The notes below the pieces were generated by a model that was not told where the DNA came from, did no database searches, and saw only the letters and a program-made list of their open reading frames with translations. A stretch of DNA of 62,615 bases, the filler included, from Choristocarpus tenellus KU-1152 (taxonomy: Eukaryota > Protista > Phaeophyceae), in the NCBI GenBank assembly GCA_964200185.2. It is 7 parts of 7 records of this genome, joined end to end, with 100 filler letters (N's around TTAATTAATTAA, not from the genome) between each part and the next. Parts side by side here need not be neighbours in the genome. Positions count along the whole stretch, not along the records: positions 56,335 to 62,615 come from CAXNAD020008490.1; 6 more parts are not named here. The stretch is one strand, 5' to 3'. How positions within the stretch are numbered: position 1 is the first letter of the stretch; each line of letters begins with the position of its first letter. The position numbers and the translations under genes are program-made. Shown piece after piece: positions 1 to 62,615 of the stretch.

Positions 1-243
1 TTAGAGGGTAGAGCCGCGTCCATTTGAGGGCCAAATTCCAACGTTGCGATTTTGATGTAATTTTGGCTATCGTGTTGTTTGGGAGTGTCAATATCCTTGT
101 TCCTGACACACCTTTTCATAACATAAAGCTTTACCTACTCCGAAAAAATTGGAGTAGGAAATGTCATAAAAAAATATCATGGGAAGGCAAGCCTCAAACG
201 GACAAACAGGGCAAAACTCGTACCCTCTAAGATACTTTCACTC
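1..243 (+). mobile_element. MITE family A copy (5' end cut by window)
   Basis: Starts TTAGAGGGTA and ends TACCCTCTAAGATACTTTCACTC (inverted termini); internal sequence matches the copies at 7331, 8558, 16634, 27688, 39363 and 58374. Confidence 0.85.
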
Positions 244-309
244 TTTGTATTGTTAGGAATTGTCAGGGTTAAACGGTTGAACTACCTTTTTGTTTGGTGA
301 AGGAAGAAT

Positions 310-770
310 TCGACATGGAAAAAGCAGAAGGAGATATTAGGGGGAAAACAAAAATAGAAAAAAACGAAACAGGGAAAGAAAAGTAGTTAACATAACAAAA
401 AATGTAAGGAAATGTGCAACACCCTGACAGAAAGCTAAGAACAAAACAAGGGAAAAGAAATAGGGAAAAATAGAAAGGGCAAAAAGCAAACCTCCGAGAA
501 TTAAACAGCGAAACACAAAAGATAAAAAAATGATCTTAAACAAGGAAAATGAACAGAGAAAAATATTAAGGAAAGTGCAAAAAGGAAAAAATAAGTACGA
601 AAGAGAACTTAAGGAAAAATACAAGAGGGGGAAAAAGCAAAAGGGAAGAATTTAAAAAGGACAGAAAGGGAAATGAAAAAGAGGGGAAACAAACGACTGT
701 ATCAACATTAAGAAAAATTAACATTGAAAAAACATTAACATTGGAAAAACAAAAAGTGTGAAAGGAATGA
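310..770. repeat. A/purine-rich low-complexity tract
   Basis: Almost pure A/G runs; the ORFs on the minus strand are F/L/S-rich artefacts. Confidence 0.7.
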
Positions 771-1173
771 ACAACAGTTGCACCCGTTTGTTGTATAACC
801 TTCGTTGACCAAGACAGCACTCACAGTCAGTTCCTCTATAACTCCCTGCTGTTCAGCAAATGCTTGAGTCCATTCGGTCTGTATTGTTTGTTGTCCAGAA
901 AAGTGCTCGTCATCATTTGCTCGTCCATATCACCCGTTGTCTGGACCCTGCTTGTCGTGTGTAGAATGCAAAAGTGCTAATAAGGTGCTCTATGTGAGTG
1001 TATATTATTCAGACCTGTGAAATATTTAAATTTATTACAGAATTCTTTGTCTAGTCTGTGTGGTTCTTACTAAAATATACTCCTGTTTTCGACACATACA
1101 CGTGATTATCGAGAGGTGAACCAGTGCATGGTAAGAAAGTGATACACGTAGAAAGATGTGAAACATTATTGTA

Positions 1174-2868
1174 CTACCTCCGTTTGTGCCATAAGTTTGT
1201 ACCGCGAAACATCTGAGCTTGCCGAGCGAGAACGGCGCCGAATCGAACGATAACCCCACATAATGAAATCGGGTTGACAATCTCAGCTTTCAGAAAAGGT
1301 GGGGGAGTTGAGGATCATCAGGTACAAACTCGAGGTGCTTCAAGCCGTCAAAGTAGGGGTCTCTTGGGCTGATTTTACGATCAGAACTGGGCACGTCGAG
1401 GGCAGAATGTCGGCATGGCAACCCCCCATCGACCCCTCCGTGTAGGAAGGGTGCCCAAGTGTCTCTGAATACCAGGGTTGCGCATGCAGTGCGGCACACC
1501 CTTGCGATGGTCCCTGGTGAGCATAAGCTGCCTGCGACATGTTGGGCCGACCCTTGCAGCGGAGTTTGGAGCGTCCGAGCCTTACATGTGAGAGTTCTGG
1601 GAGAATATCGCAGATCAGCTCGCCCGTGGTCACACGCTTGACCTAGGGGTGGCGGCACGTAGTGGGCGGCCTTTGGAGCTCACATCGACCAAGATGGCCA
1701 CAATACATAGTATCAACTCCGATAATCGGTCATCCACAGTGCATCAGGTGACAATGAAGATGGTCATCAAGGGGTTGGATTATAGTACAAACACCATATA
1801 GAGGTGGTTGAATGATATGGGGGCCATGCCGAGATTAAACCCAAGCTAAAATGTTTGCAAAAGGTATGGAGTATGGAATTTGTTTGCGATCAAGTGGACC
1901 GGAAACGTGGTGTATATACCTCCGTGGTGAACACGATCCATGTATGTGGGTGAAACCTGGTTTTACGTGATGATTGATGGGGAAAGAAAGGGTTAGGGTA
2001 TTTCCGCATGAGGATGATGGCGACCTTCCAGGGTCCCCTACTGTGCAGCACAAGAGTCATATCCCCAAAACCATGATCATTGCAGCCAATGCCCGCCCAG
2101 ATTCGGCTCACAGGTTTGATGGAAAGCTTGGTTTTTTGCGTTTGTGTGCGCTAAAAATGGCAGACCGGACAAGCAAGAACCATAGAAGAGGGATGTGTAT
2201 GAGCAGGACTGTACTTTGGACCACTTGTTGTACAGGAAATAGTACACGGAGGAGTTACTGCCTGCAATCAAGACTAAGATGCATTGGTTGCAGGGGAAGC
2301 ATGTTGTCGTTCAGCAAGACGGTGCCAACTCCCACACGGACAAGCGCAACTCAGAAATCTTGTCAGGGGCAAGGAAGACTGAGGGGTTTTCGATTAGACA
2401 TGTGAAACTCCCCCGACCTCAATATCATGGACCTGTGCTTCTTCAGGTCTTTGAAATGCCGGGTGATGGAGGAGCAGTTTGGGTCATTAAGCAGTTTGAG
2501 GAAATGGTGAAGGTCATTAAGAAACAGTATGATGAGTATGATGAAACCGCACTTGAGAAGGCTTGGCAGCTCGTTTTTGTGGTGTACAATGAAGTACTTA
2601 GATACAAAGGGGGGAATGACTTCAATGTGGAGCACAGAGAGGTAAGAAAGAGGTCGTTGTCTGGTGAGCTTGAAAACACGCCGAAGGTAGATATGGAAGC
2701 CTTTTCTGTGGCTGATAAACTTGTGATGGATGGGGAGTAGAAATAATAAAAAGAGCTGACCCTAACCAGAAATTCGTCAAGGATTCCAAATCTTCTTTCA
2801 GAAACGAACTTCATCAACATCTTCAAAAGTCATAGACAACACAGCACAGGCTTATGGCACGGAGGTAG
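1174..2868 (+). mobile_element. Full-length mariner-like DNA transposon (plant/oomycete DD39D, Stowaway-related type), decayed
   Basis: TIRs CTACCTCCGT(TT)GTGCCATAAG at 1174 and CTTATGGCACGGAGGTAG ending at 2868, each flanked by a TA TSD (1172-1173, 2869-2870); contains a transposase relic. Confidence 0.9.
1440..2740 (+). pseudogene. Mariner DD39D-type transposase, frameshifted
   Basis: Across frames: HTH-like LAAEFGAS..FW, SGRPLELT, IHV/ETWFYV (HIDEKWFY equivalent), VQHKSHIPKTMIIAANARP, FDGKLG, VVQQDGANSHT, SPDLNIMDLCFF, KGGNDF; several stops and frameshifts. Confidence 0.88.
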
Positions 2869-4969
2869 TACAAGCATAGTACAAGAGATCAATATACGCA
2901 AGAGGAGAAACGTGGGGAGTATTTGGACAACATGCCTCCAAGTCCTTTCCAGCTGCTTGAGGGGGGGAGGTGGGGTATGCTATGGCAAGATATATATATA
3001 TATATATATATATATTGCTGCATGCAGAAGATCACTTTCACACGACATTTCGACCACATGCAACACACTGGGAATGCTCTCCAACCAATTCCATCAATCA
3101 AGTTTGCCTTGATCACTAGGTGATATTATCTACCCAAGCATCCACATACGAGCAAGGTTACTGTGTCGTGGTTTGTGGCAATACAGCGCACTCTGTGGCA
3201 CTATGGGGTGTCTCCTTATGAGACCAGCAGGGGGGGAGAGGCACGGTGTCCAGGTATTCCCTGCGTGGAACTCCTTGATATATGTGTCAATCCTACTACT
3301 ACGTACAGTACAGGAACGGAACCCACTTGCATATTTCCCACCCCCCCGCCAAGCACCTCCTCTGTTATATGAGTGCACTCGTGTCTTGGATATCAGGACA
3401 ATAAATAAAACTATGTTGTCTGTTTCGGTCTTTAGTCATACCTCACATACTCATTACAGAGCAGGTAATCTTTAGGAAGCTGCCGATCCAATTGATAAAA
3501 TGAACTTCAAACCTTTCTAGGTGCAACTAGCAAACCAGGGCACCATCACTTAGGTAAAGAGAGCACTGGGGAATTTGGTGAGAAGATGTAAGTTATGGAA
3601 GATGTGGTGAGATCACGTTGCTGTGGTACGAAATTCGCAGACTCTCAACCGCACCCTTACAAGTAGCAACGAGATGAGTCTGTGTCAGTAGCTCCAAGAA
3701 CAGGGGCCCTGGGTAGAGTGTCTAGAGAACACAAAAAACAATCAACAATATACTGAATTCAAAAGTGGGGTTTGATTACATGAATCTCTAATCGCCTCTT
3801 TTTCTGGACAGATATGTCAGGTTGGAGTGGGACACCACAATTGACCCAAGCTCAGCTCGTTTGGTACCCCAAAACTTGAGTGAGCGGGAAAACTTCATGT
3901 GAAGCAGACTTTAAACAATGGAGGTGAGGTGTTCATGCCATCACATCTTTGATCTCTACTACTCTTCAGCCTGAATGTAAGACATGCTTGGTGTAGTGAA
4001 GGTATCATGCATGGCTGGTTGTTTAGATGTGCTTGAGTGGGATGAGACCCCAAGACCTCCCGTCAGTGTTGCTCACCATATATGAAGAGTATATTGTTGT
4101 CTTGATGGCGAAAGTATAACTAATATCAAACACGAGTTCAACTGGTGGCTAATTCACCAAATTGTCTCAAGGTTTATAGAAGAAGTGAACCGTTCAGGAC
4201 TCTGGCATTAAAGAGTTGCCCACGTGTGCAAGTGATACTGTAATAACTATTGGTTTTGTCATTCTGTTGTCATTTAAGTCACCTAATCCTCACACCTGTA
4301 AGCCTTGATCATCATCATATGGATGTGAGTTATTTGCTGGCAGCCGCTTTATGTAAAAAAAATTGCAACATACGCAGTGCTCAGAATTTCAAACAATTAA
4401 TGTTCAAGAGGTGGACGTTTATTGCTTGCTCCTCTTATTCTCAGCACTGGCAATTCCCAGCATCCTGTTTCACTCTTTTACATTTATACTTGGGTGTTGA
4501 TGTACCTGCCATGCAAATGGGTCATGTCAAAAATGTAAATATTTGACTGATAGGGAAGGGGACATGCGCATATTCAAACATGGGATACTTCAAAATTTTG
4601 AAACACTTGCACACGTTGGATAAATCATGATTTGACATATTTGTGCTTCACAAATCAGTAGTGAAATATATGTAAGAATATTGGTATGTGAAGGATGAAG
4701 GAGTGGGGAAGATGTGGAAATCCTTTCTACTCAGAAATGTTGTACCACGAGTCATGTACTGAGTATACTCAATGTTTAGAAATGATGCACAAATCCGATT
4801 TGTTGATGTAATTTTGTTGGCTACTATGTACATATGATTTTTAGATATCACTCACCATTTTATCAAAATGTGTAAATGACCCTTCTCTATATATCAAGAG
4901 AAGATAATTGTGTATCAACAATATGTTTCCACCTCATCTTGATATACAATCTTATGTTGTTATATATGA

Positions 4970-5075
4970 GGAAAAAACACTTGGGTACAAATCTTACTTT
5001 CTGATTTAGTAGGAAAGAACACTTGGGTACAAATCTTACCTTGTAATTCGTAGGAAATAACAATTGTATACAAAT
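4970..5075. repeat. Short tandem repeat, ~42-bp unit, ~2.5 copies
   Basis: AACACTTGGGTACAAATCTTAC repeated. Confidence 0.6.
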
Positions 5076-5199
5076 GTGATTGAAATCTGATAGAAGAAAA
5101 TCGTAGACAAATCTTTGGGTATCCTCAGCAGGTTTAGAACCCCAAAGTTGTTGATGGTGGAAAACATATTATTGTGCCTTTAAAAGTATATGTTATGGG

Positions 5200-5550
5200 A
5201 CGTGGTTCTATGTGATGGGAAGTGATTAGAATCACCAGAGATGAGGTTCAGAAAGGAAGTGAGAGATGAGAGTGAGGCATGCTGGACATACGTTGATAGC
5301 CTCAGGGTGGCATGTGGATTACTCTGCACTGTGATTGGTTGCGACCAGTCAGAACAAAAAATACAATCTCGGGCTTTCCTCTTTGAATCCATCGTTCAAG
5401 TCGGGGTTATCGCGAACCGGTCGTGGTCCGACCCACACCACAACACCTGGTCTGGCCTCAATGCCAAAAGGTAGTGCGCGTACATGTGTATGACTAAATG
5501 CATTATCCTCACCAGTGTCAGGACATCCCTAAGGGAGATCTGTCCCTGAC
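5200..5550. repeat. Dispersed repeat, direct diverged copy of 12280-12625
   Basis: Colinear match GGTTCTATGTGATGGG...CACCAGAGATGA...TGGCCTCAATGCCAAAAGG; homologous minus-strand ORFs MDSKRKARDCIFCSDWSQP and MDSKSKARDCVFCSNWSQP. Confidence 0.8.
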
Positions 5551-7330
5551 ATTACCCCGCGCCCAGTGTGGATTCCATCTGACACGAACACAAAAGTGAC
5601 CAACCAGCAATTCATATTGGACAGGTCCTTCTATGGGAGGAAACAAAACATCATCGTTGAATCAACTTAGTGAAAAAATGAAAATATGGAAAAAATAAGG
5701 AGGAGAACTAGTGGTGACAAGCCCGAGGTCGCACTCTATTTAGTCCAAGGTAGGAAAATTCTGTGCTAACGAGTGGAAAGTGTAGGGAGGAAAATGGATA
5801 GAGCCAGCCTGTCTCCTACATGCACTCGAGGATCTGAGTGGATGAAGCTTGGTCACCACAGCTTTGGTACATCAAGTCATCTATTGGGGAGTGTTCTAAG
5901 GATAGTATCAAGAGTGATTGGAAAATTCTTCATCTCTTACTGTCAACTCTACTACAACAACTTGCCTCCGAGGTGTTTGGACAACCAGAGAAGTGGACTA
6001 AAAAATATTTTCGTAGGCACATTTGTTTGCATTGAACAATACGCATGCTTCTCACAGATAGGACCAACCTGTGTTTGTGTCAATGGATAAGAGCTATCTT
6101 TCCAACCCATGAGCCCCGAGTCGCCTAATAGATAGTTTCAAAATATCACCCTAACTAAGCCATGGTATGGTCTTCAAGATTTTGTGGACGTTATTTCCGC
6201 CATCTTTGTATTGAAAAAGAAATATCTTCTCTATCTGTGGAATCTGGTGGCAACCGATCGGGCCGGCAACTCACTAGTATGGAGGAATTCATTGCACTTT
6301 CTGGTCCACAAGGAGGGTTATTACAAGTATCTGAGGAGGCTGTGTTGCTGATAGGTGGGCATCCGATTGGCAGTAATTCAAGTTCTTCATCTGTTCTTAG
6401 GGCAGGAGTCTTTCTTTTATGACAAGTCCCTTGGTCAGTGGCTCTTACAATACGGGGGTCCAATTTGTTCTCTTCCCTATAGGCTGCGATCATCTCTGCA
6501 CATTCAGATATTTCAGCAGGTTTGTGCCATATATCACTGGCTGGTGAATATCCTTGAAGGCGAAGTCGGTAAAAATAATTGCAAGTGGTCTTTGTTCCCA
6601 CACCTTGCTTGTGGTCAACAATGCCCTCTACATGATAAGACCCAATAGTTCACTGTGTCTTTGACCCCGGATCAAGATCTGGTTCAGGTAGTATCCGGCC
6701 AAAAACTACTGAAGTAAGGGTATCTATGTCAGGTTCAGTGACTGCCCCTCTCTTAAAGGATCTAAGTCTGTCCACATGAACGGTCACTTCACATCGGTCT
6801 TCCAAGCGTTTTACGCGATAAACTACGGGTGTTAAATGTGCCTTCGCTTCAGAAGGTCCTCTCCATGGGGACAATGACTTGGGGTTTGGTGCATCAGCTG
6901 AATTATGTGGTATGTGAAGCCAAACTCTATGCCCTAGCTCGTATAGTGGGAGTTTATGGATCACATTCTTAGATTCATCCTTCAGAACCATCTCACCAAT
7001 ATTTTCCGGGCAAGTTCCTATGCTAACTGTGAATTTTGTACGGTTACGTGAATTTCCACTGTTCTCATGGTCGAGTTTGTACGGTTATGGGGTGGTCTTA
7101 GGGATCCTCAAAATAACATCAATTGGTAATATTGGACGCCTTCCAAACATGAGAAAATTAAACTTCCTCAACATTGGTATTTTAGGTTTATTGTGTGCTA
7201 CCTGTACAAAGGGCAATAATGACGCCCAGTCAGAGTCGTTCATATTGTTCAAATACATGGCCAGTATACCATGCATCATTCTTTCACATATTCTATTACC
7301 TTGAGGTCAATACACTGTGGTCTTGGTTTC

Positions 7331-7582
7331 GAGTGAAAGTATAGAGGGTGCGAGGTTTGCCCTGTTTTTCCATTTGGGGCTTGGATCCCATGGGGTTCTT
7401 ATGATATTTTCCTACTCCAGAATGTTTAGGAGTAGGTAAAATCTATGCGTTATGGAAAGGTGTGTCTGAAAAATGGATATTGACACTTCTTAACAAACAA
7501 TAGCCAAAATTACATCAAAATCGCAACATTGGATTTTGACCCCTAAATGGACGCGGCTCTACCCTCTAAGATACTTTGGCTC
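7331..7582 (-). mobile_element. MITE family A copy inserted in Gypsy integrase
   Basis: GAGTGAAAGTATAGAGGGTG...TACCCTCTAAGATACTTTGGCTC; reverse-complement match to family A. Confidence 0.85.
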
Positions 7583-8557
7583 TTTTATGATACCCATACA
7601 CTTTATGCAACCCAGCCAGGAGTTTGTTGTCAAGTGTTTTGCCTTGGTGAGAGTGGAGTGTTTCAGGAGGATCAAAAAAGGAAAAAAAGACCATCGACGA
7701 GACCTCTAATCGAGGTTTTTTCTTGCTTACTTGCAATCCTAACCAAGATTGCGAATATTATAAGATGATCTACGGCGGATAACACATATTTTGTGTCGCC
7801 TGACGTGGTCTTATGTTTAACTATGTCAATAGCAAGCCGTTGAAACGGACGTGTAACAGGCATATGTCCTGCAGGTGGTGAAGTAGGAATTTGGATTGTC
7901 TCTCGTCTCTGAGATGACTGGCAAGTTTATGTAAGGTCGGCCACCAAGAATCTGTCTCTTACACGGTCAAATGTGCGATTGAAAGCCAGATAGCCCACAA
8001 CTTTCTGGTCATGTAGAGCATGTAAGATTAGACCCTGGACTTCTTTTTGGGGCTACTAACTCATCACAAAATTCTTCATTTTTACGAAGATGACCGCGTT
8101 GGTAAGATTGGTAGAGTAAGCTTTTACTCTCTCTTGAGAGAAAAATATGACATGGTATAGGCCGTGTCCTTAATGGGTAACGTTGAGTTACTGGGGTCTG
8201 CCAGAATATAAAATATGCCATAAAGTGATCATGTTGGGCTTGGCTAGAACTTACAGTATCGATTATTAGGAAAACACTGATGGAGCTAACAAAGAGCTCA
8301 GAGTCATGTTCCACCCTAATGATTTCACCTAATCGATCCACAGACGATTCATAAGCTGGATATACCTTTTACTTGCTTGAGAAGTTGCACTAGTGGTTCC
8401 TGCTCACACATTTCGACACAAATGGGTCAGGGATGCTGGTTCAGATTCATGTTTATAGAATTCTTCCGGTTGAGAACGTGACAACATATCTGGGATGTAA
8501 TGTAATCTGCCAGGTTTATGATTCGTTTCTATTTAAAAAAAAATGGTCCTAGTCTTG

Positions 8558-8815
8558 AAGTCAAAGTATCTTAGAGGGTATAGACGTGTCTTTTTGGGGG
8601 TCAAAATCCAATGCTGCGATTTTGATGTAACTTTGGCTATCGTCTTTGTTAGGAAGGGTCAATATCCTTGTTCCTGACACACCGTTTCATAACGTATACA
8701 TTGTACCTACTCAAAGATATTTCGGAGTAGTAAAACGTCATAAAAAAACCCCATGGGAAGCCAAGCCCAAATGGACAAATAGGGCAAAACTCGTAACCTC
8801 TAAGATACTTCCTTC
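8558..8815 (+). mobile_element. MITE family A copy inserted in Gypsy RNase H region
   Basis: AAGTCAAAGTATCTTAGAGGGTA...CCTCTAAGATACTT; high similarity to 1-243. Confidence 0.85.
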
Positions 8816-11800
8816 TACTTTCAACAAAAGAAAATCAAAACTTTTGCGGATCTAGGGTCCATCAAGTTAACATATTGGACGTGTCTTGCATATTATGTAG
8901 TCACTGCAAGGCTGAATAGTCCCTAGTGTAACTGTGAAGTATTTACCCCAAATGTATGGTTTACAGCATTGAATTGTCAGAATAACTGCAAGGCACTCTT
9001 TTTGTGTGGCAGAATATTCCATCTTGGAGGGGGAAAGTAAGGCACTATGGTGCGTAATTACATCAAAATTGGCGATTGTCATTTTTATGACCCAAACATG
9101 CCCCTCTCCCAACATTTCGGGCATCTACATGTATAAATAATTCCTTCGATAAATCAGGAAAGTGTAGAACTTGAGCCATGGTCAAAAGTTGTATATAGTT
9201 TTAAAGCGATTCCATCTAGATAAAAAATCACATAAATTACTTCTTAATTTCTTTGGGTTGGTATGCTCTCTTTGTAGTTATCTTTTGTGTATGGCAACTC
9301 GATTCATCTAACGGTTCTGTTGCTGTGGATAGGTGAGGAACCTTCCTGATAAAGTTCATGGAATGTAAGAAAGGTTGTAAGCCTTTCACAATCTGAGGGG
9401 GATGCATTCCTAAACTAGATTCAATGCGAGCTTGTCATATAGCTATTCCTTGTAGGGTAACATCATGTCCGAAATGATGGATGCACTTTGAGTCAAATTG
9501 AGCCTTGTATGGCTTTAACATAACCCCCACAGTTTATAAGATTGACAGCACCGTAGTGACTAACTATATGGTGTGCCCAAGATGGAGATGCCAAAACAAT
9601 ATTGTCTAAATATGCCGATAGCCCAGAGCTAGGACCAATTGTAGAAAACGTTTCGAACATGAAGCATTGAAAGATCCATGATGCGTTTTGTACTCCAAAT
9701 GGTAACCTCTGAAACTCATATTCCCCATCTGGTGAGATGAATGCAGTTATTGGTAGTTTGCATTCCTCATTTATAGGTAGTTGCCAATAGGTTGATTGGA
9801 TATCTAAACAAGATAAGCATTTTGAACCCCCCCAAGGTGGGTAAACACTCTTCCATGGATGACGAAGGTCATGAATTACTGGAGTACATAGGACATGTTC
9901 ATTAATGTTCCATCTGAAATCCACACAGAAACGGGGGGATCCATCAGGTTTTGTGACAACGGTAACAGGGGATGCCCATGCAAGATGAAGGTTTTACAAT
10001 TCCTTGTTCATTTCCATATCAGTTACACATTGATGAATTGTGTCACGTATTTTGGTGCTGCGCGATACGGTGGTCTACTAACCAGCTCAGTGCCTGGTTG
10101 TAGTGGAAGGTCAACAGAAGTAGTGGTGCAACAACCCAATTCACTTTCTGATAATGAAAAGACTGGTCTGAACTCGGTCACAATTCCTAGCGATTCCCCT
10201 TGTTAAGAACACGTCAGTTGTGTGTTTGCAAATGCCTTCTTAGAAAAAACCTTCAAATTGTCCCTAGCTTTTTTCATTTCTTCGGGATTAGAGGGTTTAG
10301 CTGCAACTGGAGTTGCGGCAACATCTGAAAGGGAATGCGTGGTTGACACCAGGGGAAATAGGACCAACTACAAATTTACTGGTAGCTTGACCCCTTCTTG
10401 AATATATAGGGAAGTTGGACTAAACACCCTCCATCTTCTACCCAAACAGTGAGGCTTCGACTCACCACAATATGCTACCAGTGAGAATGTGCGTCTTCCT
10501 CTTCCTGAAGGCATGTCCCAGTATGATTGATAGGTTCCACCACTGCATCAGCAGCCGTTTCTCTGAATGCCTTGGAACACACTGGGACAAGAGTTTCCGT
10601 GCCAGGGGGAAGTCATTATATTTTTTACAGCATGCACTGGTGTAGTGAATTCAGATGTGATCACTGAAATTGCAGTTTGAGGTGATGGAGTTTCAGCATG
10701 ACAGCATGTCTTGGGGGAGGACAGATGGGACGTGTTATAATTTTGTGAGTTGCTGGAATGCACGTATCACTGTCTTGACAATTCCTCCTTATCTCAATCT
10801 AGTACTGCCCCAAAAGCTGACATGATGGTTGTATCCAATAAAATGATCAACTCCCAAGTTAGGCATGACAACTGCTTGGGCAGGCATTGATATGTCACCA
10901 AGTTGCAGAGAAAATTGAATAAAACTGTGAACAGACACAGGTCTTCCACCCAATCCTTATAAATTCAGAGCACCTGCTGGAATCTCCCCAATGGGTACCT
11001 TACAAAGATTGGGGTGGGCTTGAATGTATCTGACTGAAATTACTGGATGTAAGTGGCAGCATCAATAGTAATGTTCAATAGAGGTTCATTATCCATATAC
11101 TCAGGAATTTGTATGTGGCAAGATGAAACATCCAGCACGCGAGGGAAGTTAGAATAATGTTGGATGGCTGATGCGTGCCAGCAGTATGAAAAGGTGGAAC
11201 GACACATTTGAGATTGAAATTATTCTTCAGTCACGCCTAAGGGAGGATGTTAGGAGCAAGAGATAGCAGACGCAATAGTTGTTACGTGTCCTGCTTTTGG
11301 CGGTTATTGGTTGCTGACCTTATGCTATTATTAAGTTGTGTACAAGATTTTTTTTTACGGTTTCTTCAGTGCTTCCCGACCTAGACAACAAACCCTTAGA
11401 TAGCATACCACATTTATGCTTTATCCTTACTTATTCTGGGGAAACAGAATCAGTAGGACATCCCTAAATACTCTCATTCCTCAATCCCTGCTCCTGCGGA
11501 TCTATGTTCTCCTGCAGGGGTTCATGGGAGTAATAGTAGAGATTTCTGGAAGGGTAACAAGCGCTTTGATCATCAGTAACAGTCAAGCAATCGAATGCTC
11601 TTTGCAGTTGTTGCAGATACACGTGTGAGGGAACGGTTTAACCCATTTTATAAATTTGGCAAGAGTGGAATAGGACAAACCCTGTGTTCCAGAACTCATG
11701 GGGATAGGTCCTTTTGATAAAGGTGTATCATGATCAAGGGATGAAGTACATAACCAGAGGGAATTTGGTCGGGGTAGGGTGGATCAGTATATTATCTTGC

Positions 11801-12279
11801 CACTTTTTCTTTGGAAGGGTCGCAACAGCGAGGCTAACCTCCACTCTTCCAACTCCCAAACTATCTTGAGATTTATGGAAAAACTCCGAGTTGAATGAAG
11901 AAGTTGTCACGGATATCGAACTTCTGGTCCTCCTTGTACTCCTCATCTTCGGCCTCCGCTTGATAGAGGGTCTGATCCGCGTCATGTTGAAGGCCATCAC
12001 CCAGACATTGTGACACCACCCTCATGTTCAAGCGAACCGCCAAGGGTGTATTAGCCCTTTTGACGGGGCTCAGGATTTGTACGTCTCCGGATATCAGGTT
12101 ATCCTTTCACTCAATCTACGCTTCCCTGATGGTGGTTTATTTCTCAAAGTCATCCCGGCTTTCTGACCAGGATCATAACCTTTTGAGTTGGTTGTGTTCC
12201 CTTCGACCATTGTGGCGTGGTCCTACATCTCTGTTGATCCCTCAACACATATTGGCATGAGTACCACCGTAATGGGGCC

Positions 12280-12625
12280 TGGTTCTATGTGATGGGGGGT
12301 GATGAGAACCACCAGAGATGAAGTTCAAAAAGGAAGTGAGATATGAGACTGAGGCATGCTGGGCGTATGTTGACAGTGTGTGGGTGGCATACGGATCAAT
12401 CTCCACTGTTATCGGTTGTGACCAGTTAGAACAGAAAACACAATCTCGGGCTTTGCTCTTTGAATCCAACGTTCATATCGGGTTTACCGAGAACCGGTCA
12501 TGCGTCTGACCCCCACCACATCATTTGGGTTGGCCTCAATGCCAAAAGGCGGTGCGCACAAATGTGTATGACTGCACGCATTATCCTCATCAGTGTCTGC
12601 ACATCTCAAAAGGGGACCTGTCATT
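12280..12625. repeat. Dispersed repeat, direct diverged copy of 5200-5550
   Basis: See 5200-5550. Confidence 0.8.
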
Positions 12626-15600
12626 GTCATACCATGGAATAACTATTATCACACCCCTTTCCAAGCTGGCACGTTATGGAAGTCCCAATAGGGTCCTAGG
12701 TGACATGACGTCTACATTGTGTCAGTGTCATGTTGGAGTGCCATAACTAAAATAAAAAATTAGTAAAAATATTTCCCTGTATAGTATTCTGTGTATCGTT
12801 GTTTAGTTCTCGCATTTCACTTTTCGGCGCCACCATTCCTGTGTTAAAAACATGTACAATTCTTGATGGTAGGACTCATCCTCTGTGAAACCGTTACAAC
12901 TGTACGGCAACTGTTACTTTGAAGGGATCATTGGAATATTGGTTTGGTTTTTACCCTCTCGGACTAACGATTATCCACAAGTGAAAGAGTCAACTCATAA
13001 ACGTTTGATTTGTGAGGATGTGCCCCAACATGGTTAAGCTCAGATCCATGACAGGAGAGCCCCTTGATTTGTTGGAAATTGAAATGTGCCACAGATCACA
13101 TTTGATTCATCCGATATGTATGGGCGTTTGTGAAAAGGCTTGCAAATGTTATGGACACAATGTATGTGTTACGTTGACTTGAGTGTTGCGGGAGATAAGT
13201 GTCCTGTGTAATCTTTCTTTGGAAATATAGTATCCTTTGAATTTTGAATAGAGTGTTATGGGATATAATACATCTGAGTCAACATGTTATCACAACTAAA
13301 AGCAGGGCACAATTAGACCACATTGGTAAGAGCTCTGTGGGATTTGTATCCTTAGCATTACGGACAAACACATGTCTACAGTATCGTTTGAACTTGAACG
13401 TTTTGGGACATGAAATCTGTTGTGGTTATGTGTAATTTGGAGAAGATTGTTCTGGGATGTAACAGATGTTGTTGTGGGCGTCTTCGACTCGAGGATTATG
13501 AGATATTTCATCTGATACATATGTATTGAAGTCTAGTGTTATAGGCCTTGTGTTGTAGGCGTAACATGGTGTTGAATGTCTATTGTCTAGGGTGTGAACA
13601 TTTGTAGGGAACCCCAAAGGTATCACTTAAAACCCAATGTCAACTCAGAGATTTCATGATCACCACATTTTCTGACCTTGGGGACTGGTGAATTGCTGGT
13701 GGCATGGTGGCAGCTGACGAATCAGCACTGTATATGAATATCCTTGACCAATGAGAAGTAGTAGTACGTAATAACTCGCTGCTTACAGTTTTATATTTGG
13801 TGCTCAACACTATCTTGAAGACACTTTTGGGGTCTCATTGAAGTGATGAGATAGCACGGACTATGGCCAAGATTGGGGTCAGGGGTATGAGCTGCGTTTA
13901 GGTAGTAAAACATGCCCCTACACACACAGGTTAGCGTTCCGGTGCCCTCCTTGTGAAACCTTTCGTTGGTATTGACACCATTTTGCTCATCCAATCAATG
14001 ATAATCCCTTTCTCACCCATTTCCTCACCTACAGGGGTGCCACTATGTCAAATGCGACCTATGACAATTCAGCCATCCCGTACCGAGTTGTCTGATTGCA
14101 AGTTCCAACGACTATCAACTCTCCAGAATTGGGTGATTCACATGATGAAGGTAACAAACAGATACACGGTTCAGTAGTTGAGTCCACCCACCCTCTTTTT
14201 ATTTTTTCCCGCGTGATTATAGTCCCCACAGAGTGCAGGAACTAATGCACAAGGACACTTCAACATCCTTGAGGTGCAATGTTTTCTCCCTTACCGTCCT
14301 ACTATTTCCCCCCAACCCCCTTCCAAACCGGAGTGATTTTCCTGCAATGGTTTCCCCCTTCTCTATTCCATGAGCTATGCACCACTTTGCGTCTACTGTG
14401 CGGTGGAACTGATTGCTGGATCCCTTTCCTCTTCAGCTTCAATCAATTTACTTGATATCAAAGCAGCGTTGAATACAGATTACGTTGGAATACACTGTGA
14501 AACATTTGTTGTCATTCCCCACACTTGTAGACAAACGCTCGTTACAACTAATACATACTTGCATATTACTGGTAGGTCAATTTGTGTATGATTTGGTAGA
14601 TCTGAAACCAAAGGCTGTTCGGGCTCTACATATCTTATTTTTGATAGTGTGAGGGATGCTGCACATGAGTGGTGTTGAGTATGAAAATATAAAAGATTTC
14701 TCAAGATGCGGTTTACATATCTCTTTACCGAAAATACAATATTTGGAGATAAAGTATGCCTGTTGTCATTGGTGCTAAGCGCTCCATGAGCGTTATTAAT
14801 TTAATGAAGTTCAACTTGTAGATTATCATTATACTTATTGTGAATTTGCGGAGCCATTGCATAGGGACAATTAAGGTTCTTGGATAATCGGATGGATAAT
14901 AATAGGATCACTCACTAATTATTAATCCTAAGCCAGACACTAGCCTCCTCTCTGCCACTAAGATTTTGAAGCTGGATGATCGTGCAGTTACGTGCACACA
15001 AGAGGAGGAAGTTGGTGGTGTGCACATGACAAGGCCGACAGATAATTCCTTTTGACGTATACATCATCGTGCAAGCTCAATGCCCTGTTTCACATGTATA
15101 GACCTATTAAAGGTGGCCTGTTGAAACAGCATTTGAATACCTTGAAAAATAATATATCGTCACAAACTGACCAAATTATCCAAAATTCTGTCCAAGTTTG
15201 TACCGAATAAACAAAGCCCTCATCTCTTGATGACTTCAGTGAATGTAGGCATGTACTGTTAAGTACTCAGTTTTCAGAGGGTTTGAAAAATCTCCACAGA
15301 CTCTAAAATTCTTGCTTGTACTACTACTCTTCTTCCTCAGTACCTGAGATCTCTTTTCGATTCTCAGTGCTATGGCGAAAGGATTTGTGATGGTGATAAT
15401 ATAGAAGCTTCATCAAAGAGCAACCCAAGAAATACATCCGAAAATCAACATCTCAAATACCCCTTCCTCCTACGAAACAGGATATAGAGAAGAACACTCT
15501 TCATCACCAGGGATTGCTACCCACCCCAAAGGTATTTCTGGAGTTCTGTCAATTCTGTACTTTTGTCCCCACACGCCCCCACCCTGTTTGCATGATAAAA

Positions 15601-15629
15601 AATGAAGAGCACACAGAAGCTGATCAGGT

Positions 15630-16440
15630 GGACGTGGCTCACTCACTACATGGAGTGGATAGGACTGTCTGTAGCTCCAAAAGAAAAAGAAGTGTTCTTT
15701 CCGGTATCCAACACAAAGCCAAAGGGTGGGGTGGCAGCATCAATAGGTCCAGCCCAATTACTTTGCTGGAGGTGGTGACTTGTCGCCTGGTGTGACACAA
15801 TATGAGGGCACACGGCAGCACTGTCATTATTTGGGCGCCAACGTTTGAGGTGATTCATTTCATTTCAATTCTGAGGTGGCAGCAGCGGATGCAGGAGGTT
15901 CCCTGCTGTCTTGTTGGGGCTCGCTTCCCCACACCTCAGGTGTCACTGAAGTCTGTTCCGTCAATTTTCACCCTCTGTGACAACACCCCCCCGCCCGATT
16001 ATCAAAGTTTTCGGATCAAGAGGACAGGGCAACTACTTAAGTGGGCGTGGATCACCCACCACATGGCGTTGATAGGACGGTCTGTAACCCCAAAACAAAA
16101 GACACCGGCCTTCCCTGTATCTAGCGCCATGGCAAGGGGTAGTGTGGCGGCATTCAACAGCCCTGCATGAGTTGGTTGTTTGCTGCCTGGTGTGACAGGA
16201 TGGGGAAAGAAAATACGGCACTGGTACTATTTGGGTACCAACGCTTGATGCGATAAATTTCATTTCAATATGAGGCAGTAGTAACAGATGGAGGAGGTTT
16301 GCTGCTGTCTCGCTGGGAGTCTCTACCTCACACCTTAGGTGTTGCTGGATTCTATTTCGTTAATTAATACTCTTTGTAACCAAACCGCCTTGCATCATGA
16401 TCAAATGTTTTCCACCAAGAGCACAGGGAAACTGCTTCGA
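15630..16440. repeat. Old tandem duplication, ~400-bp unit x2
   Basis: GCCTGGTGTGACA at 15785 and 16185; CATTTCAAT at 15861 and 16261; GATAGGAC..TCTGTA in both units. Confidence 0.75.
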
Positions 16441-16633
16441 AAGACAAAGATCACCCACCACATGACCTGGATAGGATGAAATGAAAGGGGGTTCGGGAGA
16501 GGGATGGAGGCAATAAGGATTGCATACAGCATGTCAAGGGGGATACGTTTGGCAGGAGAGGTATGGAAGAGTAGAAGGGGATCGAAGAGGAAGGAGAAGA
16601 AAGAAGGGGCATGTTGAAGGAGGTTAGAGCAGA

Positions 16634-16873
16634 GAGACAGAGAATCTTAGAGGGTAGAGTCGCGTCGAATGTTTCCATTTTGATGAAATTTTGGCTATCG
16701 TGTTTGTTAGGAAGTGTAAAATATATATCTTCCGGAAAAAGAATTCGTAACATACACACTTAATCTATTCGTATATATTTCGGAGTTGGAAAGGGTCATA
16801 AGCAAACAAATAGGCACCAAAGCCCACATGTACATAAAGGGAAAAACTCATACCCTCTAAGATACTCCAACCC
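16634..16873 (+). mobile_element. MITE family A copy (diverged), inserted in a purine-rich tract
   Basis: ATCTTAGAGGGTAGAG...TTTTGGCTATCGTGTTTGTTAGGAAGTG...TACCCTCTAAGATACT. Confidence 0.8.
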
Positions 16874-17541
16874 TTGAATTGGGATCGAAATTCAGCAGCA
16901 TGAAGGCGAAGTGAGAGAAGAGTTGCAATTAAATTCCCAATTAAAAATGTAGATTAAAGTGCGGCGTAAAGGACAGTCAGGTATGGCAGTAGAGGAAATG
17001 ATGATTGGATGCAGAATGAGAAGGAGGATGATTTTGGCAGGAGGGGTATGGGACATTAAGAGGATATGGAGAGATAGGAGCAGGAGGACGGAGCATGTTG
17101 AACGAGGTGAGATTTGACCTGTTTTTGAAATTCCGCGGCATGATATAAGGGAGGGCGGAGACGCGATTGAGTGAGCATGGAGGACATGAATGGCAGGTTT
17201 CAGTCGTGTAGAGTTTGAGATGGTGATAGAGGTGACAAGGAAGAGATGCAGCATGTGAAGGAGCATGAATATTGCAGGAGAGAATGTGGACCGTGGGAGG
17301 GGATCTTAGTAGTAGAAGGAGGAAGGCGAAGCATATTGTACGAGGTGGTGATGGAATGGAGAATGATCTCGGGCAGCATGAGTGATTGGAGGGAAGATTT
17401 GTGGTTTTGTTTGGGATGGATATGGAATATTGCAGTGTATGGTGAAGGAGGGTCTGGGATGGGGGAAGAGGCAATGAGGATGGGATAGAGAATGAGACGG
17501 AGGATGATTTTGGGAGGAGGGGTATGGGAACGTGAGAGGAA

Positions 17542-17641
17542 NNNNNNNNNNNNNNNNNNNNNNNNNNNNNNNNNNNNNNNNNNNNTTAATTAATTAANNN
17601 NNNNNNNNNNNNNNNNNNNNNNNNNNNNNNNNNNNNNNNNN
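17542..17641. other. Artificial contig linker (N44-TTAATTAATTAA-N44)
   Basis: Identical 100-bp spacer with stop codons in all six frames; recurs six times in the window. Confidence 0.97.
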
Positions 17642-19504
17642 GTGTAGATCTTTCTCGTACTTCCATAGAGCCCATCCCGGCCACGACAATACTTTCTGCA
17701 TATAGTTGTTGGTCCAGGGTAATGCCATCTTCACCCACAGTGATGCTCACACCAATCAGCTTGTCTGGCATACCTAGGTCTCGTCCTTCGTACCTTTCTA
17801 GTAGTGATGTCCTCATCCTTTGGATCTCTTCTGTGAAGTCTCCAGTGGTGGCAGTGTTGTCCACGTAGGTAGTGAGGATTGCAATGCGTCCGTCTTCACT
17901 CTTCTTGAAGTAGAGGCACTCGTCGTGTTGACTACTTGTCCATCCTTCTGCGAGAATAGTGCCCCTTAGTTCATGAAACCATACCATTGCTGACTACTTC
18001 AACCCATAGATTGCTTTCTCAGCTTTGACGATGCGGCCGTGCGGAAGCTCCAACCAGATGTCCTCCAGCAGATCTGCGTTGAGGTAGGCCTGTGTGAAAT
18101 CCAAGGCGTCTATGCTCCAACCTTTGTACGCTGCAACTGATATGATGCATCGTAGTGTGTCGTATCCCAGTACTGGGCTGAAGGTTTCAAAGAAATCTAC
18201 TCCTGCATTTTGGGTAAGCCCACGTGCCACGAGTCTTGCCTTATATCATTCCAGTGTCCAGTCTGCAGAGTACTTGATTTTAAATTAAGATTTAGTCTTG
18301 ACAGGATTTCTTCCACATGTCAAAACCTCTCCCTCTATGAATGTTCCTTTCATCCATTGTTGCTCCAGGATTTGCTCTGGGTACCTGGTCTAATTAATTC
18401 CTCCGCCTCTTTAGACGGTGTCGCTCTCCTTTGGCGACAAATGATCTGAAGATCTCCTTTACCTCCACAGTTGTAGTATATTCCTTCGAAGAATAAGGAC
18501 CAATATGCTTGATCAGACCACAGTTTAAACACCTTCTGTTGGACCTGATCTCGTCTCTGGTAGGTAATTCTGTTGTAATATGGTCCGTACATTGACCAGT
18601 TCTACCTTGACCGCCTCCTCCGCTGACCTTCTGTTTTCTCTTCCACGACTTTATGGTCCCAGCGGCTAGAGTGCTCCCAGGCTCCCCGAGGTTAACTCCT
18701 CCTTTCTTTCTGGTGGAGGCTTAGTTACTGATTGTACCATATCCCATTTGTGTCGAAGGTGCAGGTCCATTTTGTTGGGATGACGACGATAATATAATTG
18801 CCCGTTTCAGCTACCTGTAGCTTATAATATCGGGTCTTGTAATGAACTGTACGGGGATCTTGTCCTCCGCACGTCCTCTGTTGAGCTGCATTGAGGATCT
18901 CGTCCTCCGCGCGGACACATCTGCGCAAATACCTGCGGCATGCTGTCCCTGATGCCAATGATCAGAGCTTCTTTCTTGGCATGATCTTGGCTGCCTCCAG
19001 CTGCTCGTACTCTTGTCTAGATATGATCGAGACCAATGACGATATCTGCAGTGCCCTCCACTGACGAGCAGTACATGTCGCACAATTTCATCTCTGGAGC
19101 TATGAGCTGCATGAGCCGCTGAACAGTAGCGCGCCCCCCATAGATCTGCTCTAATTCGAGACAGGCTGCCCTCCTGTCGGAGCTGCCTCCTCTCGTACGT
19201 GTTGATCATACAAGATGACCACCATAACTGCAGCACCCCTCGTGGCTTGTCCCAGCAGGAACTACAAGGCTTCGCGATGCCTGACGTATTTATCGTGCGC
19301 ACAGCATTCCTCGAATGATGTATCAGCTGTGGGAGGTGCAGAAATGCGGTATGCTGGTTGTATGATGCAGTACTGTCTCTTGCCACCCGCATAGCTCACC
19401 AGCGCCATCCACCATTCTACCCACTTCTCCCTTGTATGCCCCCGCGCTCCACTCCATAGTGGCAGCATACGGGGTCCGCTTACATACCAATGAGGCTCAT
19501 AACC
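17642..19504 (-). mobile_element. Ty1/Copia LTR retrotransposon relic (PBS-gag-[deletion]-RT), truncated by contig end
   Basis: Copia RT motifs YKARLVARGLTQNAGVDFFETFSPV, LDFTQAYLNA, KAIYGLK*SAMVW, DECLY, TYVDN, RDLG (18250-17642); gag-like frame from 19468 with a degenerate zinc knuckle YNCGGKGD..IC ~18480; PBS at 19504-19491. Confidence 0.92.
19491..19504 (-). promoter_or_regulatory. Primer-binding site complementary to the anticodon arm of tRNA-iMet (half-tRNA priming)
   Basis: Minus strand reads ...TGCA-TA-GGTTATGAGCCTCA, i.e. LTR end CA, 2-nt spacer, then a GGTTATG(A/G)GCC motif like Drosophila copia; the gag ATG follows 22 nt later. Confidence 0.8.
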
Positions 19505-19598
19505 TATGCAAAAGAGAGCTACTCTGATAGAGTATTTTGCTTAATGTGGTACTGATTTGTTTATTAGCGGAGTGAGTACTATCCTCAAGGTGAGGGGT

Positions 19599-19738
19599 GG
19601 TGCTCTCCCTTGTTATCTAATTCATTCGTCATCAAATACGTCAGAAATATGTTTAAACATGTTTGTGACAGTTATACTACGTCAGTCACTTATAAGTTCA
19701 AGTTAAAGTACGTCAGTCGCTTATAAGTTCAAGTTACG
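19599..19738 (+). repeat. Dispersed repeat, inverted copy at ~48339-48462
   Basis: GTGCTCTCCCTTGTTATCTAAT...CGTCAGAAATATG...TGTTTGTGACAGTTA..CGTCAGTCA.TTATAAGTT matches the reverse complement of 48339-48462. Confidence 0.75.
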
Positions 19739-21761
19739 TTACTTCATTCACATTTATGCTATAGACCATATAGACTAGTAGTCTATATTGCACAAAGTTT
19801 ATAGCTGATGGGGAGCTTGTTGAAATGAGACCTAATCTCGCGCCGCGTGGTGCGCATGGGAACGCTCTGTCGGCATTTGAAGGCCGATAAAGAACACGGT
19901 GTTGTTGTCCCACTGTATTTTCGAACTCTGTTTTTGCTGTGTCAAATGCATCAGAATATATGTGATATAGATTTTGTAGATTCCAAACAGCCAACAAAAA
20001 ATTGTGTTCCTACTCCAACAAAACTCGATCCTCAAAAAATCAACACAATTATCATCTCTTAAAAAGGTCACGTTCAGATGAAAAGAGTTATTCCAGTTCT
20101 TCAAAATTCTTCGTCCATCAAATTCGTTCTTTTCTCCATATTCATGATGTCACAGAGTTTGGAAACCGTTCCAAAAATGGTTGGTCATCTAATGAGGCAT
20201 TGTGATGCGCTTATCAATAATGTCCAAGGTGAACTCCAAGAAGGTGAGAAATACTGAATATGAGGATAGTGACCAAGTAAGCGTATTCTTGTACTTGATT
20301 GACGGAAGTCCACTCGAAGAGTCGACCACTACTAGGAACTATATAGCAAGTCTCCCAGCACACACACGTACAAGACAAGAGCAACGGAAATGTTTTGATT
20401 ATGTTCTTGACTATGCCATGATAAAAGATTGATCGACTTGGTTGAACCTCTCGGAATCTCAAAATATAAATATTATTCAGAGGCAGGTGTCAGCAATGTG
20501 ACTGTCAACGCAAGCAACAGAAGGATTGGTGTCTTGCTTATGCTTCAATCAATATGGGGAGGTAGCAATAACGACAAGAGATGGTATCAGCACGAGAGCC
20601 ACCCATGAGTGTCATGGCATGACATGATAATACAGAAGTGCCCCTCTCACCATCAAGGCAGGTTACATTCTATGAGAGGGGAACAAGTAGGACTTGGGGT
20701 GTCAACATATCATCATTCCTATTATACCTCATGCTTGTTGTTCATTGGTGTGTTTGTTTGCACAAATTTGAGAACAAAAAATATAAATAAAAAAGTGCAA
20801 AAGATTGTCTTCTTTTTTGTTTTCTAAACCACACTTCCTATTATGCTGCCCCCTACTCGCTCCCCTCTTCACCATACCAATCCCTTTCGCTCCAGTACCC
20901 CTCTACCGCTACATCTCTCTTCTATGAACATGGTATTACTTCCCAACAACCTCCCCTGTCTGCACTCTGTACTTGAATTCATTTTTTGTGCGGGGATCGT
21001 CCAAATTGGACTTCTCTGATCTTTCACAACTGGGCCAATCAAGGACACCAGCATCCTACTGCCAGCCTGTGCCATGAGTGGATCCTACACACCCAACTCA
21101 AAAAGCTCTGCTGCCGATGATTGGAATCATTGAAGGGGGTGACAGGAAGATACCTCACTTACCCGCTATGATTTCAAAAACACTCCATTCCTCTTTATAA
21201 AATGAGCCTCTTGAAATTCTAACACGACACATTGGGAATTCTCCAATCCGCATATGCAAGGGGACATGTAATGTGGAATGAAAACAGTAAAACCCGAAAA
21301 GGAGCAAATAACTAAGCACAAATACCCCCCCTAGATACCATCAGTTCCCTTCCAAGTCAAGAATAGCGCACAATCATCTCTAGTCGAACACATGCACAAA
21401 ACCAGAGGTGAGACATGCATGCATACATTCACAGTCCTGATGGGGGAAAAGTAACCCTTTCAAGAGGAAACACCGAACTCATGTACAAAGCCTGGTCATG
21501 TACAGTGTGTCAACCCAAATCAAATCTCAACCCTTAGGTGTCCCTCCCCTCCTGCCCCTTCATTACAACCCATCACCCTTTTGACATTTTTTTACCGTAC
21601 ATGAATGAAGAACCTTACAAAAACACCTCACTCGCAGCTTTACAATATCTGCAACATACTTCAACTGCCCCGTGACAACAATCCCCTCCCCCCCCCCCTT
21701 ACTAGCCCCTCCCCACCTCTCACATACTCTCAACACTATCAAATTTACCCTCTCCATCCCC

Positions 21762-21861
21762 NNNNNNNNNNNNNNNNNNNNNNNNNNNNNNNNNNNNNNN
21801 NNNNNTTAATTAATTAANNNNNNNNNNNNNNNNNNNNNNNNNNNNNNNNNNNNNNNNNNNN
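21762..21861. other. Artificial contig linker
   Basis: N44-TTAATTAATTAA-N44. Confidence 0.97.
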
Positions 21862-21882
21862 CCCCCCCAGATACTTTGACTC
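21862..21882. mobile_element. MITE family B terminal fragment at contig edge
   Basis: CCCCCCCAGATACTTTGACTC matches the family B terminus. Confidence 0.6.
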
Positions 21883-22636
21883 TGGCATCACAACCATATA
21901 ATATAAAAAATTACCAACAAATGAACTTTGAATACAACTGAAAAATCGGAATTCCAAACATCTCTCTTCACACTCTCAGAATAACACTCCTACAAAATTT
22001 GGTCATTCCACTTCTCTCAACTCTTCACTTCAACAGACTTGAATGAACAGATATGCAGACTGGTCTCCACAGGTTGCTTCATTTGAGCCTACTACTGAAG
22101 CAAATAATTACCACAGGTGGACCATACTCTGTTCTAAATAAGGTTTCCGTAAGATAAATGAGCCTATATCAAGACACATACAGAAGCTGCTCAGGGGTAT
22201 ACACAAACACATATATATGTATAGATGTATAGATGAATATATATGATCCAGGCAGTCAAAGCAAGAGAAGAAAATATACAAAGCTCAGGGTAATTACAAC
22301 ATTACAAGAGGTGTGAGTTGAATAAGAGATGTGAGTTGAATAACACGAACCCTAGCCCATACATATTTTTAAAATATAGTGGTAATGATTCAGGCGACAA
22401 AGGAATTAATATAACATCAACTCAACTCTCTCAAGTCCAAGAAAAAGACAAAATATATTTGTTGCTCGCAGTTTTTGTCCTAAAATGTTAGCAAAACCAA
22501 TAAATTGCTCATACATATTTTCTTAATACATAATTTGTACCTTTTTAGGTGACACATTCAATTATTGAAACAATCAACCCACACATACTGAAAGCATAAG
22601 CGTGAAATATTCCTCTCTTATTCCCTTCAACCTTAC

Positions 22637-24337
22637 CTGGTTAGCACAAGTGGCAATCGCTAACCGATCGGCAGTCTTGTCATAGCCCAACCAGCCCCAA
22701 CCAGAGCCCTGCACTCCAACCGTGACAGCTGAAAGCTTTCCCTTTAGCTCATCCAGAGAACTATACTGAGCAGTAATCATATCCTGCAACTTTCCTGGCA
22801 CCATCTCTCCTCCACCCTTCCCAATCGGGGCCAGATTCTGAGCAGGCATTGAGAGGAGGAGAGTAAAGGGAGGGGGAGGGGGAGGGGAAGGAAAGGGGGA
22901 GTGCATACATTGTTGTACTTCAAAGTGCCATTTATTACAATTGAATTCACAAAAGTTCAGCATGATGGCGGCGTTGCATTACCCTAACAACCAAGTGGAA
23001 AATGGTGGAATAAGAGGGAAAGAAACACAAAAAAAGAGTAGAATCCTACTAAAAAAGAAATGCAGCTGTTGCACTGACTGCTAGCTAATATTGAGGGTGC
23101 TCTCATTGTGGAATAGGTTGATTTTCCTCTGTGTGGTGACATGGTCAAAGTGTCTCAAGCCTTCGATGTCCCTGCAAGATAGATGACTCTCCAGGATAAC
23201 TAAAAGTGAAGAGTGAGGAGGAAGGAGAGGTGAAGGCAAAGTGTATACTGCATGTTGAGAAAGTGCAACACATATGAGACAGCTGGAATAATACCTGAAG
23301 CATATTTATTACACACACACCTTGACATGAGGCGATGTTAGAGGCCATGCAAGCAATAAATACACAACTGCAAGTCATCACTTATTAATCTGAGAACAAG
23401 GAGATAAGAGGGAAGGGGAGGGCAGGGGTGAGGGAAGCTGCGTGACAAGCACGGCTGCTCTCTACCAGGAATGCACTCGATATCTCTCGATTGATCGACG
23501 TCAACAAATGGAGGGGGGATTTGATGAAGTCTGACAGAGTTTGATCCCTTCCCCGGCTAAGAACACACCTGCCAGAAAATGGAGTGGTTGAGATGACCTC
23601 CCCCGTTGAATTTTATGGCACCCTGCAACTGTATGATAGCTGTCACATCACCCTTGGCCTCTGCATCTCCCAGCTTTTCCATTGCCACATTTAGGTTGTT
23701 GACATATGTCTGCACCCCCAGATAGAGGTAAGAGAGGGGATGTAGAGTTAAGAGAGGGGACTATGTTACTATTAGTGTGTGTAGGAGGAGGATGGACACA
23801 GTAAAAGTTCTTCCTTCGTTATCAGACCTAGAGGTTGTAGGAATATTCTCGACGAAAGTGATGACATGGTAAATTCAGTCCTCATCAGTTGCAAAATTCG
23901 CAACTAAGCATTGCTATTTCTATCTTTATCCATGTCCGCAAGTGGACGTTCGTTTCTTCACCTTGACCCCACCTGATGATGTTTGGTGTGGTGAATCTTC
24001 ATGATCTCCCCGGTAATAGCTGGTTCGAGATCACCATAATCATAGGAAAGGTCAGGAAGAGTCACCGCAGAAACCCGGGCAGAGGCCGTCGAAGAGAAGC
24101 CACGAAGAGGACCCCTAGAGGTAGCAGATGCAAACCTTGAGCATGAAAGATGGAGGGAAAGAACGCAGCAAAGGGCTTAGCATTGTGAAAGGATGGGGTT
24201 AGGTACCCTAACGACGTGATGGCTAAAAATATACGCTACACACACCTGGAGATGCCCCATACGCTGGAACGTTATACCATTTTTATTTCAAGTTAACGGG
24301 CACAACATGACTTAGATTCGAAATACCTGCAGAGCAT
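22637..24337 (-). CDS. SOD2: Mitochondrial manganese superoxide dismutase, 3'-partial (4 exons seen)
   Basis: Exons 24337-24327, 24135-23973, 23709-23569, 22837-22637, all GT-AG and phase-compatible. Protein: [65 protein letters not shown]...[19 protein letters not shown]...[15 protein letters not shown]...ATCANQ. Has an R/S/A-rich transit peptide and Mn-type GGG and QGSGW signatures. The DVWEHAYY exon was not found before the linker. Confidence 0.95.
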
Positions 24338-25784
24338 AATGATTTCCAGGAAGGTGGTCTTTGGATCTCTACCCTGAATTAGTTGGAGTTCTGAAGAGAG
24401 GTGATGTGATGAATAAAATTGAATGTAAGTGACAGACAACAGAGCACCTCCGGAGAAGTATCTTGCTTCATGTGAAGGGTATGTTATACACCTGACACAT
24501 CTGCAAAATGTCAGAGGGCATAATAATATATATTATACATAAACTGCTACAACTATTTTATTATTATGCCATCTGATATTCTACAGATGTGTCAAAGGAA
24601 AAACCAATGAAAAGCCATACAAATGTCAGAATCCCGAAAAAAAAGTTGTAAATGTGAAAGACATTCTTCAAATTACAATTTTACTACGACTTACGCTACA
24701 CCACTGGCATCCTGTGCCTCCAACCTAGCTTAATCCTGCACCCCAGGGTGAGGAGCTAGGGAAGCATCCCAAGAATCTAACAAGCCCCTCCTTGCCTATC
24801 TCCCTAGTGTCTCCAGCTTAAAACGCATGGCACGTCTAGATAGAGCTACTGTGTTGTGACAGAGATACTATCTGTTGTAGACGGGATTGACAGCCCCTTT
24901 CCTGCTCTAGCCTCCTGCACCTCTCCCCCCTACCACATACGTAGCCAACTCATCTAGAAAACTTCCTGCTTGCTTACCAAGGCGCCCAAAACTTTCCACC
25001 GCGAAGTTGGGGTTAGAACTACAAGGGTCAAAAGAGCTCTCGTCATGGGTGCGCTTTTACGCCTCAGTTGCAGCAGCAGCTACACCATTGGTGGTGGATG
25101 ATTGGGGTAGGTGAGACGCTGCTTGCACTTCTGCAAACATAACTTTTATGCTACTACGACTATGGAAAGCAGGTTTATCTGTTGTTATACCATTGTTGCC
25201 AATGCAATATACCGTTACACCGATTGAGGATTCCTTGTCAGGAACCTCCAATTCCAGTGGAGGGGTTATGAATAATTGAGGTGTGGAAAATTTCAAGAAG
25301 TCAATCCCAAAAGTAGCTGACATTTCTTCAACCCGAGATGTCACACATCAAAGATTACCTTTGTTGTCACGTCTTGACTTTGTGATGATCCCCCTCATAA
25401 GATTCTCGTCACTCAAGAATTTCCTCCAAGTCCTGGCAGTCTCGCACTTGTCCAACCTCAACCTCGTCCTCTCAGTTACGGTTTGTCTTGGTCCGTCTGG
25501 TTCGTCCTGCCCAGGGGTTCTCTTCACCACCATTGCCTGAGTGAACCACGCCACCAAAGAATCACATGCTTCGTATTGACGACAATAGTAAGAAAAGGGA
25601 TATAGTAACAGGTGAAATTTTGTTTTACCACTGATCAAACATACTGAACACAAGGTCAAGAAGAAAAGTTGTGAACAGGAGCGCCTGGCTGAACATTAGG
25701 AGGAATAAAGAGAAGTCAAGGAACAGACTGTCATGTTTGTCCAGGAACTGTGTCGTCGACCCTCGGGCATCATGTCAGCTCGGC

Positions 25785-26666
25785 TGTTAAAACATAGGCT
25801 ACTCATTCGATTTGCCTTGATACGATACAGTATTGTCCGTCCATAGTGAACGTTGATTTGTCCATTGCAATGGCCACTATTCCCATTTAGATCATTAGCT
25901 CATCATCACAACTTACTCAACCACTACTGTCAGAACATCACAGTACATAGAAAGCATAGGAACAGTCGCTACCTACCACACATACAGGCATATAATGTGC
26001 CACAGTAGTTACCTTAGATTTGGATTCGAGCTTGTCTTCTTGTTTCTGCCTCGTTTTACTTTTTTTCGCACAAGTTATATCAGTTGCATAGCATGTGTTC
26101 ATTACTATTTTTACTTGACTAGCATTGCCGACTCATAAGACATCCTATTCTCTCTGCAATATGTTTACCCGACACACACCAGGATGCAATACAACCAGAG
26201 TTAAAAGCATCCTTTGAAACATTTCTCAGCTAAGGTGACAAGCCTCTTCACAGAACCTGAATTTCTTCATTTGAGCGTCTCAATGAATGATCACTCATTT
26301 CACACCAACCATAGTCTGCTTGAGTAAAATATGCTGCCAGACGTACCAGTACACATTTTACATCAACCATAGTCTGATTTAGTAAGACATGCCTTCAGAT
26401 GCACCAAACCGGACCCGCAGGTGTCTAGTTAAACTATGACACACACTTGCCCCTAAATGTGTTAACCACAGTACAACCAAACATACTTTCACATCAACTA
26501 TTGTCTGCTTGAGTAAAATATGTCATCAGACCCAACAGAACAAATCCATCAGTGCTTTGTTAACAGAATAAATTCATCAGTGCTTTGTTGCACTATAGTA
26601 CCCTTCGCTACCTTGAACTAGCCACATTACAACAATGCGTAACTCATACGAAATCAGGTTTCAACA
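25785..26666 (+). mobile_element. Solo LTR (882 bp) with 5-bp TSD
   Basis: Begins TGTTAAAA and ends TTTCAACA; flanked by TCGGC on both sides (25780-25784, 26667-26671); relatives at 60836 and 62050. Confidence 0.9.
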
Positions 26667-27055
26667 TCGGCTGACCATGACAGTTTTCATGTCCTTTTTC
26701 AGGAGAGTACTGTTTCTCCCCCATGTTCCACTGCTTGTGAGGTGACTGCATCACAGGCATAGTTCACGGATGCTATTCTCTTGCTCATTGCACTCCACGT
26801 CAATGAGTGTGCGAGAACAAACAACATGCCGCCCAAATGGCTTCAGGATCTCTTGAAGTTCCAGGCTCGCCTTCATTCCCTTCCTGCCCAACCTGCCTAG
26901 AGCTACTCTCCCTGGACAATCAGGGCAACCTCCCTTGTGTGTTTGCTTGCTCCACCCCATCTGCATGGTCAGCCTCTGTGAAGAAGCAAACCGCTCCTTC
27001 ACATGCCCCCACTTCAGAACACCCTAGCCCATTCCCACCCTCTTCAACCACACCG

Positions 27056-27155
27056 NNNNNNNNNNNNNNNNNNNNNNNNNNNNNNNNNNNNNNNNNNNNT
27101 TAATTAATTAANNNNNNNNNNNNNNNNNNNNNNNNNNNNNNNNNNNNNNNNNNNN
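27056..27155. other. Artificial contig linker
   Basis: N44-TTAATTAATTAA-N44. Confidence 0.97.
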
Positions 27156-27312
27156 GTGGCGGCTGTCCATTTGGTGTCAATTTCTTCATGTCGCGATTAT
27201 TGGGTGATTTGGTTGCATACATCAGATGGATACTGTAATGCACTTTTCCTGATTTTGGCCCAAATGGACACCCTGATGTAGACCCCTCCCCCCCTCCCAG
27301 ATAGTTTGGGTC
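27156..27312 (+). mobile_element. MITE family B copy (5' end cut by contig edge)
   Basis: GTGGCGGCTGTCCATTTGG...GGTTGCATAC...CAAATGGACACCCTG...CCCAGATAGTTTGGGTC; matches 61791-61970 and the reverse complement of 56388-56567. Confidence 0.85.
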
Positions 27313-27687
27313 AAGAGGGTAGACTGTCTATCTGTGCTCTTTCTACCCTCAGAGTTTACTCCCGACTAATAATATCTGGGCTAAGGCAACTAACTTTAAT
27401 CCGATGACAGGGGAGAGAGGCACCTGAAGCCCTGCTGTCGTGCATGTCTCTCAAAGGTGAATGTTGCCCCTGTCGGACGCTTGTATCCGATGTCATTGTT
27501 GGTGGTGGAATAGAGGGGACTTTCTTCCTTGGGGTTGTGCCTGAAATTTGTCAGGAGCTCCTCCCGGATTTTTTTGTCTTGAGGAACACGTTTCTGGATA
27601 TAAAAAGTGGAAAATGTTAAGGCTTGAGTGTTTGGAAGGACTTAGTTCAAAAACGAACATTTATCCACAATACAACATCCTGCATAC

Positions 27688-27947
27688 GAGTCAAAGTATA
27701 TAGGGGATAGAGCCGGGTCCGTTTTGGCGCCAAAATCAAATGTTGCCATGTTGACGTAATTTTGGCTATCGTGTTTGTCAGGAAGTGTCAATATCCTTGT
27801 TCCAGACACACCTTTTCATAATGTATACATTTTACCTACTCTGAAACATTTCGGATTAGGTAAAATGTCATAAATGACCCGTGGGAAGCCAAGCCCCAAA
27901 TGGACAAACAGGGCAAAACTCGTACCCTATAAAAGATAATTTCACTC
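27688..27947 (+). mobile_element. MITE family A copy
   Basis: GAGTCAAAGTAT...CGTACCCTATAAAAGATAATTTCACTC; colinear with 1-243. Confidence 0.85.
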
Positions 27948-30499
27948 TTATCAAATTAAGCCAATATGACACTTTGACCTATACCCTTTCCTCAACCCTC
28001 AATCTTGTTTTCAAAAGGAAGTTTTGGCTAGGGTAAGGTGGAGAAGTGCAGTACAAAGAAGTTTGGGGCGGTCTCCTTAATAAACTGGGGATTCTGACAC
28101 TTGATAAATGTTGGATCAACGGTAGGATATTCTATGTTCGACAAAACTGTCGAGGAAGGGGTTACCTTGAAGTATACTGTGCAATGTGTTGGCTTCGCAG
28201 TTCGTTCAAGCAGGAAAGAGACAACTTCACATGCACCATCCTCCCCCATATCGACTATTTTCTCTCACATGCCACGGCAGTAGTGAGCCTAATAAATTGA
28301 GAGGTATGCAGGTTTGGACCCCTTTGCATTCCAAGTCATCTTTCTTATACCCTGTGCAATGCACTCTACTTCATTCCTGATATGCGTACAATAGTGTACA
28401 CAAGACCAATAGTCCGCCTTTCCACACACAAAGTGACACCACAACCCAGTGAACTCTCTCTTGCTGCAATTGCATAAAATGATATCTATTTACCCTTTCT
28501 CAGAATCCTTCAAATACAACCCTGCCTACCCGTCAGTTGGTATAACTCAAAGCTGAAAGGAGGTGAAGGCCCGACTTTCTAGGATTCCATCCCCACTGAG
28601 AAAGCGGAACCCATCACATGCTGCATGAACTGTGACATGCATGCTCTACCTATTGCCCCTGCACACCTGCTGTGAGGGTGAGAAAAATATTCGCCAGATA
28701 CCATTTTACGGGCTACCATCCTTCCCCTACCCTCGGAACGGTTTTCAGAAGGTGTCAATGAGAGTATCTGTCCTCGACCTGCTCTACATTTCTCCTTGTC
28801 GGACGGAAATTCCTTACTCAGGGAAACATATACCAGGCAGGTCAAAGAATGAGGGCTTTTACGGCTTTGCACTTGAATTCCCTCCAGAGGATGTCAAAAA
28901 TGTGCCTGTTACTCAGTTGTCTAAGTATTGAACTTTGATTGGAAAACCTTAAAGTTCACCTAGCAGGTGGGAGTTCATGCGCATGTTTTGATACAGAAAA
29001 TCTTTGTGAAAGTGTGAATCTGGGCGAAATTATGTGTGGGATGAACACTTGTCCATGCTTGCCTGCATGTCGAACCCAGTGGCATCTCTGAGAGGTATCC
29101 CCACTTCTTCCTCGTGGTCGTACATGATGGGGTGCTTCCCTAAACCCATCTTATTGGAGGTTTTCCCCAGTGAGTCCCGATGCCCGAGTATTGTGCCTAG
29201 TCTGCTATCGCTGTGCGGCACCCCATAGCCAATGCGACTGCTTTCCTGGGGAAGCCTCTCAGCCCCCAAAATTTGACCAGCACATTTTACGTTGATGATG
29301 AGGTTAATGCCGTTCAATATAGTGTCATTTTTGTTGTCCAAGAGGGCAGAGGAAGAGTGTAGAGATATGTTAATGAAGCTTGACATGTAATATGTAATAT
29401 CCAAACTTGTTACAGGGAGAGACCAAATACTACACAGAGAAAGTATGTTGGTCAGAGAGTCCACAGACACAGTGAAAAGGGCATAGCTGAATTGCTGTCG
29501 TGTAACCTTATGGAACACGTCCACAAATTCTATTTTGTTTCTTAATTTTTTCCATTTTCATTGCCAGGCAAGCGATTGAGCCTTTCAAAAGGGATTTGCG
29601 ATAGCTGAAATTGAAGATGGCCGGAGTCTTATCTTTATGGCATCTCTTGCTGAAAACATTGAAAGAGCGTACAGGTACTATATTCCAAAGGCTTCATATA
29701 CACTGCACATTATGCTTTAACTTAAGGCGATCCATATTCAAGTGGACCAAGGCTGTGCAAGATAACTGGTCTTTGCGCCAAAGACCAATTGATCAAAAGG
29801 ATTATACGCAATCAATATATATTAATATTGCAGAAGGAACTAGTTAGCAGGGATAAATACCATAACTTTGTCATTCTTGGTCAAATTGGATGAAAAAAAC
29901 GTGAGGTAAACACTGAGGGCAAGGGTCGTGAGGGTCGGAAAAAGTGTATTTCGATAGGTAGCACAGGGTATGAAGATATTATCTGTGTTTTGATATTGTT
30001 GGGATGGGGAGGAAGTTACATATCGTGTTGAGAAGTATCAATTCTTCGAGTTATTAAGCGAGGAAGCATGAACTCGCAGCGAATATTTGCCAAAGATACT
30101 TGTGTGGTATGGATAGTGCTGTTTAGAGTGATGCAGGATTTGGGGAACACAGCATTTACTGTTGAAATAGCTGTAAAGCATTTAAAAGTATATAACATAC
30201 AAGGCATGAGAATCAAAGGGAGTACATTTATTTGGTGCATTTTGCTCATGGAAGACGCTAAATTAAATGTATCCCTCCCTGAATGTTACTGTGTGGGGCT
30301 GATCTTCCAGGCCTTGGTGTTAATCGATGTTTGGGCCACTGAAGAATTAAATATCCAAGTATTTTGTGCTCATGCACGCCCATTAACTCTTTGGACATCC
30401 ACACTGGGTGCCATGTCTCCATCCTACTCGACATTCTCCTCTACAATGTCCCCAATCTCTAGTAGATAGGGGATATAAAAAAGTTCCAGAGGAACCAAA

Positions 30500-31950
30500 G
30501 AGATTGTCAATAGTCCTTGTCAGCACCCTCTCCTTTACCATCCACTCGTTGATGGCTTTGTGTGCATGACCCACACGTTTATCACCAAGTGAAGGCAACC
30601 ACCAACCCTCCTTCCCCTTCCATGCTGGTTCTCCGGATCAACCAAGCCATATCTAATCCTAAAATTTGGTTGGTTTGCTTGTAGTGAATACTAACATAGC
30701 GTTTGCCATGCGCCAAAAAAACCCCAATGGGAACAACACTCGATCAAAAAGCGGAATGAAGGCATAAATGGAGGAGTTCAAATCAATTTATCCCTCAGGC
30801 TCTGCTCAACTCTCATCCTTTCCTGCAGTTTCTCATGGAGGGTCATGCCTTTCAAAGTGGGCCCTGGTGCCTGTGTCAGCGTCCTAACAACTCTAAATAA
30901 TTTGAATGCATTGAAAGAAAAGGTCCTTTGGGCGGGATCTCAAGGTTCTAAGCCACTCCAGCTCTCTCAACAGAAATCCCTTGCATTCGATACTTCTGTA
31001 TGAGGTTGACATTGTATGTCTTGGTGTTGGACTCAGACTTTGTTGAGCTCCTTATCTCATCCAGTGTGGTACAAGGAATTGTTAAGCACCAGTATCATCT
31101 TGCTACCAGGGAAAAAACTTCTTGGATGTAGGAAGTAGAAGGTTAGCCAAGGCATGAACTTATATCATCGTCCATCAAGGCATGGTAATGCACTTCGGCA
31201 GTCTTGGCAGGTGCTCAGCAGTAAACTCCTCAACAAAACTATTGTCACCCTTCTTCTCATATCACCACACCTACAACCCCCCAATAACTAGAAAATTGTT
31301 CTCATCAACCATGGCAAGCAGATCGTACTTGGTGACGACATTGACGATAATCGTTCTTAAGCCCTTCCCCAAATTACAGCTCGTGCCATCGTCAACCCCC
31401 CCATTCTCACCTACTTGGAAGTAGGATTATGCTGAACCATGAAATTGGTGAGCACTACTCTCATCCATGCGTAGAAGAACTACATCTCCTTGCCTCCTCC
31501 TTCAGGGAACCAGCATACTCAATCAACTCAATCAGAAAGCGATAAATGTAAGCCTTCCTTTCTTTGGTTGGGGGGAGGATCTTGATCCTGCCTCTGCTAT
31601 GAACCATATTTTGAGGGTTCAAAATCTTGCTCAGGCCTTCATCGGATAGCTCGACCTTAAACATGCGTTCCATTTGGTCAAAAGATTCCATCTAACTATA
31701 TCACACCCTTAGTTGTCACGGTCCAAGTCGTGGACCTCCAGTAGGATAAGCTGTACAAATGCGAGCTTCATGTTTGTGATTCGATCTGGACTTACCTTCT
31801 CTCTTCTGTCACTGGAACCCACCAGAACTTCCTCATTTTCACTCAACTCCTTGACTAATTTTGATCATTTATTCTTGGCGAACAGACACCATCTTGGTGA
31901 CGAAGGTTACAGCTTTGAAGAGCTGTGGCAACACAATCCAATCGAGCTTG
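30500..31950 (-). pseudogene. IS630/Tc1-like DDE transposase relic
   Basis: Across frames: VLLRMDESSAHQ (~31460), LGKGLRTIIVNVVT, HYHALMDDD, LLLPTSKKFFPGSKMILVLNNSLYH (~31080, VLDNAxYH equivalent), TPPFMP..PIGVFW/AHGKRYV (~30720, PIExFW equivalent). TIRs not identified. Confidence 0.75.
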
Positions 31951-32778
31951 AAAAGAGGATTGTTAGTAGATGGAACTTCTTTTGTGGTTCAACGCTGCAT
32001 CCATTTGTAGCTGGAGGCTGTCAAGGGACAACATGGCAGTCATATCCTCCGTTATCTTCAGCTTAAACTTCTTCATCCGGCCATATTATGTCATTTTCAC
32101 TCAAGGCTAGTGACTCGACATATGTTTTCTTCTCCTTTTGCACATTCAGCTCCTTGCTCACTTTTTTTCCTGCCCTGTGCTTCCATTTGGTCCAGCCTGC
32201 AGCAAATCCCTCAGTACTCCAATTGTTATATACTCCTGTGCGGCATCACTTGTATCTGGTGAGACATCTTTGCACTGTTTGAGTCTGAGACTGTGGGGAC
32301 CCAAGCACAGTTCCCAGGTACCACATCATAAACTAATCTATTGCTTCCTTCGATGCCATCAGGTCGAGATTATTCCCAAGTGGATCAGACGATCCCTGAA
32401 CCTCTCTGCTTCTAGGTGGTATTGTGCAACTGCTAGGACTCCTCTCAGACTAAAATTCTATCAGTGGAACACCATTACTAGGATCCTGATATGTCCAATG
32501 CATCTCTGAGCATCGACAGACTGCTGTTAGGGCTTCGCTACAGATGTAGCAAAAGGTCACACATCAAAATGGAATTTTAGTTCTCAAGTTTTGATTCTCA
32601 TCAACGAGAGTACCTAGCTTTGTAATAGTACCCAATAGAGTGTACACTTCTACTCTGCTTGATTAACAGCATACAGGAGTGCTTTGTAGTAGAAGTGTGA
32701 TGAAATTCTCTGACGTGCCCAGTCCCAGTCCTCACTACTTGGAGCAATTTGGTTGGACCATGAGTCCTCAGTTTCACG

Positions 32779-33150
32779 TTATCAGGAATGATCACAGGTT
32801 GAGAAATATGGTCATTCATTGTGCCGTCTTCACAATCGAACATTTAGAGCTACCTCTCCAACACACAAGTTCAAAACATCTTCCGATACGTTAGAATAAA
32901 CAATAGTGAAACAGGCAGGGTAGTATCCCACGCCCTAGGACAATGAAGGCGTTGGAAGACGACATTATCAGGAATGATCACAGTTTGAGAAATGTGGTAA
33001 TTCATTGTACTGTCTTCACAATTGAACATTTAGAGCTACCTCTCCAACACATTAGTGCAAAACTCCTTCCGATATGTTAGAATAACCTATAACGAAACAG
33101 GCAGGGTAGTATGCCACACCCCAGGACAATGAAGGTGTTGGAAGACGTCA
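32779..33150. repeat. Tandem duplication, 186-bp unit x2
   Basis: ATCAGGAATGATCACAG at 32781 and 32967; GAACATTTAGAGCTACCTCTCCAACAC in both units. Confidence 0.9.
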
Positions 33151-33249
33151 TATGTTTGCAGATATTACGATTAAGTTCTGTTTTTACTCTTGGTGCGAAA
33201 CAAACCAGCAGTCCCTGATAAATGCCTATTTCCCACACACTCCAGGAAG

Positions 33250-34100
33250 GTCATTCGCTAGGCCACCAAGGACTCATCTATTGCACTACTCTCTGCCTAT
33301 CCCATATTTCTTGCTGTGCACTCCTCTGGAGTTGCCGTGACTCAAGTGGTATATCACAGCCTTAAACCGTGCAGAGAGGCTCTGCCTGACCTGCCCATGA
33401 GTCTCAGCACCACACTATTGGTATGTCTTTACGTTTTTTACAAGGTTGTTGATGTTGTGCAAGCGTATTCAGGTTGGCCTAGTCTGCAGTGGCTGTAAGA
33501 ACCCGAAGTTCAGGGTGTTGAAATCATGTGGTTGGGCAGGTTGCTTGGTCACACATACCAAATAGACTCTAGCAGAGGCCCAAGCGCCTACTCCTCCCTC
33601 AACTGATCCTGTATATGGCCTTGCAAAGCAATCTTGATGGAAAACAATGTCCTGCTTTGGTAGGTATGAGTGAGACACAACAATTGGCAAGATGTCCTCC
33701 TCGACCATTCTCGTAGAGATCACGGGTCATATTGACCTTCTAGTCTCCATGAAACCGTGGAAACGACTACAGGACGATATTCTAGCCGCAACACGGTTTG
33801 TTAGTGGCCAAATGCCGATCATCCCTAAGTTCCATCCTCCAAAACCTGGGGCGTGCGTTTGCAGTCAAGAAGGTGACGTTTTGGCAAGTGTGACATGCTT
33901 GTGATCCGAGGAGAGTTTGGTGGTGCCTCCCAAGGGATAGGGTAAGCTCAAACACAGTTGGAAACCACACGAAACCACTCTTCGTCCAGCTGGACTCGGT
34001 CAAATATGGTCTCAAAGAAGTACTCCGTGCCTCATTTCAGATGCTGTTCATTTGAAGGTCACCTTTTTCGATCTTCTGTTGGCTAGAGAGGGAGAATTTG
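33250..34100 (-). pseudogene. Second mariner DD39D-type transposase relic
   Basis: DRVQLDEEWFRV (~33990), FLTANARPRF, IVFHQDCFARPYT, QPAQPHDFNTLNFGFLQPLQ (QPxxSPDxNxLDLGFFxSLQ equivalent). Confidence 0.8.
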
Positions 34101-36126
34101 AAGACTTTTCGTTATGATTTGACCGGTCTTTAATATACCTTCACAACTTTTGTTTGTTGACATTAGTCTTCGTAGTCCATCTCCTCTCACTGGTCTGTTC
34201 AAGCACAGGGACTGCCATAATCGCATCAAGCTCCACTTGTGGGATCGGACTTGGCCGTTGAGTGTGAGAGGCTACGCTCGTGTCCAGCTCATTAACAAGA
34301 CGCTGTGATGCTACCCTCATCAACTAATCCAACGAGGTTTGGGTCATTTTTCGTATATGAGTGCGATCTGTGTCCGAACGTATCGTTGGACCTTTCCAAA
34401 GTCTCTGCACGCCCGAAAGCAATTTCCAGCAGCAGGTGCTCGCTTGTGGAGGGGGATGAAAGTTCGGTGTCTGTTGGTGTAGCCGATCTCGAGATCTTGA
34501 GATTCTGGCGTCTTGTAATCACACTCCTCAGCGACAGGGCAACCGAACATTATTCCACGATATTACGGCCTCAGGTCTGAATTTCACACCTCACAACAGG
34601 GTGATCTACCTTTATTGGCATTGTTCTCGAGAACGACAAATATTCAGAAGTTGTGCATCGTACCGCCAAAAAAGGTATAGTCAGCGACCCTTACTTAGGG
34701 GTGAACTGAAACCCATTTTGACTTTGGCTTTGCCGCTCAAGTCACCATGGGTGTATCTTACAAATATGAACATCGGGCAGGTGAAACCATCAAACAAAAG
34801 TTTTGGATCCGTCCAAGCAATAAATGTCTTCCCCACATTTTCCCAGAATTCCTCAAAATGCTGCTGTCCAAGTCACCATTAGTATCTCACGGATATTGGC
34901 CGGGCCAAATGGTCAAACAAAGGTTGAATCCAACCATGCAACGTGTAACGAATACTTACGCGTAAGACGTCGAAATGTTGGTTCTCAAATCGTGTTGGTG
35001 TGTTGCTGATATTAGGCAGATGTTGGGCTGGTGAAACCGCCAAGGAAAAGTTACGATCAGTCCAGCAATGTGTAACCGACACTTATGCAAACTACTTCGA
35101 TGTTGCCCCTCAAGTCATCATTGATATGATATTGGGTGGAAACTATGCTGGCGAAATCGTCAAATGAAGGTTTTGGATCCATCAAAGCACAAATGTCTTT
35201 TTGAATCTCGTACCGTAAGGTGTGTTTAGGAAATGGGACAGATACGCCTTAGAAAAGCGGATAAGCTTGCTTGTAAAGGGTAGGTAGAATCCCGTTCGTG
35301 GTCACAAAGGAGTCTACCACAGGGTACCCTCCACATACCAGACTGATGGGTATTGCAATATGTGGTTCTGTTCCCTGCACAAATAATAGTGCAGGGCACA
35401 CAATGTTATACATGAATGAATACTAAACTTATAAACATGTGAGCCACAATTGATGCGATTTTTTTTAGCCACTACAAGCCTTTAAAAAAACTGTCTATAT
35501 TAAGGTGTGTCGTCAATTGGTGAAACTTGCCTTGGACCTGGACTTTCACCAATAAGGGGAGCTTACTTAATAAGGCAACCCTTAGGTCTCCTGGAGTTTA
35601 AGCCGACTTTAGTACACTATGATATACATTTTAATATATAGTAGTCCTACGTAGTTTCATTGTCCTCAAAAGAATTTAAGGTCCGTTGTAGTATTAGTAG
35701 TTTATTCTACCCTACCATAAACCAATCATCAACTACTCCAGCAAGGATGAGTGCCAAGAGCTATAACGTTGACCTTTAATATGTTTCGAGCTCTTCACCA
35801 GAGCACGACCCATGTGATATCTATCCACCATCCCAAATCCAGAAGTTGAGAGTAGGAAGCTATGTATAAACTATAGATAAAGGCCACTCCAGACAATCCC
35901 ATAAACACTATATAGTCCATTTTTCCAGTCAAGGTAGAGGGCAATGACCTGTGTGCCCCTTCTCTCTTCTGGGTAGGATTTCCCACCCCCCATCATGCTG
36001 TCAACTAGCCCATGGACAGGGCACAGCATGTCCACCGGAAGACATTTTTTTTTATTATTAGCTGTCAGTGGGGGATGCAGAGCGCCCCCCCCCCCCCCCC
36101 CCCCTCCACCCGCGAAGACAAACAAA

Positions 36127-36226
36127 NNNNNNNNNNNNNNNNNNNNNNNNNNNNNNNNNNNNNNNNNNNNTTAATTAATTAANNNNNNNNNNNNNNNNNN
36201 NNNNNNNNNNNNNNNNNNNNNNNNNN
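36127..36226. other. Artificial contig linker
   Basis: N44-TTAATTAATTAA-N44. Confidence 0.97.
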
Positions 36227-36898
36227 GGGGGGGCCCCAACCGGGCCCCCCTTCGCACCCATCTCCACACCCAAGGAGGGGAAGCCCCCCCCCCCCCCCCG
36301 CCCCCCGCCCCAGGGCCCCCAAATACGGCAGGTAAAAATGGTAAGAAGATTTGAATACAGACATCTTACTGGTCGAATGTGACATGGAAGCGAGATCCTA
36401 TTGGTCTAAACGTTCCTGTACTGAGAATAAAAAAAAAAAGATCGCTTAAAAAAAGTGTCGTGTGGGAGGGAGACTGCAAGAGAGTTAGACGCTCTTTTCC
36501 AACAATTTTATGCAACAACATTCTACATTATATATATTAACATTCTACTTGAAGAAGGCAGACCCTTTTTTATTTCTCATCATTTTGGTAGCGAAACGTG
36601 AGCCTCGTAAAAAAAAGAAAGAAAAAAAAACCAATTTGCAAGACAAAACTCTCGTATCTTTTTAATTGTTGACAATATACGTAAGGTGGCGTACCTCAAT
36701 AAAAAAAAAAATACATCACAACACAAAAACACTATTATTATTATTATTACTATTACTACTACTTCATCGTTGACAAAACAAGACATACCTCAATAAAAAA
36801 ATTATATCATAACAAAAAAAAACAACACACGCACACACATATATTAATTTTTTTTACCACTCATTACTATTATATATTTTTGACGAGATAAGATACAC

Positions 36899-39800
36899 CT
36901 TGACCGTGTGTTCCACAAACGCCTGACAGGCCATGAACATCTGCTCCTCCAGGCTCTCGGGAGTCAGCAGCACCACCACCGGAGGGTTGGACAGTGACCC
37001 ATTGTTGAGAACCATGCATAAGTGTTCATCCGCCTGAGGGAAGGGAACACACCAACAGCTCAATCAACACATGTCAGGCAGAGCCAGGGGAACTAAACAG
37101 CTCAATCGATCAGTAGGGACCCACCATCACAAATCACAAAATAAAAATTGTGATGGGTACCGACTCGCTTGCCTCTTGGCTGTCGTTTGTCGTTTATCGT
37201 ATATTATTATTATTATTTTCTTATCTAATTTTTTTTTTGTGAGAAAAAAAACAAAACAAACCACACACACACATAGATGTTTCGTTCCGGAGGATAAAAA
37301 TAGTAATAAAAATAATCTATTTGCCTCACACTTCCAAAACAAAACAAAAAACAAAAAAACAGTGCCAGAGAAGACTGACAAGAGAGGACCAACAATAGAC
37401 AGACATACATTTTTTTTTCAGCCTCGAGGGTCATGCACACCTTCCCCAGTTTAAAGACATAGTGGTGGTCATCCTCTGGCGGGAGAGGGGGAAATCGCTT
37501 GGGAAGGGCCTTGGGGGAGGGCCTGGGGAGAGCGCCTCTCAGCACACAGTGCTCCAGCTCGTTGAGGGAAAAGACATCGCCTCCGATTTCGTAGGAAACC
37601 TGGATTGTCCACGAACACCACTCCTGGTAACGATTGCAAAATACACTGAACATGTGAGACAACACACACAGTTACTAACTTAGGATTAGCTTTCTTATTT
37701 GAATACATATATTTATGCTTTTATTTGAATGTATATTTATACCTTCCTTAGATACGTATACTTCTTTTTTATTTTTTTAATACACATATTTTATATGATA
37801 TTTAAATAACAAGGAGGAAGTGCACAGCGGGAATGGGGGAAGTGTATACAATTTAAATAATGAGACAAGGCAAGAGTAGAACAGAACACTATGACTGTAC
37901 TCCTGGAGAAATAGATGACGGTATGAAGACTTGAATAGGTACATACCATCAGTAGTATACCTTATAACGTCATATACTTATCTCCTGAACGCCTAATATA
38001 GAGTTGGAGGGAATATCTAATTTGTTCTGAAAATCGTTGGCCTCTATAAATATAAATATATTATTTTTTGGGGTAAATCTGATACATTCCTCAGAGTGAA
38101 AAGGAATAACAGTAACCAGGGGGGGGGAAGGGATTTTTTTTTTTTACAAAGATAGAAGAGGAAGAGGTGACACCAACTTGAAAAACACCTTCCACGATGC
38201 CTCCATGAGACAGGGGGTGAATAGATAGATATGTATATCCAACTAGATATCAAGTATCAAGAAACAGAAGACATGGGGATAAAAGATAGCAAGGCATAGA
38301 TGTTCCTGACATGAACCAAAAGATGCCAACATAGGTTGTGGAGACCCCGTGAGAGTCCCAATCAGAAAAAAAAACTTTGAAGTGGGAAGAAAGCAATGTC
38401 GACATAGAGATAGATAAAATAAAAAATACAATAAATAAATACACACAGTCCAAAGTGTTGGGGTAAACACACTTGATAGTATTTCATATTCCAAAGTATC
38501 AAAATTGGTATGTCGTATCACATAACACGCCTTCAACATGTAAAACCCGCGTAACACGACTTGAAAATAAATATAAAATTATCTGGATAGTGGATGCTAT
38601 GGACCTACAGCTTCAGTGTAACACACCCACACACACACATATATATATATATATTGTTACAGGCGATATGTCTTGATGGCAGTTTCATAAACACCATTAT
38701 GACCTTGAAGTCCTAGGTTTGATATATTCGTACTTCTTGATTATTTAGTTATTATTTAGTTATTATCATGCTTTCAGGTGGTACATTGGTGCCAGTTCCT
38801 TTCTTATACAATGATAATTACGAAGGGAATAATCCAAGTGAGAGATCCCAGCATACTTGACGACTTGTGCATTAGGAGTCCTTTACGTGCATCGTCGTCA
38901 TCTATAGGCTTGTGGACTGGACCTATACATCCCGTGGAGGTAAGCTATGGAGTGTGCTGTAAACAATATAGGTATCTTAAGTATATAGATAGGGTTAGGG
39001 TCTTTGAAGTAGCGGCTAGGGTTACAATATACATATATATATATTTTTTGTCAATGAAAAAAAAACATTTTACCAGGATAGTAGTGGATGCTGTGTACCT
39101 ACCTACATGTCCATTGTAAGAAATACATCTATACACACGTTAGGTATGTAGATAGGGGTTAAAAGGGTCTATGGATGTAGTACCACCAGTACTAAAATGA
39201 AAATTAAAAAAGAGTACTCAAGGTTTAATGAGGCTTGGGAAGGCGTGCATACACGATGAAAGCACTTCAGCACTTACAACAGAAAACACTGATCTGAATC
39301 AACACCGGTGAAATATAAACTTAAAAAAAATAAAAAATAATAATAATAACAATAACAGTAACGACTGAAACTACCTTAGAGGGTATACGAGCTTAGCCCT
39401 GTTTGCCCGATTGGGGCTTGCCTTCCCATATAGGCCTTTTCACGACCTTTTCCTACTCTGAGTAGGGGTATCATGTGTACGTCCGTAATGATGATATCAA
39501 CACCTCCTAACAAACACGATAGCCAAAATTACATCAAAATCGCAACATCGGATTTTGGGCCCCCCAAGACGGCCGGATGCGGCTCTACCCCCTAACCCTA
39601 ACCCTAACCCTAGCATACTCTAATGACGCAATACTACTAACAACAATATTTTAATTTATTTTAATACTACACATTCACATGCACATTTTGGGGGAGTGAG
39701 AGTCAAGTGGCACCTAGTATGCCGACTTAAGAATCTAAGAACAATTCAACACGGGGTTTCCGCACCTTGGGTGATGGTGGAAGACCCAGAACAAGGACCA

Positions 39801-40505
39801 TATGCCTGATCATGAGATGGTAAAGATTGACAAAAAAGCACAGGGCTTCGTTGCTGTCCAAGTCCAAAGCCCCAAGGTCTACCTGCCTAAGGAGGGAGGT
39901 CAGATCCAGGAACGGAATCTTCCCAGCATGGGGGTGCAAGGTTTTGGAGGATAGTGGAAGGCAGTGTTTGTTGACAGTGGGTGCTTGTGGGTATGAGGGG
40001 AAGACTTTCTCAGGTGTAAGGACCGAGATAAACTTCAAAAAGAAGAAGAGTGGTGTTGACTGAAGCATAGATTGTGCTTCAAAATATCGGACCATCCTTG
40101 GTACCACACAAGCACCACGTAGAGGTACTCAGGTACTTTGAACAGGTACTGAAGAGGTACTTTGAATCATTGAACCGCACCCTGTATGATAAAAAGTTAT
40201 AGAGCCAACTGTGTACTTCAAACGAATCGAACATCCTTGGTACCACAGGAGAGGTCCTAGAGCCACCATTGTACTTTTGAATCGGACAGCACCCCTCTCT
40301 GTATCAAAAAAGTATCAAAAAAATGTTCTGCATTGGTTCAAATCATTAACCCGAGAACACCTTGGCACCATGAACAGTCCCGGAGCCACCAGAGTACGTC
40401 AAATTAGTCCTTCATTGGTACCATGGTACCATGCAGTACAAGAGCTGTCACAAAAAATGAAAATAAAATTATAGAGGAAAAAAATAAAAATAAAAATAAA
40501 ATAAA

Positions 40506-40545
<40 letters not shown>

Positions 40546-43500
40546 ATAATATCGCTATTGTTATGAATGTCACAACTCAACCAGGACACGCTGGTGTCCC
40601 CCTAATGTCAATGTCCCCCTAATGTCAATGTCAAAAAATCAAAATACACTGTCTGAAAAAAACCCCAACTTTTGTTGAGGACAAAATCAAGGCGAACACA
40701 CCTCAATACATTAATCTCTTACATAATTATTTTTCTAAAAAAAAAAGGAAATGAGATGTTGGGATACCTAACTAAATAAACCCCATGAACAGAAACAACA
40801 AAACGAACTTTCTAGATCACACATTCTGCACTCTTCTAATAAAAAATAAATAAATAGCACGGTGGCGCTGAGAAAAAGAAGAAATTGGGAGAGATGTTAC
40901 TTGACATCATAGACCTACTCATCGGTTCTTATTATTCTTACTTTAATTATAATTATTTATAGAATGATGTACATCCAATACATCCACAACAGCCCAACAC
41001 ACACACTGCAACTACATAGTACTCCCACACTGGTGGTACACCACACTATAGATATTATCTCATTTTTTTTTCTTCATATAATGTCTCAGAAAAATAAATA
41101 AATCCCAACCTGTGGGTCCAGAGAGGCACTTACTTTTCTTCACAACACGTTCCACCTCCAGCTGCATTACAATTCCTGACAGACTGGTTTCTTCACATAC
41201 AGGGCTCCAATTTTTATAATAATAATAATAATCATAAAAATAATATTATATTTTTGAATATTATTTGAACTTCCCAATCAATGCCATGCACACCCCACTC
41301 TCACCAGTCTCCTGCTGTTGGACCCCCGAGTGAGATTGAATGCTACCCTCAGAGCCTTGGCGGCAATTTGCCATGGTTGTGCCTGGTGCTGACCCTTGTC
41401 AAGCAGTCCCTCCACAGTCTTGTGATCAGGGCAAGGGACTGCTGAGGGTGGTACACCCCCCCCACAACACAAGAACACACATACGTACATATAATACAAT
41501 ATCATATAATAAAATATGATGTAGTAGTATTGAGTTACAACAAAAGTCTACCACTTCATTGACAAAAGGTATAATATCTTTTCATACATGCAGATCAGGT
41601 GAGAGTATGGGTGAAATTTATAGATAATTAGATACGCTAACATACTTGTGTACACATTGAATATATAGACAATAAAATATACTAATATATCTGTGTACAC
41701 ATTGAATATATAGACAATAAAACATACTAATATACTTGTGTACACATTGAATATATAGACAATAAAACATACTAATATATCTGTGTACACATTGAATATA
41801 TAGACACTAAAATATACTAATATACCTGTGTACACATTGAATATATAGACAATAAAATATACTAATATACTTGTATGTACATAAAATGTATACTCCATAA
41901 GTTGGGGGAGATATTCCCCCATATGAACAGAGGGGCATTGATTAGTTGTACAAGAAAGAGAGAGGAGGTGCCAATTACAATACTTGAAGATTACAAAAAT
42001 CCTTATGACATTTAATACCTTAGTAGGAGTACACCATGAGATTTTATAAGGTATACCTTCAAATGTCAAAAGACTGTGCAGTTTGATCGTAGGAGTGGAA
42101 TGGACACCTATCTTAAACGCAGTGAGTATTATCGCATCAATATTATTAATATTTCCAATATAATATATTTCTGATATCTACATCAATATTATTAATATTT
42201 CCAATGTAACGTATTTCTGATATCTACATCAATATTATTAATATTTCTAATATCTACAAAAAAGGGTACAGGGGTACCAAATTAGGGTACGTAATAGAGT
42301 GAACACAATCAAGGTATGGAGAACAGTGTGTGCAATAAACTATAGAGTACACAATAAAGGTACATAAATTAAGATACAGACTATAGAGTACACAATAAAG
42401 GTACATAAATTAAGATACAGACTAGAGTGTTCCACAACAGAGCTATACACTACAGAGTACACAATTAAGGTACATAAAATAAAAGTGATTAAAAAAAACA
42501 CCCAATCATACCCCTCAGTCTCAACAACGGTCTATGCAATCGGAACGATACTACTAACAACCCTAACCCTAACCCTAGCGATAGCGATACGCGCTCACAA
42601 ATAAAAAAAATAAAAAAATTTATAAAAAAAAAATGTTCGTTCATTCAAACAAAAAAATAAATAAAAAAAAAAATGCACATGTACGTATAAAAAAAAACGT
42701 CAATGCCACCATCCCTCTACCAACTCCAACTACAATAAATAAAGTAAATTCTTGCCCTCTCACCCGAGGTCGCCCCAAGGGGGAGGAGATCTTCCCCGTT
42801 GTTGGGTTCAAGTCCAGATCCTGGTCCCAGTCCTGGACCTTGCACCAGTCCCAGTTCCCATCCCCGCAACCAGCCCTGGTCCTTGCCGAGAACCGTCGGT
42901 GACTCACACGGTAGGTCAAAGTTCAGGCGTCGAGCGTTAAGGACAAGCCTATCTGTAGGATGCTGCCAGCGGTTGGTCTTCAGGTCGTAAGGATCGCGGG
43001 GATCCAGACCTAGGTAAAGGTCTTCATAAAAAATGACCAAGGCGTTTGTTGTGTTCATGTCATGTGTGAGCGTGTGAGCGTGTGTGTGTGTGTGATTAGT
43101 TAGTTAGTCGTACTGTTAATACTTTAGCCATATTTACTATAACAAGTCACATCATCCCAAGAGATTGCTTCTGTTAGAACAAAAATGAAGATAATTATCT
43201 ATCAGCCAGTAAGAGAGGTAGGTAGGTGGCAGTCCATTGTACACCTCCCATTATCTAACCCTGGCAAGGCGTTGTCGATCGATCATACATCATAGTTCAT
43301 GATTCAAAAAAAAATCTTGCTCAGCTATCGATACTACTCTTGTCCTTTTAACCGTCAAACAGGTTAACAGACAAACTAATCACTCTTTTTTTTCTTCCAA
43401 GGAATTTCCTCTCGCGCTACAAGAAAAAAAGAGAAAAGATTACAAAAGTTAACAATAATAGCGACTCTTTACTAAGAAGTACATTAAGTACATTCTACAC

Positions 43501-46500
43501 TCCAGTAATCAATATATCAAAACGATCATCCCCAATAAACTGGCTCTTTTTTTCACCCTCACCGGAAGAAGGCAGGTCATCTGAACCTACACCAATCAGG
43601 CGTTCCAGCTCACACCGCCATAAATCCCTGGAGTCAAGAACAAGCATGTGGGTTGTTGGGGGGGGGGCAAGTGAACAGGGGAGGCATACTTCACATTTAC
43701 TACTTCACATTTACTACTTCACATTTACTATATATTATATTATATTATACTTATTATGTGTAGTAAGATATCAGGGTTTTGAAGTGACTAGACAATTTAT
43801 CTGTCTACATAATACCTGTAACTAGATTGGTGATACCTTGGGACTTTGACAGAAGCTCATGGTGGTGGGGTTATTAACTCAGCATTAATTATTATTATCA
43901 TTATTATTATTATTATCATATTAACTGTCAGCGATACACCTACATGCTCTTAATCAGGAGGCATTCTCTCTGATCTTTGTCAAAATCAGCAGCCCCTGCA
44001 CTTTGGGGATACATTTCCATCCCTGGTGTGTGGTGTGATTTCAAATTTCAGGAAAGGCACGGGTGGGGGGGGAGCAGTCTATACTTTCCAAAAAAACCCC
44101 AGCAACACAGTAGTCAAAGCAAGTACTCCAGGCCAATGTAACTGATTCCATTCCTATTGTACTAGAATAAACAATGAAGTGTACTAGAATAAACTATGTA
44201 TTGTACTAGAAAAAACTATGACCGAGTGGGGAAGACAACTATTGCTCTGGAGCGCCACATAGCAAAAAAAAACTCACCTTGTTACGACATGCACGCACAC
44301 GACCACCACACTAGTGCACTGTTAACAACACACTCAGCTCATGCATGCAGCTTTTTTATTTTTTAAATCTTGAACGCCACACCAAGCACTAAAAAAAAAC
44401 AACACACACACACACACACACACACACGCAGGCATCTCACCTAGTCTTTAAGCTAGCAAGACAGAGGTAGTGAACTTTGCCCACTGTCTCCAGTCGTATG
44501 CCTCTCAGTCCCGGGAAGGGACACCGTTCATCCGACAGGTCAGATACCTTAAATACAAAAACATGGCACGGTTCATCACGGTACACTACAGTACATCAAG
44601 GTACACTACAGTACATTAAGGTTCATCACGGTACATCAAGGTACACTACAGTACATTAAGGTTCATCACGGTACATCAAGGTACACTACAGTACATTAAG
44701 GTTCATCACGGTACATTACAGTACATCAAGGTAGCATGTTGTCGGTAATAGGTACACAGTACTGGGACACACGTGGACACCACCGCTGAAGCTGAAAATA
44801 TCAGTTTGGAGCAGCTAACCAGACTTGTGACATCAAATTCAGTAGTGGTATTGAGTAACAAGAGAAGGGAAGGAAAGGAAAGGAAGTATATAGTAGAGAC
44901 ATGTTACTCATTACTATCGTCTAAGTATATAGTAGATACATGTTACTCATTTCCTTTCCTTTATATCGTCTAAGTATATCGTCATCCCATCTACATTACC
45001 CCTTAATCTGTATCATGTTTGATCATGTTTGATCAGTAGTAGGTACGCTAGGGGGAAGGGGATCAATTCATCCGTGTGCACTGGGCTGACTGACTGGTCA
45101 GGCCATTCACCCCACCCACCCTTCACCATTGCAGTGTTCAGTCTATGGTGTGTAGAGACAGTGTATGGTGTGTAGAGACAGTGTATGATGTGTAGAGACA
45201 GTCTATGGTGTGTAGAGACAGTGTATGATGTGTAGAGACAGTCCATGGTGTGCAGAGACAGAGTATGATGTGTAGAGACAGTCTATGATGTGTAGAGACA
45301 GTCCATGGTGTGCAGAGACAGAGTATGATGTGTAGAGACAGTCCATGGTGTGCAGAGACAGAGTATGATGTGTAGAGACAGTGTATGATGTGTAGAGACA
45401 GTCTATGGTGAGTAGAGACAGTGTATGATGTGTAGAGACAGTCTATGATGTGTAGAGACCAAACACCACTGGTGGTGCATGACCCTCAAAAAGAAACAAA
45501 TGTACTCATGTCAAAACATATCATATCAAATCATTCTCCTCACGCAGAGACTGCCAAACGCACTCACACCAGTCGAGGTACGAGAGGTATTGGTATGAGG
45601 TATTGGTATGAGATATTGGTTGAGAGGTATTGGTTCAGTCGTAGGTGGGGTTCGATATGAAGGCACATCATCAAAGAACACAGCCTAAATAAAAGAAGAA
45701 AATCTTGACAATATACGTAGAGAGTTCCTTATACCGTTTAACGGTACGTGTCATAGCGATGTATCCACTCCGACAAAAACGAGAAAAAAAAAAAGACAAA
45801 AAAGATTAAAAAAAAGAAGATAAAAAGGTGGCTTCATTTGGGATTTTTTTTTAAACAAAAAATATGATTACTCCTTTGAGGAAGTAGAGATGTAGTACAA
45901 GGTGACATGAGAAATGTACTGCAGTAGCCAGAACGTCGTTCATTTGATTGGATATGACATCCGTGGCCAAGGAGGCAACTGATTTTAAAACTTTATTACA
46001 TAGGCAAAGATAATGATACTGTTCTATAATGTATGTTTTTAAAAATTGGGTAGGACGAAAAGATGCACCTCCCCCGCCATATCCCACCATCGCAAACTAA
46101 TAATAATAGTAACAACAGTAATAATATTAATAAATACAATGAAAAATAATAAGATCAACAATAATAATGACAATAATAATAATAATAATAAAAAAATAGT
46201 GATGACAATAACAACAGTAATAATAATAATAATAATAAAAAAAATAGTGATGACAATAACAACAATAATAATAATAATAAAAAAAATAGTGATGACAATA
46301 ACAACAGTAATAATAATAATAATAAAAAAAAATAGTGATGACAATAACAACAACAATAATAATAATAACAATAAAAAAATAGTGATGACAATAACAACAG
46401 TAATAATAATAATAATAAAATAGTGATGACAATAACAACAATAATAATAATAATAATAACATGATGAGAACGGTGTACAACAAGAACAATTAAAAACACA

Positions 46501-47479
46501 CCTTGAAAAAAAAAAATAGAGAGGAGATGGGATAGGGCGGGAACACTAGTTGATAAGATTTAGAGATGAAAGAAGAAAAAATAGAACTGCCAAAACCTAA
46601 GCCTCCAAGATGTAGGACATTTATCAATTTATTCTCTTGTGTACCCTATGGCATAATGCACATCTAGCTATTATACTCTCACCGAGTGCATCAAATGTAT
46701 ACATACATACATACATACGTGCAAATACTCAAAAAAATGTATTCAATGACATGAACTTCATCATTACTTCACTCACTACTTCATTCTTTAATCCTCAAAA
46801 AAAAAAAAGGTTCACTGAAGGAGGCACACAGAATGCAATGAGGGGGGACGACTTCTTTCCACCTTCCTACTATCTTTTTTTTTATATTAGTAAATCTGAA
46901 AAAAAGAACAGGAATGGGAGTTGAGCCTCTCAAACATGTATGTATCACACACACAAACACACAAACACACAAACACACACACACACATACACAAACTCAT
47001 ACTTCTCAACTTGCTTCCTTGCTAACACTTCTCTTCAATCTAATGACAAGAACAGCAGAGGTACACCTAAAATAAATCATACAATACAAAAAAAATATAT
47101 ATAAACCTGTTGTCCATCCATCCATCCATCCATCCATCAATCTCTTTGTCAAGACCCAACATATATATACACATATGCACATATCATGCTTCTCAACTTG
47201 CTTCCTTGCTAACACTTCTCTTCAATCTAATGACAAGAATAGCAGAGGTACACCTAAAATAAATCATACAATACAAAAAATATATATATAAACCTGTTGT
47301 CCATCCATCCATCCATCAATCTCTTTGTCAAGACCCAACATATATATACACATATGCACATATGAAATGGGATGTCTCTCTCTCACCTTCAATATATCTG
47401 TCAGAGGAAGCACCCAGGAGGCTTTGTTGGAGAGGGGAACAAACGATGCCACGCAGTTTTGAAACAGCACAGTCCACTC
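36899..47479 (-). CDS. PH-like domain + DUF547 domain protein, partial at both ends (8 exons seen)
   Basis: Phase-compatible GT-AG exons 47479-47387, 44547-44441, 43627-43563, 43009-42764, 41441-41305, 39918-39766, 37623-37441, 37033-36899. DUF547 motifs: ALCFFVNLYHLMIRH, YEIGGDVFSLNELEHCVLRG, LEEQMFMACQAF. The N-terminal exons read like a PH fold (WVLPLTDILKVS...GIRLETVGKVHYLCLASLKTRDLWRCELERLI). Confidence 0.85.
39363..39594 (-). mobile_element. MITE family A copy (intronic, diverged)
   Basis: CTTAGAGGGTA...AACAAACACGATAGCCAAAATTACATCAAAATCGCAAC...GCGGCTCTACCC. Confidence 0.8.
39590..39612. repeat. Interstitial telomere-like (CCCTAA)n
   Basis: CCCTAACCCTAACCCTAACCCTAG; similar short tracts at 42561, 54726 and 56037. 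Confidence 0.75.
41641..41881. repeat. Intronic minisatellite, 45-bp unit x~5.3
   Basis: TATACTTGTGTACACATTGAATATATAGACAATAAAATATACTAA repeated. Confidence 0.95.
42135..42478. repeat. Two short intronic tandem arrays (~46-bp and ~41-bp units)
   Basis: CATCAATATTATTAATATTTC x3; CTATAGAGTACACAATAAAGGTACATAAATTAAGATACAGA x2+. Confidence 0.85.
44567..44733. repeat. Intronic minisatellite of 10-bp subunits
   Basis: GTTCATCACG / GTACACTACA / GTACATCAAG / GTACATTAAG blocks in tandem. Confidence 0.9.
45141..45459. repeat. Intronic minisatellite, 20-bp unit x16
   Basis: GT(C/G)TATG(G/A)TGTGTAGAGACA repeated. Confidence 0.97.
46095..46460. repeat. (AAT)n microsatellite with higher-order ATAGTGATGACAATAACAAC units
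   Basis: Direct inspection; source of the I/L/Y-rich spurious ORFs. Confidence 0.95.
47002..47363. repeat. Intronic tandem duplication, ~187-bp unit x2
   Basis: CTTCTCAACTTGCTTCCTTGCTAACAC at 47002 and 47189, near-identical. Confidence 0.92.
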
Positions 47480-48338
47480 CTATACATCACAAACAAGAAT
47501 CATTATAGGAGGGCAGATCACGGATATTCTCAATGGAGAGAGTTTTCGGTGATTGTTTCGTGACAAGGGATAGGGTGGGGGGGAGGGGAGGGGAGGTTCG
47601 ACCCTGTGGTTGTTCCTGACATATATTTTTTTGCTTAAATTATTTATATTATTCAACATTTATTGTGTATTAATTGCATTCTTTTGAGTACCTTTCCAAT
47701 ACAGGTCCTGGGATCCCCCAGACTAACATTGTGAGTATTTAATGTATTAATATGATAAAATAACAGCAATAACAAAGATAATTTACTACTATAATAAAAT
47801 CACAGTAATAACAAAGATAATTTACTAATATAATAAAATTACAGTAATAACAAAGAACAGTAGTAAGGGGTGAGGGGAAGATGGTTGTGTGGAAGTCAGG
47901 AAAAGTAGACATGGGCCATAACAGTATCCTATTGATAGCTCTCTGTCTGTATGTGTGTATAAGAATGAGGAAATTCAAACATAATGCGGAAAACATTGAA
48001 GGTGTCCAAGGAAGTCATACAAAAAAAAAGATTAAAAAATTAAAATATATATGCACAGCCGTTGAGTATGGAGCTGTACCAATACTCACAAAACAGAAGA
48101 GAGACCATTCTTGACATATATATTGATTTATTCATTTATTATTCTTTGGGTCTTGTGCAATAGAGGCTAGGTAGTCCATAGGGTCTTACGTGTTTAGTGA
48201 CCAGCACTACACAAGACAAGTGGTGACTCAGTAGAGTAAGTGTCAAGGACTTGTTTCCATATGATTAGAATAATGGGTTCAACTCTCAACCGACTAAGTT
48301 TCTATTTCAATTTAATGTAAGTGGCTGACGTAGAGCAG

Positions 48339-48462
48339 AACTTGAAATTATAACTTATAACTGACTGACGTGGCGTAACTGTCACAAACATATTTCAAAC
48401 ATATTTCAATCATATTTCTGACGTGTTTGATGACGTATACATTAGATAACAAGGGAGAGCAC
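48339..48462 (-). repeat. Dispersed repeat, inverted copy of 19599-19738
   Basis: ATTAGATAACAAGGGAGAGCAC terminus shared. Confidence 0.75.
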
Positions 48463-48842
48463 TCTTATGAATGAATAGTCCATCCATCGTTCACTACACC
48501 ATTTTTTTTAAAATTGCTATTCAAGTACACAAAAACCTCTAGGCTTGGTCCTCAACATTGGTTTGTGTTATTACTATTCAACATTGGTTTGTGTGACAAA
48601 CCCAGAACAGAAATAACACAAAATCCTCAACAGTATAAAAATGTACAAAGAAATAACTATCGCTGTATACACTTAATACGTAACATTAATATTAATATTA
48701 ATATAGCCCTACCCCTATTGAAAATCACATCATATACCTAAAATAAATAATAATAATAAAAAAAGTTTGAATCGCTGTCAGCACATTGTTCTTCCCCCCC
48801 CCTCCCCCCCCGTTCCTCACCCCTTACCCCTCCACCCCCCCC

Positions 48843-48942
48843 NNNNNNNNNNNNNNNNNNNNNNNNNNNNNNNNNNNNNNNNNNNNTTAATTAATTAANN
48901 NNNNNNNNNNNNNNNNNNNNNNNNNNNNNNNNNNNNNNNNNN
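48843..48942. other. Artificial contig linker
   Basis: N44-TTAATTAATTAA-N44. Confidence 0.97.
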
Positions 48943-51071
48943 GTATCAACAGTCACAGCCAGGGCTGTGTATCCGGAGGCCAGAGCCCGCTTCACCAGCT
49001 GCATGGTGATCTCCCGATCCTATAAGAAGCGAGGTGCATTTTTTGTGTGCGATAAATTAATGAGGTGAGTGTCAGCTAATAAAAGTTGTCAAGGACAGGA
49101 TGTCCTTCCCACAGTGAGGTGATTGCCTGAGGCTCGGCATACAAGGAGATGTGGGGTGAGGCCTAGCTAACTACCACTGCAGTATTGATGACTCACAAGA
49201 TCATAGTTAAGGATTAAAATATCTTCTGCCTTTGATAGTATTATTGCATGTGTACAATTGATGCTTGTGTTTCTCCCTTCAAAGGAAACTTGGGAAGATT
49301 AAAAAGGATTTTTTCGGAGATAAAAAGTTATCAAACGTAAGCGGTACATTTGACAGTTTTTTTGTTGTTGTTGGATGAAGTGACACCTCATATATATATA
49401 TATACACTTGTATCGACATCTATGATGCCAATGGACAACTCAAGGGGCCTTGATCATGCTGCCATTGACAATCCAGAAATACTAACATAGAAAAAAATTC
49501 ACAAAAAAGGGGCTAACACCAAATCGTTAAGGTTGCTCCAAAATCAAGTTCATGATTGACAGGCAAAATACAAATACACCTAGGCGGAAAGACCAGACAC
49601 CAAGATTTAAACCTTTCATCGATCTCAGGGGATGAGAAGCCGATCAACTGTGTTTCAATTTCACCTTAGCTAAAGTTGTGTACATGATAAAGGGAGGAAT
49701 GGGTAGGGTACCTTGTAGATGTAGAGTTGAAACCAGCGCACCCCACCAGGGGCAGCCTTGGCCACATCCTCCAATGGTGTTGTGGACCAGGAGCTCAGAG
49801 TCATGAGTGCACCAGCAGCAGCAGCAGCACGGGAGGTTGCTTGTTCCCCATCATCGTGTGCCATCCTTTGCATTGCTGAGAGCAGACCAGGATTGGATGA
49901 GGTGCAAGCAACAGTAAGGCAAAAAAACATAGTGGTTGTACCTTGTGGTTAGAACATAGATACACCTAGTATCACTCTGCATCCAAGTCTCTCACCTAGA
50001 CATGAATAAAAAACGGTTGTCCACCACTATTTTGCATCACCCTGTTTGGATCTCAAAGATTTACTGTTCACATGAGCCTATTCCAACATCCTGGAGAAGT
50101 GAAATTCTTTTCTACACTCACACTCAACACTATTCACACGTCTCACTATCAGAACAAAAGAACAAGTCTCCAACCCCAGACAACATAATCAAGCGAGGCA
50201 ATTAACAGCAAAAGCGGATGGGTGCTCAGAAGCAAACAAAGCAACATCCCTTGGAGGGGGACGTCCAGTTCTTCCCCTTACCGGTGGGAGCAATGCAGAT
50301 GGGAGAGGACACCTTCTCCCCCAACACAGTTGTGCTCAGGTCCACTGTGCTCACATCCCGCAGAATGCGAGGTCGCAGGCGTAGGCGGTTGTAAGCGGCC
50401 CTGTACAGTTTTCCAGTAAGAGATGCAGATTGCGTGTGGAGACAGGGTAGAGATGAGGGACAAGACTACATCCTGTCGGCGAATGCACTGCTTTGGAGAT
50501 GAGAGTGAGAATCGCACAAAATATCTGCATCAACACACTTCCCATCACCTCACAGCAGTGAAAGCTGATCACTCAAGTGAAAAGGTACACAGTTGAGGGC
50601 CAAGGTCCAGTAAAGGCGGCCAACTCAACAGGTCAGACAAAATACACAGCAATTGGTAACATATTCCTAAAAATATCGTCAGGAATTCTCGTCCTGAAAT
50701 GCTGTACACTGAGCCGTATACTGGAGGAAGCAATGGTGTGGCATGGCCTCTTGATTCTAGCTCTAGAGATTCTAGCTAACATCCTCATGCCTCTAGTCAC
50801 TACATTCTCGCCTGTTCTCGCGGAGAGTTATCATGTCGTTTGCTCCACTGGCATAGTAGTCAAAGGCGTTCTTGGACAGCATCATCTGTGCATGGCGCTC
50901 ATACTCGCGGATGTTCAAGGGCTCCCATCCTTTTGGGTGGGAAATGTTTTGTAGGTGCCGCAATAACGAGGAACGATGGGAGAATGTGCACAGTGAAACG
51001 TTGGGGGTCACGGGGAGTCAGAGAAGCCACCCACCATGGCGGAGGGGTTTTCTCTTGGTCTTGAACAACAT
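48943..51071 (-). CDS. GOX: Glycolate oxidase / FMN-dependent (S)-2-hydroxy-acid oxidase, 3'-partial
   Basis: Exons 51071-51035 (tentative), 50929-50812, 50400-50282, 49875-49712, 49019-48943. Protein: [55 protein letters not shown]...[18 protein letters not shown]...MTLSSWSTT...[35 protein letters not shown]. Confidence 0.95.
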
Positions 51072-52731
51072 GAGCGCAACCAATTGATGAGTGTCCAGAA
51101 CAAACAAGCAGAGGAGGGGGGTGGTTGATATCACCCGTAATACTCCTGACTCGTGTTCACCAAAACTTTCCACACTGCAGGGAATGCTCAGATATTCCTT
51201 ATCTAGACAGAAAAATCGTGATGACGTTACTGGTAGCGTACACATACACATAGTCAAGTCAGGCACGGCGACCGAAGTGGAGTCACTTGGGAGAATAATT
51301 TATCTTCAAATGGTCGTTCCGAATGTCGAAGTGACTGGACAGGGTAGAAACAGGATACATCTGGTATCGAGGATGAAGTGAAGACTTATACATTGAAGTT
51401 ATGCAAGGTAGCATAAAACCAGAATCGAAGGGAACACACGATCACTTCATGCGAACAACAAGGGTAGCATGAGTAGCTAAGACTGCTATAAAACCCCTGC
51501 GAGCATTAGCGTATCAGTTGTAGTCCCAGAGTCCAAAATAGTAGATGAATCATTGTGTTAGGTGAGTGAGGAAAACCCACGTCTCTGATCGCGTAAAGTA
51601 ACCAGCCAGGCATCTTCATGCATACAGAGCATATCCAAAAACAGATCCCTGGATCATCAATCGTTTCTGATCATCCAATCAACGCTATCCAAACTTATTC
51701 ATGCGGTTCGCCACTCCAATCCTCGACCAAGTAATATAGACAACTCCCATCACCGATGTCATTTCGACTCAAAGATCAAACGAGAAAACTAGATTCTCAC
51801 CCTCCTATATAGAAACCCACCTGCAGACTGAGGGGCTTGGGGAATCTCCCTCGAAGGCCCGACTGGTGCTGTCATGTTGTCATCCATAGTGCTGGCTTAC
51901 GTTGTTCTCTCCCTATCCCTGTCTATCTGTCGTGACGGGTCGAAGTTGAAGACGACCCTACCGTAGATGAAACCGTATCCGCCTAGCAGTCCTGTACTCG
52001 CACCAGATATAATGAACGTCTGAACTGTGGAGTACGCAGTGGTTAGCAGGTGGGTCCAAGGTGATCTGGAGATGGCGGCTTATTTCACTACTCGATACAT
52101 GAAAAACACTTACACACGCACGAAACGAAGAGACGCCTTAAATTTTGGTTCATACCAACTCCCTAAACCCTAACACCAAACAATCATGATCCAAATCCAC
52201 CTTTACAAAAAACTCAACCAAAAAATGTACAAGTCAGACCACCTTCTTGATCTTTGCATCTATTTTGTGCAAGGGCTCCTCTGCCCGTCTCTGCTGCGCG
52301 TTTGGATGATCTAGTGAAGCGCTTCATGTCAGGTCTGCCTGGTCGTGCTGTCGATGCCTGCAATTCGACTGGAGATTGTAGATTTCTTTCTTGTTGACAC
52401 TCGGTCCCGTTTCAGCAGTTGCGTTGTGGGACCAGACTTCTTGCGTGGTAGCTTAAACTACTAATTAGAATAATCCGTACTACGCCTGATCAATACTCAA
52501 GTCATGGCAAAGGTGGCGTGCAGGAGGGGTGGTGGGGGCTATGCGCTCGTAGGCAGGTCCTACGCAGATTTCCCAAGCATCATGGCCCTGGCTCTTTTTG
52601 CCTGTTGTTGTGGAGTACTCGTGGGCTCCTTCGTCCACTCTCCGGCCTTGATCCCTCATTCGAAGCAATCGTGGGCTGATGGAAGGTATGAAACCTTGAT
52701 TTTTTATGCCCTGCCGCATCGTATTTGCATG

Positions 52732-52837
52732 ATAGCAGTATGGTGTTACGATTTCGTCCACAGTGTCCCCTTCCTTGATGCATCATAGCAGTATGGTGTT
52801 ACGATTTCGTCCGCAGTGTCCCCTTCCTTGATGCATC
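52732..52837. repeat. Tandem duplication, 53-bp unit x2
   Basis: ATAGCAGTATGGTGTTACGATTTCGTCC.CAGTGTCCCCTTCCTTGATGCATC twice. Confidence 0.9.
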
Positions 52838-54502
52838 AACATCCATCTAGTCAAAGGGTGAACACGTTTGGAAGTATATGATTATCACAGACTAGTCTGG
52901 AAAACCGGTTCAATGCTAGAAGGGTGGGCTTCACCCTTGTACACACATGCAGCGATGTGCATTGTCGTGATCTGTTGACCGTCTCATCAATGCTACGTAA
53001 ACAGATTCCAGAATGGCTGCAGTGAGGAGCACCGATCAAGCGATTCCTGTCGAGCACAAGCCTCCAGTTTTCAATTTCCGAGAAATCTCGTGGGTGTGAT
53101 AAGGATGGAAGACTCGATTGGGGACGTTGGAGAGGAGGGGAGTGACAAGGGTGCGAGCAACTGTGCAAGTGCTGGAGGTATTTCTTTCACTTGGGGAGAT
53201 GTAGATGGAGGAATAAACAGAGGAGAATTTGTTCGAATGCTGGCGGGTATTGGGATAGCAACTCCTCTTCTGAGTGCTACCACGGGTGGAGTCGCGCCAG
53301 CGGACGCAGTGAGTTTGTTGATGTCGGTCCTTAGAAAGCATCGGATTTCACGATCTTGATTTTCGATTTCATGTCCAGTATGGTACCGCTGCCGAGTGTA
53401 AGCTGGTTGACCTCTGCCAGCGGTTTCCAGTGATAAAGTTTCGCCTATATGTAGGATCCAGCATGCCTAGTATGCTTGACTAGATCGCACAATCTTCAAA
53501 CTGTGTTCCTCAAACAGTTTATGGAATGAATCAAATGGGGTGGAGAACCTATATTGTCCTACCACGCCATAAGCAGTAATCACAATCTAATGCGCTTCTC
53601 CTTGCAGTCAAAACTGCATAGTCACACAGTAGTATATTACTTTAAGTTTCTGAAGGGGGCGGGAGGGGGGGAAAGGATTGCCTGTTATGCACCTTTCACC
53701 ATTCAGTGGTTGCTCTGCTAGGAAGTTTAGACGGCAGGTGGCTTAACTCAATGCATGCTCCATCTCAAACGATTGGATTACTCCATTTGTTTGTCCTGAA
53801 AATGCTGTTTGAGTCCTTAAGCTTCCCCACAGAGTCTATTCAGGTTTCTTTTCCACAATTGACCTTGGAGTCCTGTTTGATTTTCTGCTGTTGCTCCTCC
53901 ACCACCCTGTTGCATTTTTTTTTTTAGGTGTGTGATGACATCGTGATAGTCCTTCAATTGACATTTGTTCAGACTCTTTTCCAATTGAAGTTGTTTGCTT
54001 CTGAGGATGAGATGTTAGCTATGACTTTTGCTTTGTGGGTGGTTCCTTCGGGTCACCATTTTGTTAGATCTTGTACATGAAACTTACTCTCATTGCTGTC
54101 TCTCTGTGCAAGAAATATTTTACCGCCTTCGTCAACCCTCATAAGAACTTTTTATTCATAGCTACAATGGCATTAACTGTGAAGTATTTGTTGATGGACA
54201 TCTCATGTTTGCACAGATATGTAGTATCCCCAGCATATGAGACGTAGACAAATCGCCATGTATGCTCCTATGCTTCTGGAGTGTGTTCCCTAATTGGCCA
54301 CTTGTCCAAGGGTCGATTTATTTTTGCGGCCACTGTCGTGCCACTGTAGACAATAGAGACCCTTCCTCGCTTCTTGAACTTCTTGTTTGTTGCCACATAG
54401 CCTTTTATCATCTTTATTTATCGCCACATAGCCTGCACATTGCATAGTGTCTTTTGTAAGTGTCTGCAACACCTCTACTCACTCCTATGTACAAGTGGCA
54501 CA

Positions 54503-54625
54503 AACAAGTGGCACTTGACCTAGACGGCATTTGCATCTAATCTATCTTATCATGAAGGCCCCTCAACAAGTGGCACTTGACCTAGATGGCATTGCGTCTA
54601 ATCTATCTTATCGCGAAGGCCCCTC
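54503..54625. repeat. Tandem duplication, ~62-bp unit x2
   Basis: AACAAGTGGCACTTGACCTAGA...ATCTATCTTATC..GAAGGCCCCTC twice. Confidence 0.88.
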
Positions 54626-56234
54626 TGGAGCGCGTCCGGCTGGGATCGCCCATCCTGACTGAATCAATCCTCCTTGACCTGCTACCGATCAGCGGACGAG
54701 GAGCACAAACTCTACGGAACATTCAGGTTAGGGTTAGGGAGGATCAGGGGTGATATGTAGGCAGGTGTCAGGTGTCGGGTGTCGGGTTTTTATATTCTAG
54801 TGGCATTTTCATTTCGGGGTTGGTTGGGTCATGGAAGGAGGTGTTGTGGTCGGGACATGAGTGTATGCCTATGCTTGGTGGGGCTGGGGGGAGGGGATAC
54901 ACTGTTGTGTAAGCTCGTTTGTGTTGTTGCCAAGTGGACTTGCTCTGTGTGTCTGTTTGACAGCTTGGTGATCAGATGCTTATTTTTCTAGGGTTTCCGG
55001 GATTGCTGGTTGGCTTATGGATTCTATACGTATGTTAGTGGGAGAGAGGAGAGTGGATGATGTTGCAGAACATGCTGAAGGATGTGAAAGAGCTTGGTAT
55101 GGTTTGTGTGGGTGCGTGTGCTTATGGAGTCATTGAGTGGTGGGTTTCTATGACTTTTGGAAGGAGGGACATTTGCTCGACAACAATGCTGTTCATTTGT
55201 CCATATGCATAGACAAAAATACATATATATATATATATATATATACATATACACCTCAAAAACGGTCAGGTGCTATTGGTGTTTCAACAATGTATGCTAT
55301 CAGTTGGAGTTGGTGTATGAGCAAGATGACATTAAAGAGTTGTAGCAGTAGTGGTTATTATCATTCTGCGAACACATCTGAATAACAATAAGTGTTATTA
55401 ATAATAGTAATGACAGTAAGAACTTTATTTTTAAAACAAATGTTTCAACTGACAACTCGACTCAAGGACACCGATTGAGATTATCATGCTTGGAGGCTCT
55501 CATCACTGAAACTGTTGTCTGTTGTGTTGGATGGCAACTAAAGTGAACGTTATGTGTTGTCTGTACTGTGTGTTACTCAGAGTACATTGAACTATCTATG
55601 CACAGAACTCCTGATAGCTAGAGTTGATATGTACCATTATACTGTAGAATTTAGTGCAATCAATGCAAGGAGATATTTCTGATATTTTGTATTGAAGTGT
55701 AAGTACATACAGATTGGAGTATTGCATTGCAGTCAAATTCAATCTGGATGTTAAACAAGATGGTACAAACAAGGTGCTGTTGTACTACAAACGCACAGTG
55801 GAGGATTTTGTATATTCACTCTAGGCCTTGGCATTATTTTAGATATCCTGACCTTTGCCCGTTTTTATACCACCCCAGCTAACTTCTGTAAAAAAAGTCA
55901 CAGCAATCATTCCACCTTCAAATCACCCAAGGATTTCCCATCTCCGCTTGCCATTGCTTCTGGAGAGTGAGTTGTCTGGTGTTGCAACAATCAATTGCAG
56001 TGTGTCAATCACTCTCTTCCAGTGAGCCTTGCGGCCTTAGGGTTAGGGTTTGTCTGCAGTGATTGAGTTGATGGCAATACCCACATGCGAGGTGTTGGCT
56101 GTGCCAACCTTCCTTCCCTTGGGCTGATGTAGGGAAATGTGAATGTGAATGTCTTCCCTCTTGTTGTCATGTAGGCATGATGATTGACCCTGTTGTGGTC
56201 GTCATGTTCACAGAGCGCCCCTGGAGGCCCACAG

Positions 56235-56334
56235 NNNNNNNNNNNNNNNNNNNNNNNNNNNNNNNNNNNNNNNNNNNNTTAATTAATTAANNNNNNNNNN
56301 NNNNNNNNNNNNNNNNNNNNNNNNNNNNNNNNNN
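56235..56334. other. Artificial contig linker
   Basis: N44-TTAATTAATTAA-N44. Confidence 0.97.
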
Positions 56335-56387
56335 CCTGTCCAGTGGATACCAACATTATATCGCACTCTTGCACACACACACACACA

Positions 56388-56567
56388 GACTAAAAGTATC
56401 TCGGGGGGGGAGGGGGGTCTACACCGGGGTGTCTATTTCGGTCAAAATCAGGGAAGGTGCATTTACAATATCCATCAGACATATGCAACCATATCACCCA
56501 AAAATCGTGACATTAACAAATTGACCCCAAATGGACAGCCGCCATCCCCCCTCAGATACTTTGGACC
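56388..56567 (-). mobile_element. MITE family B copy (180 bp)
   Basis: GACTAAAAGTATCT...AGATACTTTGGACC; flanked by ACA/ACA within a CA microsatellite. Confidence 0.88.
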
Positions 56568-56754
56568 ACACACAATATAGACATCCATAAAATTAACAAA
56601 ATTATGTAACATTTTAAGCACTCGAAACTACTCAGCAAATCTGACTAAAAAAAATCTCGTCGCAAAAAAATGAAAGTTTTAAATATAAATCCATCGAGAG
56701 ACTGAAGCCACCCTCTTCACTTCTCTTACTATACTACATACACTACACCTCCAG

Positions 56755-57077
56755 CTGCAGTCCCCCCCGTACAAGACGACTACCCTCCTGCAGCCCTCTT
56801 TGACCACCCCCCCCACCTCCTCCGCCACCACATCATTCCTTGCCTTCGCAATCACCTTGTTCGACTGCCCCCACGCATCCATGCCAGATGGGCTGTTAGA
56901 AAAAGAGAAGAAATCCAGAAGCAGAGGGGTGAAGGGGGTCCAGAAGGGAAGGGGCGGGATTTGATGGATGGGGGGCTCACAATCTCACAATCAGAAGAAT
57001 ATACCACTGACACAATTTCAAACACCAAAGAGCACAAGCTTCTAGACAATACCTGTTGCCCCCCCCCCCAGTTCTAG
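56755..57077 (+). CDS. Possible terminal exon of an unknown protein
   Basis: Pyrimidine tract + CAG at 56752-56760, then a stop-free frame (VQDDYPPAALFDHPPHLLRHHIIPCLRNHLVRLPPRIHARWAVRKREEIQKQ...) to TAG at 57075; no recognisable domain. Confidence 0.3.
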
Positions 57078-57641
57078 TTGCTATGGCCAACAGCTCAGTT
57101 GGACATACATATGGTGTTATCTCATTCGTACCTGTACACCTCCTTGGGGGGTATAATGGCCTATTGAGGGGGTGGTGACTGATGTGATGTATGGTGTACG
57201 GGTGTGCAGTGCCTCCAACAACTAAAAACAAACAAAACAAACATATCATTTTTTTCTGTTTTTTTGCTTCTGATTTGTGTTCGAGTAGAGGTGTGGGCCG
57301 TACGATAGAGCCCCCCTCTGAGTATTAAAAAAAAAGAAATCCTGAACATTTATTTTTTATTCTTTCTGTTGCTGGTTCTGGTTTCCTGTGGAACTGTTTC
57401 ATGTACGTGTATACACCCACTGCTATTTGAGAAGGTTCTTCCGTCGAGATATTTTTTCTCTCTTTCATCTCTTCTTCCGCGTCTTCCATTGCTTAATTTC
57501 CGGTTGTGTTAGCTCTGGCCCTACCTCCGACAAGACTGGACAAATGAGTGATACTCAATGGATAAATTTAATCACCTCTATATAGTTGGAGCTAGGGATT
57601 GTACTGTAATCCTCCCGCGGTCAGAACCCCCCCCCCCCCCA

Positions 57642-57702
57642 ATCGGAAGAGCACACGCCTGAACACCACGCACCTCCGAATCCCGTCTCCCGNNNNNNNN
57701 NN
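57642..57702 (+). other. Illumina TruSeq adapter remnant plus 10-N gap (assembly artefact)
   Basis: ATCGGAAGAGCACACGCCTGAACACCACGCAC resembles GATCGGAAGAGCACACGTCTGAACTCCAGTCAC; translates NRKSTRLNTTH; flanked by poly-C. Confidence 0.9.
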
Positions 57703-58373
57703 CCCCCCCCCCTCCAACATGAAGCCCCAGCTAGAATATAAACAGATAGACTGCTCAGAAAAGATACTATGCCTGTGGAAATGTTAGAAGCAACAAGGGC
57801 TCTATGCTTTTGTGTGTGTGGTCAAGATGTGGTCGCCTTTCGTCAATTTACTCCCTCAAAATGTACACAACGGGAAGGAGAGGAGGATCATTGCGCTACC
57901 CAAGCACCGAACATATTCTCAGAGATGAGATTTTGGCTTGGAAGTCGACATATTTTGAAAAGTTGACACAGTTCTACAAGTACTTATTTTTCTTTGCAGG
58001 CAAGAATCGCCCCGGAAACACGAAAGCTTCTTGTACTGCTTCTGATATCGGCATAGTTCTCCGAATCATACACATAATACGTCAAAATTGGCTCATTGTA
58101 TACAGCTCTTTCGGGTTTTGGTAGGTTCTGGAACCTTAACAAGAGTGTTATTTCCCTTTGATATGGCCTTTTATCACAGTGCTAGGTCGTCGGATGTGCC
58201 AATCAGTGTGGTATTTTACTCAGGATATGCCTGCAAAATTTACACATTGGTTTCAAGGCATGGGGTATCAACTGCCGCCAATCAATAAACACAGGGGTCT
58301 GTCCCTAACCCAGCTTCTCCTCACCTCATCATCCTGCCCTCAGTCTGACCTCTTTGCTCTATCTTGAAACAAC

Positions 58374-58634
58374 GAGTGAAAGTATCATAGAGGGTACGAG
58401 TTTTGCCCTGTTTGTCCTTTTGGGGGTTAGGTTCCCACGGGTTTTTTATGACACTTTCCTACTCCGAAATGGTTCAGAGGGGGTAAAATGTATACATTAT
58501 GAAAACGTGTGTCTGGAACAAGGATATTGACACTTCCCAACAAACACCATAATAGCCAAAATTACATCAAAATCGCAACATTGAATTTGCGCCATCAAAT
58601 GGATGCGGCTCTACCCTCTGACATACTTTGACTC
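58374..58634 (-). mobile_element. MITE family A copy (best preserved, 261 bp)
   Basis: GAGTGAAAGTATCATAGAGGGTA...TACCCTCTGACATACTTTGACTC; AAC on both flanks. Confidence 0.9.
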
Positions 58635-60835
58635 AACCTGCTGTCCAAATCCTAGCTTTCACGCTGTTGCAAAGTCCCCAACAAGGGCCCTCTCCATGAT
58701 CACTGATAATAAACTGGACAACCCCCCAGCCCTGAGCAAGAAACGGTGTGAATAGTGTAAAGACAGAAGTAATCAAAAAGTAGGGGAAGGGGAAGGGGGA
58801 ATTAGGCAAGACTGCACTTATTCTGCACAAGTTTATTGGTATGAACTTCGTTGCAACTCTGCCTGCAAACAGATATACTTAGGTTAGCTTCATGCCAAAA
58901 CGCCTCCATCCTTCCCTCCCCTCCTCCCCACACTTGCAGGGCCCAAGAGAGTTGCCACTAGCTTACATATTACAACTGAATGATTGAAATAGTAATGATA
59001 TCAGAACACTTTGACGCCCAAAAACAAGCAAAAAAGGTCCGGCATGAGAATAATGTGGGTAGAGTGGGAGAGGCTGGTGGTTGAATGTTATGGATAACTG
59101 TACTCTCAAGTAAAATACATCATGGGTACAAGAAGGGCATGTAGATTGCAAATATTTACCAAAAATACTGTGTAGGAAAGGAAAAGGTCGGAGTTGGCAA
59201 AGGCAGGGAGACAATTCTGGGGGCATTTGGGACTGTCAACCACTGAGTGGAAAGGCAAGGTGAGGAAGCTGGCACTGGAGACTGAGTTCTTTTTGGTGGC
59301 AGCAATCTGAGGACAAATCCACACCCCTTATATTCTCAATACGAAGAAGAGGAAAACCAACTTCCTCCTAAATATTTGGAGAAAATGATGCATGGTCCAG
59401 AGAGGGATTGCATGCTGATAGCAACTTGGCTTCCACCTGGGGTATATTCTTGCCCAATCCAGTCGCATGATCTCCGCCTCAGGGCAGGGAGTTAGCCACA
59501 ACAAACCACGGATGATCAGGGAGGGCCCATCCAGTGCCCTAAAATGTAGTGGGGGCAGCAACTCTCGGTTTGAATTTTCCACCCTCTGTGGCCTGTCGCT
59601 GCGTTCCTGCCCACCAACAGCCCTCGAGTCACCTGGCATTCCCATCGCGTAACTAGATCATATCCATGTCATGGACACCTTTGCATGTGTTTACCTGAGC
59701 AGTGGTAACATTTTTTTTCGAGCGGTATATGCTCCGGACGACTTACTCTTGAGTGTTTTGGCTAGTGAAAGATACTCAAGGACGGCAAATGGGGGGGTGG
59801 TGGTGACAATGAGGTGTGCGTGATCGAGTATTTAATTGGAGATACAGGTTACGCGATGGTGTTTCTCGCACCTCCCCCCCACAAACTCTTGCCATCCCGA
59901 CTCTCCCAGCTGCTTCTCCCCCATTTCAGCTTGCATTTCTTGACTCTCACTTCGGTTAAGGCCAAGCCAGAAACCACGCAGGTCTCTTACTGTTGGGGCG
60001 GACCTCATTACAGAGGACGGTAGTTGCGACAGTCCAATTGGGCAAACAGCCCGTAGCTCTGTGCCAGGAGTTCCTCGGGAGATCCAAGAATGCAGGAGCG
60101 CAGATAGGATAGGGTATAAAATGTAAGAACAGTGATGTGAAAATTATAGAAAATCCTACCTAGAGACACCTTCACAACCTCCTCACCAATATCAAATGGG
60201 GAAAAGAATACGAATGACGCAACAGAACGCATTGATTGTCACATGTCACTGCTCAATGGGAAAACTTTGAATGGATGCACTTTTTTTCGTGCTCAAGTCT
60301 CAAGGCCTCCCAGGGCTTTGCTTTTCGCATAAGAAAACGACAAGGTCTTGATCAGACTCTGCTGGAGATAAGGCACTTATCTAAGGACGACTTGATATGG
60401 CAAATGCGGTAATACACAATGCAACAAGGAGAAACGTGTCGGGGAAGGGCAAATTATATACATAATACATTACGATAAGAAATGCTCGTTGGCAAACATT
60501 GCCCTTTTTTCGCTAGGAAAGAAAATCAACTCCTATTTACCCACCCCGTACCTGATCCCTGATGGGGTACACCCGTTGCACGATTGTTCTTCTCTCGTCG
60601 TCCTTGCTGACCACATCTGTCCCCATGATCAACTCAAAAAGAACCCGATCGTCGCCCTCTGCATCCCCAAGAATGTCACGATAGTATGCTTAGTCTATTG
60701 ATCTCGCAGAGGTTTATCCCTTTTGATGCTGACTACTAGCCCAGATATTCTGTCCTATGTAGTACACATCACACTCCACCCATTCCTCAGAAGCGGCCAT
60801 ATCTAGAGTAAGATCCTTGTTCTTCCCTTTGTGGT

Positions 60836-61553
60836 TGTTAAAATATAACCTACTCATTCGATTTGCTTTGATACGATACAGCATCGTCAGTCCATTGCAA
60901 TGGTCTCTATTCCCATTAACATTATTACCTCATTTGCTCATCATCACAACTCACTCAGAAGATCACAGTATACAGGATATATAGGAACAGTCGCTAACTA
61001 TCACTCATCCTTCAGGCATACTATGTGTGAAAGTATTTACGTTAGATATGGATTCCAGTTTGGCTTCTTCTTTCTTACTCGTGTTACTTCTTCTTTTTCA
61101 CACAAGTTATCAGTTACATACCATCTGTTGACTCTTGTTTTCTTACTTGACTGGGATTACCTGTTTACTCTACAACACGTATCAGACACACTCCAGGATG
61201 CAAAATAATTAGGGTTAAAGCCATCATCCTCATAAATCCTTCTCAAACAAGGTCACAACCCTCTTCACAGAGGATGAACTTCGTCATTTGAGCGTCTCAA
61301 TGAATGACCACACACTCTCTATCAATCGTAGTCTTCTGCTCTGAGCAAAACATGTCACAGACGTACCAGTACACATTTCACTTCAACCAAAGTCTGACAA
61401 AGTAAAACATCCCTTCAGTCACACCAGACCGAACCTACAGGTGTCTTGTTGCACGATAACTCGCACCTGTTTCTAAACGTGTTAATCACACAGCACAACC
61501 AAACCTACTTTCACATCGAACATTGTCGGATTGAGTAAAACATGCCATCAGAA
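60836..61553 (+). mobile_element. LTR family copy, 3'-truncated
   Basis: Starts TGTTAAAATATA..TACTCATTCGATTTGC and is colinear with 25785-26530 (CATTTGAGCGTCTCAATGAATGA, GACGTACCAGTACACATTT). Confidence 0.88.
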
Positions 61554-61790
61554 CTATAGTGGTAGCAGTAGCTTCGCTCTCTGGGGTTGTCCCGTCATAT
61601 TTTTTTATGTAGACATTGGATTTAAAAAATAATGCAGACATGATGTCCGTCCCAAGATCCTCCAGAGTACGAGCTTCATATTTTTTCGACATTTTTTTCT
61701 TTTTTTGAAGAAAGAGCAGTCATATTGGAATTCGAACCCTGGATTGTAGGTCACCAAGATGCACTATTACTTGATTAAAGTATAGGGTTT

Positions 61791-61970
61791 GGCTCAAAGT
61801 ATCTGGGGGATGGTGGCGGCTGTGCATTTGGGCACATTTTTTTTACGTCGTGATTTTTGTGTGATTTGGTTGCATACGTTGAATGGATAATGTAAGTGCA
61901 CTTTTCCTGCTTATGGTCCAAATGGACACCCTGGTATAGAACCCCCCCACACACATACATACTTAGGGTC
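61791..61970 (+). mobile_element. MITE family B copy (180 bp)
   Basis: GGCTCAAAGTATCTGGGGG...CATACTTAGGGTC; TTT on both flanks. Confidence 0.85.
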
Positions 61971-62049
61971 TTTAGGTGGGAAAAAAAGCCTCCCCGCCCT
62001 TTCTTTCTGTGTGTTCGTGCAATCGCTCTTTGACCTCAGCAAGGATATC

Positions 62050-62615
62050 TGTTGAAACCTGAATCACGTTTTGCGAAGGGGAATCGTGTGAGGCTCATAA
62101 CCTGTCGAATGCATCGTACATGTAAGCAAAATGCGTAGACTACTAGCGATGAGGAATCATAGTGTTGCAAAGCACCGACACGTAGTCTATGTTATGGATA
62201 GGTGTGATTGTGCTGCAAAGCACCAATGAATTTATTCTGTTGTAACTAAGTCAAGAATGATGGGATGTGAATTCAGTATTCTTGGTTGCTCAATCCAGAA
62301 GGATGTGAATTCAGTGTTCTTTCATGAGATACTCAGCGAAAGAAGTCCATGCTCTGTGAGAGGCTTGTTACCTTGGCTGGCAAGGGTTTTCCGCGGATGG
62401 TGTTAACTCTGATAACATTACATCCATGTGTGTGTTTGGTAGACAGTTTGCAGAGTGACTTTGGTACAATTTGAGGGATCAATGGCAGTCACGAAAGAAA
62501 ATAATAATCAACCGTCAACGTACAACTGTCAAAATTGAAACATGTGATGCAACTCAAGTGACGTACACTATACTATACTATTTGTGTGGAACGCAGAGCG
62601 ACTGTTCTGTACTAA
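62050..62615 (-). mobile_element. Diverged LTR family copy on the minus strand
   Basis: TGTTGAAACCTGA at 62050 equals the reverse complement of the solo-LTR end TCAGGTTTCAACA; further matches AACAGAATAAATTCAT..GTGCTTTG and AAGGT.ACAAGCCTCT. Confidence 0.75.
62063..62102 (+). pseudogene. 5' half of a tRNA-iMet(CAT)-like sequence inserted in an LTR
   Basis: ATCACGTTTT-GCGA-AGGGGAA-TCGT-G-TGAGG-CTCATAA-CC: paired D-stem (GCGA/TCGT), iMet-like D-loop, anticodon loop CTCATAA; stops 2-3 nt into the 3' anticodon stem with no T-arm. Confidence 0.75.

Follow-up and report, generated by a model that had tools for sequence, protein, structure and literature searches.

Near one end of a 62,615-nt stretch of DNA from Choristocarpus tenellus KU-1152 (hereafter the window), a run of 40 nt is established by sequence comparison as the 5′ half of an initiator-type tRNA-Met. 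The similarity ends at C62102 (tRNA nt 40) or T62103 (nt 41), and the bases right after nt 40 are TG (CA in antisense), which begin an LTR-like sequence that reaches past the end of the contig. The end at nt 40, the TG that follows it, and the textbook form of the resulting junction together point to a relic of a primer from LTR reverse transcription. We consider this the best reading of the locus and rate its chance of being right at somewhat above even. So understood, the stretch is a fossil left by an already known mechanism and does not represent a new system.

The analysis was carried out on the part of the window that comes from CAXNAD020008490.1 (positions 56335–62615, hereafter the piece), and the features discussed below are collected in Table 1. 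An earlier note on this DNA had quoted the letters from 62050 onward and had remarked that AACCTG is present twice, and both statements were found to be correct when the sequence was read again.

Table 1. Features at the tRNA-like segment and its surroundings (positions along the window)
Feature	Position	Strand	Basis or remark
TGTTGAAACCTGA	62050–62062	+	Sequence; LTR terminus according to the earlier note, alternatively flank or leader
tRNA-like stretch of 40 nt, ATCACGT TTT GCGA AGGGGAA TCGT G TGAGG CTCATAA CC	62063–62102	+	Sequence
Copy of initiator-type tRNA-Met 5′ half, nt 1–40, as assigned from sequence	62063–62102	+	Alignment, column count, initiator model
Putative acceptor strand ATCACGT, then TTT	from 62063	+	Sequence parse of the 40-nt stretch
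TTTT run, one nucleotide in excess	62069–62072	+	Alignment, column count
D-arm: stem GCGA (62073–62076)/TCGT (62084–62087), loop AGGGGAA	62073–62087	+	Sequence, alignment, end-cut model
Anticodon-stem 5′ strand TGAGG, loop CTCATAA, CC (nt 39–40)	62089–62102	+	Sequence
AACCTG spanning the tRNA/downstream junction	62099–62104	+	Sequence; also at 62056–62061
LTR-like stretch beginning TGTCGAATG, reaching past the contig end	62103–62615		Sub-repeats; LTR status candidate

In the parse of the 40-nt stretch, G26 stands between the D-stem strand TCGT and the anticodon-stem strand TGAGG, and the anticodon CAT occupies 62096–62098 inside the CTCATAA loop. For comparison, metagenomes were scanned with the pattern GGAA-N5-TGAGGCTCATAACCTC, which was taken from the 40-nt stretch itself. 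Matches were obtained at 87 loci, all printed match sequences read as tRNA, and ARAGORN called tRNA-Met in 11 of the 11 loci on which it was run. The majority of the 87 loci represent a single bacterial fMet family. Eight loci (L015, L045, L048, L056, L061, L067, L073, and L087) are of the eukaryote-initiator type, with A1:U72 and a GATCGAAAC T-loop. Each of these was called tRNA-Met by ARAGORN, and several lie in tRNA arrays on low-GC contigs.

When aligned with seven of the eukaryote-type initiator genes, the stretch matches from A1 through T41. A62063 lines up with the invariant A1 of these genes, and we regard 62063 as the probable exact 5′ end of the tRNA half; the U72 partner is absent along with the rest of the 3′ half. 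The anticodon arm, TGAGGCTCATAACC, is identical to that of the eight eukaryote-type initiator loci, and its 14 nt, which occur once in the piece (62089–62102), are identical to the tRNA-Met genes at the 87 pattern-selected loci. Position 29 of the initiator anticodon stem is G in the textbook form and is A in both the 40-nt stretch and the eukaryote-type initiator loci. The D-arm fits the initiator form GCGC-AGNGGAA-GCGY, with a 4-bp stem, a 7-nt loop, and one pair swapped. It is eukaryotic in form (7-nt loop AG-GGAA), unlike the bacterial or organellar form of the fMet genes.

Among the columns that are invariant in these initiator genes and free of the search pattern, 11 of 14 match, a count reached by just 3 of the piece's 12,440 windows. 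Two of the three mismatched columns belong to one base pair, C13:G22, which has become A13:T22 by a change on both sides with pairing kept. In the third, the invariant G9 of the reference initiators is replaced by T, and one extra T is present. A covariance model of the initiator genes scored the stretch at 21 bits (E = 1.2e-4 over the piece); since the pattern that picked out those genes came from the stretch itself, this result is in part circular. The initiator model applied to sequence cut off at 62103 gave 17.5 bits and placed 62073–62103 at model positions 10–42, again with partial circularity. Under a generic tRNA model, for which 30 non-Met tRNAs were used, the stretch scored 8.8 bits, which is weak support. 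In a plain alignment test, p was ~8e-4 with the GGAA columns and ~0.10 (not significant) with the GGAA columns masked.

The earlier note had described a tRNA 5′ half with an intact D-arm and a CAT loop. The independent columns and the initiator model bear out the half and both of these elements, and the stretch deviates from standard tRNA geometry by one extra T before the D-stem. The connector that leads from the acceptor strand to the D-stem comprises three T's, versus the standard two nucleotides (U8 and G9). The excess T may be a mark of read-through, an indel that arose afterward, or a fault of the assembly. Yeast initiator tRNA carries the m1G9 modification, and the change of G9 to T together with the extra T might record reverse transcription through such a modified base.

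A functional tRNA gene is ruled out: the 3′ half is absent, ARAGORN reported 0 tRNA genes on the piece, and Rfam, searched at E values of up to 10, found nothing whether it was given the piece, 191 nt, or 43 nt. The silence of both programs is expected because only half a molecule is present. The rest of a cloverleaf is missing from the flanks as well, where any resemblance to a T-arm, box B, or an acceptor 3′ strand does not exceed chance. As many as 34% (upstream) and 60% (downstream) of random windows of the piece resemble a tRNA 3′ half equally well. Since the flanks are no better than random, the segment is a 5′ half, and neither a decayed whole gene nor a permuted gene. A permuted or tandem tRNA, for which CCTCA and TTGAAACC upstream and TCGAATGCATC downstream were candidate parts, was rejected on the same two percentages. 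Under the initiator model, CACGTTT (62065–62071) pairs at six of seven positions with AAATGCG (62129–62135) over a span of exactly 72 nt. This pairing is probably due to chance, aided by the T and A runs; the estimated likelihood of its arising by chance is ~0.1, and there is no T-arm in between. Folding of the stretch revealed no unusual stability.

Representatives of the Hemivirus Copia elements begin cDNA synthesis at the 3′-OH of initiator tRNA-Met nt 40 (PMC1181622), and several Copia lineages use half-tRNA-Met priming, also outside animals and yeast (PMC6317226; PMC10886601). The proposal that the tRNA part stops at the half-tRNA priming point therefore agrees with what was found, with an observed end at nt 40/41 versus the published nt 40, and T62103 could still count as tRNA nt 41. 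The reverse complement of 62089–62102 is GGTTATGAGCCTCA, which in form is a half-tRNA primer binding site. In antisense, the junction reads ...CATTCGACA/GGTTATGAGCCTCA, where an LTR-type CA is followed directly by primer-site-type sequence. On its sequence, this is the form of a classical U5/primer-site junction. The orientation is also as had been claimed, that of a primer with its minus-strand DNA, the 3′ end of the half being joined to the TG-initial sequence. tRNA halves of the usual stress-induced type terminate within the anticodon loop and not at nt 40. What is observed is a tRNA half, the point at which it ends, and the CA/GGTTAT junction, and reverse transcription is probably their origin.

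According to the primer-relic reading, the 40 nt would represent the 5′ half (nt 1–40) of the host cytoplasmic initiator tRNA-Met copied into DNA, and the source fragment would be the primer used by Hemivirus-type Copia retrotransposons. The 3′ end of the half would still be attached to TG-initial retroelement sequence, in the manner of a primer attached to minus-strand strong-stop DNA. In a faulty round of reverse transcription, the plus strand would have copied the entire primer, not merely its last ~14 nt, and this whole-primer copy would have been retained in the integrated DNA. Retroviral circle junctions are known to retain short remnants of the primer site at LTR ends (PMC3292463), and 35 Copia families have been described in Ectocarpus (PMC12477816). 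A more specific claim is that the locus preserves, as a molecular fossil, the half-tRNA primer of a Hemivirus-like Copia element of brown algae over its full length, and so records for a stramenopile where the primer ends in vivo (nt 40). This we put forward tentatively, as a possibility with perhaps one chance in three of being correct.

Two placements of the tRNA copy relative to the LTR may be considered. In that of the earlier note, which relied on comparison with a solo LTR outside the piece, the copy may lie 13 bp inside an LTR. Counting against this placement, there is no simple reverse-transcription path that leads to it. Mispriming had been suggested, but when worked by hand for the AACC/GGTT microhomology this route predicts a duplication of TGA, and none is present. 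Equally simple is a second placement, in which the LTR may end at 62103, with the 40 nt as a read-through extension of U5 and 62050–62062 as flank. Indeed, because the U5-CA/primer-site junction is canonical, the LTR may simply end there. The former placement implies family copies that start with TGTTGAAACC and do not carry the 40 nt, and the latter implies family copies that start with TGTCGAATG.

The stretch from 62103 to 62615 is a candidate LTR, and we call it LTR-like. It contains local direct sub-repeats at 62152–62176/62200–62224 (25 nt, 80%) and at 62263–62283/62301–62321 (21 nt, 95%). Such sub-repeats occur in U3 enhancer regions and alone are no evidence of an LTR. Within the piece, neither a second copy of 62050–62615 nor a second LTR or Copia coding sequence near the stretch was found. 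The ORFs of the piece contain no retroelement domain, and a Pfam search on 10 of them was empty. Sequence to the left of 62050 is unrelated and includes a 184-nt repeat. Exact 22- to 24-mers of the stretch had no match in viral contigs, metagenomes, or prokaryote genomes, all of them collections without the host contig. Comparison of translated ORFs from the LTR-like stretch with the protein collection yielded no related ORF, a degenerate Copia reverse-transcriptase motif had no match on viral contigs, and the 14-mer was not found in the literature searched.

Several of these results count against a primer relic, namely that 62050–62615 is not repeated in the piece and that Copia coding sequence is lacking nearby. 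The same is true of the one extra T, the score from the generic tRNA model, and the p value of the masked alignment. Moreover, there is a single locus, and its contig is a draft of poor quality in which an N gap and the remnant of an adapter are present.

Several rival origins were considered. A non-LTR (LINE/RTE-type) reverse transcriptase could have made either a chimeric retrocopy or the filler of a break repair. A transcript (62103 onward, in sense orientation) would have been copied before the enzyme jumped to an abundant tRNA fragment and read it through to the tRNA 5′ end, so that 62050–62062 would be target flank. Brown algae are rich in RTE-type LINEs (PMC12477816), and a start at tRNA nt 1, as seen in the stretch, is what a run-off copy should have. 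We nonetheless consider this origin unlikely. The end at nt 40, in the anticodon stem, and the initiator tRNA-Met identity suit the Hemivirus primer and are less suited to generic tRNA halves cut in the loop, the junction resembles one between U5-CA and a primer site, and a LINE sequence, tail, or target duplication is not seen in the piece. An explanation that makes an accident of reverse transcription unnecessary is that a TG...CA element, either solo or full length, inserted between nt 40 and nt 41 of an initiator tRNA-Met gene or pseudogene. The 40 nt would then be the 5′ half of the gene, 62050–62062 its upstream flank, and the 3′ half would lie past the end of the contig. The TG indeed begins exactly where the tRNA similarity stops. 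However, the element would have had to enter one of a few genes of 72 nt at a point 1–2 nt from the known primer end, and the 3-nt connector would leave such a gene non-functional. The explanation fails altogether if the solo LTR cited in the earlier note begins with the same 13-mer, TGTTGAAACCTGA. We regard an insertion of this kind as improbable, to a slightly greater degree than a LINE-type chimera.

Less credible still is a reading in which the repeat is a Helenus-like LTR and the tRNA-like stretch one of its regular components, serving as a tRNA-derived RNA polymerase III promoter. TRIMs with tRNA-like sequence inside their LTRs occur in fungi, animals, and plants (PMC10886601), and the stretch includes the A-box-like TTGCGAAGGGG. 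Helenus LTRs, however, have both box A and box B, whereas here neither a T-arm nor box B is present beyond chance, and the similarity is cut precisely at nt 40. In addition, the tRNA-like parts of Helenus elements have no complementarity to their own primer site (PMC10886601). Lowest of all we place a chance resemblance or an assembly artifact. The empty ARAGORN and Rfam results and the poor assembly of the contig are in keeping with it, as are statistics made partly circular by the choice of reference genes with a pattern from the stretch. It is opposed by the rarity in the piece of windows that match as many independent invariant columns, by the D-stem pair that differs from the reference genes on both sides with pairing kept, and by a natural anticodon arm that is identical over 14 nt. 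An overlap of 6 nt is also insufficient for an assembler to create 40 nt.

The primer-relic reading can be set beside several known systems. Chimeric LINE-1 insertions resemble this locus in that a reverse-transcribed tRNA half is joined to retroelement-derived sequence (PMC13174262). They arise by a non-LTR mechanism, however, and their tRNA is mostly opposite to the LINE, whereas here the partner is LTR-like and the cut point is that of a Hemivirus primer. Helenus TRIMs share the presence of tRNA-related sequence in or at an LTR, which here is a candidate (PMC10886601). In Helenus, the tRNA-like unit is complete, has boxes A and B, and recurs in every LTR of the family, in contrast to a 5′ half only, cut at nt 40. 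At retroviral 2-LTR circle junctions, primer-templated nucleotides are similarly kept at the U5 end through imperfect processing (PMC3292463). Those junctions retain few nucleotides (6 in FIV clones) and are unintegrated, whereas the C. tenellus copy is 40 nt long and resides in chromosomal DNA. The Hemivirus Copia elements copia, Ty5, Osser, and 1731 offer the likeness of an initiator Met tRNA, an end at nt 40, and an antisense junction of the CA/GGTTATGAG type. In these elements, ~14 nt of complementarity lie beside the 5′ LTR, whereas the present locus has the full 40-nt half, no internal element, and a brown alga as its host.

If the primer-relic reading is true, a genomic copy of the primer gives both its full extent and its cut point in brown algae, from DNA. 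To our knowledge, half-tRNA priming has been worked out biochemically for copia and Ty5 alone, and elsewhere it has been deduced from ~14 nt of complementarity. A true relic would further mean that plus-strand synthesis is able to continue to the far end of a half-tRNA primer, with a product that can become fixed in a genome. Should a LINE-type chimera or an element inserted into a tRNA gene lie behind the locus instead, it is a curiosity of an ordinary kind.

The remainder of the contig also has some unusual features. At 57626–57715 there are long stretches of C, a gap of 10 N, and a degraded string (AATCGGAAGAGCACACGCCTGAAC...) that resembles an Illumina adapter. The region looks like a scaffold join made from poor reads, and the assembly quality of the contig looks low. 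Exons of a conserved ORF (P0002, CAM9645816.1) fall within the segment 58722–60695, which has 82–84% DNA identity to another C. tenellus contig, CAXNAD020007841.1. The exon at 60552–60686 (minus strand) is 84% identical to the C. tenellus protein. Similarity to CAXNAD020007841.1 breaks off abruptly at 60695, and the N-terminal part of the ORF is absent, such that 58722–60695 looks like a truncated paralogue or pseudogene. Our guess is that the conserved ORF is TraB-like; Pfam found nothing.

This gene fragment is flanked by an inverted pair of 184-nt repeats (56394–56577 and 61781–61964), which are 76% identical and 5.2 kb apart. The right copy stops ~85 nt to the left of 62050. The pair could reflect a small repeat that is present twice, or it could form the terminal inverted repeats of a DNA transposon in which part of a gene has been captured.

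Three of the eukaryote-type initiator loci recovered from metagenomes lie in arrays of 7–11 tRNA genes on contigs with 26–47% GC (L045, 2292–3549; L073, 5640–7403; L087, 2621–10630). The initiator anticodon arm in all three is GTGAGGCTCATAACCTCA, with A29. These contigs may derive from giant-virus or organelle-like genomes.
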